In this document: piece after piece, positions 1-64,000 of the stretch
Layout of the letters: each line of letters starts with the position of its first letter
Position numbering within the stretch: position 1 is the first letter of the stretch
Source: Octopus vulgaris
Taxonomy: Eukaryota
Direction: 5' to 3'
Length of the DNA: 64,000 bases
Assembly (NCBI GenBank): GCA_951406725.2
Contig: OX597821.1
Location: forward strand, 76,136,001 to 76,200,000
Notes under the pieces: model-generated
Database searches by the model: none
Told to the model about the DNA's origin: nothing
Seen by the model: the letters and a program-made list of their open reading frames with translations, nothing else
Program-made: the position numbers and the translations under genes

Positions 1-1
1 T

Positions 2-1186
2 TAATCCAGGTTTTGAACGGCAAATCTGAGATTTATACATACTATTTGACAATATATTGTTTGAATTTCTTAAATAAAACTTATCTATTTTGCAAAATTT
101 ATACGATTGTTCATTCCCATAGTAAGATTTCTGCGCGCTGGTTTGTCCTCGGTCATGGTCCACTCTTTGAACGTACACCACATTGATGTCTTTAGACTCA
201 TTTGGTAACTCGATTACTTCGCTTTCTGTTGAAGGCTTGTTCACAAAAACATTGCTGCTTTTTTTCATAAGGGACTCTTTAATAATGCTTGCCATGCTGA
301 TTACTTCATTTTGACGATCAGAATCAGGCAATTGTTTAAATCTTTTCGGAAAAAGCACTGATAAAAGTTGGCCAAAGGGACGCATGTATCCTTGCCAGCG
401 GATTTCGGTTAGGTTTCTTCTCCTGAAGAGATCTCTAAAACTTGCGGATTCTTTATCTTGCCCAAGTATATACATAATAATGGTATCTAATATTAGTGGA
501 ATTACCGACGGTTCTGATATATCTTCAATGAGTTTTTGAAGTACATCATATGCTAATATACTCTGATCATAAGTCATTAACTGACAGCATTCTCGTAATT
601 TTCCTCGGTCGAATCTGTTCAGTCGTGGAATATTTTTTCTGTCAAATAACCAAGAATAATCAACTTTAGTCCGACGCTTAAATTTGAAATTATTCTTGCT
701 ATTCCTGCTAACGCATTCTTTAGAATTTTCCCAATTAGCACAGCCCGATTCTTGTATATTATCCAGCTGGTTATATTCTATTTGTGTTTTTGCGGGGAAT
801 TTGTCGGCAGAAATGATTTCTTTCTGGAACGTTTCGTTTTCACAAGCCAATTCGTTCTTATTACAACTGGAATGCTTTCTCCTTTCTCTCACATTTGTGG
901 CTCGAACACTGCGTGCATCACACAGATTTTTAGTTTTGTAATAAACAGCAGAATCATTAGTATTCAAGTTATCGCAATAGCTGTAACTGTCAGAGCTGTG
1001 TTCGCTATTTTCATTAGACTCAATTTCATAGCGATGGCTGGCAGTTTCAGTTTTATTTGATAATTCCTCCATTTTCTCTGTGACGAGAAGTATGAACGCG
1101 TTCGCTGCATTGTAATCTTTATCAAATGACCTTTTATAATGCTTTGTATTTCGCTTGGTAAAAAACTTCGTCATGGATTGAAGCAT
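2..1186 (-). CDS. RD3 (retinal degeneration 3)-like protein, long coding exon that continues off the left edge of the window
   Basis: Manual translation gives 395 uninterrupted codons: MLQSMTKFFTKRNTKHYKRSFDKDYNAANAFILLVTEKMEEL...KRRTKVDYSWLFDRKNIPRLNRFDRGKLRECCQLMTYDQSILAYDVLQKLIEDISEPSVIPLILDTIIMYILGQ... VDYSWL (647-664) and the following helical block resemble vertebrate RD3 as I recall it (TGVDYSWL...ERLQLEDVC...FRQLL...LFRSVLQEVL). Upstream are a 3' splice site (TTTGTTTTGTTTAG, exon starts 1210) and a CTAAC branch point near 1236-1240. The 24 nt before the ATG are in frame and open. Confidence 0.8.
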   Translation of the reverse strand, partial: MLQSMTKFFTKRNTKHYKRSFDKDYNAANAFILLVTEKMEELSNKTETASHRYEIESNENSEHSSDSYSYCDNLNTNDSAVYYKTKNLCDARSVRATNVRERRKHSSCNKNELACENETFQKEIISADKFPAKTQIEYNQLDNIQESGCANWENSKECVSRNSKNNFKFKRRTKVDYSWLFDRKNIPRLNRFDRGKLRECCQLMTYDQSILAYDVLQKLIEDISEPSVIPLILDTIIMYILGQDKESASFRDLFRRRNLTEIRWQGYMRPFGQLLSVLFPKRFKQLPDSDRQNEVISMASIIKESLMKKSSNVFVNKPSTESEVIELPNESKDINVVYVQRVDHDRGQTSAQKSYYGNEQSYKFCKIDKFYLRNSNNILSNSMYKSQICRSKPGL

Positions 1187-1664
1187 GTTGCAATCGCCTT
1201 CAAACTTAACCTAAACAAAACAAATGTAAAAATCTGTTAGCAATGAAACAATCTAAACATGAAGAAAACATATACACAGAATGCTATGATAAAGGCTATG
1301 GCTTCAAATGAAATACTGTGTTTCATTTATAAAGTTCTAATTTCAAGTTATTCTGAGATTGGCCTTTCAGTTCATCTCTCCTGAGAAGTTAAAATACAAG
1401 CTGGTGTATGATAAATGCTGTAGACGATCCGATTCATTTCATACATCGTGAAAACATATGAAAGGCTGAGCACGGAAAGCAAGTAGGAAGAACTGTATTA
1501 CAGTTTTTAATTGTTTACTTATTCTTGGTTCAAATCTTACCGAAGCTGGTAAATAGTAGAAATTACTATATTGATTAGATATATTTTTCTATTAAAAACA
1601 AAATGCTTAAAGCGAAATAAATAGGTCTTTCTTTTGTTTCATTAAGTAGCTTCAGTTAGTCTAC

Positions 1665-1880
1665 ATTACTCCGTAAGAAGTATAAGGCTGGTTTTCCGGT
1701 TTCTCTGGATGGGGCTTCGGTCCATCGCAGGGTTATTATTTACAGCTGAGTAGTCTGGAGCAGAGTGAAATGAAGTGTTTTGCTCAAGAACACAATGCAC
1801 TTCCTGGTCTGGGAATCGTACTCACGATCTAGCAATCGCGAGTGCAACACCTTGACCACTGCTCCACAAGCCTTCACCTA
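1665..1880 (-). mobile_element. tRNA-derived SINE, family C, degenerate
   Basis: Shares GCTGAGTGGACTGGAGCA...TTGCTCAAGAACACAA...GGGAATCG with copies at about 52500-52655 and 58830-58970. Confidence 0.6.
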
Positions 1881-2722
1881 AGTAGCTTTATTGAAGGACA
1901 TTTGGAATTTTTTTTAGCAGTTTTAATGAGGAAATGCTCCAATACTAAAATGGTCCAAGTATGCACTTTAAAAAATATACTGTGGTTTTTAGCCATTTTT
2001 CCCTATGGACCAATCTGATCTCTATTTTTACTTTACTGGACCATCATGGCCATTCGATGTTTTAAAAAAGCCTATTGGTTTTTTTTTTAAATAATGAGAT
2101 ATAATGAGGAATTGTATTAGAAAATAGTTTAAATATTTCGTGAATTGAATAAATATAACCAATCTCTTGCATATAAATTTTAACGACAAAATTTTATATG
2201 GAACTCTGTTGAGAACCACTGATATAGACAATGATACTGTCCTCCACATACAGGAGAACTTCCAGATGACCACCAATGGCAAGCCATCTTTGCCAACAAC
2301 CATTCAACGTGTTATAGGTTGCATACTGTTGTTGTTGTTGTTGTTGTTGTCATTCCTCTTCTTGTAGTTAAAGTCAGCTCGAAAAAGTATTTTTCGTATG
2401 GAATTTGTTGTTAGTGCATGGACTATTTTTCTAACACAATTTTATTTTACCAATTTTTTTTGTCATGAAAATACGTTTTAAAGGGCAAATTTATTTTATT
2501 TCATAGACTTTTACCAAAATAGCAATTAAAAATAACTCTTCCTTGTCGCTTTCTTCCACCACCACACAACTCCACTGCGGTAGAAGTAACCAAAAACGTA
2601 CTAGAAGCAGCAGTAACAAAACAGCAAAAAGAATAGGAGTGACGATGTGTGAGACAGAGAAGCAAGACAGCGGCAAGAAAATCGCCGTCCTCCCCGTGTG
2701 AGAGAGAAATTCATTACCACCA

Positions 2723-2913
2723 TTCTTTTCTACTCTAGGCGCAAAGCCCGAAATTTTGGGATTAGATCGAAACCAGTACGCAACTGGTACTAAATTTATT
2801 GACAGCGAAAGCATGAAAAGCAAAGTCGACCTCGGCGGAATTCGGACTCAGAACGTAAAGACAAAAGAAACACTGCTAAGCATTTCGCCCGGCGTGCTAA
2901 CGTTTCTGCCAGC
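2723..2913 (-). mobile_element. tRNA-derived SINE, family A
   Basis: Reverse complement of the GCTGGCAGAAACGTTAGCACGCCGGGCGAAATG...CCGCCGAGGTCGACTTTGC repeat seen many times in the window. Confidence 0.85.
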
Positions 2914-3511
2914 AAAAGCTTTTTTTTTTTTGGTATTTTCTGTAGTTTTTGTCTCCCTCCCTTTTCTCTTGTTTTATTTTATTTTACTTTTAGTTGGTGT
3001 AAATCGTGATTGATTTCGTTAAGAGTTAAGAGACCCATTCTTTTATTTTCCATCTTTTTCTCTATATCTCTGTTCCGTAATATTTGCTTGGGTGTTGACA
3101 CTTCTGTTTGGGTGGGTTTAAGAGAGTATCTATTTTCCTTTGTAACAACATCGGCCGCTTTATATCTCATTTCATTTCACTTGTTAAGGCTGAATTTGAA
3201 TCTGTTTCATATAAATTCACGATGGCGAAGTCTATATTTCTGTTCTTGCTATTTTAATGTTGAATCTATAATTGATAAGTTATTTCCTTGGTCCTTAGGA
3301 GGATCTGTGGCCCTTAATTTATAAATTATACTTAACTTTAGAATCTCGGAGTCATGCTTTTTACCTTTAGAATTTTCTCTTCTAATCCATGAAGTCCCAG
3401 AGTACTTAAATTTCTGAATATTACTTTTAAATTTTTACAGATTTTTGAATATAGGTTAAAATGAATAAAGTAATTATTAAAACTCCTTTATTTCAAGTAG
3501 AAATGGAAATA

Positions 3512-3612
3512 CTCTGTGTCCTATTTATAGGACACAGAGACAATGTGATATAACTTATTTAATGTTCTCATTTAATGTCCTATTTATAGGACAGTGAGAC
3601 TTAATGGGTTAA
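3512..3612. repeat. Palindromic MITE remnant with a piggyBac-like GGGTTAA end
   Basis: Hairpin CTCTGTGTCCTAT-TT-ATAGGACACAGAG at 3512-3539, a second TGTCCTATTTATAGGACA at about 3577-3593, and terminal AATGGGTTAA. Confidence 0.4.
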
Positions 3613-3890
3613 GGCGGCGAGCTGGCAGAAACGTTCGCACGCCGGGCGAAATGCGTAGCCGTATTTCGTCTGCCGTTACGTTCTGAGTTCAAATTCCTTG
3701 TGGGTAGTAAAGAAATAGGTATTTCGTCTATCTTTACGTTCTGAGTTCAAATTCCGCCGAGGTCGACTGGGCCTTTCATCCTTTCGAGGTGGATAAATTA
3801 AGTACCAATTGCGTACGGAGGTGGGGTCGATCTAATCGACAGGTTCGCTCCCCCAAAATTTCGGGCCTTGTACCTAGAGTAGAAAAGAAT
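3613..3890 (+). mobile_element. tRNA-derived SINE, family A
   Basis: GGCGGCGAGCTGGCAGAA head, GAGTTCAAATTCC B-box-like motif present twice, GCCTTTCATCCTTTCG core. Confidence 0.85.
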
Positions 3891-4134
3891 TCCCTCTTTT
3901 TAAACCTTCCTCACATTTCCATTTATTTATATTTTCGTTTGTTTTTATTTAGTTTTTATTGGTCAATATCATTCCGTTCTAGGATTTAGGTTCCTCTTAT
4001 TTTGTTATTTGTTTCGTTTTTGTTGTTATATCTTACTTCTATCTTCAGAGATTACGTTCTCAATGTTTTATAATTGTTAAGTGTTTTGCGATCATTATTT
4101 GCGTTTTCCATCGTATATTCTTCTTTAAGATGTT

Positions 4135-4180
4135 GATCTTTTATAATGCTTTGTATTTCACTTGGTAAAAAACTTCGTCA
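4135..4180 (-). pseudogene. Duplicated fragment of the 5' end of the RD3-like exon
   Basis: 44 of 46 nt identical to 1128-1173. A CGA codon has become TGA and the second ATG is lost. Confidence 0.75.
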
Positions 4181-4292
4181 GGTAAATTATGGGGCAACGA
4201 TTCAGCTTTCTTGCATATTGAACATACCCCTCTGTCCTTCCCGCCTCCTCCTCCTCCTCTTCCTCTGCTTCTTCTTCTTCTTCTTCTTCTTC

Positions 4293-4360
<68 letters not shown>

Positions 4361-4530
4361 GAGTGATAAAGCCGTGCATGCCATCAAAGTGACGCTGGGG
4401 TAAAAATATACGAAGCCCAATATACCCATTATGACTATCCGCCTGATAAGGTTACACAAGGCACATGCATCACAACCATATGTGCGCGACATGGTGATCT
4501 CACATCAAGATAAACAGCGCATGACCTTGC
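4361..4530 (-). mobile_element. (AAT)n-tailed non-LTR retroelement 3' region, truncated
   Basis: Same family as 5292-5815, 20451-20997 and 35055-35573. All copies share one end abutting AAT repeats and vary at the other end. Confidence 0.7.
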
Positions 4531-5291
4531 ATTTAGATCTTTTAATTTCTGTTTGTTTTTCCCCCCTTATTTTGAGAATATAAACTTTACTGGGGTCAGT
4601 GACACATCTAGATATCGGTTATTTCCTCCTAATTTTATATGAATATACTGTAATTATATTATCGACAGCGTACCGTCGTAAAACATGCATGTCGAGTATA
4701 AAACATTATCTTTTGAGTAGGGACACCCGTAAGGGGTGCAGTTTATTTTCAAGACTCGAGGAGTAAAATCCGATCCTTTATTTGGATTATCATCATTTTC
4801 GTCTGATACAGATTTTTTGTTTCTCTTGTTGCTGCTGAAGTCAATAACCTGATTTTTCGTACATTTTCCCTAATACACATTGCCCTTAATTGGGGAACAG
4901 GTACATTGAATTACCTTCAATAGCGCAATTTTTATTTGAATTATTTGATATACTTTGCGTTTGAAGCTGGTCTTCTGTTGATATGGACTGTTCTTTTATA
5001 GCCATATTTACAAATAATTTTAGAAAGCTGGATTCTATAAAAACTTGTTGCTTTATTTTTTATGGAGTAAATATCAATAAATTTTATACACTTTTCCCGA
5101 AGTAGTTGTCTGACAGGATTTCCTGACATTTTCCGTTTCATTCATTGATCTTTATCTGTTGGTACGGGTAAATTATGGGGCAACTATTCAGCTTTCCTGC
5201 ATATGAAACACACCCTGCTGTCCTTCCCGCCTCCTCTTCTTTCTCTTCTTCTTCTTCTTCCTCCTCTTCTTCTTCTTATCATTATTATTAT

Positions 5292-5815
5292 TGAGTGAAA
5301 GAGCCTGTGCATGCCATCAAAGTGACACTGGGGTAAAATATAAGAAGCTCAGTATACCCATCATGACTACCCGTCTGAAAAGAGTAAACCAGGCACATGC
5401 ATCACAACCATGTGTGCGCGACAGAGTGATCTCATATCAAGATAAACAGCACATGACCTTGCAGGTGGGGACCCAGTTAGAATTTTCTTCAGGTTCAGTA
5501 GCCCATCCCGCATAAATGGCTTTGAAATAAAGGCTGTTTAAGGATGTTAAACAAAACACCTAGGTTTCCAAAGATGAATTATTCAAACTCCAAAGAATTC
5601 CTCTCAACACTTGACTATGATGCTCCCCCACTACTTCTGCTCGTGATCGGAGATGCATATATCGTCAGCCACCGAAGGACATGCTCAACATATTTGTGGT
5701 ATTGAGCAGAATGTTTGCTGTAGCCCATCTTTTATACCAAGACTAAACAATGTACATGACAACACTTCCAATCAGTTAAGATCAGAAGCCATGAGAGCCA
5801 CTGCCTCTTACAGCA
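5292..5815 (-). mobile_element. (AAT)n-tailed non-LTR retroelement 3' region
   Basis: Reverse-complement match to 20451-20997 over about 520 bp, flanked by ATT repeats. Confidence 0.75.
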
Positions 5816-5869
5816 TCACGGTATTTATTATTATTGTTATTATTATTATTTAGACAGTAACCTGACATA

Positions 5870-6740
5870 CGCACAAAATGCTTAGCAGCGTTTTGTCTGT
5901 CTTTATGTTCTGAGTTCAAATTCTGCCGAGGTCGACTTTGCCTTTTATCCATTCGGGGCTTGATAAAATAAGTACCAGCCGAGTATTGGAGTCAATGCAG
6001 TCGACTTACTTCCTCCCCGAAATTGCTGGCTTTGGGCCAAAATTTGAAACCATTATTATTATTATTATGAGAGCAGCGAGCTGGCGGAATCTTTAGCACG
6101 CCGGGCTTAAATGCTTGGCGACATATCGTCCGTCGCTACGTTCTGAGTTCAAATTCTGCCGAAGTCGACTTTTTGCCTTTCATTATTTGAGAGTCGATGA
6201 AATAAATACCAGTCGATGTAATCAACTACCCATCCAACAAAATTTCAAGACTTGTGCCTATAATAGAAAGGATTATTATAATTATTAAGGCAGTGAGCCG
6301 GCATAATATATAAGAGTGGATAAATTAAGCACCAGTTGTGTACTGGGGTCGATCTAATCGACTGAACCCCTCACTAAAAATTTCGGACCTTGTGCCTTGA
6401 GTAGAAAAGAAAATAAAGAGTGCATAAAAAACGCTTAATGATATTTCTCCCGGCTTTTTACGTTTCATTTTCAAATTCCGTCGAGGTCGACTTTGCCATT
6501 TATCTTTACGGGGTCGATAAATTAAGTACCAGTTGAACACTGGGGTCGATGTAATAAACTCGTTCCCTCCTGCAAAGTTTCAAGCCTTTCGCCTATAGTA
6601 GAAAGGATTATTAATCGGGTGGTAGAATCGGATGGTACAATCGTGAGAAAATGCCTTGCGCTATATTCTCCGTCTCTTTATGTTCCGGGTTCAAATCCCA
6701 CTGAGGTGAATATTACCTTTCACTTTCTAGGGTCGAGAAA
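5870..6740 (+). mobile_element. Cluster of 4-5 diverged family A SINE copies
   Basis: Repeated TTCAAATTC..CGAGGTCGACTTTGCC and GTCGATAAA..AAGTACCAG modules. Confidence 0.75.
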
Positions 6741-6950
6741 ATAAAAAAACTTAAGAACTATTTAGAAATTTTAGTGACCTATTGCGATGATAATGAAATT
6801 GAAACATGGCAGTGAAACTCTTTTTCGGAAGAAACAAAGAAAGCAGTAATTTGCTGAAATTCCAAAATGAAACAAAAGGCTTTTAATTTTGAGAAAAGAA
6901 GTTAACGAAATTGGTAAAAGTTCTCTAAATTGTTAAAATGTCCCGAGAAG

Positions 6951-7009
<59 letters not shown>

Positions 7010-7247
7010 TTTCTAGCTTTTGTCTAAGAAATAGCTAGCATAGGAATTGGTTGTCTCGGGGAAACAGAAGGATGCATATAACCATGGTGCAGCGCATTGG
7101 GATGGAACCCAGAATCAAACATGTACAAAAATAAAACCTCCTAATCGGAGAGTTCTGCTTGCGCCTATAAACCTTCGTTATTATTTAGCAGTTTCTCGTT
7201 AGGTTTTGAGGCCGCCAGTGGAGGCTAACCGGTATATTATAATACAA

Positions 7248-7480
7248 GGCGGTGAGCTGGCTGAATCGTTAGCACGCCGGGCGAAATGCCTAGCGGTATT
7301 TCGTCTGCGTTACGTTGTGAGTTCAAATTCCGCCGAGGTCGACTTTGCCTTTCATCCTTTCGGGGTCGATAAATTAAGTACCGGTTACGCACTGGGGTCG
7401 ATGTAATCGACTTAATACCTATGTCTGACCTTGTTTGTCCCCTCTGTGTTTAGCCCCTTGTGGGTAATAAAGAAATAGGT
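7248..7480 (+). mobile_element. Family A SINE, full length
   Basis: Complete from the head to the GCCCCTTGTGGGTAATAAAGAAATAG tail. Confidence 0.88.
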
Positions 7481-7726
7481 ATATTATAATACAGATTATA
7501 AAATAATCAAAGTTGCTACTTCTAAAATCTATATAAGAGATATAAGTAGTAACTCTACTGAAAATTAATGATTGTCACCACTTCAACGTGGTTGATCTGC
7601 AGAGAAATATGTTACTACTTCTTTTAACCCTAGAAAGACACCTCCTTCTGCTGGTTAACGACACAATATCTTGTCCGATATATTGTAAACAAGGGAGCGA
7701 ATACCTCCCATCTAGCAACAACAAAA

Positions 7727-7772
7727 CTAGTAGACCAGCTGGTTTCAGGGTCTCAACCTTCGTCAGTTCTGG
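7727..7772 (-). ncRNA. Degenerate minimal type I hammerhead ribozyme motif (Penelope-type)
   Basis: Minus strand reads CCAGAA CTGACGA AGGTTGAGACCCT GAA ACCAGCTGGT C TACTAG: intact core, perfectly palindromic stem III, GUC triplet, mismatches in stems I and II. Confidence 0.55.
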
Positions 7773-7819
7773 TACACCTGTCTGCTAATTATGATATAGC
7801 GCAAATTGTAATATAGATA

Positions 7820-8305
7820 CACTCTTTTGCTCTTTTACTTGTTTCAGTCATTTGACTGCAGTCATGCCTGAGCACCAACTTTAGTCGAATAAGTCGACCC
7901 CAGGACCTATTATTTGTAAGCGTAGCGCTTATTTTATCGGGCTGTTTTTTGCCGAACCGCTAAGTTACCAGGACGTAAATACACCAAACTTCAGTTGTCA
8001 AGCGGTGATGGCGGGGACAAACACAGACACATATATACATATACATGCATATATATATATATACGATGGGCTGCTTCAAGATGGCGGGGACAAACACAGA
8101 CACATATATACATATACATGCATATATATATATATATATACGATGGGCTGCTTCAAGTTTCCGTCTACCAAATCTACTCACAAGGCTTTGGTCGACCCGA
8201 GTCTATAGTAGAAGACATTTGTCCAAGGTGCCATGCAGTGGGACTGAACCTTGATCCGTGTGGTTGGGAAGCAAGCTTCTTACCACGCACCCACTCCTGT
8301 ACCTA
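7820..8305 (-). mobile_element. tRNA-derived CORE-type SINE, family B (OR-like)
   Basis: GGTTCAGTCCCACTGC..GGCACCTTGG.CAA.TGTCTTCTACTATAG head and core, internal TA/CA microsatellite, AAATGACTGAAACAAGTAAAAGAG tail, plus an internal duplication of about 58 bp. Confidence 0.85.
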
Positions 8306-10259
8306 TGTAGTTATATAATATAGATTATATAGAGAGATATACTTTATTCTGCATAAAATGTTACCTGATATCAGCCATCGGATACTGCGAAATAATATAT
8401 TTTGCGCTATCGTATGATATCTAAATGAAAAGCCAATACGAAAAGTGGCAATCCAGAAATATGGTTGAATATAAGTTCGCACCTTTGTAGGAAATATTAT
8501 GACTGTGATTGTTTGTTATCTTATAGTTTCATTTCGAAATACTGAAGGAAATCGTGTTGGATTCCAATGATACAAACAGTAACCATTAAACGAAATAAAA
8601 CGCGTTGCGTCTTAATATTGTCAAGGTAAAGTACTTTCTTTGTGTTGATGGTTGATGTACCTATTGTACTAACGAAAGAGACCATGTGTCTACTCTATAA
8701 ATTGATGGCGTTGAACACATTTGATAATTAGATATAAAATATGCCAGGATTAACTTAACTGTTCATTTCAATGCAGATAGCGTCTCTGACCTTTTATTCA
8801 ATAAACAATTTCATACATCTGCTCTAACCAGTGTGTAGTCTTGTATATTTACACGGCGATTTTTTAGTCAATACCTGAGCAACCAGAATGAAATTCATGT
8901 CTTGCTGGTGAGTTTTAAATAAAATATATCCAGAGTTATCTCCCGTTACCAACTGAAATAACTCCAGCACTATTCGGCTTTAGTCAATATTACTATTATT
9001 GTTATCAGTCAAAATGTACAAACGAATATTGATTTTTTTTTTCATCACTGCATAATCATAATTAGATTTCGATAAACCCAGCTGTGAAACGAATTTAATC
9101 CATCCATGGGTGCATTCTTTATTATATTTTATGACTGGTTCTATTGGTTTGGTAAATCACCGAACGGAACCGCAGCTATAATAATGTTGCCATTGATTAT
9201 ATTTTACATTTAAATATATATTTTTTAATAGGAACCCTATCGAAGAATATATTGGAACGGAAATAAATGTATTCAGAGTAAAGAATGGTATTTCTTCAAG
9301 AGATATTTATTTCCTTACAGACCTTATTCCTACCATGTAAAACTGACACAATACTTTTATCGACATGAAAAATAAATAACTCGAAAAATTTTCTTGGTTA
9401 AAACTAAAGAATTTTGTTTTAAAAAAAGTGGCATCATCAGTCATTATTATCGAAGTTTAAATGAACAAAGCAACTATCACTTCTCTTTTATTTATCAAAA
9501 TGTTTACTCTAGTTGTTTCTTCCACTTGCTAGTCTATGTGAAATGTAGTTACGCTTCGGTCCCTCAAGTCCAAGTTACATTATGCAAATTTAACTCATTA
9601 ATCATCAAATTTTGTTAAAATTCCACCAGGGAATATTGCTAATGTGTTTAGAGAATTCGGGCACGCAAAAATTTACGATGCATACTAATTATAAAAGCAA
9701 AGTTAATAATTTATTACTAATGCTACAATCGTTGATGATGGTAAATTATCGAAGAGTTCCATTTGTTGCTTTTTCTCTATTCTTTCTTTTTATTTCTTTT
9801 TACTTATTCTTTTAGAGGAGAAGTGGAATTTCTGGAGAGGAAAAAAAAGCAACAATTACTGTAATGGGGTGGGCCTCATAGTTTGTGATGACAGTGATAA
9901 ACTTGTAAAGTATTTCCTGATGCTAATGGTGGTTTGTAGATATTTTAGCCATGGTTTCTAAGACATAAAATAAGATCACACAGAGCTGAACATACATACA
10001 TACATACATACATACATACATACATACCCACACACACATGCACGCTCATACATATATTTATACGTATATATAGATATATATATGTATTTACATGCATTCA
10101 TACATGCACTCACACACATGTATATATACGTATCTATCTATCTCCCTCTTACTCTCTCTATCTCTCTCTACATATCTACATATACATACATTCATATATA
10201 TATGCATATATATATATATATATATATATGCATATATATATACATACATACATATATAA

Positions 10260-10425
10260 CCCAAAGCTTAAAAGGAATTAGCAGAAGAAACCTCAAGAAC
10301 AACATTGGGGCTGCTAAGAAAACCAGTAGCTGGGTGTGGCTGAAAGCGATGAGAAGCGGGACGGTAGAGCGCCGCTACGACACATGCATTGGTTTCACCT
10401 ATCTTGGCCAAGTCGCCAGCATTGC
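10260..10425 (+). mobile_element. 3' fragment of an RLE-type LINE (HERO-like)
   Basis: Translates LKGISRRNLKNNIGAAKKTSSWVWLK, similar to the recalled AE.AS.WLW.K end of HERO-clade ORFs; embedded in microsatellites. Confidence 0.4.
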
Positions 10426-10483
10426 ACACACATACATACCCATATATATGTAGGCATATTTACATTTATATGTAGATAGATAA

Positions 10484-10562
<79 letters not shown>

Positions 10563-10689
10563 CATAGATACATAGATACACATACATATACATACATGTA
10601 TAATACATATATATGTATTTACATATATGCATACATACATACATGCATGCATACGTACATACATGCATACATACGTACATGCATACAGC

Positions 10690-12000
10690 CGAATAAGATA
10701 AGTTGGACCTCAGAACTCACTGTAATCAATAACATAGTGGCCCACAATGTGTTTGCAGACCCAGTACTCATACCAACATTTGGGTTGCTTAATTAGACGC
10801 TTGATAAGATCCGAGCCATTGATGTGAAAACCCGAAAAATACTAACAAGCACACGTTATTTTCCACTTAAAAATACTGACGTAGACGGCCCATACCTAAA
10901 ACGAAAACAAGGCGGCATAGGCTTAACATCGATCCGAAATGCCTTTGAATATCGCATCATATCCCTTCGGTAATATCTTTTAACCACCAACTGTCGAAAT
11001 GCATCCCTTGACTACGTTTATATACACGAGGCTGATAACATCACAAGACTTGGAAGGTAGCTCCTTGAGCAACAGGCTTTGTCTGATAACCTAGAATACA
11101 TGCCCAAAGAAGTCGCACGACTCTACCACAACGTATCAGCAGATGAAAGGATGAGCCTATATGAGCAGAAGACTATGCATGTATATATTAGTAGAAAGCT
11201 CCGTGATGATAGTAACATCGATCATCAAAGGAGTTTATTATGGACCAATAGCCGGATTACTAACTCCCACTTTAAAGAGAATGCGTTTCCAATCCAGGAA
11301 TAGGAAATATCAACCAAGTACCTGATGTACAAAAGGGATAGAGATGCAGGTAAAGCCGTAAAATGTGACAACATATGCAGACTTTGTGGAGTTCACACTG
11401 AAGATATCACACACAACATAGGCAGTTATCCGAAAATGTCATCACGGTATTATCTACAAATGAGACATGATGTTGAAACTAGGACACTCTATAATGAAAT
11501 CCATCGGAAGGATAATCCCGAGGACAAAGAAATAAGAACCCACAATATGGTAGAAACCATTGCCACTCATAATAAAAAGGAGTACTGGTGGAATGTGCCA
11601 GTGAAGACCTCAATAAGATGCGTTCACAACAGACCTGATATAATAATTTGGGATAGAGAAGAGAAACTGTGCACAGTTGTGGTAATTAGCTGCCCAGCGG
11701 ATGTTAACATAAAGCTGAAGATCAGAGAAAAAGGAAATACCTATGCTGAACTATTAAGAAATCTGCAGTTTTCAATCCACATTACAAGTTCAGGTTTATA
11801 CCTGTAATTATTGAGGACCTGTAATCGTAAGAAATTAGACATCTCAAAACCAGAAAGGAGAACGCTAATTCGAAGACTACAGATTCAATCAATGACTGGA
11901 ACTGTAAAAGTGTGTAAAAATTTTCCAGAAGTTTATCATTCAAGTATATAATAGCATGTCTAGATATGCAACTATATGCATGAGAATACATAAATAAAAC
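10690..12000 (+). mobile_element. 5'-truncated R4/Dong-like non-LTR retrotransposon, defective
   Basis: CRLC-x-E-xx-H zinc knuckle, RHD and NRPDIII motifs of a restriction-like endonuclease (11325-11807); an upstream KRKQGG.GL-type motif; multiple stops. Confidence 0.85.
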
Positions 12001-12020
12001 ATACATATATACATACATAA

Positions 12021-12086
<66 letters not shown>

Positions 12087-12102
12087 TCATATATATATAC
12101 AC

Positions 12103-12166
<64 letters not shown>

Positions 12167-12302
12167 AGTGATGTTCTGTTGCCAATGATAAGATAGTTGG
12201 AAGTAAAATAGGCGAATAAAGGCGAAAGAGATTTGCCTCAGATCAACTTCATTCCAAAGTTGAACACATTTCACACACTTCTACAATTTTTTATATGTAT
12301 GT

Positions 12303-12349
<47 letters not shown>

Positions 12350-12352
<3 letters not shown>

Positions 12353-12506
12353 ATTTAAGAGATGAGTGATTATGTACATATGACGGATATTTGTCCTTAT
12401 CTTGTTTATTCTTAACACAACGTTTCGGCTGATATACCCTCCAGCCTTCATCAGGTGTCTTGGGGAAATTTCGAAACAGGGTTCTCATTCCTAAGGTATT
12501 TTTGAA

Positions 12507-12563
<57 letters not shown>

Positions 12564-12672
12564 CATCATCATCATCATCATTATTGTTAATATTATTCAG
12601 GTCACTGCTTGGATTCGAACTCGGAATCTTGGGGTTAGTAGCCAGCGTTCTTAACCACTACAGCATATACCT
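12350..12672 (-). mobile_element. Composite SINE-like element: tRNA-like head, (AAT)n, then a hammerhead-bearing tail
   Basis: Minus strand: TGCTGTAGTGGTTAAG A-box-like and GAGTTCGAATCC B box (12672-12593), an AAT tract, then AAAATACCTTAGGAATGAGAAC..., the hammerhead motif and a tail. Head-less copies at about 13950-14090 and 16595-16930. Confidence 0.7.
12414..12460 (-). ncRNA. Minimal type I hammerhead ribozyme motif
   Basis: GACAC CTGATGA A GGCTG GAGGGTATAT CAGCC GAA ACGT T GTGTT: stem I GACAC/GTGTT, stem II GGCTG/CAGCC, palindromic ACGU stem III, GUU site. Confidence 0.7.
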
Positions 12673-12714
12673 ACGGTTCCAAGCAGTGACCTGAATAAGA
12701 ATAATAATAAGAAG

Positions 12715-13950
12715 AAATAACGAAGCAGAGGAGAGGAATGTTGAACCACAAGCATTGACTGAAAGGCGACCATCTGCCGAAACCACTCAAGAGCCCGAAG
12801 AAAAAGGAAAATATAATGACCCTAGAAAAACAGACATGAAAATGATGTCGAAACAGAATTTGAAGACCACATATTTGCTGAACAACACTGAAAATCTATC
12901 ATTGAAATGAAGCAGTAAGTTCTGAATGAGCTCGCATTTGTAGGGCATACGAATATGAATGATAGGGAACCACTCCATAAACTCTCAAATGCACATCAAC
13001 ATAAAACACAAATAAAAAATGGCAACTGCGTGACACAAATCTTATAACAACTAAAACCTGATCTTAATAAGTTAAATGAAATTATAAGGTAATCTGTTGC
13101 TAAGGTAATCGGAAGACGCTGTTTAACACCCAAAAAGCCAACAATACAAAATTCGAAAAGAATATCAAACTGGAGGAGTAGAATTGAAACTGAGATTGAA
13201 TCATTGCGAAGGGAGATATCAATATTAACTGAGCTAATCTCTGGAAATGATGTAAGATCAAGAAAAGGCAGGAAGATTGTGAGAAAATATGGACACTCAA
13301 CAAGAGAAGAACTAATGTCAACGAAAGAAACATTTAAATAAAAAGTTCAAGCAAAAGCTCAGAGAATACGCAGATTTGAGAAAAGAATGAAATACTACAA
13401 GCAAAATAAAACGTTCAAATCCAATGACAAATCATTTTACAGGGAAATAGGGAAATAAAAAAAATAACCATTGAAAATACACTCCTAATGGAAGAAGTTG
13501 AGTATTCCTTGCGATCACAATATAGCGGCGAAAGAATTTGACAAGATCAGTAAATATAAAGACTTGCTAATAGAAATTGAAAAAATGTGGCATCTCAAGG
13601 CGACTACAGTGCCAGTGATTGTAGGATCTCTAGGAATGATAAAAAAAAGTTACTGAAACCTATTTGAAAATGATACCAGGCTTACCATCCCTACAGGAGG
13701 TGCAAAAAGTCGTGTTAACTGGAACGACTCATGTACTGAGAAGAGCATCATCGCTGTGAAAACAACATCCATTCATGAAATTATTCATTTATTAATTTTT
13801 TTAAAATACATATTTTACCTGTGAATTTGCGTGTGTAGTCTGGGAATGCATACAATGAGCTTCTCTGCCCTAGGTGTACGGAAAATACTCGGTGAGAAAT
13901 GGATGAAAATTTGAAGAAAGAAGAAAAAACAATAATAATAATAATAATAA
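12715..13950 (+). mobile_element. Internally deleted R4/Dong-like LINE with an (AAT)n tail
   Basis: The C-terminus translates KISKYKDLLIEIEKMWHLKATTVPVIVGSLGMIKK...LQEVQKVVLTGTTHVLRR, typical of an RLE end, followed by a 3' UTR and an AAT tail. The upstream part reads as a decayed K/R-rich ORF. Confidence 0.75.
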
Positions 13951-14090
13951 TAACATTGAAAAATACCTTAGGAATGAGAATCCGGGTTCGAAATTTCCCC
14001 AAAACACCTGATGAAGGCTGGAGGGTATAGCAGCTGAAACGCGTTAACAACAAACAAGTTGAGGACAAATATCCGTCAAATGTATATAAT
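13950..14090 (+). mobile_element. Head-less copy of the hammerhead-bearing element; cleavage site deleted
   Basis: AACAC CTGATGA AGGCTG..CAGCT GAAAC GCGTT at 14003-14045 lacks the GTT of the other copies. Confidence 0.7.
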
Positions 14091-14552
14091 GTATGTATGT
14101 ATGTATGTATGTATGTATGTATGTATGTATGTATGTATGTATGTATGTATGTACGTACGTACGTATGTATGCATGTATGCATGTATGTAGGTATGTATAT
14201 TTCCCTATATCCGTGGGTATGCGTTTATATTGAATGTTTTGTATTGATACATTTTGAATGTACGGGTTTCTCTGAGTTTCTTCTCTAGATTTCAGCCTTT
14301 GAATTCATAACCATGGTACATTTATATACAGACGGATCATATACGCAGTGCCATAAATATATAAGAATTGCGAAGGTCTATCACTTTAAAGCAAAAACAA
14401 AACTACCAATGGACAGGAATAAACTCTTAGAGTCGTATATAACATGTTTAAAAAGCTCAATGCTCAGCAAATTTAAACAAACCGGGTAAAATCGAAACAT
14501 TACAAATGAAGAGGAAAGATAACAAAAACATCGTTGGGTGTACAACCGTATC

Positions 14553-14583
<31 letters not shown>

Positions 14584-14588
14584 TAGAA

Positions 14589-14623
<35 letters not shown>

Positions 14624-14851
14624 TTGGGTACGTGTTGTTATTGTGATGCTCAGGATTTGCCCTAGCTGGAGTTTCCCCAGTATCAGGAAGACTGCATCAA
14701 TTATGTTATCACATATTTTGCATACTCCGTATACTTTTATCGCATTTCACTGCCTTTTCCATTTCTTTCGCCCCATCCTTTATGTAAATCCCCGCATAAA
14801 TTTCTGTCTGTCATTGTGATGCCCCTCTGGCTAATAAAAGATTTTTTTTTT

Positions 14852-15254
14852 TTTACTTGTTTCAGTCATTTTACTGCTGCCATGCTGGAGCACCGCCTTT
14901 AGTCGAGCAACTCGACCCCGGGACTTATTCTTTGTAAGCCCAGTACTTATTCTATCGGTCTCTTTTTGCCGAACCGCTAAATGACGGGGACGTAAACACA
15001 CTAGCATCGGTTGTCAAGCAATGCTAGCGGGACAAACACAGACACACAAACATATACACATACACACATATATATGTATATACATATATACGACAGGCTT
15101 CTTTCAGTTTCCGTCTACCAAATCCACTCACAAGGCATTGGTCGGCCCGGGGCTATAGCAGAAGACACTTGCTCAAGATGCCACGCAGTGGGATTGAACC
15201 CGGAACCATGTGGTTGGTAAGCAAGCTACTTACCACACAGCCACTCCTGCGCCT
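14852..15254 (-). mobile_element. Family B SINE, full length
   Basis: Near-consensus copy ending (plus strand) ACCACACAGCCACTCCTGCGCC. Confidence 0.9.
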
Positions 15255-15699
15255 ATATTATTGTTATTGTTATTATAACTGCAACAAAATTTGCATAGAA
15301 AATTAAAATCGTACATGCAACAAACCTTCTTTTCCAAACACTTGGCTATATCTCATACTATGTTATATTTGAAAATAACCCGACTAAAATTATTCCTCAA
15401 AGATGTTTACTGAGGTATCCACAATTATGTTTTAAAAAATGCTAACTCATTACCATAATAGTAATCCCATTTACATCTGATAAGATTATATTCTAATAGT
15501 TCTATGAACTGTAACTTCCTAACACAAAAAGAATGATCACCAGTATTCGGTGAGTTCTTTCCATTTTAAGACGACAGGGTACAGATTCCCTGCATTTAGG
15601 TCACGAAGGCAAGCAATTTTACCTTTGAGCTGTCTCGTAAAATGTAAAGTGATCATGAACATGTTATGCCTGCAATAAGCAAAAGGCATATTGATTTCA

Positions 15700-16142
15700 A
15701 ATTTTGTCACAAGGCCAGCTATTTCGAGGGAGGGTCTTAGTCGACGATTACAGCGACCCCAGTGATCAACTTGTATTTATTTTATCGACCCCGAAAAGAT
15801 AAAAAGCAAAGTCTATATTTCGGACGAATTTGAACTCAGAACCTGAAGACGGACGAAAAGCTTGGCCGCGTTTCCTCCGGCCTGCTAACGATTCTGCCAG
15901 CTGACAAACCTAGTTCTTATATAGATATACTTTTCTACTCTGGGCACAAAACTCGAAATTTTGGAGGAGGGAGCCAGTCGATTAGATCGACCTCAGTACA
16001 CAACTGGTACTTAATTTATCGACACGAAACGATGAAATGCAAAGTCGACCTCGGCAGAATTTGAACTCACAACGTAACGACTGACGAAATACCGGTAAGC
16101 ATTTCGCCCGGCGTGCTAACGCTTCTGCCAGCTCGCCGCCTT
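15700..16142 (-). mobile_element. Two family A SINE copies
   Basis: One diverged copy at 15700-15905 and one younger copy at 15948-16142. Confidence 0.8.
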
Positions 16143-16594
16143 GTTCTTACATAGATATTAAGAACACAGTAGTGATAGTAAAGATTTGGAAAAACAGCGT
16201 TTGGATAATCCACACCTAAATGCTAGGATTCACAAAAAAATTTTTAGCAAGTCGAAAAACCACAACAGTTTCATTAACCGTATTGCTCTGGTATAAAATA
16301 CTGCGACTACTTTGATTAACTGACACGAGAAGGCCAGGTAATGTTTGTTAAATTCAGTCTAATTGATTGGTTTGCTCAACACTTAATACATCAAATAACG
16401 GCTGTATACGTCGACATTCTTAGTTTCCTTTTTATTTCTCGCATCATTTCGATGTCTAGCTTTGCTGTTTTACATTGCAAAGCATCATGGACATAAATGT
16501 CCAACATAATTTATGCATTAATAAGAAACTATTCTTAAAATTTGTTTTAGTATATGAAAATCTGGGTGTTTGCATATTTATATAAAAACCTAAG

Positions 16595-16737
16595 TTTAAA
16601 TTATTTACATTTGATGGATATTTGTCCTCATCTTGTTTGTCGTCAACACAACGTTTCGGCTGATATACCTTCCAGCCTTCATCAGGTGTCTTGGGGTATT
16701 TTCGAACCTGGATTCGCATTCCTAATGTATTTTTCGA

Positions 16738-16786
<49 letters not shown>

Positions 16787-16930
16787 ATTATTATTATTAT
16801 TATTATGAAGGCTGGAGGGCATATCAGCCGAAACGTAGTGTTAACAAACAAGATGAGGACAAAAATATCCGTCAAATGTAAATAATGTAAATAATGTACA
16901 TAATTCCTCATCCCTTAAATATAGAACTGT
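16595..16930. mobile_element. Inverted pair of hammerhead-bearing element copies around (ATT)n
   Basis: Minus copy with an intact motif at 16645-16690; plus copy starts mid-core at ATGAAGGCTG (about 16805) and reads GAAACGTAGTGTT. Confidence 0.75.
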
Positions 16931-17062
16931 ATTATAAAATACTGTTCTTACCTCACAGTGAGAGGTTCAAATTCAGTATCTAATAACCTAGTAACTCATC
17001 CCACAAACTATTGTTTAGTTCAAGAAACTATTGTTGTTTCAAGAATTATATCCTTAGATTTA

Positions 17063-17314
17063 GTATAGAGGGAAAACTGATTGTTTTCCCTCTATACACG
17101 GCCATTAAGATTCTTATCCCTTAGTCGTATAACTTATGTTGTAGGGTACATGTATATATATTAAGGGGGTTAACTTCAATAAGTTACACGTAGTATTTTA
17201 TCGTCTGGACAAGTTCAATTCCATCATAGGCTGATGAATCCCTGCTACTGGTAACTATGTAATTCAGAAGTAATTGCTTATTGGTACCCACTCAAGAGGT
17301 GAGTGGGTACCAAT
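17063..17314. repeat. Structured segment with two perfect 15-bp hairpins
   Basis: GTATAGAGGGAAAAC-tgatt-GTTTTCCCTCTATAC (17063-17097) and ATTGGTACCCACTCA-agagg-TGAGTGGGTACCAAT (17280-17314). Confidence 0.75.
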
Positions 17315-18419
17315 GGGATTATAGAACCCAGTGAAATACTTGAACACAGTGATACCGGCCCTTCATTTAGCACTCTCATGTGCAGTCGTGTCGTTCTGAA
17401 GGAAGATGCTTTTAAAGCGGCAAAATTTCAGCTTGTGGAACCTTACCTCCAGCTTCGTGTTGTCTACCATCACTTCCGTGTATTGGTAGATAATCCTCTT
17501 ATAGAAATATAGAAATATGTCGTACTGTGTTCAACTGATATCGCTCACATGTGTATTTCGCTCAATGTACTTGATCTTTTAACCTCGTTTACACACACAC
17601 TCACACACACACGCATACATACAAACATGCAAATATGTACACACGCATACACAATATATGCGCTCTCACACCTACATACATACATTCGCTGATTCTCAAT
17701 AAGCCACTACAACATCAGTTGCAGTGACCTAAAGTCTTACTAAGCCTTATCGATAAGAGAAAACCGTCGACATGCACAGCCTTATCTAAAGTGAGTGGAT
17801 AATTTGATATATAGAATAATTTCTCTGAAGAAGATAGACCAAATACAGTAGATTTTATCTGACTGATACATCGAATACTTATTTAATCGATATTTTAAAT
17901 TGACCATTCGGGTGATTAGTTGTGGAGAGCCGGACTATCTTTTGCTATCATACACTATAGAAAATGTTTTTATAATCTACTGAAAATGAAAGGCAGTGAG
18001 TTTCGCTTTAAATTAACAAGCAAAACGTTGGGATTTCGTTGGATTGGATCATGTAAGATAATAAATATACTTAAGCGATATGTTCGAAGAATATTACTGG
18101 TACATATTTCATAGAAGATGAATGCCAGATGATCCAGTCTGGGATTAATGTACGACAGTCAGACATTAAGAGAGACTGTTAAACTACTTCAACGCCGGAA
18201 GCTTCAAAACATGGCTGAATTAAGATGCTTAGATGCTTTTATCACTGGTTTTGAAAGGTGGATGTTTGCTAGATGAATTCGGGGTAGAATTCGTGGGGTT
18301 AAGTTAAACATTCATAAGAAGTAAAGAGGTAAATGAAATGTTAGATGGTCTTCGGATAAATGTAATGCATATGTTTGCTACGAATGAGGGATGTGAAGAG
18401 GTGGGAAACAGAGAGAGAA

Positions 18420-18468
<49 letters not shown>

Positions 18469-19125
18469 TGAGAGAAAGAGGGAGATAGTGACAGAGAAAG
18501 ACAAGCAATAACAGAAATGCGGACCCTCTCCTTTTCTGTCTCACTTTTTCGGTTAAAAATATTTACCCGAGACATGTTTATGTATGAAGTCAGACAATTC
18601 GTAAATTTCATCTTCTAAAAGGTTAGAAACCTAATCTTCTTCATAAAATTATTTAGTTTCTTGAAAATCATATAAGCATTACAAAAAAAGAAACATTTAG
18701 AAAGAAATCATTGAAAAATAAAGAATATCTAATGACAAACAAAGTCTCTATATTTGAACACTTCTTACCTCCTGGTGACTGCATAAAGTTTTTGTTGCCA
18801 GAAACTCGATACGAATAAAAAAAACATTAAAAGCACTGCCATTATTTAAGTCTCTTATGACGTCATAAACGAAGTCGAAGAAAAATTTAGCTTATTTATA
18901 AACTTATTCTATAGAGTTTCTATCTACAGCAGACAGACAGACAGAGATAGAGCTGAGCGCTTAGGAATCTATTTTTATATACAAACATACTTGCGTATGT
19001 GTGCGTCTGTATCTATTGTGTATATAATTATATATGTATGTATATGTGTGCATGTATATATATTTGTTTATGCATATGTAAGCATATATAGATGCATATG
19101 TGTACGCACACACATATATATATAT

Positions 19126-19166
<41 letters not shown>

Positions 19167-20007
19167 GTATTCACATATATGCATATTCATATACTACGCG
19201 CATACAGAGATACTCACACACTCACATACACATTAATATTTATTTATTACTCTATTCTTTTCAGTAGAGAGAGAGAGAGAGATGAAGAGAGAAAGAGAGA
19301 AAAAGAGCGTTTGTGTGTGTGCGTGCGTACGCTTCTGTGCGCGTATGTGTATGTGAGCATAATTTTTTCGCTCCTACTTTTCGAACATGCCCCAAATTCC
19401 TCTTCTTAGACACTTTTTTGAAAAGCATCAGCAATGTTTGATGCGGCAAATCAGATGCTCAGGCAATCGTGGCTGCACCCGATAATAATTATACATACTA
19501 TATGGACAAGCAAGTGAGGAAATTACGGATATGTCAATATTTCCTTGCTGCTAATGCACCTGATATTCCTGCAGCCATAACGATTGGCTTAGCGCTTGCT
19601 TTTAGTTCCAAAGAGTACAATTCTTGTCTTGCAGTGGACTTATAATTTAAGAGGGCTGAAGAGGATGACCAGCATTTCTCTCTCGTCAAAATGTTAACTA
19701 ATAAATAATCTCAGACATGTGGATTGACAAAGAATAGCGGCTTAGATAATATGATTCAATCGCAAACAAGGAATCACAAATAAAAGTGAAACCACAACTT
19801 TGATTGACTTATCCCACTCTATTATCAATAGGACAATGATTTTTAAGTTCTCATCGACGCAAACATCCTATTAAATCACTTCTACCAGAAAATGTTTCAC
19901 CGTAAAACAATGAATGACAGTTAAATAATGTTGAAAATATTTTCCCCAAACAAACAACTAAATTTAATGGAAAAATAGGTATCTGCCCTCATACGCAACA
20001 AGAACTC

Positions 20008-20066
<59 letters not shown>

Positions 20067-20067
<1 letters not shown>

Positions 20068-20360
20068 GGTATGCGATAAAGAAGAAAGAAAAGTCGATAG
20101 ATATGAGTTTAAGCAGTTGTGGTCGATTAAAAAGGTGGCAGGAGTACCAATAATTGTCGGAGCCCTGGGAACAGTGAGTAAAAACTTAGAGAAGTACATG
20201 GAACAAATAGGGGCTGCAATAAGGGTGGAGCACTTGCAGAAAATAGCACTGCTTGGAACCGCTCGAATTCTCCGGAAGGTGTTCGAAAAATAAAGTGTGA
20301 TACCTTAGTTCACTGGTAGTGAGCAGCTGATATCATAGAATATCTCCAGCGTTAGAAACT
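20067..20360 (+). mobile_element. 3' end of an R4/Dong-like LINE inserted in (AAT)n
   Basis: Translates KQLWSIKKVAGVPIIVGALGTVSKNLEKYMEQIGAAIRVEHLQKIALLGTARILRKVFEK*, with AAT tracts on both sides. Confidence 0.8.
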
Positions 20361-20374
20361 GTACAAAGACAATA

Positions 20375-20450
<76 letters not shown>

Positions 20451-20451
<1 letters not shown>

Positions 20452-20996
20452 CAGTACCAGGCAGTGGCTCTCATGGCTTCTGATCTTAACTGATTGGAAG
20501 TGTTATCATGTACATTGTTTTGTCTTGGTATAAAAGATGGGCTACAGCAAATATGCTGCTCAATACCACAGATTTGCTTGTCAGTTGTTTGACCTTAACC
20601 AGTTGAGCATGTCCCTTAGTGGCTGACAATCTGTGCATCTCTGATCACGAGCAGAAGTAGTGGGGGAGCATCATAGCCATGTGTTGAGAGGGATTCTTTG
20701 GGGTTTGGATAATTCACCTCTGGAAACATGGGTGGTTCTTTCAACATCCTTAAACAACCCTTATTCAAGGACCGTTTGAGCGGGATGAGCTACTCAACCT
20801 GAAGAAAATTCTAACTGGGCCCTACCTGCAAGGTCATGTGCTGTTTATCTTGATATGAGATCACCATGTCGCGTACATATGGTTGTGATGCATGTGCCTG
20901 GTGTACCTTTATCAGACGGGTAGTCATGATGGGTATATTGGGCTTCGTATATTTTACCCCAGTGTCACTTTGATGGCATGCACTGCTCTCTCACTC

Positions 20997-20997
<1 letters not shown>
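20451..20997 (+). mobile_element. (AAT)n-tailed non-LTR retroelement 3' region
   Basis: Flanked by AAT arrays; matches 5292-5815 (reverse) and 35055-35573. Confidence 0.75.
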
Positions 20998-21080
<83 letters not shown>

Positions 21081-21575
21081 AAGAAGAAGAAGAAGAAGAA
21101 GAAGAAGAAGAAGAAGAAGAAGAAGAAGAAGAAGAAGAAGAATTTGGAATAGAGTGCCAAGTATAACTGTAACAAAATGTTTGCCTCCTTGGTACGGCCA
21201 GAATAATGAGGGAAGAATTAGATAGCTGAAAAGAACAAATAACACGGTACCGTAGGCTACAGGTAGTAAGCCCGCTACGCATGCAAGACTCCAGGAGTTC
21301 CAACAAAATCGGTGATAAAGAGAAAATAATAATAATAATAAAGCCATGACTGTTATGCCCTGTCATGCAGAGGTTTAATCGATATCATCCCTCCTAGTGC
21401 TTGACCAGTAGATTATTTTATCGACCCAAGAAGAATGAAAAGCAAAATTGAAAATAGAAGAAAAATGACCCGGAACAAATATTGCTAGACAGCTTTATCC
21501 AATGCTCAAACGATTCTGCCAATCTGCAGCCTTAACAAAAAATACACTCCGTTGTTTTTTCAATCATAGCTTTTC

Positions 21576-21806
21576 AGTAAAGACTGTTTGCCAACATAAC
21601 ATGGCAGTCCTTGCTTAGGACGAATGTTGCTGTAATTTAGCATCATCTCCAGCTGGTTATACGACACGATCTATGTCCTTACAACCAGCTATATGACACG
21701 GTCTGTGTCGTATAGCCAGCTGGAAACGATGTCTCCTGGGGCTAAATTACAGCAACATTCATCCTAAACCAGTACTGCCATGTTATGTTGGCAAACAATC
21801 TTTACT
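21576..21806. repeat. Imperfect foldback (inverted repeat) of about 230 bp
   Basis: AGTAAAGACTGTTTGCCAACATAACATGGCAGT...GAATGTTGCTGTAATTTAGC...CCAGCTGG pairs with CCAGCTGG...GCTAAATTACAGCAACATTC...ACTGCCATGTTATGTTGGCAAACAATCTTTACT. Confidence 0.85.
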
Positions 21807-22431
21807 ACAAAGTACTGTTGCTGAATATCTCTCGTTGTGAGATTTAAAAAAAGTAATTTTTTAATTGACAGCTTTTCCGTTCTGATTAAATATGAAGCAA
21901 AAACTTTATTCCAAGAGTTGCGACTAATTTATTAACAAGTTGTTTTTTCCTAATTTTAAATAAATTAACTCCAGGTTACAAATAATTGCCTTAATAAGAA
22001 GTCTTAACGGTTTACCAGCTAAATGCATATTAACAAATTCTTCTTAGTAAATTTAAATGAAGCAATGGAACATTGATAAGACATGGAGTTCCGTTTTAAC
22101 TAATGGCTGTTATATTTCGTACTTTCATATTCGTTCATTTCTCATATCGGTCGTACATAACTTATCAACATTATGATTCATCCGATTGATCTACAAGTCT
22201 CCATTTTCCTTTCTACGTGTGATTTTACGTGCATGAAATAAATATCAAACACAAGTAATGCGTTTGTAAATCATTGATTGGAGACCAGCAGAAAATGCTT
22301 CCTTTATGCAAATCGGTATATCCGATTTTATACCCCACTCCATATCTAATATATAACATATATAAAATACAAAAATAAACTACTATTATTATATTACGCA
22401 TTAATAATAGCGTACACACACACACACATGT

Positions 22432-23201
22432 GTGTGGTCTGATCAATAAGTATCCGGAATGTTGCCATAGTAACGAAGCTAAATCATGCAGAGTGAAGCC
22501 GCTTCGGACGGATTGACTTTGAACGCTGATGTGCATACGCATTAAGTTTTAACGTACTAGCTCACTTCCGCTGTTGACAGCAGTGCTTGGAAGGAAAGTG
22601 TATAGCGTGTGATTGTCGCATTGACCATAACGGAGAAAGTTGAGCCGAGAACCTGCATCAAAGTTTGCCAAAAGTTTGGTGATACCTGCTCAGAGGCGTA
22701 CGTAAAGTATTCAAAAGGTTCTCATCATACTCGATACAATCAAGGAGATCTTGTGCAACTGAAACCCGAGTGTTTTTTGGTCAGCTGAAAACAGTTCTGG
22801 CACAAACTTGGCAGACACGCGTCTCATACCCAAATCTTCAGTGATAATTGACTGAACTGAACCGTAGCTAATCTACACATCCTCTGATAACTCACGATTT
22901 CCCCTCACAGCTGCACGGATATCTGCGATGTTTTTCTCACTTCTGCTGGTTGCAGGTCTCCCAGAACGTTCGTCCCAGAACGCTCGTCCCAGAACACTCG
23001 TCCCAGAACGGCCATCCTGGAAACGGCTGAACCACTCGTACACTAGTGTACGGCTCATGCACTCCTTACCATACATTTTCTGCAACTTTGCGTAGGCTGA
23101 TGAGCAGGTGTCGCCATGAAAACTTTTTCTGTCATGGTCAATGCGACGATCTCACGCTACACACTTTCCTTCCAAGCACTGCTTTAACAGCGGAAGTGAG
23201 C

Positions 23202-23203
<2 letters not shown>
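22432..23203. mobile_element. Non-autonomous mariner derivative with inverted 5' ends
   Basis: TIR-like GGTCTGATCAATAAGTATCCGG; 22557-22700 is inverted at 23085-23203; minus-strand HTH fragment QKMYGKECMSRTLVYEWFSRFQDGR. Confidence 0.7.
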
Positions 23204-23243
<40 letters not shown>

Positions 23244-23482
23244 AAGAAGAAGAAGAAGAAGAAGAAGAAGAAGAAGAAGAAGAAGAAGAAGAAGAAGAAG
23301 AAGAAGAAGAAGAAGAAAAACGGGGACTGGGAAGTTATTGACAGCAAATTAATAATCTTCACTTACAGCTGTTTCAGTTAATGCGCATTAAATATTGAAT
23401 TTATATTTATATGGCCTCAGTATAATATCTTCAGAAGAAAAAAAATTTACCTTTGGATGTTTTACATGTGTTTTTTTTTTTA

Positions 23483-24703
23483 TCAGGTCATCCCAAATTT
23501 CTATCCGAATTGTTATGTTTAATTGAAATTTAATCATCACCGTACTTTCCCTGATTATCTACGACTTCCTTCCATCTATTTATAAGCTTTTTAATCCCAT
23601 CAATGTAAAACTCTTTTGCTTTCAAAGTGAAGAACTCTGAACTATCAGTTTCGACCTCCTCCTGGCTTGCGAAAGTTATGTCCCCCAAATGATTCTGTAA
23701 ACTACGAAACAAATGGTAATCTGAAGGAGCAAGGTCGGGATAATAAGGTGGATGGGGAATTTTTCCCAACCAAGCGCTTCGATCTTCTGTGGTATGATCT
23801 TTGCAGTGTTGGATCACTCCTTTTCGATTCACTAAAGCAGGGCTTTTTTTCTTCAAAGCTTGGTTCAAACGCTCTAATTGCTGACAGTAGACTTGAGCAT
23901 TGATTGTTACATTAGGTGGTAACAATTCAAAGTGAATTACCCCTTTGCAATCCAATCAGATAGAGAGAAGAACCTTTTCCCATGAAATTCCCTTCTTTTG
24001 AGCTTTTTCCTTTTTACCAAGCCACTGTTTGCGACGTTTAACATTTCGATAGAAGATCCATTTTGCGTCACCAATCAAAAGCCTATCCAAAAAGGGTGAA
24101 ATGATTTCGAGAGAATGGAGAGAAGAGCAGATGTCAACTTGGGATTTGCAGTTGCTTTCGGACAATTCATGAGGCGCCCATTTTCCAAGTTTTGGAACCT
24201 TTCCAAGTTGTTAAAGATGACGATGAACAGTTGTATGGTTTGAACTAAGCTTTATTACCAATTCTTCAACTGATAATGCAGGATTTTCTTCAAGTAATGC
24301 CTCAAGAAGCTTATTATCAAACTCAACTGGACGTCCTGTTCGATCTTCATCTTCAAGGCTGAAATCTTCACTTCTGAATTTTACAAACCATCTTCTACAA
24401 GTTCTTTCATTCCAGCATTCTTTCCCATAAACTGAGTGTATGTTTCGAGTCGCTTCGGCTGCAGAGTTTCCTTTTTTGTACTCATAAAGCATTATGTGCC
24501 TTAAATTCTCTTTGGATACTTCCATGTTAGAAAGGGTTTTAATCAAAGAAATTTTAATTCTATTATTCTGTAAAATCATATTTAATTAGTTTAGATGTAC
24601 ACAAATGCATAAAAATAATTTTTAATTCCATTAGACATTCTAAAATAATATTAAATTTCATTTAAGAAAGGTAAAATGGGACAGAATTTATGGGATGACC
24701 TGA
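23483..24703 (-). mobile_element. Near full-length mariner transposon with a defective transposase
   Basis: TIRs TCAGGTCATCCCA.../...TGGGATGACCTGA with TA flanks. ORF pieces carry the HTH (MEVSKENLRHIMLYEYKKG), WAPHEL, GDAKW and HPPYYPDLAPSDYHLF motifs, with stops and a deletion around the second catalytic Asp. Confidence 0.93.
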
Positions 24704-26019
24704 TATATATGCATGTTTTATATGTATTTTTTATATATGCATATGCATGTGTGTGTGTGTGTGTGTACAAATCCGTTCATGTGTGCCTATATGTGCATTT
24801 GTGTATAAATCTGTTTAGTGTCATTCCCTCCACTAATATTACATCATACACCTGACTATGAAAAATTGCCAAGTATACAAGTAGAACAAGGTGAGTGTTT
24901 AACGATTCAGCCTTCATTCGAATCGCATGCGTCTAATGAGTAATAACATCTGTTATATGTTATAATGTATGTGTCTAAGATATTACAATCAATATGCGTG
25001 TCATCTATATTATAATCAAATTATTTACTCAACAATACGTGTTGTGTACTCTGGTTTCTTTTATCGGGAAAAATTACAAAATTACGCGTCATATATGTAA
25101 CGGCATGTGTGTGTGTGTATGTGTGTATGTGTGTGTGTGTTGCGCATCTGTGAGTATATATACGTGTGTGTGTGAACAGATAAATAGATAGATAGATAGA
25201 TAAATAGACAGATAAATTGATTGATAGATAGATAGCTAGATAGATAGATAGATAAATAGAAAGATAAATAGATAGATACTTCCTGTTATCAACAGCTAAT
25301 TATTGTTTTTCTAAAGGATTACTGAATAAGCTATTAAGCAATCACCAATTTCCTTATCCATTTTCCCTTCTCCATGAGGTAGTGAGAGCTACTCTGAAAT
25401 TCTACCAATCAGCTACTACTCCCGTCTCATGAGTGGAATAGTTTATTTATTAGTGTTTTGGTGAATAAAAAAATTAGCAGCCGATAAGAGGAAAGTATAT
25501 TTACGCGCGTGCGTACGTCCGTGTGTGTGTGTTTGTGTGTGCTCTTTCTGTGTAGTAAGTACGTTGTTGCTGAACATTCCCTACCATCCTATAAAAAGAA
25601 TCGACTGTTCACCGACCATTACAAACCAACCGCTATCATTCCTGAGTAATGATGACAACCCGAGTGACGATGAAACTGCTTGCAAGCAAAAGATAAATTA
25701 ATTTCTTAAGTCGTTTTTATGGCAGATTTATGCAAATCATGGTAAGATAAAGGAAAACAATAACACCATCACAAATAAAACAAAACAAAACATAAAGTAA
25801 CAAACGATCTATGTTATGTCTTCCCTCTATCTCTCTCTTTCCCACCTTTTATCTTTATTAGTTTTCTTATGTTGTAGATTTTGTTTCATTATTGCTGTTA
25901 TTATTTTGCTTGTTTACAACGTTGTTGTTCTTGTTTTAAATGTTGCTGTTCAGTCTATGACTTGGAGTAAGTTGTGGCTTTCAGTGTCTAGTCAACGAAT
26001 AGGCGACACACAGTCATTG

Positions 26020-26087
26020 GCGCACGACACCAGCGCCATATTTTCAGTTGACGACTAAGAGAAACAACTCGCGTGGACATTGTGAGT
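26020..26087 (+). promoter_or_regulatory. Candidate promoter and non-coding first exon
   Basis: CpG-containing unique sequence with YY1-like GCGCCATATT (26034-26043), Inr-like TCAGTT (26044-26049) and a GTGAGT donor at 26082. Confidence 0.3.
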
Positions 26088-26712
26088 ATCACGTGCAATT
26101 CTCGTTAACGAAAACATCATTGTGAATAACAATAGCATGGTCTTCTCATTTGAATAAATATCTCTTATTATCTTATTGCATTGCAAGTCTCTTTCCTTCT
26201 TTCTCCACCTCGCAGTACTTTCCTTTATTTTTTTACTCCCGCTTCCCACTCTACAGCACCGGCTTTTTTTTTCGTTTTTTTTTTTTTTGCTAAATATTCT
26301 CAAGAGACGAAGTGGTAGATGAATAACTGGAATAGTGGGAATGCTGGATTTACAGTATTTAGTTATATTTCATTGGGTGCCGTGTTCGAACCCAGTCAGA
26401 CTTTGCCTTGCACCGATCAAAAATCGATAATTTGATTGATTCCGATGAAACATTAAAGTCGAGTCAATCGATTATATCCGATCACTTTATATTCGCAGCC
26501 CTGAGCATACCATTGTTTTGAAAGTGGAGTAGAAACCTGTAAAGTTCCACACAAAATCACGTTCATTAACTGGTTTAGTCTGTGAGAGATTTCGCCATTT
26601 GATCATCGCAACTGACAGAGACGGTCCCAATGAGGGGTGATTTTTTTTTGCGTGGTGGGGGCGAATTTAAAGAAATAGTATCTATCTCATTAATAGTTTG
26701 CAAGTTCCAATA

Positions 26713-27566
26713 TTCTTTTCTACTCTAGGCACATGGCCCGAAATTTTGGGAGAGGGGTGGGCAGTCGATTGGATCGACCCCAGTACGCAACTGGTACTTA
26801 ATTAATCGACTCCGAAAGAATGAAAGGCAAAGTCTACCTCGGCGGAATTTGAACTCAGAACTTAAAGACAGACGAAATACCGCTAAGCATGGGCGTATAA
26901 ATCCCGTTTACACGGGTTTCTTGTCAATATACAATGAAGGCTTATAATTCTTTTTATAAAATAAATAAATGAATATATAAATAATTCTTTCTACTAAAGG
27001 CACAGGGCCAGAAATTTGTGGGAAGAGGCCAGTCGATTACATCGACCCCAGTGTGTAACTGGTACTTAATTTATCGATCCCAAAATGATGAAAGGCAAAG
27101 TCGACCTTGGTGGAATTTCACCTCAGAACTTAAAGACAGACGAAATACCTATTTCTTTACTACCCACAAGGGGCTAAACACAGAGAGGACAAACAAGGAC
27201 AGACAAACGGATTAAGTTGATTATATCGACTCCAGTGCGTAACTGGTACTTATTTAAGCGACCCCAAAAGGATGATGGTCAAAGTCGACCTCGGTGGAAT
27301 TTGAACTCAGAACATAACGGCAGACAAAATACCTATTTCTTTACTACCCACAAGGGGCTACACACAGAGAGGACAAACAAGGACAGACAAACGGATTAAG
27401 TCGATTATATCGACCCCAGTGCGTAACTGGTACTTAATTTATCGACCCCGAAAGGATGAAAGGCAAAGTCGACCTTGGCGGAATTTGAACTCAGAACGTA
27501 ACGGCAGACGAAATACAGCTTCGCATTTCGCCCGGCGTTCTAACGTTTCTGCCAGCTCACCGCCTT
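26713..27566 (-). mobile_element. Family A SINEs: a single copy plus a multimeric copy with internal units of about 184 bp
   Basis: One head at about 27566 followed by repeated B-box/core/tail units (AAATACCTATTTC near 27143 and 27327). Confidence 0.85.
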
Positions 27567-28048
27567 AACTTCAATGTTAATATCCTATGTTATGGGAGAC
27601 AGAGTATGAAATTGCATTCAAAAACAGCCAGGGGAGATTCGTCGTTTCGTATCTCTTAATACCGTGCGGAAAATCAAGAATTTAACTCTCACTGCAGAAT
27701 GTAAATTAATTCTTAGGGGTAGAACGGTGCGCCGCTGAAAATAGAGACTTACTAATAAAAATGATGAGTGTTTTGCTACCTGCTCCAGTCGGGTTTGGTC
27801 CCACCGGGGAATAACTTAACTTATCATAAAAATGCTAATACGACCATTCTAGTTTTGACTTTATCCCTAGCGCTATCGAATCGACTTGAAAAGAAAAACG
27901 AAAAACATTCAGCCAAGGTTAATATAACAATAAAACGTACGAAAATTTATTCTGTCGATTAACAGTTTATCTTGGAGACGAGATATCTGTCGAGTGATTC
28001 CTTAGTTTTCTATTATGGTGCATTTCTTCTTGTTTCATATATATATAT

Positions 28049-28258
28049 ACTCTTTTACTCTTTTACACGTTTCAGTCATTTGACTGCAGCCATACTGTAG
28101 CAGCGCCTTAAGTCGAACAGATCCACTCCAAGGCTTATTCTTTGTAAGCCTAGTAATTATTCTATCGGTGTCTTATGCCGAACCGCTATATTTCGGGGAC
28201 GTAAACATACCAGCATCGCTTGTCAAGTAATGGTGGGAGAACAAACACAGACACAAAG

Positions 28259-28301
<43 letters not shown>

Positions 28302-28472
28302 CGAAGGGCTTCTTTCAGTTTCCCTCTGCCAATTCCACTCACAAGGCTTTGGTCGGCCCGAGTCTATAGTAGAAGACACTTGTCCAATGTGCCACGCAGT
28401 GGGACTGAACTCGGAACCATGTTGTTGGTAAGCAAGCTTCTTACCACATGTGTGTGTGTGTGCGCGCGCGCC

Positions 28473-28512
<40 letters not shown>

Positions 28513-28625
28513 CTTTTATGCTTGTTTCTCACCACTTGACAATCGGAGTTACTTTGTTTTCGTCCTAGTAACTTAGTAGTTCGACAAAGAGCGGTCCATA
28601 CAATAGTACTTGACTTAAAAGAAAT
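28049..28625. mobile_element. Family B SINE (minus) plus a partial plus-strand copy
   Basis: Consensus match at 28049-28448; partial 3' half at 28520-28625. Confidence 0.8.
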
Positions 28626-28966
28626 TCTTGGGAAAATTTGGGCGAATAAATTTTTCAAGGCGGTGTGTACCAGCAAGACTATAACCCTCTAAGGGAAACC
28701 TTCTGTTTCTTGTCTATTTACTTTCACATAGAGTTTATACTTTCACTGCTGTTAACACCACCGTTTGAATGGTACCACTCAGGTGTCAAAACTATAATGA
28801 CATCTGTTTGGAAGCTGATGATGGATGTATACATTTCACGAACTTCTTAGCTGTGAATCTTTTGTATCTTGTGCTCCTAAATTGTCATTCATTGAACTAA
28901 TTCTCATTAGACTGAAATTGATTAGGAGTTTTGTTACGGGGCATATGGAGGTTTTGTTCCCCACCC

Positions 28967-29023
<57 letters not shown>

Positions 29024-29266
29024 CGTAGTGTAATATATTATATGGACTCAGATTGCTTAGTAATTCAATATAGAAGAGTATGATGCAGAGTTCCAAGCAG
29101 CTGAAATCCAGACGACACAATTGTGTTGTATAGAGCAAAGATATAAACATAATTTATTACACACTGAAATTATTACATAAAGAAGGATGCAAAATGTCGT
29201 AATCCAAACATAAGTGGTTGAATAAATATATTCACCTTTCATAACTCCTGACTTTTTATAGTTTAT

Positions 29267-29935
29267 ATACAGCCTTGGCCATAAGTATTAGGCCACCCCA
29301 ATATTTTGGGGTTCTGCTATCTCAATGTTAATGAAACTCGTGTACATGGTAGATTATGGTATATTTCACAATATACTTTAGCGTTAATATCTGGCTGACC
29401 TTCCTTTAGCATCAGTCAACGCTTTTATACGGTTAGGCATGGAATCAGCAAGTGTTTTGCAGGTGCTAGGCGCAAATTTACTCCGTTCTCCTCTCAACAT
29501 TTGATACAAATGCTCTTTATTTTCAATTGTTGTGTTCCTGATAGCTTCGCCAAGAGTTCCCCATAGGTGTTCGATCGGATTTAGATCGGGACTTTGAGCT
29601 GGCCAGTCCATGGGAACAATTTTGTCTCAAACCATTGACGTGTATTCTTTGCTGTATGACATAGAGCGTTGTCCTGTTGAAAGATAACACTGTTTTTCGA
29701 CACTCCTGAATATAATTTAACAATTGATGGCTCTTTAACATCTGATAACACAGAAACATATGTAGCTGAATTTATCCTTCCCTGACATAAAAGCATTTCT
29801 CCGATTCCTGTGGCAGACATGCAGGACGACACCATGATATAGCCACCCCTATGTTTTACGGTTGATACCAGACATTCAGCCTTAAATGCTTCCCCAACTC
29901 TGCGACGCATGAAAGTTGCACCAGATGTACTGAAA
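29267..29935 (-). mobile_element. Tc1-family transposon 3' half, frameshifted
   Basis: TVKHRGGYIMV, FQQDNA and WPAQSPDLNPIEHLW (DD34E) motifs; TA-CAGCCTTGGCCATAAGTATT terminal repeat at about 29268. Confidence 0.88.
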
Positions 29936-32900
29936 ATCTGAGTAAAAACATGAAAAATTATATTTGGTTTATGGTGATGATAATGATGATGATGATGATG
30001 ATGACGATGGTGGTGGTGGTGGTGGTGGGTGATAGTAGCAGTAATATTAGCAAAAACCAACAATAAAAATTATGATGAATGATTAGATGATATATCAGAC
30101 TTTTTGGAAGTTTCAATTAGAACTCCACCAGACGAACACATTTGACATTACAGGCACAAACCAACCGTCCATAAACTAACCCACTCCACCCCAATCTCTT
30201 TGACCACAAGGCACATTGTTTTGCCAAGTACGTATTCGTATTTTACCAGACCACTACAAAACGGGTGCACAGAGCAGTGGTTAAAGTGTAGGAAGATATG
30301 AGGCAGTCACTAACTCGTTGCCTCTCGATCTCCGATGTGGCGTGACTCAATTGTGACCTCTCCAGTATTTGAACTCAGAGCGCTGCGAAGATTGAACGAG
30401 AAAACCTAAAAGCATTCATTGACTGTTATCGTTATTGTTTTGTTCCCAGCAAATGTTTTTTTTTTTTTGCATTTTTAACCTATAATGTTCCATGCATTGA
30501 ATATACTGACAACCAGTCACCGAACAGTGGGCAGCCTTTGTTTCAATGCATGACTAATCATAGTCACACAACTGCTTGATGCATTCACAGGGCATTCAAG
30601 TAATTAGTACCATTATCTAGAACGCTACTGGATCAACCAAATATCCCAGCATAATAAACGCAAGAAAGAATCCAGCTGATCCTCCTCTGTTTATCCTCAG
30701 AAGCAATTGTATCACCTGCCTTAATATTAAACATACCAGCTGGTTGAGTCGGTTGCGTATTGGGTCAGATGATTGCTGTATCGAGTCGGTAGCGGTGATT
30801 ATAAGGGCAAAACCCAGGAAGACTTTGCTATTCCAATTCAACTCTAGAGCAGAAAATTTTCAGGAATGTGTTTGTGTGCAAACAAAAAACATATAGCTAA
30901 GTGCAGGCTAATATGCCTAATGTAGTGGAACCAAAGGTTGCTTTAATCTATTCAAATCTCAACAAAAGTGAGAAAATTCAGTAGTAGTAATGACAATTCT
31001 GACCAAGGAAGATAAGGGAGGGAACACTGAAATTGATTTAAAATTTAATAGAGTGTTGCTGTGAAAATGAGCCTGATATTTGATGATTATGGTGATAATT
31101 TCCGACATATTTCGGTCTTATTAGGCATCCTGAGCGAAATATATTCTAATGGTGAAAACGCTTTGCTAAATTCATGCTCAATCCTTTGTGAGAAACTCAG
31201 ACTCGAAATAAATACATCGAGGCTTTAACGACTCAACTAGTCTGCTGCTTTATACATACATACATACATACATACATACATACATACATACATACATACA
31301 TCCGTGCATGCATCTGAAGTAAAATGCAAAATTTTCCCGGTCCAGTTCCCCAACACCAAATCAAACAAAAAGAGAAAAATACACCAAGAAATAATGTTTA
31401 GTTATCGTTAGCTTCTCGAAGCTCAAGTCACGCGTCAAGAAAACGCTGTGTGTGAGCATGGGTCGGGAGATGAGACAGAAACCTCAGTGCAACGCGAGGC
31501 ATGCTTCAACGTCTCTTGGTTACTTTTTATGATGTAAAGACATCAAAAATGGCTATTGTGCGCGTATGTGAGTGTATAAATGTATATAGAACGAAAGTAC
31601 AGACATGATAGGCTGAAACAATATGCTAATTTTTTTTCTAATAAAATTATTTCCTTTTAGGATTTTTGTTATTAAATTACTCACAATTCTTTGGATGTAA
31701 ATCATCAGAGTATAGTGTCAATCAATGGAGAGGCGAAAGGAACAAGCGGTCATATTTGGTCATACATAATACTCAAACTAGATTGACATATAAAGAGGTG
31801 AGCAAAGATAGATAGATAGATAGAAAAAGAAGATGACTAAAAATTCATTTGAAACCTTTCAGCCGACCAACGAAAAATCGGAAAATTATGGCTGAAAGTG
31901 ATCTGGTAAGGTTTTATCGTAAAGCTGGCATTTAATTACCTATATTTCATAAGCTCCTTTTCCCCAACAAATTGATCGTAATTTAAGTTTTAATGTATAA
32001 AAGGAAAGTGTAAAATAGATAGTTTTAAATATCGCCACGAGCGCAACCTATAACCAGTCAAATGGTGATGCGTTATTGAATTTAATAATGCACTTGAGAT
32101 GAGATTATTGCTTAACGTAAAAAACCATCAAAAGTTCAACAAATTAACACGTATACACAGCAGTATACTGTTGAATAAAAGAGGAAAAGGAATAATTTAA
32201 TGGTTGGAAGGTGGGTGGAATGCTTAAAACAGTGTTAAAATATTAAGTTGCAGAAATTTCACTGATGCGTCAATAAAATTAAATGAAACTACATCGAAAA
32301 TTGCAGTAAGAGTGAATTTTTCTCCCAATAAGAACAAAATGGACAACAATAATAAAATATAATTGAAAAAGTTGTGCATTAAGTAATAAATAAAAACGCC
32401 TCTTTAAAATCGAGACAGCCACTAATGCTTCAAATCTATGAAAAATTTCACAAAAATCATTCAAGTTAGGCCGACATTATAAACAGCGACGATTAACGTT
32501 GAACATTTGGCAAACGTGAAAAGAAAAAAAAAATGAAAGAAAATCATTATTAGAACATAAAATTTAGTGTTCACTTTATATTCAAAAGAATTTTGCAGGT
32601 TTTAACATAACTTCTGCCTATTTGAACTGCTGCCGTTTTGTTATGATCTAACTCTAATATGCTCATCACTAATGCCTTTTCTTTAAAACATGGAATATAA
32701 ATATAAACTCACTTCGCTTGTATTTTACTTTGAAATCCATGTCGATTATGACAGGCTTCGAAATCTGCACTCCATCAATGGCAATATTATCTACATTCAT
32801 CTCATCTCTCCAAACAAATATACGTTTGAAGATCAGCATGTTATCGGAATTTTTTTTTCTACACTTGTATTTCGTTATGATTTTAAAAATTATTTCTTAA

Positions 32901-33619
32901 ACAAACTTGGAACTTTAGCCGAGAAGCATTGTCTTGTCGAAAGAAACAATGAAGTCCTTATTGGGGTGACACGAATACAGTATAGATGTCTTAATTACTT
33001 TATAAAATTTTGATTGTTATTTTATTTGTTATTTCGATATCGGCCAACCTTCATATAACATATTTTATGCTCTAAGATATTCTTATCATTACTAGCCTGG
33101 CTATTGAAGCATATCTAGAGCGATGTCATCCGATATATCCTACAATGGTAGAGGCGGAAGAATGGGATACCAAGAATATTTCATTATTGTATCTAACAAA
33201 TTGAGTAATAGTTTTGAAACTCCTTCATTAGCTAATTGGTATCTTCATTTTGAAAGATTGGGAACAATAACTGCGGTTTTCATGCCATTTCAGCGTCGTA
33301 TCTTTAGGTCTATCTTCCTACACTGACCCCTCTCAAAGAAACCTTTCGCCTACATTAATGGTAAATTTCTCTTTTTTTTCTACACAACAAAGAATGCAGT
33401 TGATTAAATCGACTCCAATACACTACTGGTGCCTTTCTGACTGAACTTTGGAGGATTAGAAACAACTTTCAACATGGGTGGTATTTAAACTTACAACATA
33501 AAGAGAATGGTCTTTAAACTCCTTTAAAAACGATATTTCTGGCCAGTAGCTTATAATAAAACATAATAACAAGAGCACTTAAAAAGCTCAAACGTCCACC
33601 AAGGCAACACCAACTTGCT

Positions 33620-33860
33620 AATCTTTTTATTACTCACCAACGGGCGAACACAGAGGGGACAATATATTACATATGGGGACACAAAACAAGGGGAAAATAG
33701 GACAAAGTATGAGAAACATGAAATGACAAATACTGCAAAATGAACCCCGACCGCTCTCAAAAATTAAGTAAAAAAAGCGGAAAAATAATCCAGAATCCTT
33801 TTCCGGTACCTGATCGTCCCCAATGGTAGTCATAGAACGTGAAGGTGCGTGTGCGGGCCG
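33620..33860 (-). mobile_element. 3' end of a probable Tx1/L1-like LINE
   Basis: The minus strand is a T/C-rich 3' UTR ending TTGTCCCCTCTGTGTTCGCCCGTTGGTGAGTAATAAAAAGAT. The family assignment is inferred. Confidence 0.45.
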
Positions 33861-34082
33861 TGTTTGTAATGCTGTGTGTGTGTGTGTGTGTGTGTATCGT
33901 CTACAGTGGGAACAGAGACAGTTTTCTCAATGAAGGCCTTTTTGAGTCGATCCATTGATATAGGTATCTTTCCGACCGTTAAAGTCTATATTGAAAAATT
34001 TATCCTTGCGCAAAAAGAAACGGAACGGACCTGAATACGGTACTGTTAACGGAGTTTTAACAACATCGTTGTGTACAAAAAC

Positions 34083-34141
34083 ATGAATCCAAGAAGTAAA
34101 GCTTCCTTCGAAGCTGAGTTAGAAATGCAATTATCAAGCAG
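34083..34141 (+). CDS. Candidate first coding exon of an unidentified gene (MNPRSKASFEAELEMQLSS, phase 2)
   Basis: AAAAAC-ATG start context, upstream in-frame TAA at 34047, consensus CAG/GTAAGA donor at 34142, unique sequence. No downstream exon could be linked confidently. Confidence 0.3.
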
Positions 34142-34677
34142 GTAAGAAGTTTAAACAAGAGCGACATATTCATAATTGGCAAAACTAAATATTATCGAGG
34201 ATAAATTAAATTTATTATTGGTACTTAATGTGTTAGTGTTATTTAATTTCTGAACGGTTTTGCTGCCGTTTGTTTATATAGTTTGATTTCTTTATCCATA
34301 AGTTTCTACTAAGATACAGACGTGAGTAAAATTAATAATAGAGAAACGAAAATAAAACTTTGGAAACAGCAACGCCACCATAATTCACGTGGAAACCATA
34401 AGCGTGCTTTCAAGGGAGATAATCAGAAAAAGACTTGAAAGTGAACTTAAGATCGTAATATTTCATGTAAAGTAAATATAGTAAATAATCAAGAATTCTT
34501 GTCCGGTGCCCGATCGATGCCAAAATTTAGTCAGTTCGTGCCAGTCATAAGAACAAACATCCCTGAAAGTTTCATCCGAATCCATCCGTCTTGAGTTATC
34601 TTCCCCACGGACAAACAAACACGACTGAAAACAATACCTCCGCCTTCGCTAATGTGGGTGTAATAATAATAATAATG

Positions 34678-34731
<54 letters not shown>

Positions 34732-34905
34732 GTTTCAAATTTTGGCACAAGGGCAGCGATTTCATCTACCGCAATGCTCAAATGGTATTTATTTTATCGA
34801 CTCCGAAAGAATGAAAGGCGAAGTCAACCTCGGCGGAATTTGTAGACAGACGAAATGCCGCTAAGTATTTTATCCTACGCGCTAACGCCTGTGTCAGGTC
34901 ACCTC

Positions 34906-34956
<51 letters not shown>

Positions 34957-34978
34957 CAGCAATAACAACAACAACAAC

Positions 34979-35043
<65 letters not shown>

Positions 35044-35054
35044 GCTTAGATTGA

Positions 35055-35573
35055 TTCTGATCTTAACTAATTGGAAGTGTTATCATATACACTGTTTTGT
35101 CTTTGTATAAAAGCTGTGCTACAACAAATATTCTGCTCAATACCTCAGAATTGCTTGTCAGTTGCTTGACTGTAACCAGTTAGGCATGACCCTTAATGGC
35201 TGACGATATGTGCATCTCTGATCACGAGCAGAAGTAGTGAGAGAGCATCATTGCCATGTGTTGAGAAGAATTCTTTGGGTTTGAATAATTCACCTCTGAA
35301 AACAGGGGTGTTTTGTTCATCATCTTCAAACAACCTTTATTCAGAGACCTTTTGAGCCGGATGGGCTACTCGACTTGAAGACAATTTTAACTGCACCCCC
35401 GCCCCGCAAGGTCTTGCACTGTTCATCTTGATATAAGGTCACCATGTTGCGTACTTATGCCTGTGATTCATGTTCCTGGTGTATCTTTATCAGACAGGTA
35501 GTTAGGATGGATATACTGGGCTTCGTATATTTGTAACCTAGTGTCACTCCGATGGCATGCAGTGTTCTCTCAC
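35055..35573 (+). mobile_element. (AAT)n-tailed non-LTR retroelement 3' region, older copy
   Basis: Diverged match to 20451-20997 between AAT arrays. Confidence 0.75.
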
Positions 35574-35650
<77 letters not shown>

Positions 35651-36772
35651 TTTTGCCGTAACATTTATAATAATAATAACGAACCATAGATTTAATGATA
35701 GGCTATAATGGTATCTATGTTTGTTTTTGGTGGTGGCGGTGGTTGACGTGTAGTAAGGATAAACTATCAGTTTTACATATAAATTCTAACGAATCGTTTA
35801 TTCCACACTAGTATTTCAATGTTCCACTCAGAGTATATACCCACTTCCTACTCCAGCAAGCTGCGGAGAAGCATAACTAATCGAAGACATGGTCAGAGAT
35901 ATCTGCCGTGCAAAGCGGGAAAATAACAAAGATAATATTAATCGTTAAATGATTCATAAAATGATGAGTAGAGATTTCTGGTAATAATCGCCTTCATAAA
36001 ACAGATAATAGGTTATCCTGGTGCATCCCATTACAGGCGAACTCTTAGAATCCTACAGTAATTCTAGTGTAATAGATTATGCAGACATTCGTCACTGGTG
36101 CTCGGTTTCGATTTCTTCAGTCGTTGACGTTATTCTCATACATCTTTGTTCGAAATTTCTGCTTCAATTTATTATTTTGTCCAATGTCTACGGGAGATCA
36201 TTTTTTAAAGTAAATTTCATTCTATGAACTAAAAATACGATTTTAAAAAGTATGGTGTAATAAACGTAATTGCATTCCGACATTGTTAGACATATTCGCA
36301 TTCAAAGACATAAAGTGAAAACTACAAGAGTTCAAAACAAAAGAAAAGTCCATAGTAAATTTAGTAAGAAAATATAAGTAGATAACATCGAATATTTCAA
36401 GTTCTTTGCCAATTCCTTGTTAAATAACAAATCTTGTGAGTTATATTAACATCTGTTGCTCTCTTTGCCTGACAGGATAAAAAGGTTAAGATATTTACTA
36501 GTGACTGCCATTGTTCAATTTAAACATATTTTCCAATCACATATAACCAATCAAACTAGTAACAAAAATTCAAGCAAACTATCGTAGTTTAGTGTCTCGC
36601 TCTTTGCTGTGGCTGATTACGTCGACCTTTAACAAGAAACTCCGGTTATGCTTCTTACCAAACTACCACACTCTCTTGACCAGTCTTGTCTTTCAATTTG
36701 TGTTCATGCCTCAATTAGTTGTTGCATAAGTTAGCTGGTGTACAACCATCCATCTTGTATCAAACAAACCAA

Positions 36773-37146
36773 GGCGGCGAGCTGGCAGAAACGTTCGCAC
36801 GCCGGGTGGAATGCGTAGCCGTATTTCGCCTGCCGCTACGTTCTGAGTTCAAATTCCGCCGAGGTCGACTTTGCCTTTCATCCTTTCGGGGTCGATTAAA
36901 ATAAGTATCAGTTACGCACTGAGGTCAATGTAATCGACTTAATCCGTTTGTCTGTCCTTGTTTGTCCTCTCTGTGTGTAGCTCCTTGTGGGCAATAAAGA
37001 AATAGGTATCTCGTATGCCGCTACGTTCTGAGTTCAAATTCCGCCGAGGTCAACTTTACCTTTCATCCTTTCGGGGCCGATAAATTGCGTACCAGTTGTG
37101 TACTGGGTTCGATCTAATCGGGCCTTGTGCCTAGAGCAGAAAAGAT
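36773..37146 (+). mobile_element. Family A SINE, dimeric
   Basis: Head plus two B-box/core units. Confidence 0.85.
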
Positions 37147-37748
37147 TAAGTAATTAAACCTATAGACTCACCTGCTAGATGCTAACGTATCTCACTATGA
37201 AGATGCTCATGATATTTCTGCTCACCTTTTAAGTAATTTTTCTGTATGCTTCACTTATTCCAGGTACCGAATCTTCGGGATCAAACAAACGTGACTTCAT
37301 AGTATTTAAGTAAGATAACTTGTTTAGGCAAAATGTTTACTAACTTAGATATAATTTTAATAGTATATAGTGCAATATAGGAGCCAAATAATGCCCCTCG
37401 CAAATATATTATATTAGCCGTTTGCATGTGAAAGGCAGGGTGTGATGGGTTGAAAAACCAGAAGTGAAGAGAAACAGAAACATCAACTTTTTTTTTTTTT
37501 TTTAAGTTCTAAATCTGGAAATTTTAGGAAAACTCTTATAAATATGGAACTAAAATTGAATCCATAAATTACTAAATTTACAACCTCTGTTAATTAGTAC
37601 TTGTATATTTAATTAAATAAGAAGTAGGAGTCGATATTTGCTTTACTTCAATATATGGCCACATTTATTCACAAAATATCTCTCAAGAAATAGTTTGTTT
37701 CCTTAAATCGATTTCAATTTTCTTTGAAATGTAAAATGACTTCCAAAG

Positions 37749-37770
37749 CACTGGCGCCATCTGTTGACCT
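37749..37770 (-). promoter_or_regulatory. Candidate CTCF site
   Basis: Minus strand GGTCAACAGATGGCGCCAGTG resembles the CCASYAGRKGGCRS consensus and sits in otherwise very AT-rich unique DNA. Confidence 0.4.
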
Positions 37771-38563
37771 GAATATAAAGTTGGAAAATCTTTTCTCTTT
37801 CACGTCTCTCAAGTCAGTTCTTTATTTTTATTTTTTCTTTACCTATGTAAACAAATAGTTGTATCAACGTTGCTCTCTTGTTCCTATTAATAATATTTTA
37901 TCACCAGAATTGTTTCAGAATTTTGTTACTTTATTCAACAATAAACTGACATCTGTTATTAGGACAGACTGTTGCAGCTGGTGACTCGGTGGTTCGTGTT
38001 AACCAACAGCACAAGCGTGAATGCTTGTTCGAGGCATAAGGCTTTCTACCTTACTGTCACAAGGTAGTTCATTCTTCCATATATATATATATATGCCCGA
38101 GACTGTTGTGACTTCTCAAATGGCCCACTTCACTTGGTTGTAAATAAGGTTCATTCCGAGGTCCAGCGGAGGAGGTTAACTTAGCTGTGGTTGAGACCAC
38201 TGTTTCCCGAAGTGAGATACCAGACCTCCCAGGGTACCATGAAAATATTTTGTAGTACCACAAACAAGGAGTCTTTCAATGAGATTTAACAATTTTTTAA
38301 GTAAAAAGGATATTTAACCTTTCAAAAGAGCGCCATTTTATACATTTTTATATGAATAGATTATCTTCCTAATATTTTTTTCTTTTTAATTGTCTATAAA
38401 ATTTAGGTTAATGTACTGCGATTATTTGAAAATCCTATTTAGATTATATATAATCATTTAGAGAGGTAGGATTTGTCTGTAAGTTATAGATGTGAGTAAC
38501 ACGATTATTTGAAAATCATCCAAAGTTACCACGACGAAATAAGGTTAGAAATTTTATAATATT

Positions 38564-38797
38564 AGGCGTGGTTTTGTGGTAAGATGCTTCCTTCCCAGCC
38601 ACAGGGCTCCGGGTTTAGTACCACTACGTTGCAGCTTGGGCAAGTATCTTCTACTATAGCCTCAGGACGGCCCAAGACTTGTGAGTGGATTTGGTAGACG
38701 AAAACTGAAAGAAGCCCGTCGTATATGTGTGTGTGTGTGTGTGTGCGCGCGCGCGCGCACGCGCCTTTGTGTATGTCCCACACTACCGCTTGACAAC
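38564..38797 (+). mobile_element. Family B SINE, 5' part
   Basis: Head and core match; breaks at CGCTTGACAAC. Confidence 0.8.
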
Positions 38798-39569
38798 AAT
38801 AGTTGCCCGCCGAAGGAACCTAAGGCTTCGGGAGGCGAGGGAAAGTCTCCGGACAAAGCGGAAGAGCTCCACTCTCCCGAAGCCAGGAAGAAAAGAAAAA
38901 AAGAAAGAAGAAGAACGGGTCATCTCAGCAGGGAGATGATGTGCCGACTGCATGCCCCGAAGTTGTGCCACCCACGGTGGAAGATACCACCCCCACCCTT
39001 AAAGATGATCAATTAATTATCTTTTTCTACAAGGGCGGGGAGGTGGAAAAAATAGTAGAAGAACATAAAGAAACAGTAGATATGCCCTTCACACGGGATC
39101 CCGAATGGCCTCCGCAGATAGCTGTGGAGGTCATAAGGTTTCCCTTGTGGGAAAGGCTTAAAGGATTTTGGGAGGAGTGTCGCATATGGCCGGGTGGCCC
39201 TTACACGACTTACATGTCCTACATGAGTGAGGCATGGGAAATGGCGGGATACAGGAACTCAAGCGGCATTGAAGATATCGATGGATATATCGAAGAGTAA
39301 GAGGTGAAAGACCCTCGTTACAGAGTTTGAAACCTCACCTTTTTGGACTATTTTGTAGAGGTTTTAGTGCCTCCTCTTTCTAAAAGGTTTGAAACCTTAT
39401 ATTGATTTAAGAAAAAAAAAAAAGAAAATATGTTTTCGAGAAAAATCCAATCGGCGGGTGTTGGGTTTCGTCTCTCATTTATTCATTATAATTCATTTTC
39501 ATTCATTAATGTGTTTGTCCAGCCCGCAAAGCTCTTTGTACTGTCTATATGACAAATTTATGAAATAAA
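38798..39569 (+). mobile_element. GC-richer insert encoding the C-terminal part of an ORF1-like protein, with 3' UTR and AATAAA
   Basis: Reads CPPKEPKASGGEGKSPDKAEELHSPEARKKRKK, then a frameshift in an A-run, then KKKNGSSQQGDDVPTACPEVVPP...IRFPLWERLKGFWEECRIWPGGPY...DIDGYIEE*. About 270 nt of UTR ends in GAAATAAA. The insert sits between SINE copies. Confidence 0.55.
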
Positions 39570-39730
39570 GTAGCTTGCTTACCAGCCACATGGTTTCGGA
39601 TTCAGTCCCACTGTGTGGCACCTTGTGCAAGTGTCTTCTACTATAGCCTCGGGTCGATCAAAGCCTGGTGAGTGGATTTGGTAGACAGAAACTGAAAGAA
39701 GCCCGTCGTATATATGTATATGTATATATA

Positions 39731-39772
<42 letters not shown>

Positions 39773-39992
39773 TGTTTGTGTGTCTGTGTTTGTCCCCCCC
39801 CCCCCAACATCGCTTGACAACCGATGCTGGTGTGTTTACGTTACCGTAACTTAGCGGTTCGGTAAAAGAGACCAATAGAATAAGTACTAGGCTTACAAAG
39901 AATAAGTTATGGGGGCGATTTGCTCGACTAAAGGCGGTGCTCCAGCATGGTTGCAGTCAAATGACTGAAACAAGTAAAAGAGTAAAAGAGTA
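39570..39992 (+). mobile_element. Family B SINE
   Basis: Near-consensus copy lacking the first 20 nt or so. Confidence 0.88.
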
Positions 39993-40540
39993 ACTCCGAA
40001 ATAGCAGAGTCCACTTGGCTGCAGAAAAGTACCTCGAAATTGTGCAAGTCGATGTTGTTCCAATAAAATGATTTTAGAAAAAAACTATTTCCAAAGTTTC
40101 TTGGACTCAGGCCAAATCTTTTTGCCTGCGCAGCTGCATGCATTTTCTGTTCTTACTGCACTTTACAAAATGTAATCGTCAAAGGATCAAAGGTTTTTAA
40201 AGATAGATTAGAATGTACAAATGGATGGAGGTGATTATCCTTTAATTCCGTGACATCCGTGAGTAAGCAAACACTAACAAACCAATTTAATATATCAGTC
40301 TCTTCAAATTCTCAAGCCAGTGGTTACACGTGGTCCAGATCTGCTGAAAATACCAAGTAAATTCCTGTCAAATCATTCGCTGTTTTAAATGAGAAAAAAG
40401 AAACACTTTAGATAATATGGTCCTACATAGTTTGAAAAAAGACGATGTATCATGACTGGAGTAGCTTTGATCTAACTTAATATTGGGCTGAAGAAATATA
40501 TAAAAGCCAGAATATGTATTTTATATAACTAATGATAAGG

Positions 40541-40769
40541 GCGGCGAGCTGGCAGAAACGTTAGCACGCCGGGCGAAATACTTCGCGGAATTTCGTCTGC
40601 CGCTACGTTCTGAGTTCAAATTCCGCCGAGGCCGACTTTGCCTTTCATCTTTTCAAGGTCGATTAAAAATGGATCAGTTACACACTGGGGTCGATATAAT
40701 CGACTTCATCCCTTTGTCTGTCCTTGTTTGTCCCCTCTATATTTAGCCCCTTGTGGGTAGTAAAGAAAT
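40541..40769 (+). mobile_element. Family A SINE with a target-site duplication
   Basis: Full-length copy; TATATAACTAATGATA occurs on both sides (about 40522-40537 and 40771-40786). Confidence 0.9.
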
Positions 40770-42170
40770 GTATATAACTAATGATACAGCTAGTGTTGCT
40801 CCTTTGCTATGCCTTCGTGTTTTAACTGTAAAATTTCTGTTTTTATGATAACAATGTCAACAGTATTTTAAATGAAGAGAGATTTTTTGCCTGCAATTGT
40901 GACAGAAATGAATAGAAAAACTTGTCTTCGTCAAAGCGCCAATGAACTAAGTGTAAACTTTTGTCTTAGCACAAAGAAAAGTATCTAAGGACTGAACTGA
41001 TTTGACCTCAACCGAATTTTGATAATCCAACCGAAATATGTGGTAGAAAACAAATCAAACATGAAAATCCAATGAGCCGTGTTCTAAGCCATTTTGGTAA
41101 TGTGTTTTTGCTGGACTAGAAACAATTTTTAACTGATTCACCTTAAAGATTTTCTCATTGTTTCCTTCTATCATATCATCAACACTCTGCTCCACACACA
41201 ATCACTGCCGTTCAGGTTGGCCAACAAACATACAGAACGGAAACGGTGAGCGCAGCCACACCCCCTTTAGTTATATAGAAGAGAAGGTAACTGTGTATAA
41301 AGTGTGTACTTGTGTTCAGTGCAGGACGCCGTACATAAGTATTCTGAAAGCTAGTAAAATATTAATGAATTCAAGCCACACCGCTATTACCACGTCCATG
41401 GCTTAGTGACAATCTATTGTTGTGTATTGAGCAGCCATCACCTGCAGGTGGCATCTGTTCGACTTTGTGAGAGACGGACATAAGACAATAGTTGAAGGAT
41501 CATAAGGGTCGTTGGTTGTAACGATGAAATTAAGATGCAGGCAAGCATATTCTGCTAACACTTCGCTTGTAATAGTACATTTAGTGAATCAGAGTAAAAT
41601 AGAAAAACATAACAAGGAGACAATGGTGTAGAGTAGAGGGAGAGAGAAGGAGAGGAAGAGGAAGGGAGGAAGAGAGAGAAAAACTGAACAGCTAAATGTA
41701 TTGTTGCGCGAGTTAATATCAAACTGTCAGAAATGTAAAGTTGGGAAACAAGAAATAAATAAGAAATAAAGGAGAAATTATTCTGAAATTTTATGCGAAA
41801 TATATTTTATTTTTGAAAATACTCTATACTTTTGTTAGTTTTGTCACGGATTGAAATGGTCTGACAGTGAAAGCAGGAAGACATATGTGAATTATTGATA
41901 ATAAAACTTTAAAACAAGAAAATAAACAATTGATGTTGGAATTGCCTGAACATATACACCGGTGATAATGTTTTCTTTATTTCAACAATAATGATTTCTA
42001 ACATAAGCACAAGGCTATACATTGTCTGAGGGAGATTGGGTAGGTTTGCCAGACTCGCCGAGATTAACGCTTACAAGTTAAAGGGAGGTAACTAAAGGTC
42101 GTTCCAAGGCTGTTTTGCCGCTTCAGCAGAAAGAAAGATGTTCTTCACTTCATGATAATAATTATTATTA

Positions 42171-42721
42171 TTTCTACTCTAGGCACAAAGCTATAAAAAA
42201 TTTTGGGGGGGAAGGGGGCGCTTAGTTCATCGACCCCGAAAGGATGAAAGGCAAAGTCGACTTCAGCGGAATTTGAACTCAGAACGTAGCGGCAGACGAA
42301 ATACCTATTTCATTACTACCCATAAGGGGCTAAACACAGAGAGGACAAACAAGCACAGACAAAGGGATTAAGTCGATTTTATCGACCCCAGTGCATAACT
42401 GGTACTATTTAATCGACCTCGAAAGGACGAAAGGCAAAGTCGACCTCAGCGAAATTTGAACTCAGAACGTAGCGACGGACGAAATACCTATTTCTTTACT
42501 ATCCACAAGGGGCTAAACACAGAGGGGACAAACAAGGTCAGACAAAGGGATTAAGTCGATTACATCGACCCCAGTGCGTAACTGGTACTTAATTTATCGA
42601 CCCCGAAAGATGAAAGGCAAAGTCGACCTCGGCGGAATTTGAACTCAGAACGTAACGGCAGACGAAATATCGCTAAGCATTTCGTCCAGCGCGCTAACGA
42701 TTCTACTAGTTCGCTGCCTTC

Positions 42722-42786
<65 letters not shown>

Positions 42787-43865
42787 CCTTTCTACTACAG
42801 GCGCAGGAGTGGCTGCGTGGTAAGTAGTCGGCTTGCCAACCGCATGGTTCCGGGTTCAGTCCCACTGGTGGCACCTTGGGCAGGTGTCTTCTACTATAGC
42901 CTTGGGCTGATCAAAGCCTTATAAGTGGGTTCGGTAGCCGAACTGAAAGAAGCCCTCGTATATATATGTGTGTGTGTTTGTGTGTGTGGTGTGTGTTTGT
43001 GTGTCTGTGTTTGTACCCCCAACATCGCTTGACAACCGATGTTGATATGTCTACGTTCCCATAACTTAGCGGTTCGGCAAAAAGGGGACCAATAAAATAA
43101 GTACAAGGCTTACAAAGTCCGAGGGTCGATTTGTTCGATTAAATGCGGTGCTCCAGCATGGACGCAGTCAAATGACAGAAACAAATAAAAGAATAGCCTG
43201 AAATCTGTGGAGATATGGGGGCTCGTCGATTTCACCGACCCCAGAGCTTGACTTGTGGTTGTTTTAACGCCCCCAATATTCAACTGGTACTTATTTTATC
43301 GAATCCTGAAAGGATGAAAGTCGACCTCAGCGGAATTTGAACTCAGAACGTAATTGCAGCTCTGCATTTTGTTCTGTGCTGTACATATATATGTTTCTTT
43401 ATTACCCACAAGGGGCTACACACAGAGGGGACAAACAAGGACAGACAAACGAATTAAGTCGATTACATCGACCCCAGTGCGTAACTGATACTTAATTTAT
43501 CGACCCCGAAAGGATCAAAGGCAAAGTCGACCTCGGCGGAATTTGAACTCAGAACGTAACGGTAGACGAAATACCGGTAAGCATTTCGCCCGGCGCGCTA
43601 ACGTGTCTGCCAGCTCGCCGCCTTTAAAATATCTTATAAGTATCCTAGAGGGTGTTTATTCTTTTATACTTATATTTGTTTCAGTCATTTGCTTGCGGCC
43701 ATGCTGTGACACCGCCTTTAGTCGAACAAATCGACCTAAGGGCTTATTCTTTGTAAGCCTAGTACTCATTCTATCGTTCCCTTTTGCCGAACCGCTAAGA
43801 TACGGTGGTCGTAAACACACCAACATCGGCTGCCAAAACCATGGTCGAGGGACAAACACACACAC

Positions 43866-43904
<39 letters not shown>

Positions 43905-44483
43905 CGGGCTTCTTGCATTTTCCATCTGCCAAATCCATTCATAAGGCTTTGATGAGTCCGAGGCTACAAGTAGCACACAGTTGCCTAAGGTGCCACGCAG
44001 AAGGACTGAACCCGGAACCATGTTGTTGGGAAGCAAGCTTCTTACCACACAGCCATAACGAGAATCATTGAAAGGCTTTGTTTTTATTGATGTTTTATTA
44101 GTTCTCTTTTAACCAATTCCAATTTTTAACCAATTCCAAGGCGTTGAGCTGGCAGTAACATTAGCACGCCGGGTGAAATGCTTATCGTTATTTCATCTGT
44201 CTTTAAGTTCTGAGTTCAAATTCATCCTTTCGAGGTCGATAAATTAAGTACCAGCTATTCACTGTGTCGATATAATCGACTTAATCTGTTTGTCTGTCCT
44301 CTCTGTATTTAGCCCCTTGTAGGTAGTAAAGAAATAGGTATTGCATCTGTCTTTATGTTCTGAATTCAAATTCCGGCGAGGTCGACTTTGCCATTCATCC
44401 TTTCTGGGTTGATAAATGAAGCAGCAGTTGCGTTCTGGGGTCGATCTTATTGACTGGCACCCTCCCCAAAAATTTCGGGCCTT
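42171..44483. mobile_element. SINE cluster: multimeric family A (42171-42720 -), family B (42800-43195 +), A (43270-43623 -), B (43660-44056 -), A (44139-44483 +)
   Basis: Consensus matches to the two SINE families in alternating orientation. Confidence 0.85.
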
Positions 44484-44869
44484 CTATTTCTGTTTCGTTG
44501 AGACGTGTTGATTCCTCTCGCAACATTTTTGTTCACATTTTTAAGATAAATATAACTGGTTGTTTGATCTACGAGAAATAATAACTAAATTTCCCTCAAA
44601 TCATATATTAAAAAAGGTTTATGATATGTCTCATTAACAATGAAGTTTGCTCAACTGGAAAGAAACGTAAGACGATAATGACTGGTATGTCATTAATCAT
44701 TAATCATAAATCGATCAGAAAGAATTTGATCTATCAATAACAATTGTTTGCACTTACATGAGGGCCACTTAGAAATATTGATAGCAACGGAGTATAGACG
44801 AATTCGAAGACCCAATTTATGGTACATATATATATATAACTTAGGTAACTTAGATATATTTCGACCAAT

Positions 44870-45244
44870 GATTGGTCCAGGCCATATCTAACTTAATAGC
44901 ACCACCTGATAGGATTATTTGAATTCTGTTTAAGTCAAGTTTTGTTTATGGTCCATTCAAGTAGTGAGCTTTTGTTGGGTGAGTTGTATCCAATTATGGG
45001 TGGCTTATCTGGTATTCCTTGAAGGAATCTATCCAGACTCCGTTTAAAGTTGATGGGATCCTGTTCCTCTTTGGTCTCTTTTGGGACAATGTTAAATAGG
45101 GCAGGGTCTGTTGAGGAAAAGAAATGATGTTGTAGTGTACATGTAGGCTGTGATCTTGAATTGGGCAGGTGACGTATGGCTCGTGGTACCAGTCTTGGAT
45201 GAACCTTGAAGCTAATGTTCAGGTCGTTTGGGCAAAGTTGGCGG

Positions 45245-45245
<1 letters not shown>
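44870..45245 (-). mobile_element. 3' end of a CR1/L2-group LINE
   Basis: [35 protein letters not shown] matches the P.LFN.LP...FK..LD.FL..IPD.P terminal motif. A related fragment lies at 48136-48410. Confidence 0.65.
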
Positions 45246-45322
<77 letters not shown>

Positions 45323-45353
45323 GTAGGTATGTATGTACGTATGTATATATACG

Positions 45354-45447
<94 letters not shown>

Positions 45448-45597
45448 ACTTATAAATAAGGGCAAACGAAAAAATTTCTAATGCCAAATATGCCGAAAAA
45501 TTGGACATATTGTCCATTTACCATATAATTTTTTCCCCAGTACGCACGCTACTCGAAAGAAATCCGACAGAAATTTCTAAAAAAAACCATTATTACC

Positions 45598-45653
45598 ATA
45601 TCGGACCGATTTCAGGGTTAGTTCAAAAAGAACCCTCCCTTCGTCAGTGATAC
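45598..45653 (-). ncRNA. Minimal type I hammerhead ribozyme motif (copy 1)
   Basis: GTATCA CTGACGA AGGGAGGGTTC TTTTT GAACTAACCCT GAA ATCGGT C CGATAT, with one mismatch at the base of stem I. Confidence 0.7.
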
Positions 45654-46080
45654 ATGTGGCAAAGAAGTAGATGAGATACTTACTCATACCCATGGAAGAA
45701 GCAAACGCTAAGTCATGAGCACAACTAAGTACCCCAAATAAATCCAAAATAGAAATACTACAGCCCGTTCAAGACACGTGCGATTTGGACTGAAGCACTC
45801 ACAGAGTGGGAGAGTCCGGAAGTGAACACTATTAAATTTATATCTAATGCAGGATAAAATTTTTTCGAAAAAAAATTTTTTATCAATGGCCAGCATATTA
45901 AAAAATACCTTTAAAGGTTAAATTATAAACAACTTATAAATAAGGGCAAACGAAAAAATTTCTAATGCCAAATATGCCGAAAAATTGGACATATTGTCCA
46001 TTTACCATATAATTTTTTCCCCAGTACGCACGCTATTCGAAAAAAGGCCAACAGAAATTTCTAAAACATCCATTATTACA

Positions 46081-46136
46081 ATATCAGACCGATTTCAGGG
46101 TTAGTTCAAAAAGAACCCTCCCTTCGTCAGTGATAC
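46081..46136 (-). ncRNA. Minimal type I hammerhead ribozyme motif (copy 2, intact)
   Basis: GTATCA CTGACGA [stem II AGGG..GGTTC/GAACT..CCCT] GAA ATCGGT C TGATAT: 6-bp stem I, self-complementary AUCGGU stem III, canonical GUC. Confidence 0.8.
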
Positions 46137-46321
46137 GTGTGGCAAAGAAGTAGATGAGATACTTACTCATACCCGTAGAAGAAGCATATATATATATATA
46201 TATATGTATATAAATATATATATATGTATGTATATATTTGTATGTATATATATATATATATATGTATGTATACATACATACATACATACATATATGTATA
46301 TATATATATATATATATATAA

Positions 46322-46490
<169 letters not shown>

Positions 46491-46638
46491 TGTATGTATG
46501 TATGTATACATACATATATATATATATATATATACAAATATATACATACATATATATATATTTATATACATATATATATATATATATATGCTTCTTCTAC
46601 GGGTATGAGTAAGTATCTCATCTACTTCTTTGCCACAC

Positions 46639-46816
<178 letters not shown>

Positions 46817-47586
46817 AAAATATATATATATTATCGAAAAAATATTTGCTCATATTGCCGTTGATGTTTCCTACCTTAGCTTTTCTGACGTTGTTCTTCT
46901 GCAGCAGATTTTATAGTTGCAGCTGATGACGACGATAATGATGACGACGATGATGATGATATTATTACTGTTGCTGCGGCTGTTGCTGTTGCTGCTGCTG
47001 TTGTGATTCTTATCAGTTTTATATATATTTGTAAATACTGCTATTTGTTCTTACGAATTGTTCTCGATGGCATTTTTATTGCCGTTAACATTTTCCATTG
47101 TAATCAACATTATCATTATCGCTGTTGTAGTTGTTATTGTTATTGCCATTGGCCATGTACAAGGAAATGTAATGATTACTTTTTCCTTCTTACTTTCTTT
47201 TCTTAACTGTTACTGGCATATAAACCATAATGAGATGGCTGTGTTATTGTGCCTGCTCTATTGCCTATCTGACCCTCTTCTCAACATGATTACGACGTTT
47301 AGATCAAACCTGATAACATGAATTCACGCAGAGTTAATACTTGAGGTATTTAAATATTAATATCACAATTTTTACATTCCCCCCTCTTCTCTCTATATAT
47401 CCTACTTGCATGTTTTCCGATTCTCAATTGACGAAAAAACAAAAAGAAAAACAAAACAAAAACAAAACGATTTGCATGCTGTTGGGTTCATAGGAGTGCA
47501 ATGAAGATTAGAGACACAAAACGTCAGGTGTTCTTATTTTCTGACACCCCAATACAAACGCAGACACATACATCTTGTGTATGGAA

Positions 47587-47713
<127 letters not shown>

Positions 47714-47720
47714 CATAGAC

Positions 47721-47774
<54 letters not shown>

Positions 47775-47775
47775 G

Positions 47776-47835
<60 letters not shown>

Positions 47836-48135
47836 GAGGGGGAGGGTTATGAGAGGTAAGGGTGTCACTGAGACCCAAAGGTGTCAGGTAATGCTGAGTA
47901 AGTGCTATGGATAAACCATAGTTAAGCTCCAGGATCGGTGAATATGCGAATAGACCTGATATATATGTGTGTGTGTCTGTGTCTGTGAGTGTGTGTGTGT
48001 GTGTGTGTGTATGTGTGTGTGTGTGTGCGCGCTGCGTTTGTGTGTGTGTATACATACATACATTTTTGTAAAATCAGTTTCAGCTCAGAGCTGTGGCCAT
48101 GCTGGTGCACCGCCATTTTGCTACGATGTTATTAT

Positions 48136-48404
48136 TTAGAGCCTTCTCTGGTATGTGGCATTTGATGAATAAGATGAACCAGGTTCATATGGGACTCTCG
48201 ATAGGAAAAGATCAAGTTTTGATCTGAAAACATCTACATCCACTTTGTATGTGTCCCTCAGGCTCTTTGAGAGAATATTACAAAGCTGTGGTTCTCTCGA
48301 AACCCAGGCTGTTGCAGTAACTGGTCCTGAAGCGCGATTGCATTGCTGGGATCTTTGGTACTCTACAGCAGCGACCCGTTCTGGCATTTGTACAGCCTTG
48401 GATG

Positions 48405-48410
<6 letters not shown>
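48136..48410 (-). mobile_element. CR1/L2-group LINE 3' fragment
   Basis: PQLCNILSKSLRDTYKVDVDVFRSKLDLFLSRVPYEP motif. Confidence 0.65.
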
Positions 48411-48460
<50 letters not shown>

Positions 48461-48927
48461 AAAGTAAACGCATAAATGAGAAATAAGGTGGGAAAAATAG
48501 TACTCGAATACCGAAGGTATTATTATTAAGAATGCAAAAATTTCACAAAAATATCACAAAAACTGCAACTCAGAGTTTCGCTCAAAAGGGAACGTGTAAC
48601 TCTTTGTAGCAATTTTTTGTGGTATATTTTTGAGGCCTTTGCAGGTTTAGTAATAATAAATCATATATATATATATATATATATAATTATATATATATAT
48701 ATATAAAATTATAAATTAGGGTATCTACGAGATACCACCATGCTGATAATAGCGGCCATGATCTGACTTTAAACCCACCTTAATTGTCCATATATCAACA
48801 CGGAAAGAAAACAAAGAGACAAGATGAAACTAGTAAAAAATTACTGGATAATTCTAGATCCTGGATTTCTGACTTTGCCTTTAGGAATGCTTTGCCTCGT
48901 CAGTATAATACACACAGAAGAGATACC

Positions 48928-48958
<31 letters not shown>

Positions 48959-48999
48959 ATATATATCTTGGAAAATGTGTGAGATCCTTGGTACAGTTG

Positions 49000-49175
49000 A
49001 GTATATTTGAAAGAAGAAAAAAGATGACCTCACTGGTAGTTTTAATCAGTTTAATTTATTATTTTTTAATTTTTTAATAATAACCTAAATGTTTATTATT
49101 AAAAAATTTAAAAAATAATAAATTAAACTTATTAAACCTACCGGTGATGTCATTCTTTTTCTTTTCCAAAAATAT
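49000..49175. repeat. AT-rich foldback of about 170 bp
   Basis: GATGACCTCACTGGTAGTTTTAATCAGTTTAATTTATTATTTTTTAA pairs with TTAAAAAATAATAAATTAAACTTATTAAACCTACCGGTGATGTCATT. Confidence 0.8.
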
Positions 49176-49189
49176 GCATCTATATATAT

Positions 49190-49580
49190 AGGAGTGGCTG
49201 TGTGGTAAGTAGCTTGTTTACCAACCACATGGTTCCGGGTTCAGTCCCACTGCGTGGCACCTTGGGCAAGTGTCTTCTACTATAGCCTCGGGCCGACCAA
49301 AGCCATGTGAGTGGATTTGGTAGACGGAAACTGAAATGAAGCCCGTCGTATATATGTATATATATGTATGTGCGTGTATGTTTGTGTGTCTATGTTTGTC
49401 CCCCTAGCATTGCTTGACAACCGATGCTGGTGTGTTTATGTCCTCGTTACTTAGCGGTTCGGTAAAAAAGACCGATAGAATAAGTACTGGGCTTACAAAG
49501 GAATAAGTCCCGGGGTCGAATTGCTCGATTAAAGGCGGTGCTCCAGCATGGCCGCAGTCAAAATGACTGAAACAAGAAAA
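49190..49580 (+). mobile_element. Family B SINE
   Basis: Near-consensus copy. Confidence 0.9.
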
Positions 49581-50507
49581 AAGAAAAAGAAAAAGAATAT
49601 ATATATATATAAAAGCAAAATTAATAGATATATATATATAAATATTATATATAACAAGGGCGCTTTTTTTAAGGACACCAGCTTTGCTGAAAATAGGAGT
49701 CAGGACACTGCAAAGCCACAAAAGTTAACATTATATTTTCACAGCCGTGGTTGGAAGAAAATTAAGTGAAATAAGGATTGTGTTTTACCTCTGCAAAATT
49801 GCAAGAAGGAATCTCAGGTAACTTGATATCATGATTTCGAATTTAGCGCCAAAACACGCTTGCTTCTTCTCAGTCAAGTATACTAGTAACAAACTCCTAT
49901 ATCCTTTCAGCCAATGCCTGTGTTCGCTTCAGTGTCCAAGCTGCACTGAAACAAAACGAATCAAGAGAATACAATTTGTTTAAATAAAAATATATAAACA
50001 ACATTAATACTCGTGAGATATATTGATGTAAGCGGCCGCAATCTAAAACCGTATCGGCAAAATTAATAGATATATATAAAAGAGTCATATATAACAAGGG
50101 CGCTTACATATATGTATATAAATCTCTTTAACTGAGAAGCTATAGTGACTACAGGAGATAGAACTATTATCCAGTGTAGTTAAATTATCATACCTATCAA
50201 ACTTACTATATGCATGTGTATGTGTGTGTGTGTGTATTCTGTTATTCTTTTATTCTTTTTTTATTCTTTGGCATGTTTCAGTCATTTAGACTGTGGCCAT
50301 GCTTGAATAACACCTTAAAGGGGTTTTAGACGAAGCAATCGACCCCCAGGACTTATTCTTTGTAAGCTTAGTGCTTATGCTATCGATATCTTTTGCCGAA
50401 CCGCTAAGTTACGCACCAATATCGGTTGTCAAGTGATGGTGAGATATGAACACAGATGCAAGCACACAAACACATAGAGACACACACACAAAACGCGCAC
50501 ACACGTG

Positions 50508-50554
<47 letters not shown>

Positions 50555-50674
50555 TTAATGCGTGAATGTGTGTGTATGTGGGTAAATATATGTATATAAA
50601 TGTGTACATGGTATATATAAGTTTACATATAAATACATACACACACACACATATATATACATACATACCAACAT

Positions 50675-50725
<51 letters not shown>

Positions 50726-51448
50726 ATAAAATAATGTTTTCGTATGTGTGTGTGTGAGTGTGCGTATAAGCATGTATAAAAAGGACACAAATGTGTAATT
50801 TCTCTGGGAGTGTGTATGAGTGTATTCATATATGTTTTCTAATGTTTTCCTATACAAAAATTCTACCAAAACAACTTTCGAAACATTCAACTGATAAGTT
50901 TAATCTTTATAAATTATTTTGAAATTATTTCATTACATTAAACCAATTTACGAAATTTATCCGAAGAAATGCTTTCCATTCTAGGGTTATCCAGTCTTCG
51001 ACATACCATGCAGTTAGTTTTTCAAAAGAATTGTTCGTATTTTGTCAGGACTTGTAATAAACTGCATTAACCTTTAACACAATACTTACCTATCAAATGG
51101 GGAAAATAAATATGGTTCATTTACATTAAATTATATATATATATATATATTGTCTCTCCGTCACTCGATTGTCTTGGCTATTATATTTGCCGAATTTTCT
51201 CCTGCAAATTCAAACCATTATTTCTTCAACGTTATTGCTAAAACACTTACATCAATTTCGAAATTCAGTGATTCGATATATCCAGTGAAGTTGTTGCTAA
51301 ACGTAACATTCACAATTACACAAATAGAAAACGCTGTTAACTTTTTTTAAAATTACAACTACATCTCTGCATCAATAATTTTATAGAAAATATTCCTGTA
51401 TTAATCAGTTAAATCATACATCGTTCAAATAGGTATAAATATGTGTGG

Positions 51449-51484
<36 letters not shown>

Positions 51485-51545
51485 ATGTATATCTATCTAT
51501 TTATCTATCTATATATATATATATATGTATATCTATCTATCTATC

Positions 51546-51654
<109 letters not shown>

Positions 51655-51881
51655 CAGGACGAAGTGTAAGAATGCAGAAGACCAACGACCTGCTAGAAAT
51701 AAGAATTAAGGTCTTAATTAAACAACTGATTATAATTTATAGCTAAATAATGTTTTTGCCAGCGGACCACCTATGTTACTACTGAATTAAACAAATTTCC
51801 ACAGATGATATTAACAGTTGTGACATCTTATTTCAAACCTTAGTGTTTGAATATTTCGTTTACACACACACACACACACAC

Positions 51882-51927
<46 letters not shown>

Positions 51928-52010
51928 TAGAAAATAAAATCACCTTTTATCAATTCAATAATGAAAAATTAAATTATACCACCTAAAAAATTACATATAA
52001 TGTTCCCTCA

Positions 52011-52051
<41 letters not shown>

Positions 52052-52063
52052 GTTTTATATATG

Positions 52064-52099
<36 letters not shown>

Positions 52100-52129
52100 T
52101 ATACACGTATAATGCATACGCATGCGCAA

Positions 52130-52167
<38 letters not shown>

Positions 52168-52221
52168 GTATATATATGTATGTATGCATGTATCTATATA
52201 TATATATATGCATGTGTATAC

Positions 52222-52254
<33 letters not shown>

Positions 52255-52269
52255 AACGTATACATGCAG

Positions 52270-52655
52270 AAAACGCATACATTCACACATCGACTCCGTC
52301 GGTCACGAATGAGGTGCACCTAGGAGGTTCCCCTCCGGGGTACAAGTCTGGACGGAAAGTCACCTCACCGGAGAACGCACAACCTGGGGTTGTTTTTATG
52401 GAAGACTAGCAGTCGCCCACCCATGCATACCAGGCCTCATTTTTCACACCATTGATGTTATCCAAGGGAAAGGCAAAGGGGCCGATGCAGCTTGGCACCA
52501 GTAAATGTCGCAACTCATTTCTACCGCTGAGTGGACTGGAGCAAAGCGAAATATATTGTCTGCTCAAGAACACAATACGCAGCCCGGTCTGGGAATCGAA
52601 CTTACAGCCTCACGATCATCAGCTCGATGCTCTCATCACTGGGACATGCACCTTC
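52270..52655 (-). mobile_element. Family C SINE with an extended tail
   Basis: GCTGAGTGGACTGGAGCA...TGCTCAAGAACACAA...GGGAATCGAAC is shared with 1740-1860. Confidence 0.55.
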
Positions 52656-52810
52656 ACACAATCACGCATGCATACCTACGTAACTGCATGCATGTGTGTG
52701 CATGTATGTATAAAAATATATATATGTATATATAAATATATAAATGCATATAATATATGTGTATATATATATATATATGTCCGACGAACAGGAATGTGAA
52801 ACTCTAGCAG

Positions 52811-52843
<33 letters not shown>

Positions 52844-53041
52844 AATATATATATATGCATGTTTATGCAGTATTTTTAGATATACGAATACATAAGTGCT
52901 TATATGTATATATGTATATATGTATATCTGTATGTATGCATGTATGTATGTGTGCATGTGTTTATGTGTGTGAGTGTATGTAAATTTACAATAATATATA
53001 AACATGTACATACAACTATATACAGAGACATATAATGTATG

Positions 53042-53073
<32 letters not shown>

Positions 53074-53077
53074 GATT

Positions 53078-53238
53078 ACTTAACAACCACATGGTTCCAG
53101 GTTCGGTCTCACCGACTTGCACCTTCGGCAGGTGTTTCTACTACAGCCTCGGGGCGACCAAAGCCTTCTGAGTGGATTTGGTAGACGGAAACTGATAGAA
53201 GCCCGTCGTATATATATATATATGTATATATATATATG

Positions 53239-53286
<48 letters not shown>

Positions 53287-53545
53287 CGTGTTTGTGTGTG
53301 TGTGTATGTGTTTTTGTGTGTGTGTGTGTGTATGTAGTTGTGCGTCTGTATTTATCTCCGCACCATCGCTTGACAATCGATACTGTTGCTTTTAGGTCAC
53401 CGTAACTTAGCGGTTCTGCAAAAGAGACCGATAGAATAAATACTAGGCTTACAAAGAATAACTACTGTTAGACTTGTTAGATTAAAGGTGGTACTCCAGC
53501 GTGGCCGGCGTCAAATAACTGAAACAAATAAAAGAGTAAAGGAGT
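53078..53545 (+). mobile_element. Family B SINE
   Basis: Diverged consensus match with an internal TA/TG tract. Confidence 0.8.
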
Positions 53546-53649
53546 ATGTATATATACAAACGGATAGATAGATAGCTATTGATACATAGATATGGATATA
53601 GATATATACACATACATATATATATATACATATAAATGTATATATATGT

Positions 53650-53689
<40 letters not shown>

Positions 53690-54052
53690 ATTCGGATATA
53701 TGCATATGTATTTGTGCGTGTGTGTATGTGTTTGTAAAAGTATATGTATGCCTTACGTGTAATTATGGAGGTTTACTTTATCGCAAGTCTAATGTGTCTT
53801 GGAATCATAAAATGCATTCAATGCTTTTAAAAGCAAGGTCTAGTCGGTTTTAATTTTGTAAATTCTTTCATCTAGGCATCAGCGCAGCTGTTTCCAGATT
53901 CTTCAGAGTATAAAATGTAGCTGACACTCTATTTTATCCTGTGAAGAATCTGCGTAGAGTTGAGCAGACCTCGAGATGAATTAGTTTGCAAGTTGTACGT
54001 CACAATTAAATTATATACTATATACCATAGATATAGATAGACAGACAGATGA

Positions 54053-54133
<81 letters not shown>

Positions 54134-54613
54134 GGGAGAGAGAGACAGATAGAGAAACAGAGAGCAAGATAGATTAAGAGAGTGTAAAATATTTAGATAG
54201 ATAGGACAGTTAAATAGACGGATATATGTAAATATGCAAATATGCATGTGTATGCCCCTGTATGCATATGGATATATATATATGCGTATGTGTGTGTGAG
54301 TGTGCGCGGGCGTTAGTATCTCAACATATGTATATATTTTAAAGCTTGCAAAACATTTTATTTAGGAAAAAGCAAACTTGATTGGAGAATCTTATAAAAG
54401 ATTTTGATGCGACATCGAAAACTTTCATGATTCTGGAAGTGACTTTACTCTCTAGGCAAATGTTAAGAAAATTTATTGTAAAACATTTGTATGTAGAGTG
54501 CAGTGTGGGCTGTGTGATTACACACACATACACACACACATCTAGCTATATCCATACGCACACACATATATATACATACATGCATACATACATATATATA
54601 AATAAATATATAT

Positions 54614-55010
54614 AGGCGCAGGGGTGGCTTGCTTACCAACCACATGGTTCCGGGTTCAGTCCCACTGCGTGGCACCTTGGGCGAGTGTCTTCTACTATAG
54701 CCACGGGCCGACCAAAGCCTTGTGAGTGGATTTGGTAGACAGAGACTGAAAGAAGCCCGTCGTATATATGTATATTTATATATGTATATGTGGTGTATAT
54801 GTCTGTGTGTATGTGTTTGTACCACCGACATCGCTTGACAACCGATGCTGGTGTGTTTACGTCCCCGTAACTTAGCGGTTCAGCAAAAGAGACCGATAGA
54901 ATAAGTACTAGGCTTACAAAGAATAAGTCCTGGTGTCGATTTGTTCGACTAAAGGCGGTGCTCCAGCATGGTCGCAGTCAAATGACTGAAACAAATAAAA
55001 GAGTAAAAGA
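54614..55010 (+). mobile_element. Family B SINE
   Basis: Near-consensus copy. Confidence 0.88.
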
Positions 55011-55219
55011 TATATATATATATATATATATATATATGGATCAAAACTCTTTGATTCAGATTCGTTGGTGCTTCGATAGTTTCAAGCGTGATGCTAATCT
55101 CCAGCGTTATTGAATCCCAAAGAATTTTAATCAAACAGTTTTGATCCATTCACATAACTCCGAATAAATATATTGAGTACCCTCTTTTTTCGTTTGTCCA
55201 CTCACTCAAATGTATGGGC

Positions 55220-55278
<59 letters not shown>

Positions 55279-55729
55279 TATATGAATGCATGTATGAATG
55301 CATGTAGGTATTTATATTTTATATATATATATATGTACGGGAGACTTCACTCAGTTTCAGTCAATCAAATCCACTCACAAGGCTTTGGTCGACCTGAGGC
55401 TATCATCAAATACATTTTCTTAAGATACCACTCAGAAAGACTAAACCCGGAGGTCTTTGGTTTGGAAGCAAAATTCTTACCAAACCTACACCCTCACACA
55501 CCAACACACAGACACATATATGTACACACACACACACAAACTCCTTATATGTAAGTGTGTGTGAGCAGATGTTCGTGTTTTATGTGTTTGAATTTACAAT
55601 CGTGTGAATATCAGAGCGATCCGTGTGTATATTGTAAATATCTAACACATTTACGGATACTTTAAATAAATCATTATACGCAGGCGTGGATGTATGGTAA
55701 GAAGCTATACATACGTACACACACATACA

Positions 55730-55857
<128 letters not shown>

Positions 55858-55934
55858 TATGTATGTATATATATATTTGTATGTGCATGTGTGTATCTGT
55901 GTGTCGTTGTGCTTGCGTTTGTTTTCCATTACCG

Positions 55935-58706
<2,772 letters not shown>

Positions 58707-59109
58707 GAAACTGGCCCGAAGGTCCTTCCCCCTTACTAGCCTCGTAAGACCGATTTCCCGGATTCTGGTGTGTATATATCTATTCTCCACCTGGAGGGGA
58801 CGCTGGTCCGTCGTGTTATTATTCATTATTGCCAGCTGAGTGAATTGGAGCAATTTCATGAAATAAAGTATTTCCTGAAAGAACGTAACCCATCTGTCGG
58901 CCAAGGAATCGAAACTGCAAACTTACGACCATGAGTACAACACCCTAACCAATAAGCCACCAGCCTCCACACATACATGCGCACAGATATATATATATAT
59001 GCATATGTATATGTATATATGTCTATACAATCACTGTAACTGTAGATGTACTGCATATATAATTAAACATACGTACGTATATGAGCAATATCTGTACCTG
59101 AATATAAAC

Positions 59110-59161
<52 letters not shown>

Positions 59162-59386
59162 TTACATACATGCGCGTGTGTGTGTGTGTGTGATAGATTA
59201 TAGTTCTGCTTTGTAATTAGTTACATTGACAACACTGACAAAATTGTCTGTGTGTCTGCGTATATCTAACTGTTCAAACGCACACACTTACATGCACATA
59301 CATACACACGTACATACATACATACATACATACATACATACATACACACACACATACATACATACATACATACATACATACATACA

Positions 59387-59417
<31 letters not shown>

Positions 59418-60348
59418 GGAGAAACTATATATTCTGGACAGCAATTCTAATTATTGTTGCAAAAGATTACTACTACTTTGGCGTATAAGACGTGCCGTTT
59501 GCTAATAATAACATAATAGCCAGCCGCCATAGAGAGTTTCTTGACCAAAGTCTTTGTTTAACCGGCTGTACTAATACAGATATTGTTTCTTCTGGTTTCA
59601 ACCAATTCCATCGTCAAATCACTGTAACTAATTTGAACATTGCATTCATTAGCCAGATTAATCTCTCCAAAACTTTGCTGTGTGTGTAATACACTCATTT
59701 CTATCCTTTTTTTGTTTTGTTTTTGTGTCCAGCTACGTACCATATTAGTCGTCTGCTTTTCTTCCTTTCTTATCATGTCTATCTGCTTCACTTCCTAGAT
59801 ACGCTTCCAAGTCTTTAAACTAAATTTCGAATATTGAACACTTTCTTTTATCTAATTTCACTTTTATTCTAACAGTCTAATTAACTCTGCACGTTTTGTT
59901 TTAATTCTATTTTATCCTTCCCAACTTCTCTTCCATCAATACCTACAAATATATCAGAATTTTAATTTCTACCAAACTTGCTAACAATGGAAAGAAAGGT
60001 GGGTAATATCAGTGAATAAATAATGAAACTTGACGCAACAATTCATTAACATTTGCTTAACTTCCTTCGCAGTGCACAGAGGGAAAGTAGCTCTTTCTTA
60101 CACCGAATCACCCTGGTCACCTTTATACCGAGCATATGGATATAATAGCAGCTTCTACGAAGCTGCTCGGCCTACGAGAAAAAGTAGCTCAACGTCCCTC
60201 TAATCGCACGGTACCGTTTGAAAAGATATATGTATACACTTATATATAGAAAATTGTGGTCCCTTACATACTAGGCGGTCGTTAAAGTTGTGCACCAAGA
60301 CATTTTAATTAACTAATCAATGTTCCATCTGCACTGAGGAGAAAAACA

Positions 60349-60496
60349 AAATTTTGTTGACTAACGTTAGTTAAGAAAAGATTCTGAGACAAACATGAAA
60401 TTAAATTTTTAAAAAAAAACAGAATTTTGTTGACTAACATCAGTTAAGAAAGGATGCTCAGACAAACATGGAATTAAAATTTTAAAAATAGAATTT
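60349..60496 (+). repeat. Two-copy tandem repeat, unit about 74 bp
   Basis: AATTTTGTTGACTAAC..AGTTAAGAAA.GAT.CT.AGACAAACATG.AATTAAA occurs twice. Confidence 0.85.
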
Positions 60497-61784
60497 AGTG
60501 GGAAATGTGTCTTATCTTTGACAGTATGATGGTAAGGCGGATATAATTCAATCATTCTAGTTAGTGCCCACTTTATTATTTGTTGGGGAACGCGGCACGT
60601 GCCGTCGTCCTACATATTTCTTTTCCACGATTCAGTTTTTCTTAACTAAACATCTAAATACATCGGTTATCAGTCTAAGTTCTGGTAATATTTGCTAGAC
60701 TACATACTTCACAAATAAGTTAAAAGTATGCCACAGTCATCACTGTATTCCTAAAAAGCTGAAATATAAATTAAGTTCAATAGTTATCATGTCTGTCGTT
60801 TTTGACCAGAATTGGTTATTTAAAAATGATATTTTCTCCCCTCACGAGGGGTGCGATTTTAGTAAAGAAAATATTTTGGATCACTACATCAAGAATATTA
60901 GCTAACACTTTACTAATTGATTTTATTACAGCAGGCGTCTCTGAGTATTTTCCAGGTCTTTATTCTTATGAAAATCAGAGTAAGAGCTGATGGAGTATTC
61001 TGAGAGAACATAACAACAGAGACGTTTTTGTTGTTTTATATTGTTACTAAACTGTCACAATTACAAGAAATAATCTATAGATGGACAATACTCGGCCAAA
61101 ATGAAATCGATAACAAACTCTCAATGATAAATGAATATCCGAAGATTCAAACTTGAGTCTAAAGGGTTTACATCGCAGCACATGACGAAAGCTTTCTCAC
61201 CCAAGACTATCAAAGCGTTATATTAACACAGAGAAGAGTAAATAAAAAATAATAACTTGGAACCATTAAAATAAAAAATAAATAATAAATATAAACAATA
61301 TTTTTTCTATCTGCGGCCATAGTCACAACAGAATATAAAAACTGTTCGTTTAAAAGGTGCCGTACACGACAAACTCTGCCCATAATATATCATATACGTA
61401 ATACAGAGACGGTAGAAATCCCAAATGGCACACACTATTAGATTGTGGTAATCTATTCGTCTTAATGATTCTGCAGATATTTTATCGCTTTATTTGCCTT
61501 TCCATCGCATTTCGTAATTTTTTAAAGATTTTATTTCCATTACCAGCACCACATATATGCGAGATCTGCTCTAACCTTTGTCATCATTGTTCTTTTATGC
61601 ATTCAGCCATTCTCTCGGTGCCATCTATTCATCACCAAAACTGATATTTCTGTTTTACTCTCACAGGCTACCATTTTGTTTGTGTCATGTATTTACTGCT
61701 GGTCATCTCACTTAATTTCTCATTTGATTGATTTATGCAGTTCAATAAGTTCTTGAAGTTTTTAGGCTTTTGATCACACTACGA

Positions 61785-61974
61785 TATGAAGGGAGGTTGA
61801 AAAGTTCCTGGCTTTAAGAACATCGCGAAAGGCTTGGCTCGAGGCCCAACTTTCTGAGTTCTTTTACAGGGCGTAGAAAACTGAAGGATCGCTGCAATAA
61901 ATGTGTGAATCTTGAAGGGGAATATGTTGAATAAAATCAAAACAGCTCCAAGAACTTTCAGCACACCTCTCGTA
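61785..61974. mobile_element. Mariner-derived MITE
   Basis: Ends TATGAAGGGAGGTTGAAAAGTTC and GAACTTTCAGCACACCTCTCGTA are imperfect inverted repeats. Internal GCAATAAATGTGTGAATCTTGAAGGGGAATATGTTGAATAA resembles the mariner KC...G.YVE* end. Confidence 0.7.
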
Positions 61975-62238
61975 TACATTAAATGTAGGTGCAAATGCAG
62001 TTTTGCTTTCAAAACACCTAGACCCACCTTATGTAAGTCTCTCAGATTTGTAGCGAGTATACTGAAGAACTGTAAGCTCGTGAAACCCAAACTTTTGCAC
62101 TATCTTGATATATACTCTGATGACGATATTAGGGTCGTTGATGCTGTGCAGTGGAGTTCCATCCCGGTGCTAGCATAACTTTCAATGACAATGTTGGGTA
62201 CAAGTCCTTCAGATATTTTCCAGAAGCATATCACAGCA

Positions 62239-62320
<82 letters not shown>

Positions 62321-62344
62321 ATATCTATACACATGCACACATCC

Positions 62345-62379
<35 letters not shown>

Positions 62380-62456
62380 CATACATACATACAAATATAT
62401 AAGCAAATAAATATGCACACATATATATATATATCTGTATATACATAGGTATGTGC

Positions 62457-62508
<52 letters not shown>

Positions 62509-62543
62509 GTGTGTGTGTAAATATATATACATAGGTGTATACA

Positions 62544-62586
<43 letters not shown>

Positions 62587-62853
62587 GTTTGTATATACAG
62601 GCATATATACATATACGTATATATATATTTATATATATATATATACTTATATATACATATATGTATACGTATGTATACACACACACATACATACATACAC
62701 ACACACATACTAATTGAGAGCTGGAAAGGAAGAAATGTGACTATTAGCCATCCGAAACCCCATCATCCCCTACAGCACAAGTGGTGTTCTTCTCCCTCAC
62801 CCTGGACTGAAGTGTACTAAATACCCGGAAACGAATTTTTACCGACGACGATG

Positions 62854-62906
<53 letters not shown>

Positions 62907-63599
62907 CGCAATATGAGTGCGTGCGTGTGTATGTATATATTAAATACGAGGAAGAAGGAAAGAGGAGAGAGATATTTGGATATAAATATTGTTTAAGAAT
63001 CAAACAAACCATAAAATGCCATTAAAAATGAAGATATGAGACATGTAAAATAATTTCTTTTGAAGGAATCGTGTTGGAATATGTTCTCGAAGTTTATCAA
63101 AAGCAACGACACTCTTCAACTTCACAGCTGTAATACCTAATGAATTATAGACATACGTTTACTAAAAATTTAATTTTTTTCTCATTTTTTTTTCCTGGTC
63201 ACTCTATATCTTGGTCATTATAACAATTTATAGATTAGTCAATAATGCTAACTCTCGTTATCTTTCCACGATAAATCAATGATATATAAGCCTATTGATT
63301 TTCGTTGGTAAGCATATCAACGTTGTGTTTGTTGGGTAAAAAAAAATTAGATAAATTTTTCTTGCCATATGTACCCCTTTACGGTGCAAACTAAATACAT
63401 AAAAGTTGTTTGTTACCTCTCACATCATCTTTGTATTCAGGATAGCAAATATAAAGATATCTGTGCAGTACATGTTGTTACTCCATATATTTTGGGAGAA
63501 TGGTGGTACGCCAACTCCATCTGCATCCGTTTTTCTTCGGTTTTAAGGACCAAGTCTTTTGCTCTCATCACCCATCTTCAACGTTTAATATATCTACTG

Positions 63600-63712
63600 T
63601 CTTAAATTCCACCGAGGTCGACTTTGCCTTTCATCATTAAAGGCTTGGTACATTAAGTACCAGTTGCGTATTGGCGTCAATCTAATCGACTGGCCTCCTC
63701 CCCAAACTTTTG
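63600..63712 (+). mobile_element. Family A SINE, 3' part
   Basis: AAATTCCACCGAGGTCGACTTTGCCTTTCATC...GTACCAGTTGCGTA. Confidence 0.75.
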
Positions 63713-64000
63713 GGTAAGGTGTGACAAGGACATCATGAAAACCAATTTCCTCCGAACTGTGATGGGTTTTAAGTGTGTCTACAATGAGGGTGACGGCATG
63801 CGGCTTTATATCGTTGAACAGCACCCTAGAGGTAATTCATATGGCTGGGTGAAGCAGCTGGAAACTGATCAATCCTTAACTAGAGAGGGTTACCCCTGGA
63901 AAGCCATATGTCAGGCACCAAGATGTGGCTCCTTGCCATACCTCCGAAGGAGACAGAAGTGATTGTCGGAGAATCTGTACGACTTCACCAGCTTCAATAT

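What the first reader, a model, noticed from the sequence alone, without database searches (positions are those of the whole stretch)
2..1210. RD3-like protein with a ~130-aa insertion and long C-terminal extension, missed by the ORF track
Seen: 395 open codons on the minus strand behind a clean splice acceptor. An N-terminal helix (RSFDKDYNAANAFILLVTEKMEEL) and the TKVDYSWL...RGKLRECC...LQKLIE...LILDTIIMYILG block are separated by about 130 low-complexity S/N/E-rich residues, and more than 150 further residues follow. Known: vertebrate RD3 is a compact protein of about 195 aa that binds, inhibits and traffics retinal membrane guanylyl cyclases. Inference: this is a divergent, enlarged cephalopod RD3-family member that may regulate a receptor guanylyl cyclase in an animal whose main photoreceptors use Gq/PLC rather than cGMP signalling.
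Basis: partly seen in the sequence, partly recalled or inferred. Interest (0 to 1): 0.7.

Follow-up and report, generated by a model that had tools for sequence, protein, structure and literature searches.

The report
Enlarged, remodelled RD3 relative in octopus
This octopus gene encodes a 436-residue protein that is a distant relative of the human retinal protein RD3, with a long insert inside its predicted four-helix bundle and only one of RD3's two cyclase-binding patches kept, so it likely escorts and restrains a membrane guanylyl cyclase, in tissues not yet known.

Summary
The reading frame is real: 395 codons from the ATG at 1186 to the window edge, identical to an unnamed 436-aa database protein and conserved in O. 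bimaculoides, Argonauta and three unnamed records. RD3 ancestry is supported by weak signals that all agree. Pfam RD3 is the only hit of the core (E 0.007-0.06, below the curated cut-off). Three family profiles each hit only human RD3 (6DRF) among 177,635 PDB sequences (E 0.007-0.017). A full-length model ranks 6DRF first by Foldseek (E 1.4) and best among natural proteins by VIA (Z 6.3), pairing the N-terminal helix with RD3 helix 1 across the insert. RD3's Y60/W62/L63 loop is invariant in 6 of 6 sequences; the helix-3 pair R101/Q102 is not kept. One contig of a probable RNA run leaves the genome sequence at the 1210 acceptor. The insert is about 115 residues net and variable, not low-complexity. 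Cyclase binding, tissue and orthology are untested; nothing points to the eye, and RD3 relatives already act outside photoreceptors. Verdict: new divergent variant of a known family, modest interest.

The parts
1211..1240 (-). 3' splice site: CTAAC branch-like site, T-rich tract, TAG
   Evidence: sequence; filter 8 of 1523 sites at a threshold chosen afterwards; X1 contig stops matching at 1212 with 47 of 177 letters left over
1187..1210 (-). start of the exon, likely 5' UTR (24 nt, no ATG); the upstream exon was not located
   Evidence: database protein P0002 and all homologs begin at or near the Met of 1186
2..1186 (-). coding sequence, residues 1-395 of a 436-aa protein, no intron in this stretch; the last 41 residues lie beyond the window's left edge
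   Evidence: 100% identity to P0002
1055..1129 (-). conserved N-terminal helix (res 20-44), predicted equivalent of RD3 helix 1
   Evidence: 25/25, 25/25, 20/25, 8/25, 11/25 identity in the five homologs; pLDDT 65-75; VIA aligns model 20..243 to 6DRF 18..128
677..1054 (-). variable hydrophilic insert (res 45-170), predicted disordered; spacer 121-134 aa in four octopod-like sequences and 69 aa in the two remote homologs
   Evidence: pLDDT under 50 for 46-178
458..676 (-). RD3-like core (res 171-243): DYSWL loop and predicted helices 191-203, 206-220, 226-240 (RD3 helices 2-4)
   Evidence: Pfam PF14473 positions 47-128 of 129; 6DRF profile hits; model
2..457 (-). C-terminal extension (res 244-395, goes on to 436): predicted helices 270-309 after an RPF motif (octopods only), a V-Y-V motif at 337-339 invariant in all six sequences, and a basic end

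Best explanation
The gene encodes a divergent RD3 relative that is predicted to fold into RD3's four-helix bundle, with helix 1 docking back onto helices 2-4 across a looped-out, likely disordered insert, and that likely works as RD3 and RDL-1 do, by binding the cytoplasmic part of a membrane guanylyl cyclase, holding it inactive and helping it reach its site. Shown: open, conserved frame; homology signals to RD3; the invariant Y177/W179/L180 loop (RD3 Y60/W62/L63); hydrophobic residues in 6 of 6 sequences at the six core positions named for RD3. Predicted: the bundle and the disorder of the insert. Inferred: binding would use the YSWL loop plus a remodelled helix-3 face (T205, D207, Q208, S209, A212, Y213 invariant here) fitted to a cephalopod cyclase; the long basic tail would carry the sorting signal, as RD3's tail does; the insert would be a tolerated spacer. 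Homology about 0.92; cyclase regulation about 0.55.
For: Pfam RD3 is the only family listed for 6 of 8 queries (E 0.0068-0.063) and 2 of 4, covering profile positions 47-51 to 127-128 of 129 in five of the six. Profiles A3, A4, A5 each return only 6DRF_A 'Protein RD3' among 177,635 PDB sequences (E 0.0066, 0.017, 0.016). Full-length AF2 model: helices 191-203, 206-220, 226-240 begin 115-116 residues after RD3's 75, 90, 111 (PMC9493048). Foldseek rank 1 is 6DRF (E 1.4). VIA rank 2 of 48,161, best natural chain, Z 6.3, rmsd 3.0, 93 residues, model 20..243 on chain 18..128. The two RD3-like blocks are the most conserved parts and the spacer varies from 69 to 134 aa. Cluster-1 residues W62/L63 (PMC13400361) are kept in 6 of 6. 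RD3 and C. elegans RDL-1 both act on membrane cyclases.
Against: Every score is weak alone. Pfam gives 13.5-16.7 bits against a cut-off of 27. No RD3 hit for the window protein whole or for three other cuts (0 of 4), for P0002 and P0005 whole, or for P0006 and P0007. The four-octopod profile A2 did not list 6DRF. Model mean pLDDT is 40.6 and pTM 0.35; Z 6.3 is in the range common to helical bundles and a designed protein scored higher (Z 7.6). Profile alignments put the second half of RD3 helix 1 next to the DYSWL loop and do not show the N-terminal helix, whose match rests on the structural alignment. R101/Q102 are not kept in either register (D/K/E and V/I in the HMMER register; Q/K/L and K/H in the ungapped one), nor are H89, P90, C93, P95, R99. 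No expression, partner or localisation data.
Confidence: 0.55

Rival explanations
1. A duplicated, possibly retrocopied RD3 paralogue that has left cyclase regulation: a canonical RD3 elsewhere in the genome would do the old job, and this copy would use the bundle, the YSWL loop and its new helix-3 face to bind another partner (another kinase-homology-domain protein, or a nuclear partner through the basic tail).
For: Cluster 2 and the rest of the helix-3 surface are replaced by a different invariant set. The coding sequence has no intron through codon 395, whereas human RD3 has two coding exons split near residue 99 (PMC3538699, passages). A profile search of 1.84 billion representatives found only 3 proteins at E up to 0.001, none a canonical RD3, which fits a long branch. 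Basic RRRKR run at 411.
Against: Cluster 1 is invariant in 6 of 6. The known partners of both characterised family members are membrane cyclases. Whether a canonical octopus RD3 exists could not be tested (no genome held). The human intron may be a vertebrate gain.
Confidence: 0.32
2. No RD3 ancestry: a lineage-restricted helical protein that shares a short DYSWL word and a common bundle by chance.
For: All scores are below the usual thresholds. The core-only model found no RD3 match. The Atlas gave no usable hit.
Against: Forward (Pfam, 24,736 models) and reverse (three profiles against 177,635 sequences) searches and two structural searches each pick RD3 first or as best natural hit. The match spans about 80 residues with matching helix starts, and it appeared once remote homologs were added.
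Confidence: 0.07
3. An eye-specific regulator of cGMP synthesis in cephalopod photoreceptors, the first reader's implied setting (a special case of the best explanation).
For: RD3 is mainly retinal in mammals.
Against: No tissue evidence was obtained. RDL-1 is expressed in 11 classes of head sensory neurons in C. elegans and localises DAF-11 in chemosensory neurons, so an RD3 relative needs no photoreceptor role.
Confidence: 0.1
4. A decaying or untranslated reading frame.
For: The X1 contig across the acceptor has one extra A in a six-A run behind 1159, which would shift the frame near codon 9-10 (one contig, depth 2.7, may be an error).
Against: The frame is intact in six sequences at 25-85% identity, with conservation concentrated in the two RD3-like blocks. 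The O. bimaculoides protein carries four RefSeq accessions.
Confidence: 0.02

Closest known systems
Human RD3 (Pfam PF14473, PDB 6DRF, 195 aa)
   Same: DYSWL loop with Y60/W62/L63; helices 2-4 in register; hydrophobic residues at the positions of L29, L33, F100, V114, F118, L122; predicted four-helix bundle; a tail after the bundle
   Different: 436 aa; about 115 extra residues between helix 1 and the DYSWL loop; tail about 125 residues longer with extra predicted helices; H89/P90/C93/P95/R99/R101/Q102 surface not kept; RD3's trafficking sequence 158-170 not recognisable beyond an RPF motif; no intron in the coding stretch seen; below Pfam's cut-off
C. elegans RDL-1 (RD3 homolog)
   Same: invertebrate RD3 relative; precedent for a role outside photoreceptors, localising the cyclase DAF-11 in sensory neurons (PMC12541453, passages)
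O. bimaculoides LOC106880080 and Argonauta hians Ahia01_000653600
   Same: same gene family and architecture, 85% and 45% identity
   Different: named only 'uncharacterized' or 'hypothetical' by their sources; no RD3 label in the records shown

Membership tests
RD3 (PF14473) | score at or above Pfam's gathering cut-off (27 bits) | tested here: not met
   13.5-16.7 bits, E 0.0068-0.063 in 6 of 8 queries; no listing in 4 of 4, 2 of 4, P0006, P0007
RD3 (PF14473) | reciprocal profile similarity to RD3 | tested here: met
   6DRF is the only hit among 177,635 sequences for 3 of 4 profiles, E 0.0066-0.017; not listed for A2
RD3 (PF14473) | four-helix bundle, helix 1 packed on helices 2-4 | tested here: inconclusive
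   6DRF rank 1 in Foldseek (E 1.4) and Z 6.3, rmsd 3.0, 93 aligned in VIA from a low-confidence model; consistent, but not significant alone
RD3 (PF14473) | hydrophobic core L29, L33, F100, V114, F118, L122 | tested here: met
   hydrophobic in 6 of 6 sequences at all six positions; the helix-1 offset comes from the first aligned pair, and F100 has two possible registers, both hydrophobic
RD3 (PF14473) | cyclase-binding cluster 1 (W62, L63; Y60 as a member is recalled) | tested here: met
   Y177, W179, L180 invariant in 6 of 6; cluster residues from PMC13400361
RD3 (PF14473) | cyclase-binding cluster 2 (R101, Q102) and the helix-3 surface | tested here: not met
   no R at 101 and no Q at 102 in any of 6 sequences in either register
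RD3 (PF14473) | C-terminal trafficking sequence (human 158-170) | tested here: inconclusive
   an RPF motif at 269-271 in the four octopod-like sequences only, absent from P0006 and P0007; too short to call; signal from PMC13400361
RD3 (PF14473) | binds, inhibits and traffics a membrane guanylyl cyclase | not testable with these tools
   no cyclase sequence of this organism was at hand; needs an assay
RD3 orthologue (as against paralogue) | groups with molluscan RD3 and is the single copy | not testable with these tools
   no genome held; no canonical RD3 sequences were retrieved

The most novel reading that the evidence does not exclude
A cephalopod-lineage RD3 copy has kept one binding loop, rebuilt the helix-3 face and gained a large insert and tail, and now regulates a different class of partner, or a cyclase of a cephalopod-specific sense organ in a way the insert can switch; it would be a natural experiment showing that RD3's two binding clusters are separable and that the fold has uses beyond retinal cyclases.
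Probability: 0.2. Interest if true: 0.6.

Novelty: new variant of a known kind. Interest (0 to 1): 0.36.

Why it matters
It gives a family name and a testable function to a cephalopod gene that databases call uncharacterized. It shows that the RD3 bundle may tolerate a 50-115 residue insert after helix 1 and a replaced helix-3 surface while the YSWL loop stays fixed, which bears on where RD3 binds its cyclase (the site on the cyclase is unmapped according to PMC8329130 and PMC9493048). It opens no new pathway unless the partner proves to be something other than a membrane guanylyl cyclase.

Tried and rejected
Pfam scan of the window protein whole and in three cuts: no RD3; NucA/NucB (E 0.7-4.7), Symplekin, Urm1 and DUF7226 listings read as chance. 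Single-sequence PDB searches: DsrH E 1.9, nothing for P0006; A2 profile gave three unrelated bacterial chains at E 0.03-3.5, read as chance. ESM Atlas: no usable feature hit and no family over the bar. Search for shorter relatives of the core: 1 candidate, none at E up to 10. A model of residues 171-309 without helix 1 (pLDDT 58.6) gave no RD3 match in Foldseek or VIA; absence there excludes nothing. Docking of the helix (14-52) onto the core (168-250) by complex prediction: no answer. No listed sequencing run is on record as RNA; runs X2-X4 cover intron repeats heavily and cannot show expression; tissue is not given. No genome held, so no paralogue count. A core-only alignment of all homologs was not made, so the profile searches used whole proteins or the four-sequence stretch A2. 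No Rfam hit in the window. Of 83 other frames scanned (80 of 101 selected by complexity, plus 3 others), only transposase pieces passed Pfam cut-offs, so no neighbouring gene informs function. Earlier-findings look-ups were empty. Papers: 0 hits for the four accessions, 0 for 'protein RD3' + mollusc, none on cephalopod RD3 among 8 listed, 20 listed of 158, and 8 listed; the library lacks most subscription papers and supplements were not searched. PMC7397094 and PMC5776970, the primary papers on the two clusters and on RDL-1, were not held.

Full report
Observation. The minus-strand frame 2-1210 is open for 403 codons and runs off the window's left edge. The first in-frame ATG is at 1186, leaving 395 codons; base-shuffles gave at most 200 (2000 shuffles). 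It is identical to the first 395 residues of a 436-aa protein held by NCBI and UniRef (P0002), so the gene is annotated, though unnamed here. Upstream lies a branch-like CTAAC, a T-rich tract and TAG. The site passes a simple filter at pyrimidine fraction 0.70 (8 of 1523 YAG sites) but not at the 0.78 I first set. In run X1, whose RNA nature is only a guess, contigs cover pieces of the exon and show zero depth in the bins from 1601 to 3600, and one 177-nt contig matches 1084-1212 and then leaves the sequence for 47 letters. This fits a splice at 1210 to an exon ending in AG; the other exon was not among the rows shown. The same contig has one extra A in an A run behind 1159 at depth 2.7, possibly an error. 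Three further runs hold 96-100% of the words at only 62-69 million letters; their kind is not on record and I did not lay them.

Relatives. Four proteins were found among 1240 candidates: P0002, O. bimaculoides LOC106880080 (85%), an unnamed record P0004 (73%) and Argonauta hians (45%). A profile of these against 1.84 billion representatives gave 3 hits, one new: P0006, 362 aa, E 5e-15. Its core found P0007 (2 hits among 16 candidates). The organisms of P0006 and P0007 are not given; that they belong to another cephalopod lineage is my inference. In the six-way alignment identity to P0002 is concentrated in residues 20-44 and 171-243 (for P0006: 8/25 and 31/73, against 11/126 in the insert and 6/65 in the late tail). 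The spacer between the helix end and YSWLF is 134, 132, 126, 121, 69 and 69 residues.

Is it RD3? Forward: Pfam RD3 was absent for the window protein whole and for three cuts, but was the only family listed for 6 of 8 queries, including two window cuts (E 0.031, 0.063) and two whole homologs (E 0.034, 0.0068), mostly covering profile positions about 48 to 128 of 129. Scores are 13.5-16.7 bits against a cut-off of 27; P0005, P0006 and P0007 gave no RD3 listing. Reverse: the four-octopod profile A2 did not list RD3, but the three profiles that include remote homologs each returned human RD3 (6DRF) as the sole hit among 177,635 sequences (E 0.0066, 0.017, 0.016). Structure: the full-length AF2 model is poor overall (pLDDT 40.6, pTM 0.35) but has confident helices at 21-40, 191-203, 206-220, 226-240 and about 290-310, with 46-178 unfolded. 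Foldseek ranks 6DRF first (E 1.4). VIA ranks it second of 48,161 behind a designed protein, Z 6.3, rmsd 3.0 over 93 residues, model 20..243 on RD3 18..128, that is with the N-terminal helix on RD3 helix 1. 6DRF was released in February 2019, after the training cut-off that I recall for these AF2 weights (April 2018). A model lacking helix 1 found no RD3 match. No single result is significant by usual standards; their agreement is the evidence. I put homology at about 0.92.

Anatomy against RD3. RD3 numbering was taken from the chain printed (+17) and agrees with the helix limits and residues in PMC9493048 (passages and section 10). The offset is 2 at helix 1 (first aligned pair) and 117 at Y60/Y177, so the net insertion is about 115 residues here and about 50 in P0006/P0007; the tail is about 125 residues longer than that of the 195-aa human protein (length from PMC3538699, passages). 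The six core positions named for RD3 are hydrophobic in 6 of 6 sequences. With offset 2, T28, T34 and E39 are matched by A/T, T/S and E/Q/H, while P21, E23, G35 and R38 are not matched. RD3 binds its cyclase through two clusters, the loop between helices 1 and 2 and the face of helix 3 (PMC8329130, section 11), inactivated by W62A/L63R and R101A/Q102L (PMC13400361, passages). The loop residues Y177, W179, L180 are invariant. Helix 3 can be aligned in two registers (HMMER's, I97 on I210; or ungapped, where helix starts coincide). Neither keeps R101/Q102, H89, P90, C93, P95 or R99; instead T205, D207, Q208, S209, A212 and Y213 are invariant. RD3's tail carries a trafficking sequence at 158-170; only an RPF motif in the octopod sequences faintly recalls it. 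Human RD3 has two coding exons split near residue 99; this gene has no intron through codon 395.

Mechanism. Best reading (0.55): a cyclase escort and inhibitor like RD3 and C. elegans RDL-1, binding through the conserved loop and a remodelled helix-3 face, with the insert looped out and the tail used for sorting. This rests on family knowledge: RDL-1 localises DAF-11 in chemosensory neurons (PMC12541453, passages), and RD3 inhibits GC-A and GC-B at about 25 nM (PMC9812585, abstract). Main rival (0.32): a duplicated, perhaps retrocopied paralogue with a new partner, favoured by the lost cluster 2, the long branch and the intron-free coding stretch. Whether octopus keeps a canonical RD3 could not be tested. 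Chance resemblance 0.07; non-functional frame 0.02.

Context and literature. The rest of the window gave only transposase remnants and repeats. I found no paper on this gene or on cephalopod RD3 (listings only; open-licence library; supplements not searched and could hold expression tables). PMC12000573 and PMC10219005 were seen as passages and added nothing used here.

Verdict. A real, conserved gene and very likely a divergent RD3 relative. It fails Pfam's cut-off and the cluster-2 test, so it is not filed as RD3 proper. New variant of a known kind; interest 0.36, up to 0.6 if the partner proves new.

Noticed in passing
window 22876-24585 (-): Broken mariner/Mos1-type transposase: HTH_48 at 24214-24585 (E 1e-21), Transposase_1 at 23533-23955 (E 2e-12), and a second HTH_48 piece at 22876-23151.
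   Followed up: partly
window 29387-30069 (-): Tc1-like transposase remnant; DDE_3 hit at 29387-29626 (E 9e-7).
   Followed up: partly
window 11061-11807 (+), 19979-20293 (+), 44935-45477 (-), 48136-48553: Frames that look to me like ends of non-LTR retroelement proteins (judged by eye); no Pfam family passed its cut-off.
   Followed up: no
window 170-181 (-), residues 336-339 of the protein: A V-Y-V motif in the otherwise divergent tail is invariant in all six homologs; possibly a short docking motif; unexplained.
   Followed up: no
P0002 residues 411-436, beyond the window's left edge: Basic, helix-predicted C-terminus (RRRKR run, then SQAVTVRVIRD) strongly conserved in the four octopod-like sequences (18-24 of 26 identical); could be a nuclear or membrane-targeting signal.
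   Followed up: no
window 1159: One extra A in an A run in the X1 contig that crosses the acceptor (depth 2.7); error or allele not resolved.
   Followed up: no
O. bimaculoides LOC106880080 (P0003): Four RefSeq accessions share this one protein, which suggests transcript variants differing only in untranslated exons.
   Followed up: no
window 1211-64000: No other protein-coding host gene was detected in 63 kb upstream; the stretch is rich in simple repeats and high-copy short repeats. The gene's first exon or exons may lie here.
   Followed up: partly

Follow-up and report, generated by a model that had tools for sequence, protein, structure and literature searches.

A dispersed 483-nt hammerhead repeat of Octopus vulgaris, probably inserted at (TA)n by a Penelope-like enzyme

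The non-LTR retrozymes of metazoans, described in coral, mussel and axolotl (PMC7229834), consist of short tandem units that lack coding capacity and contain a single type I hammerhead apiece, with a GC content below 45% and a highly self-paired predicted circle; they coexist with Penelope-like elements (PLEs). The invertebrate units measure about 170–400 nt, and the units are found in long arrays. A preprint (bioRxiv 10.64898/2026.07.22.740005) proposed that retrozymes are derived from PLEs and mobilised by them, with consensus lengths of 51–972 bp; its case is built on co-occurrence and pLTR homology and draws mainly on vertebrates. EN+ PLEs of the Neptune/Poseidon type leave partial tandems with an inverted, 5′-truncated arm and a tail restricted to one end (PMC8557442). 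With purified PLE enzyme, two internal start sites defined this tail and both strands were extended (PMC11167929). The minimal and dimeric hammerheads of PLEs have been described as well (PMC4209133); that paper reports a stable non-palindromic helix III for fungal and protist motifs rather than for metazoan ones. Plant LTR retrozymes carry a type III hammerhead in true LTRs.

The window analysed here is a 64,000-nt stretch of the O. vulgaris genome (contig OX597821.1). It contains, on the minus strand, tandem copies of a non-coding unit with one type I hammerhead each, and this element is a further member of the metazoan non-LTR retrozymes. The likeness to those of PMC7229834, which extends to the low GC content (34.6% in the monomer), the self-paired predicted circle and the coexistence with PLEs, rests on sequence and predicted folds. 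The link to a PLE-associated retrozyme class, drawn in the original prediction for this DNA, has support from family-wide evidence. The unit is longer than those of invertebrate retrozymes (483 nt) and falls inside the range of the preprint. Helix III has 4 bp and the triplet is AUA, whereas metazoan retrozymes have 1–2 bp with a palindromic loop. The sampled copies are dispersed arms of 0.1–2.7 units with PLE-type ends, in contrast to the long arrays of PMC7229834. With EN+ PLEs (PMC8557442, PMC11167929), the family shares the partial tandems, the inverted 5′-truncated arm, the one-end tail, the two internal start sites and the (TA)n target; it differs in having no ORF and no defined 5′ end, and in a tail of about 90 nt instead of 30–40. 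Type I topology and core are common to the PLE hammerheads of PMC4209133, but the 1–2 bp palindromic helix III of dimeric hammerheads, and their paired stem I beside the NUH site, were not found. Unlike plant LTR retrozymes, the family shows a type I hammerhead, circular permutation and variable 5′ ends. Compared with the preprint, our evidence is an insertion footprint, and a homologous pLTR was not found. Our literature search returned no cephalopod retrozyme; the main text of PMC7229834 does not contain the word octopus, and the supplements of that paper and of the preprint could hold cases.

Architecture of the locus

The locus spans window positions 45246–46687. E1 and E2 denote the two 3′ end points of the family.

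45446..46186, minus strand: single-armed insertion, 1.53 units of the 483-nt non-coding monomer
45930..46186, minus strand: upstream repeat A, about 257 bp (alignment bounds 46186–45930), with private substitutions that depart from the family majority
45446..45703, minus strand: downstream repeat B, about 258 bp
46070..46143, minus strand: type I hammerhead A, core intact, core start 46130, predicted cut after AUA at 46082
45586..45660, minus strand: type I hammerhead B, family-typical, core start 45647, predicted cut after AUA at 45599
45599..46081, minus strand: predicted 483-nt monomer between both AUA sites
45828..45835, minus strand: internal copy of E2 (monomer position about 254–257), about 90 nt past E1
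45246..45445: (TA)n tract adjoining the 3′ end, the likely target
46187..46588: degenerate (TA)n tract, itself a mirror, centre 46387/46388
46589..46687, plus strand: inverted copy C of the first ~100 nt of repeat A

The element is a circularly permuted monomer continued for 1.53 turns, not two LTR-like repeats flanking a body. Its 5′ end is truncated at monomer position 384, and its 3′ end coincides with E1. The two direct repeats of about 257 bp and the hammerhead core in each, both anticipated on the minus strand, were recovered. Repeats A and B are identical at 250 of 264 alignment columns, the resulting distance of ~5% being typical for tandems of the family, and CUGACGA, stem II, GAAA and GAAAUCGGUC are present in both. 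The final C of GUC is found at 46087 (A) and 45604 (B), 483 nt apart as predicted. The claimed lack of coding capacity also stands (the longest stop-to-stop frame in the element has 69 aa), as does the embedding in (TA)n, with tracts on both sides. When opened at the GUC positions, the 483-nt unit yielded a predicted circular fold of −123.3 kcal/mol (z −5.0, 60 shuffles) with 65% paired. Inspection of promoter words found neither an A box nor, on the ribozyme strand, a B box; the opposite strand of the element carries one B-box-like word and one ETS word.

Copy C is a third, inverted and truncated motif that the original prediction had passed over, and it lies within a mirror of about 600 bp. 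It has single-base deletions and stops short of the AUA triplet, resulting in an incomplete hammerhead. Because copy C carries the private substitutions of repeat A, it arose after these changes or in assembly; it is either a later fold-back duplication or an assembly artefact. Contigs from sequencing runs did not span the junction of copy C with its TA tract. A twin-primed arm was ruled out for copy C on the basis of the shared private changes, of an end at neither E1 nor E2, and of the 400 bp of mirrored TA in between. The locus is an ordinary copy, and probably a relic rather than an active source.

Other features were noted in the window. A 102-aa frame (44935–45243, minus strand) starts right after the (TA)n tract; it has no Pfam match, and we take it to resemble the end of a LINE RT frame. 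Two related tandem arrays with 183–184-nt units, located at 27031–27516 and 42221–42669, apparently belong to a common short interspersed repeat.

Hammerhead register and predicted cut site

Two registers were compared for the ribozyme. Most likely, helix III of the conserved fold has 4 bp and the cut is predicted to follow AUA. This register lies 5 nt downstream of the GUC register, and its stem I opens with U-A, G-C, G.U, U-A and A-U. Hammerhead B shows the predicted fold in its typical form: helix III AUCG/CGAU with a GUC triloop, a 5-bp stem I, an internal loop and an outer CCA/UGG stem. The AUA triplet satisfies the NUH rule. The predicted cut sites (A17) at 46082 and 45599 are still 483 nt apart. 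Dimerisation is unnecessary on structural grounds in this model, with helix III a stable 4-bp stem.

The original prediction had instead proposed that AUCGGU forms a palindromic helix III, that a dimer of the two motifs cuts after GUC, and that the locus is an active source of the 483-nt RNA. Self-pairing of AUCGGU was reproduced (duplex −4.5 kcal/mol), copy A gives six contiguous stem I pairs in this register, and published metazoan type I hammerheads mostly have a palindromic helix III of 1–2 bp and are dimeric (PMC4209133). In this register helix III is reduced to a single pair with a palindromic loop. Copy A, however, pairs fully only through a minority C-to-T change (37 genome matches vs 550). 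In a comparison of 133 motifs, from which 20 loci selected for the minority T of copy A were removed, 94 of 100 family motifs, among them copy B, had A.C as the first stem I pair of the GUC register. We dropped the idea that the A.C pair of copy B reflects decay, A being present there in 99 of the first 100 matches listed. Because this pair is family-wide, it signals the wrong register. The GUC register also failed in both sister families: GAC replaces GUC in 13 of 17 motifs of the first (of which 3–4 are misassigned family copies), and three stem I positions are paired in 0 of 16 motifs of the second. The constrained folds of copy B gave −10.8 kcal/mol for the GUC register vs −16.7 kcal/mol for the AUA register with an open core. 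For both motifs the lowest-energy fold buries the core (for B, −22.3 kcal/mol vs −16.7 kcal/mol with the core open).

In an alignment of 30 hand-picked motifs (26 distinct) from the family and two sister families, 98.3% of the cells are paired in the AUA register and five of the nine pairs change on both sides, with helix III and the triplet columns partly fixed by the search patterns and stem I as the independent part. The covariation value was 0.53, compared with ≤0.13 for slid controls, and draws on three related families and hence on few independent lineage events. The same measures for the GUC register were 60.9% and 0.13. We thus consider dimeric cleavage after GUC highly improbable, the least likely of the readings discussed here. 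The GUC positions and the self-pairing stem stand as sequence features, but the cleavage site and the dimeric register attached to them are not supported.

The AUA register affects the outlook for the locus itself. Hammerhead A has a C.U at pair 2.2/1.2, the second pair of stem I, and a G.U in helix III, and its constrained fold loses the inner stem I. Mismatches beside a hammerhead cut site slow cleavage. The locus would probably be a poor monomer source, with the downstream motif intact and the upstream one damaged in the AUA register. The 483-nt period is retained, and release of the monomer from this copy is doubtful. Junction RT-PCR cannot demonstrate circles, because genomic tandem copies contain the same junction sequence. 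A search with hammerhead models, recommended as a check, gave no support: an Rfam scan of 44000–47500 returned no hammerhead family at E ≤ 10, and its hits were TA-repeat miRNA noise. Our literature search found nothing usable on an AUA triplet.

Further hammerhead-like motifs occur in the window. Three copies of another repeat (12454, minus; 14008, plus; 16685, minus) carry a minimal motif of a type described for PLE terminal repeats: CUGAUGA, a stem II and GAAA, with a helix III that is short and palindromic. A lone motif at 7766 (minus) has CUGACGA and a short stem II, and its 4-bp helix III ends in GUC.

Family, insertion footprint and RNA template

We searched the genome (2.8 Gb, 227 contigs) for related copies. 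The hammerhead core pattern had 494 exact matches and its reversed control none, so that chance does not explain the pattern. A 20-mer near the 3′ end had 1,389 exact matches, again with 0 for the reversed control. A DNA search with the element gave 3,635 candidates, and the 40 best of these contained 61 matches. The copy and covariation analysis that the original prediction suggested as a check shows many copies, with covariation across the family and two sister families favouring AUA over GUC. The copies are arms of variable length continuing round the unit, up to 2.7 units in the longest seen, and 41 of 164 unique segments are tandem by at least 80 nt. The family has no common 5′ end. Two sister retrozyme families (704 pattern matches together) have a homologous backbone, and one of them has a tandem period of ~495 nt; all their inspected copies (L092 5840–6290; L110 820–1740; L221–L250) show the AUA-type fold. 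Contigs from runs guessed to be RNA carry family pieces, from which strand, ends and circles cannot be read.

The ends of the copies follow a strict pattern. Among 116 segments from 66 loci, which were picked by the 3′ 20-mer independently of the hammerhead, 80 end at E1 (monomer ~163–168) or E2 (~254–257), and TA adjoins 75. Back-to-back pairs were counted over all sampled family loci, with a few duplicates possibly left. Out of 84 pairs, 58 were E1/E2, one was E1/E1, one was E2/E2 and 24 had an unclassified end; the end classes were set wide (150–172 and 228–262), since T/A runs cut alignments short. By analogy with EN+ PLE insertions, the combination of two fixed 3′ ends at (TA)n with scattered 5′ ends and one end per arm is the Penelope 'tail' footprint. 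The inverted arm and the 5′ truncation of PLE-type integration were likewise found. Our literature search returned nothing usable on twin priming in PLEs.

The predicted cut site is crossed by 39 of the 80 segments with canonical ends, and six segments exceed one unit. In none of these 80 does the 5′ end fall within −11 to +17 of the cut site, and starts in monomer positions 1–11 were found in 4 of 245 segments, compared with 5.6 expected. Because inserts cross the cut site with no pile-up there, the cleaved linear monomer is not the template; as read from these ends, the template is a circle or an uncleaved multimer.

The tandem units were examined at 19 loci, namely those of the 41 tandem segments with two full windows. 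Units differ by 5.0% within a locus vs 9.1% between loci, and units of one locus are often sisters in the tree, with rough support. Differences between upstream and downstream units do not recur (29 same-direction vs 33 opposite pairs, permutation p 0.72), in a test that has little power if source loci are many. An apparent excess of shared differences (560 vs 130) was discarded as an artefact of BLAST gap placement, which disappeared in the multiple alignment. The within-locus similarity fits rolling-circle copying of one unit, and it may also stem from template jumps, from copying of an uncleaved multimer or from conversion at a later time.

Single insertions with two units or two arms from different subfamilies were observed at L012, L078 and L053/L114, and suggest template switching between RNAs. 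L012 and L078 are the two of the 19 tandem loci that join units of different subfamilies.

These data bear on the alternative that the same family is mobilised by the same type of enzyme from an uncleaved linear multimer or a template-jumped linear RNA, with circles irrelevant to mobilisation. Read-through of the cut site suits uncleaved RNA equally well, unprocessed RNA was the dominant substrate in vitro (PMC11167929), and the two mixed tandem loci show that template switching or later conversion happens. However, copying of linear tandems would be expected to shorten the arrays each generation, and a 2.7-unit array and arms of up to 889 nt exist. Units of the same locus cluster with no position-specific differences, and the hammerhead stems are maintained by compensatory changes over three families. 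We consider this alternative unlikely, and favour a continuous, probably circular RNA as the template.

Penelope-like partner and proposed mechanism

A young two-ORF PLE with many intact copies is present in the genome (L104 1118–5805 and L091–L108). Its upstream frame of 479 aa, with no clear Pfam match, overlaps a 781-aa RT + GIY-YIG frame, and a degenerate hammerhead-like motif is located ~70–100 nt before the 3′ end. The genome holds many intact 781-aa frames, whose linker has the CxxxxCxxC of the Neptune/Nematis type. Their copies abut (TA)n at two end points separated by 38 nt. No detectable sequence in common was found between these PLEs and the monomer. On analogy, the 781-aa PLE is a plausible mobilising partner. 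A family match beside one such PLE (L042/L092), considered as a pLTR, was rejected: it is a nested sister-family insertion within the TA tract past the PLE end.

We also asked whether an autonomous PLE yet to be found could have left the repeats as solo or partial-tandem pseudo-LTR fragments. An RT/GIY-YIG ORF joined to the repeat, as an autonomous EN+ PLE would have, was found neither in the frames of the element nor at 60 GIY-YIG loci or in 69 free 5′ flanks. Upstream of every copy, the monomer just repeats or ends, and the 69 flanks have only short inverted end pieces and TA in common. The 60 loci, partly overlapping, included no autonomous element with the monomer or its ends. They are a sample of 6,136 first-look candidates, which leaves room for this explanation, and architecture, tail and target agree with EN+ PLEs (PMC8557442). 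A search with the unit profile, however, matched nested sister-family copies only and never a PLE terminus. Such an origin appears very unlikely.

The reading that we regard as probable is that of a dispersed, non-coding 483-nt hammerhead repeat, inserted at (TA)n by the RT and endonuclease of a PLE that copies a continuous, probably circular RNA. Tandem copies would be transcribed, and single, non-dimeric hammerheads would cut after AUA. A host ligase would circularise the monomer. A Penelope-type enzyme would then nick both strands of (TA)n, and cDNA would begin at two internal sites ~90 nt apart and run past one full turn. At the window locus, priming would have occurred at E1 with a halt after 1.53 turns, and the later drift of ~5% between repeats A and B would have damaged the upstream ribozyme. 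A more specific version is possible, and we hold it tentatively, as somewhat short of an even chance: a pair of Penelope-type enzymes would bind a hammerhead-made circle and prime each of the two cut DNA strands from its own fixed site, the sites being ~90 nt apart, rolling beyond one full turn and sometimes switching circles, with an AUA hammerhead competent as a monomer. As counterpoints, hammerhead cleavage was dispensable in vitro for a PLE that mainly used unprocessed RNA (PMC11167929), and one of nine predicted Xenopus dimers cleaved (bioRxiv 10.64898/2026.07.22.740005).

Two results are useful: the correction of the cleavage register, and the rule of one end per arm. Experiments designed around the GUC site, or relying on junction RT-PCR, would give misleading answers, and assuming a short palindromic helix III for animal hammerheads can conceal the real fold. 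Earlier proposals that PLEs mobilise animal retrozymes drew on co-occurrence and homology. The strict E1/E2 rule for arms, which an intact PLE in this genome follows too, is a footprint that is testable with purified enzyme. If the tentative version holds, the AUA hammerhead would differ from the dimeric ones described in animals, and the octopus genome would directly record the rolling-circle retrotransposition of a viroid-like RNA.
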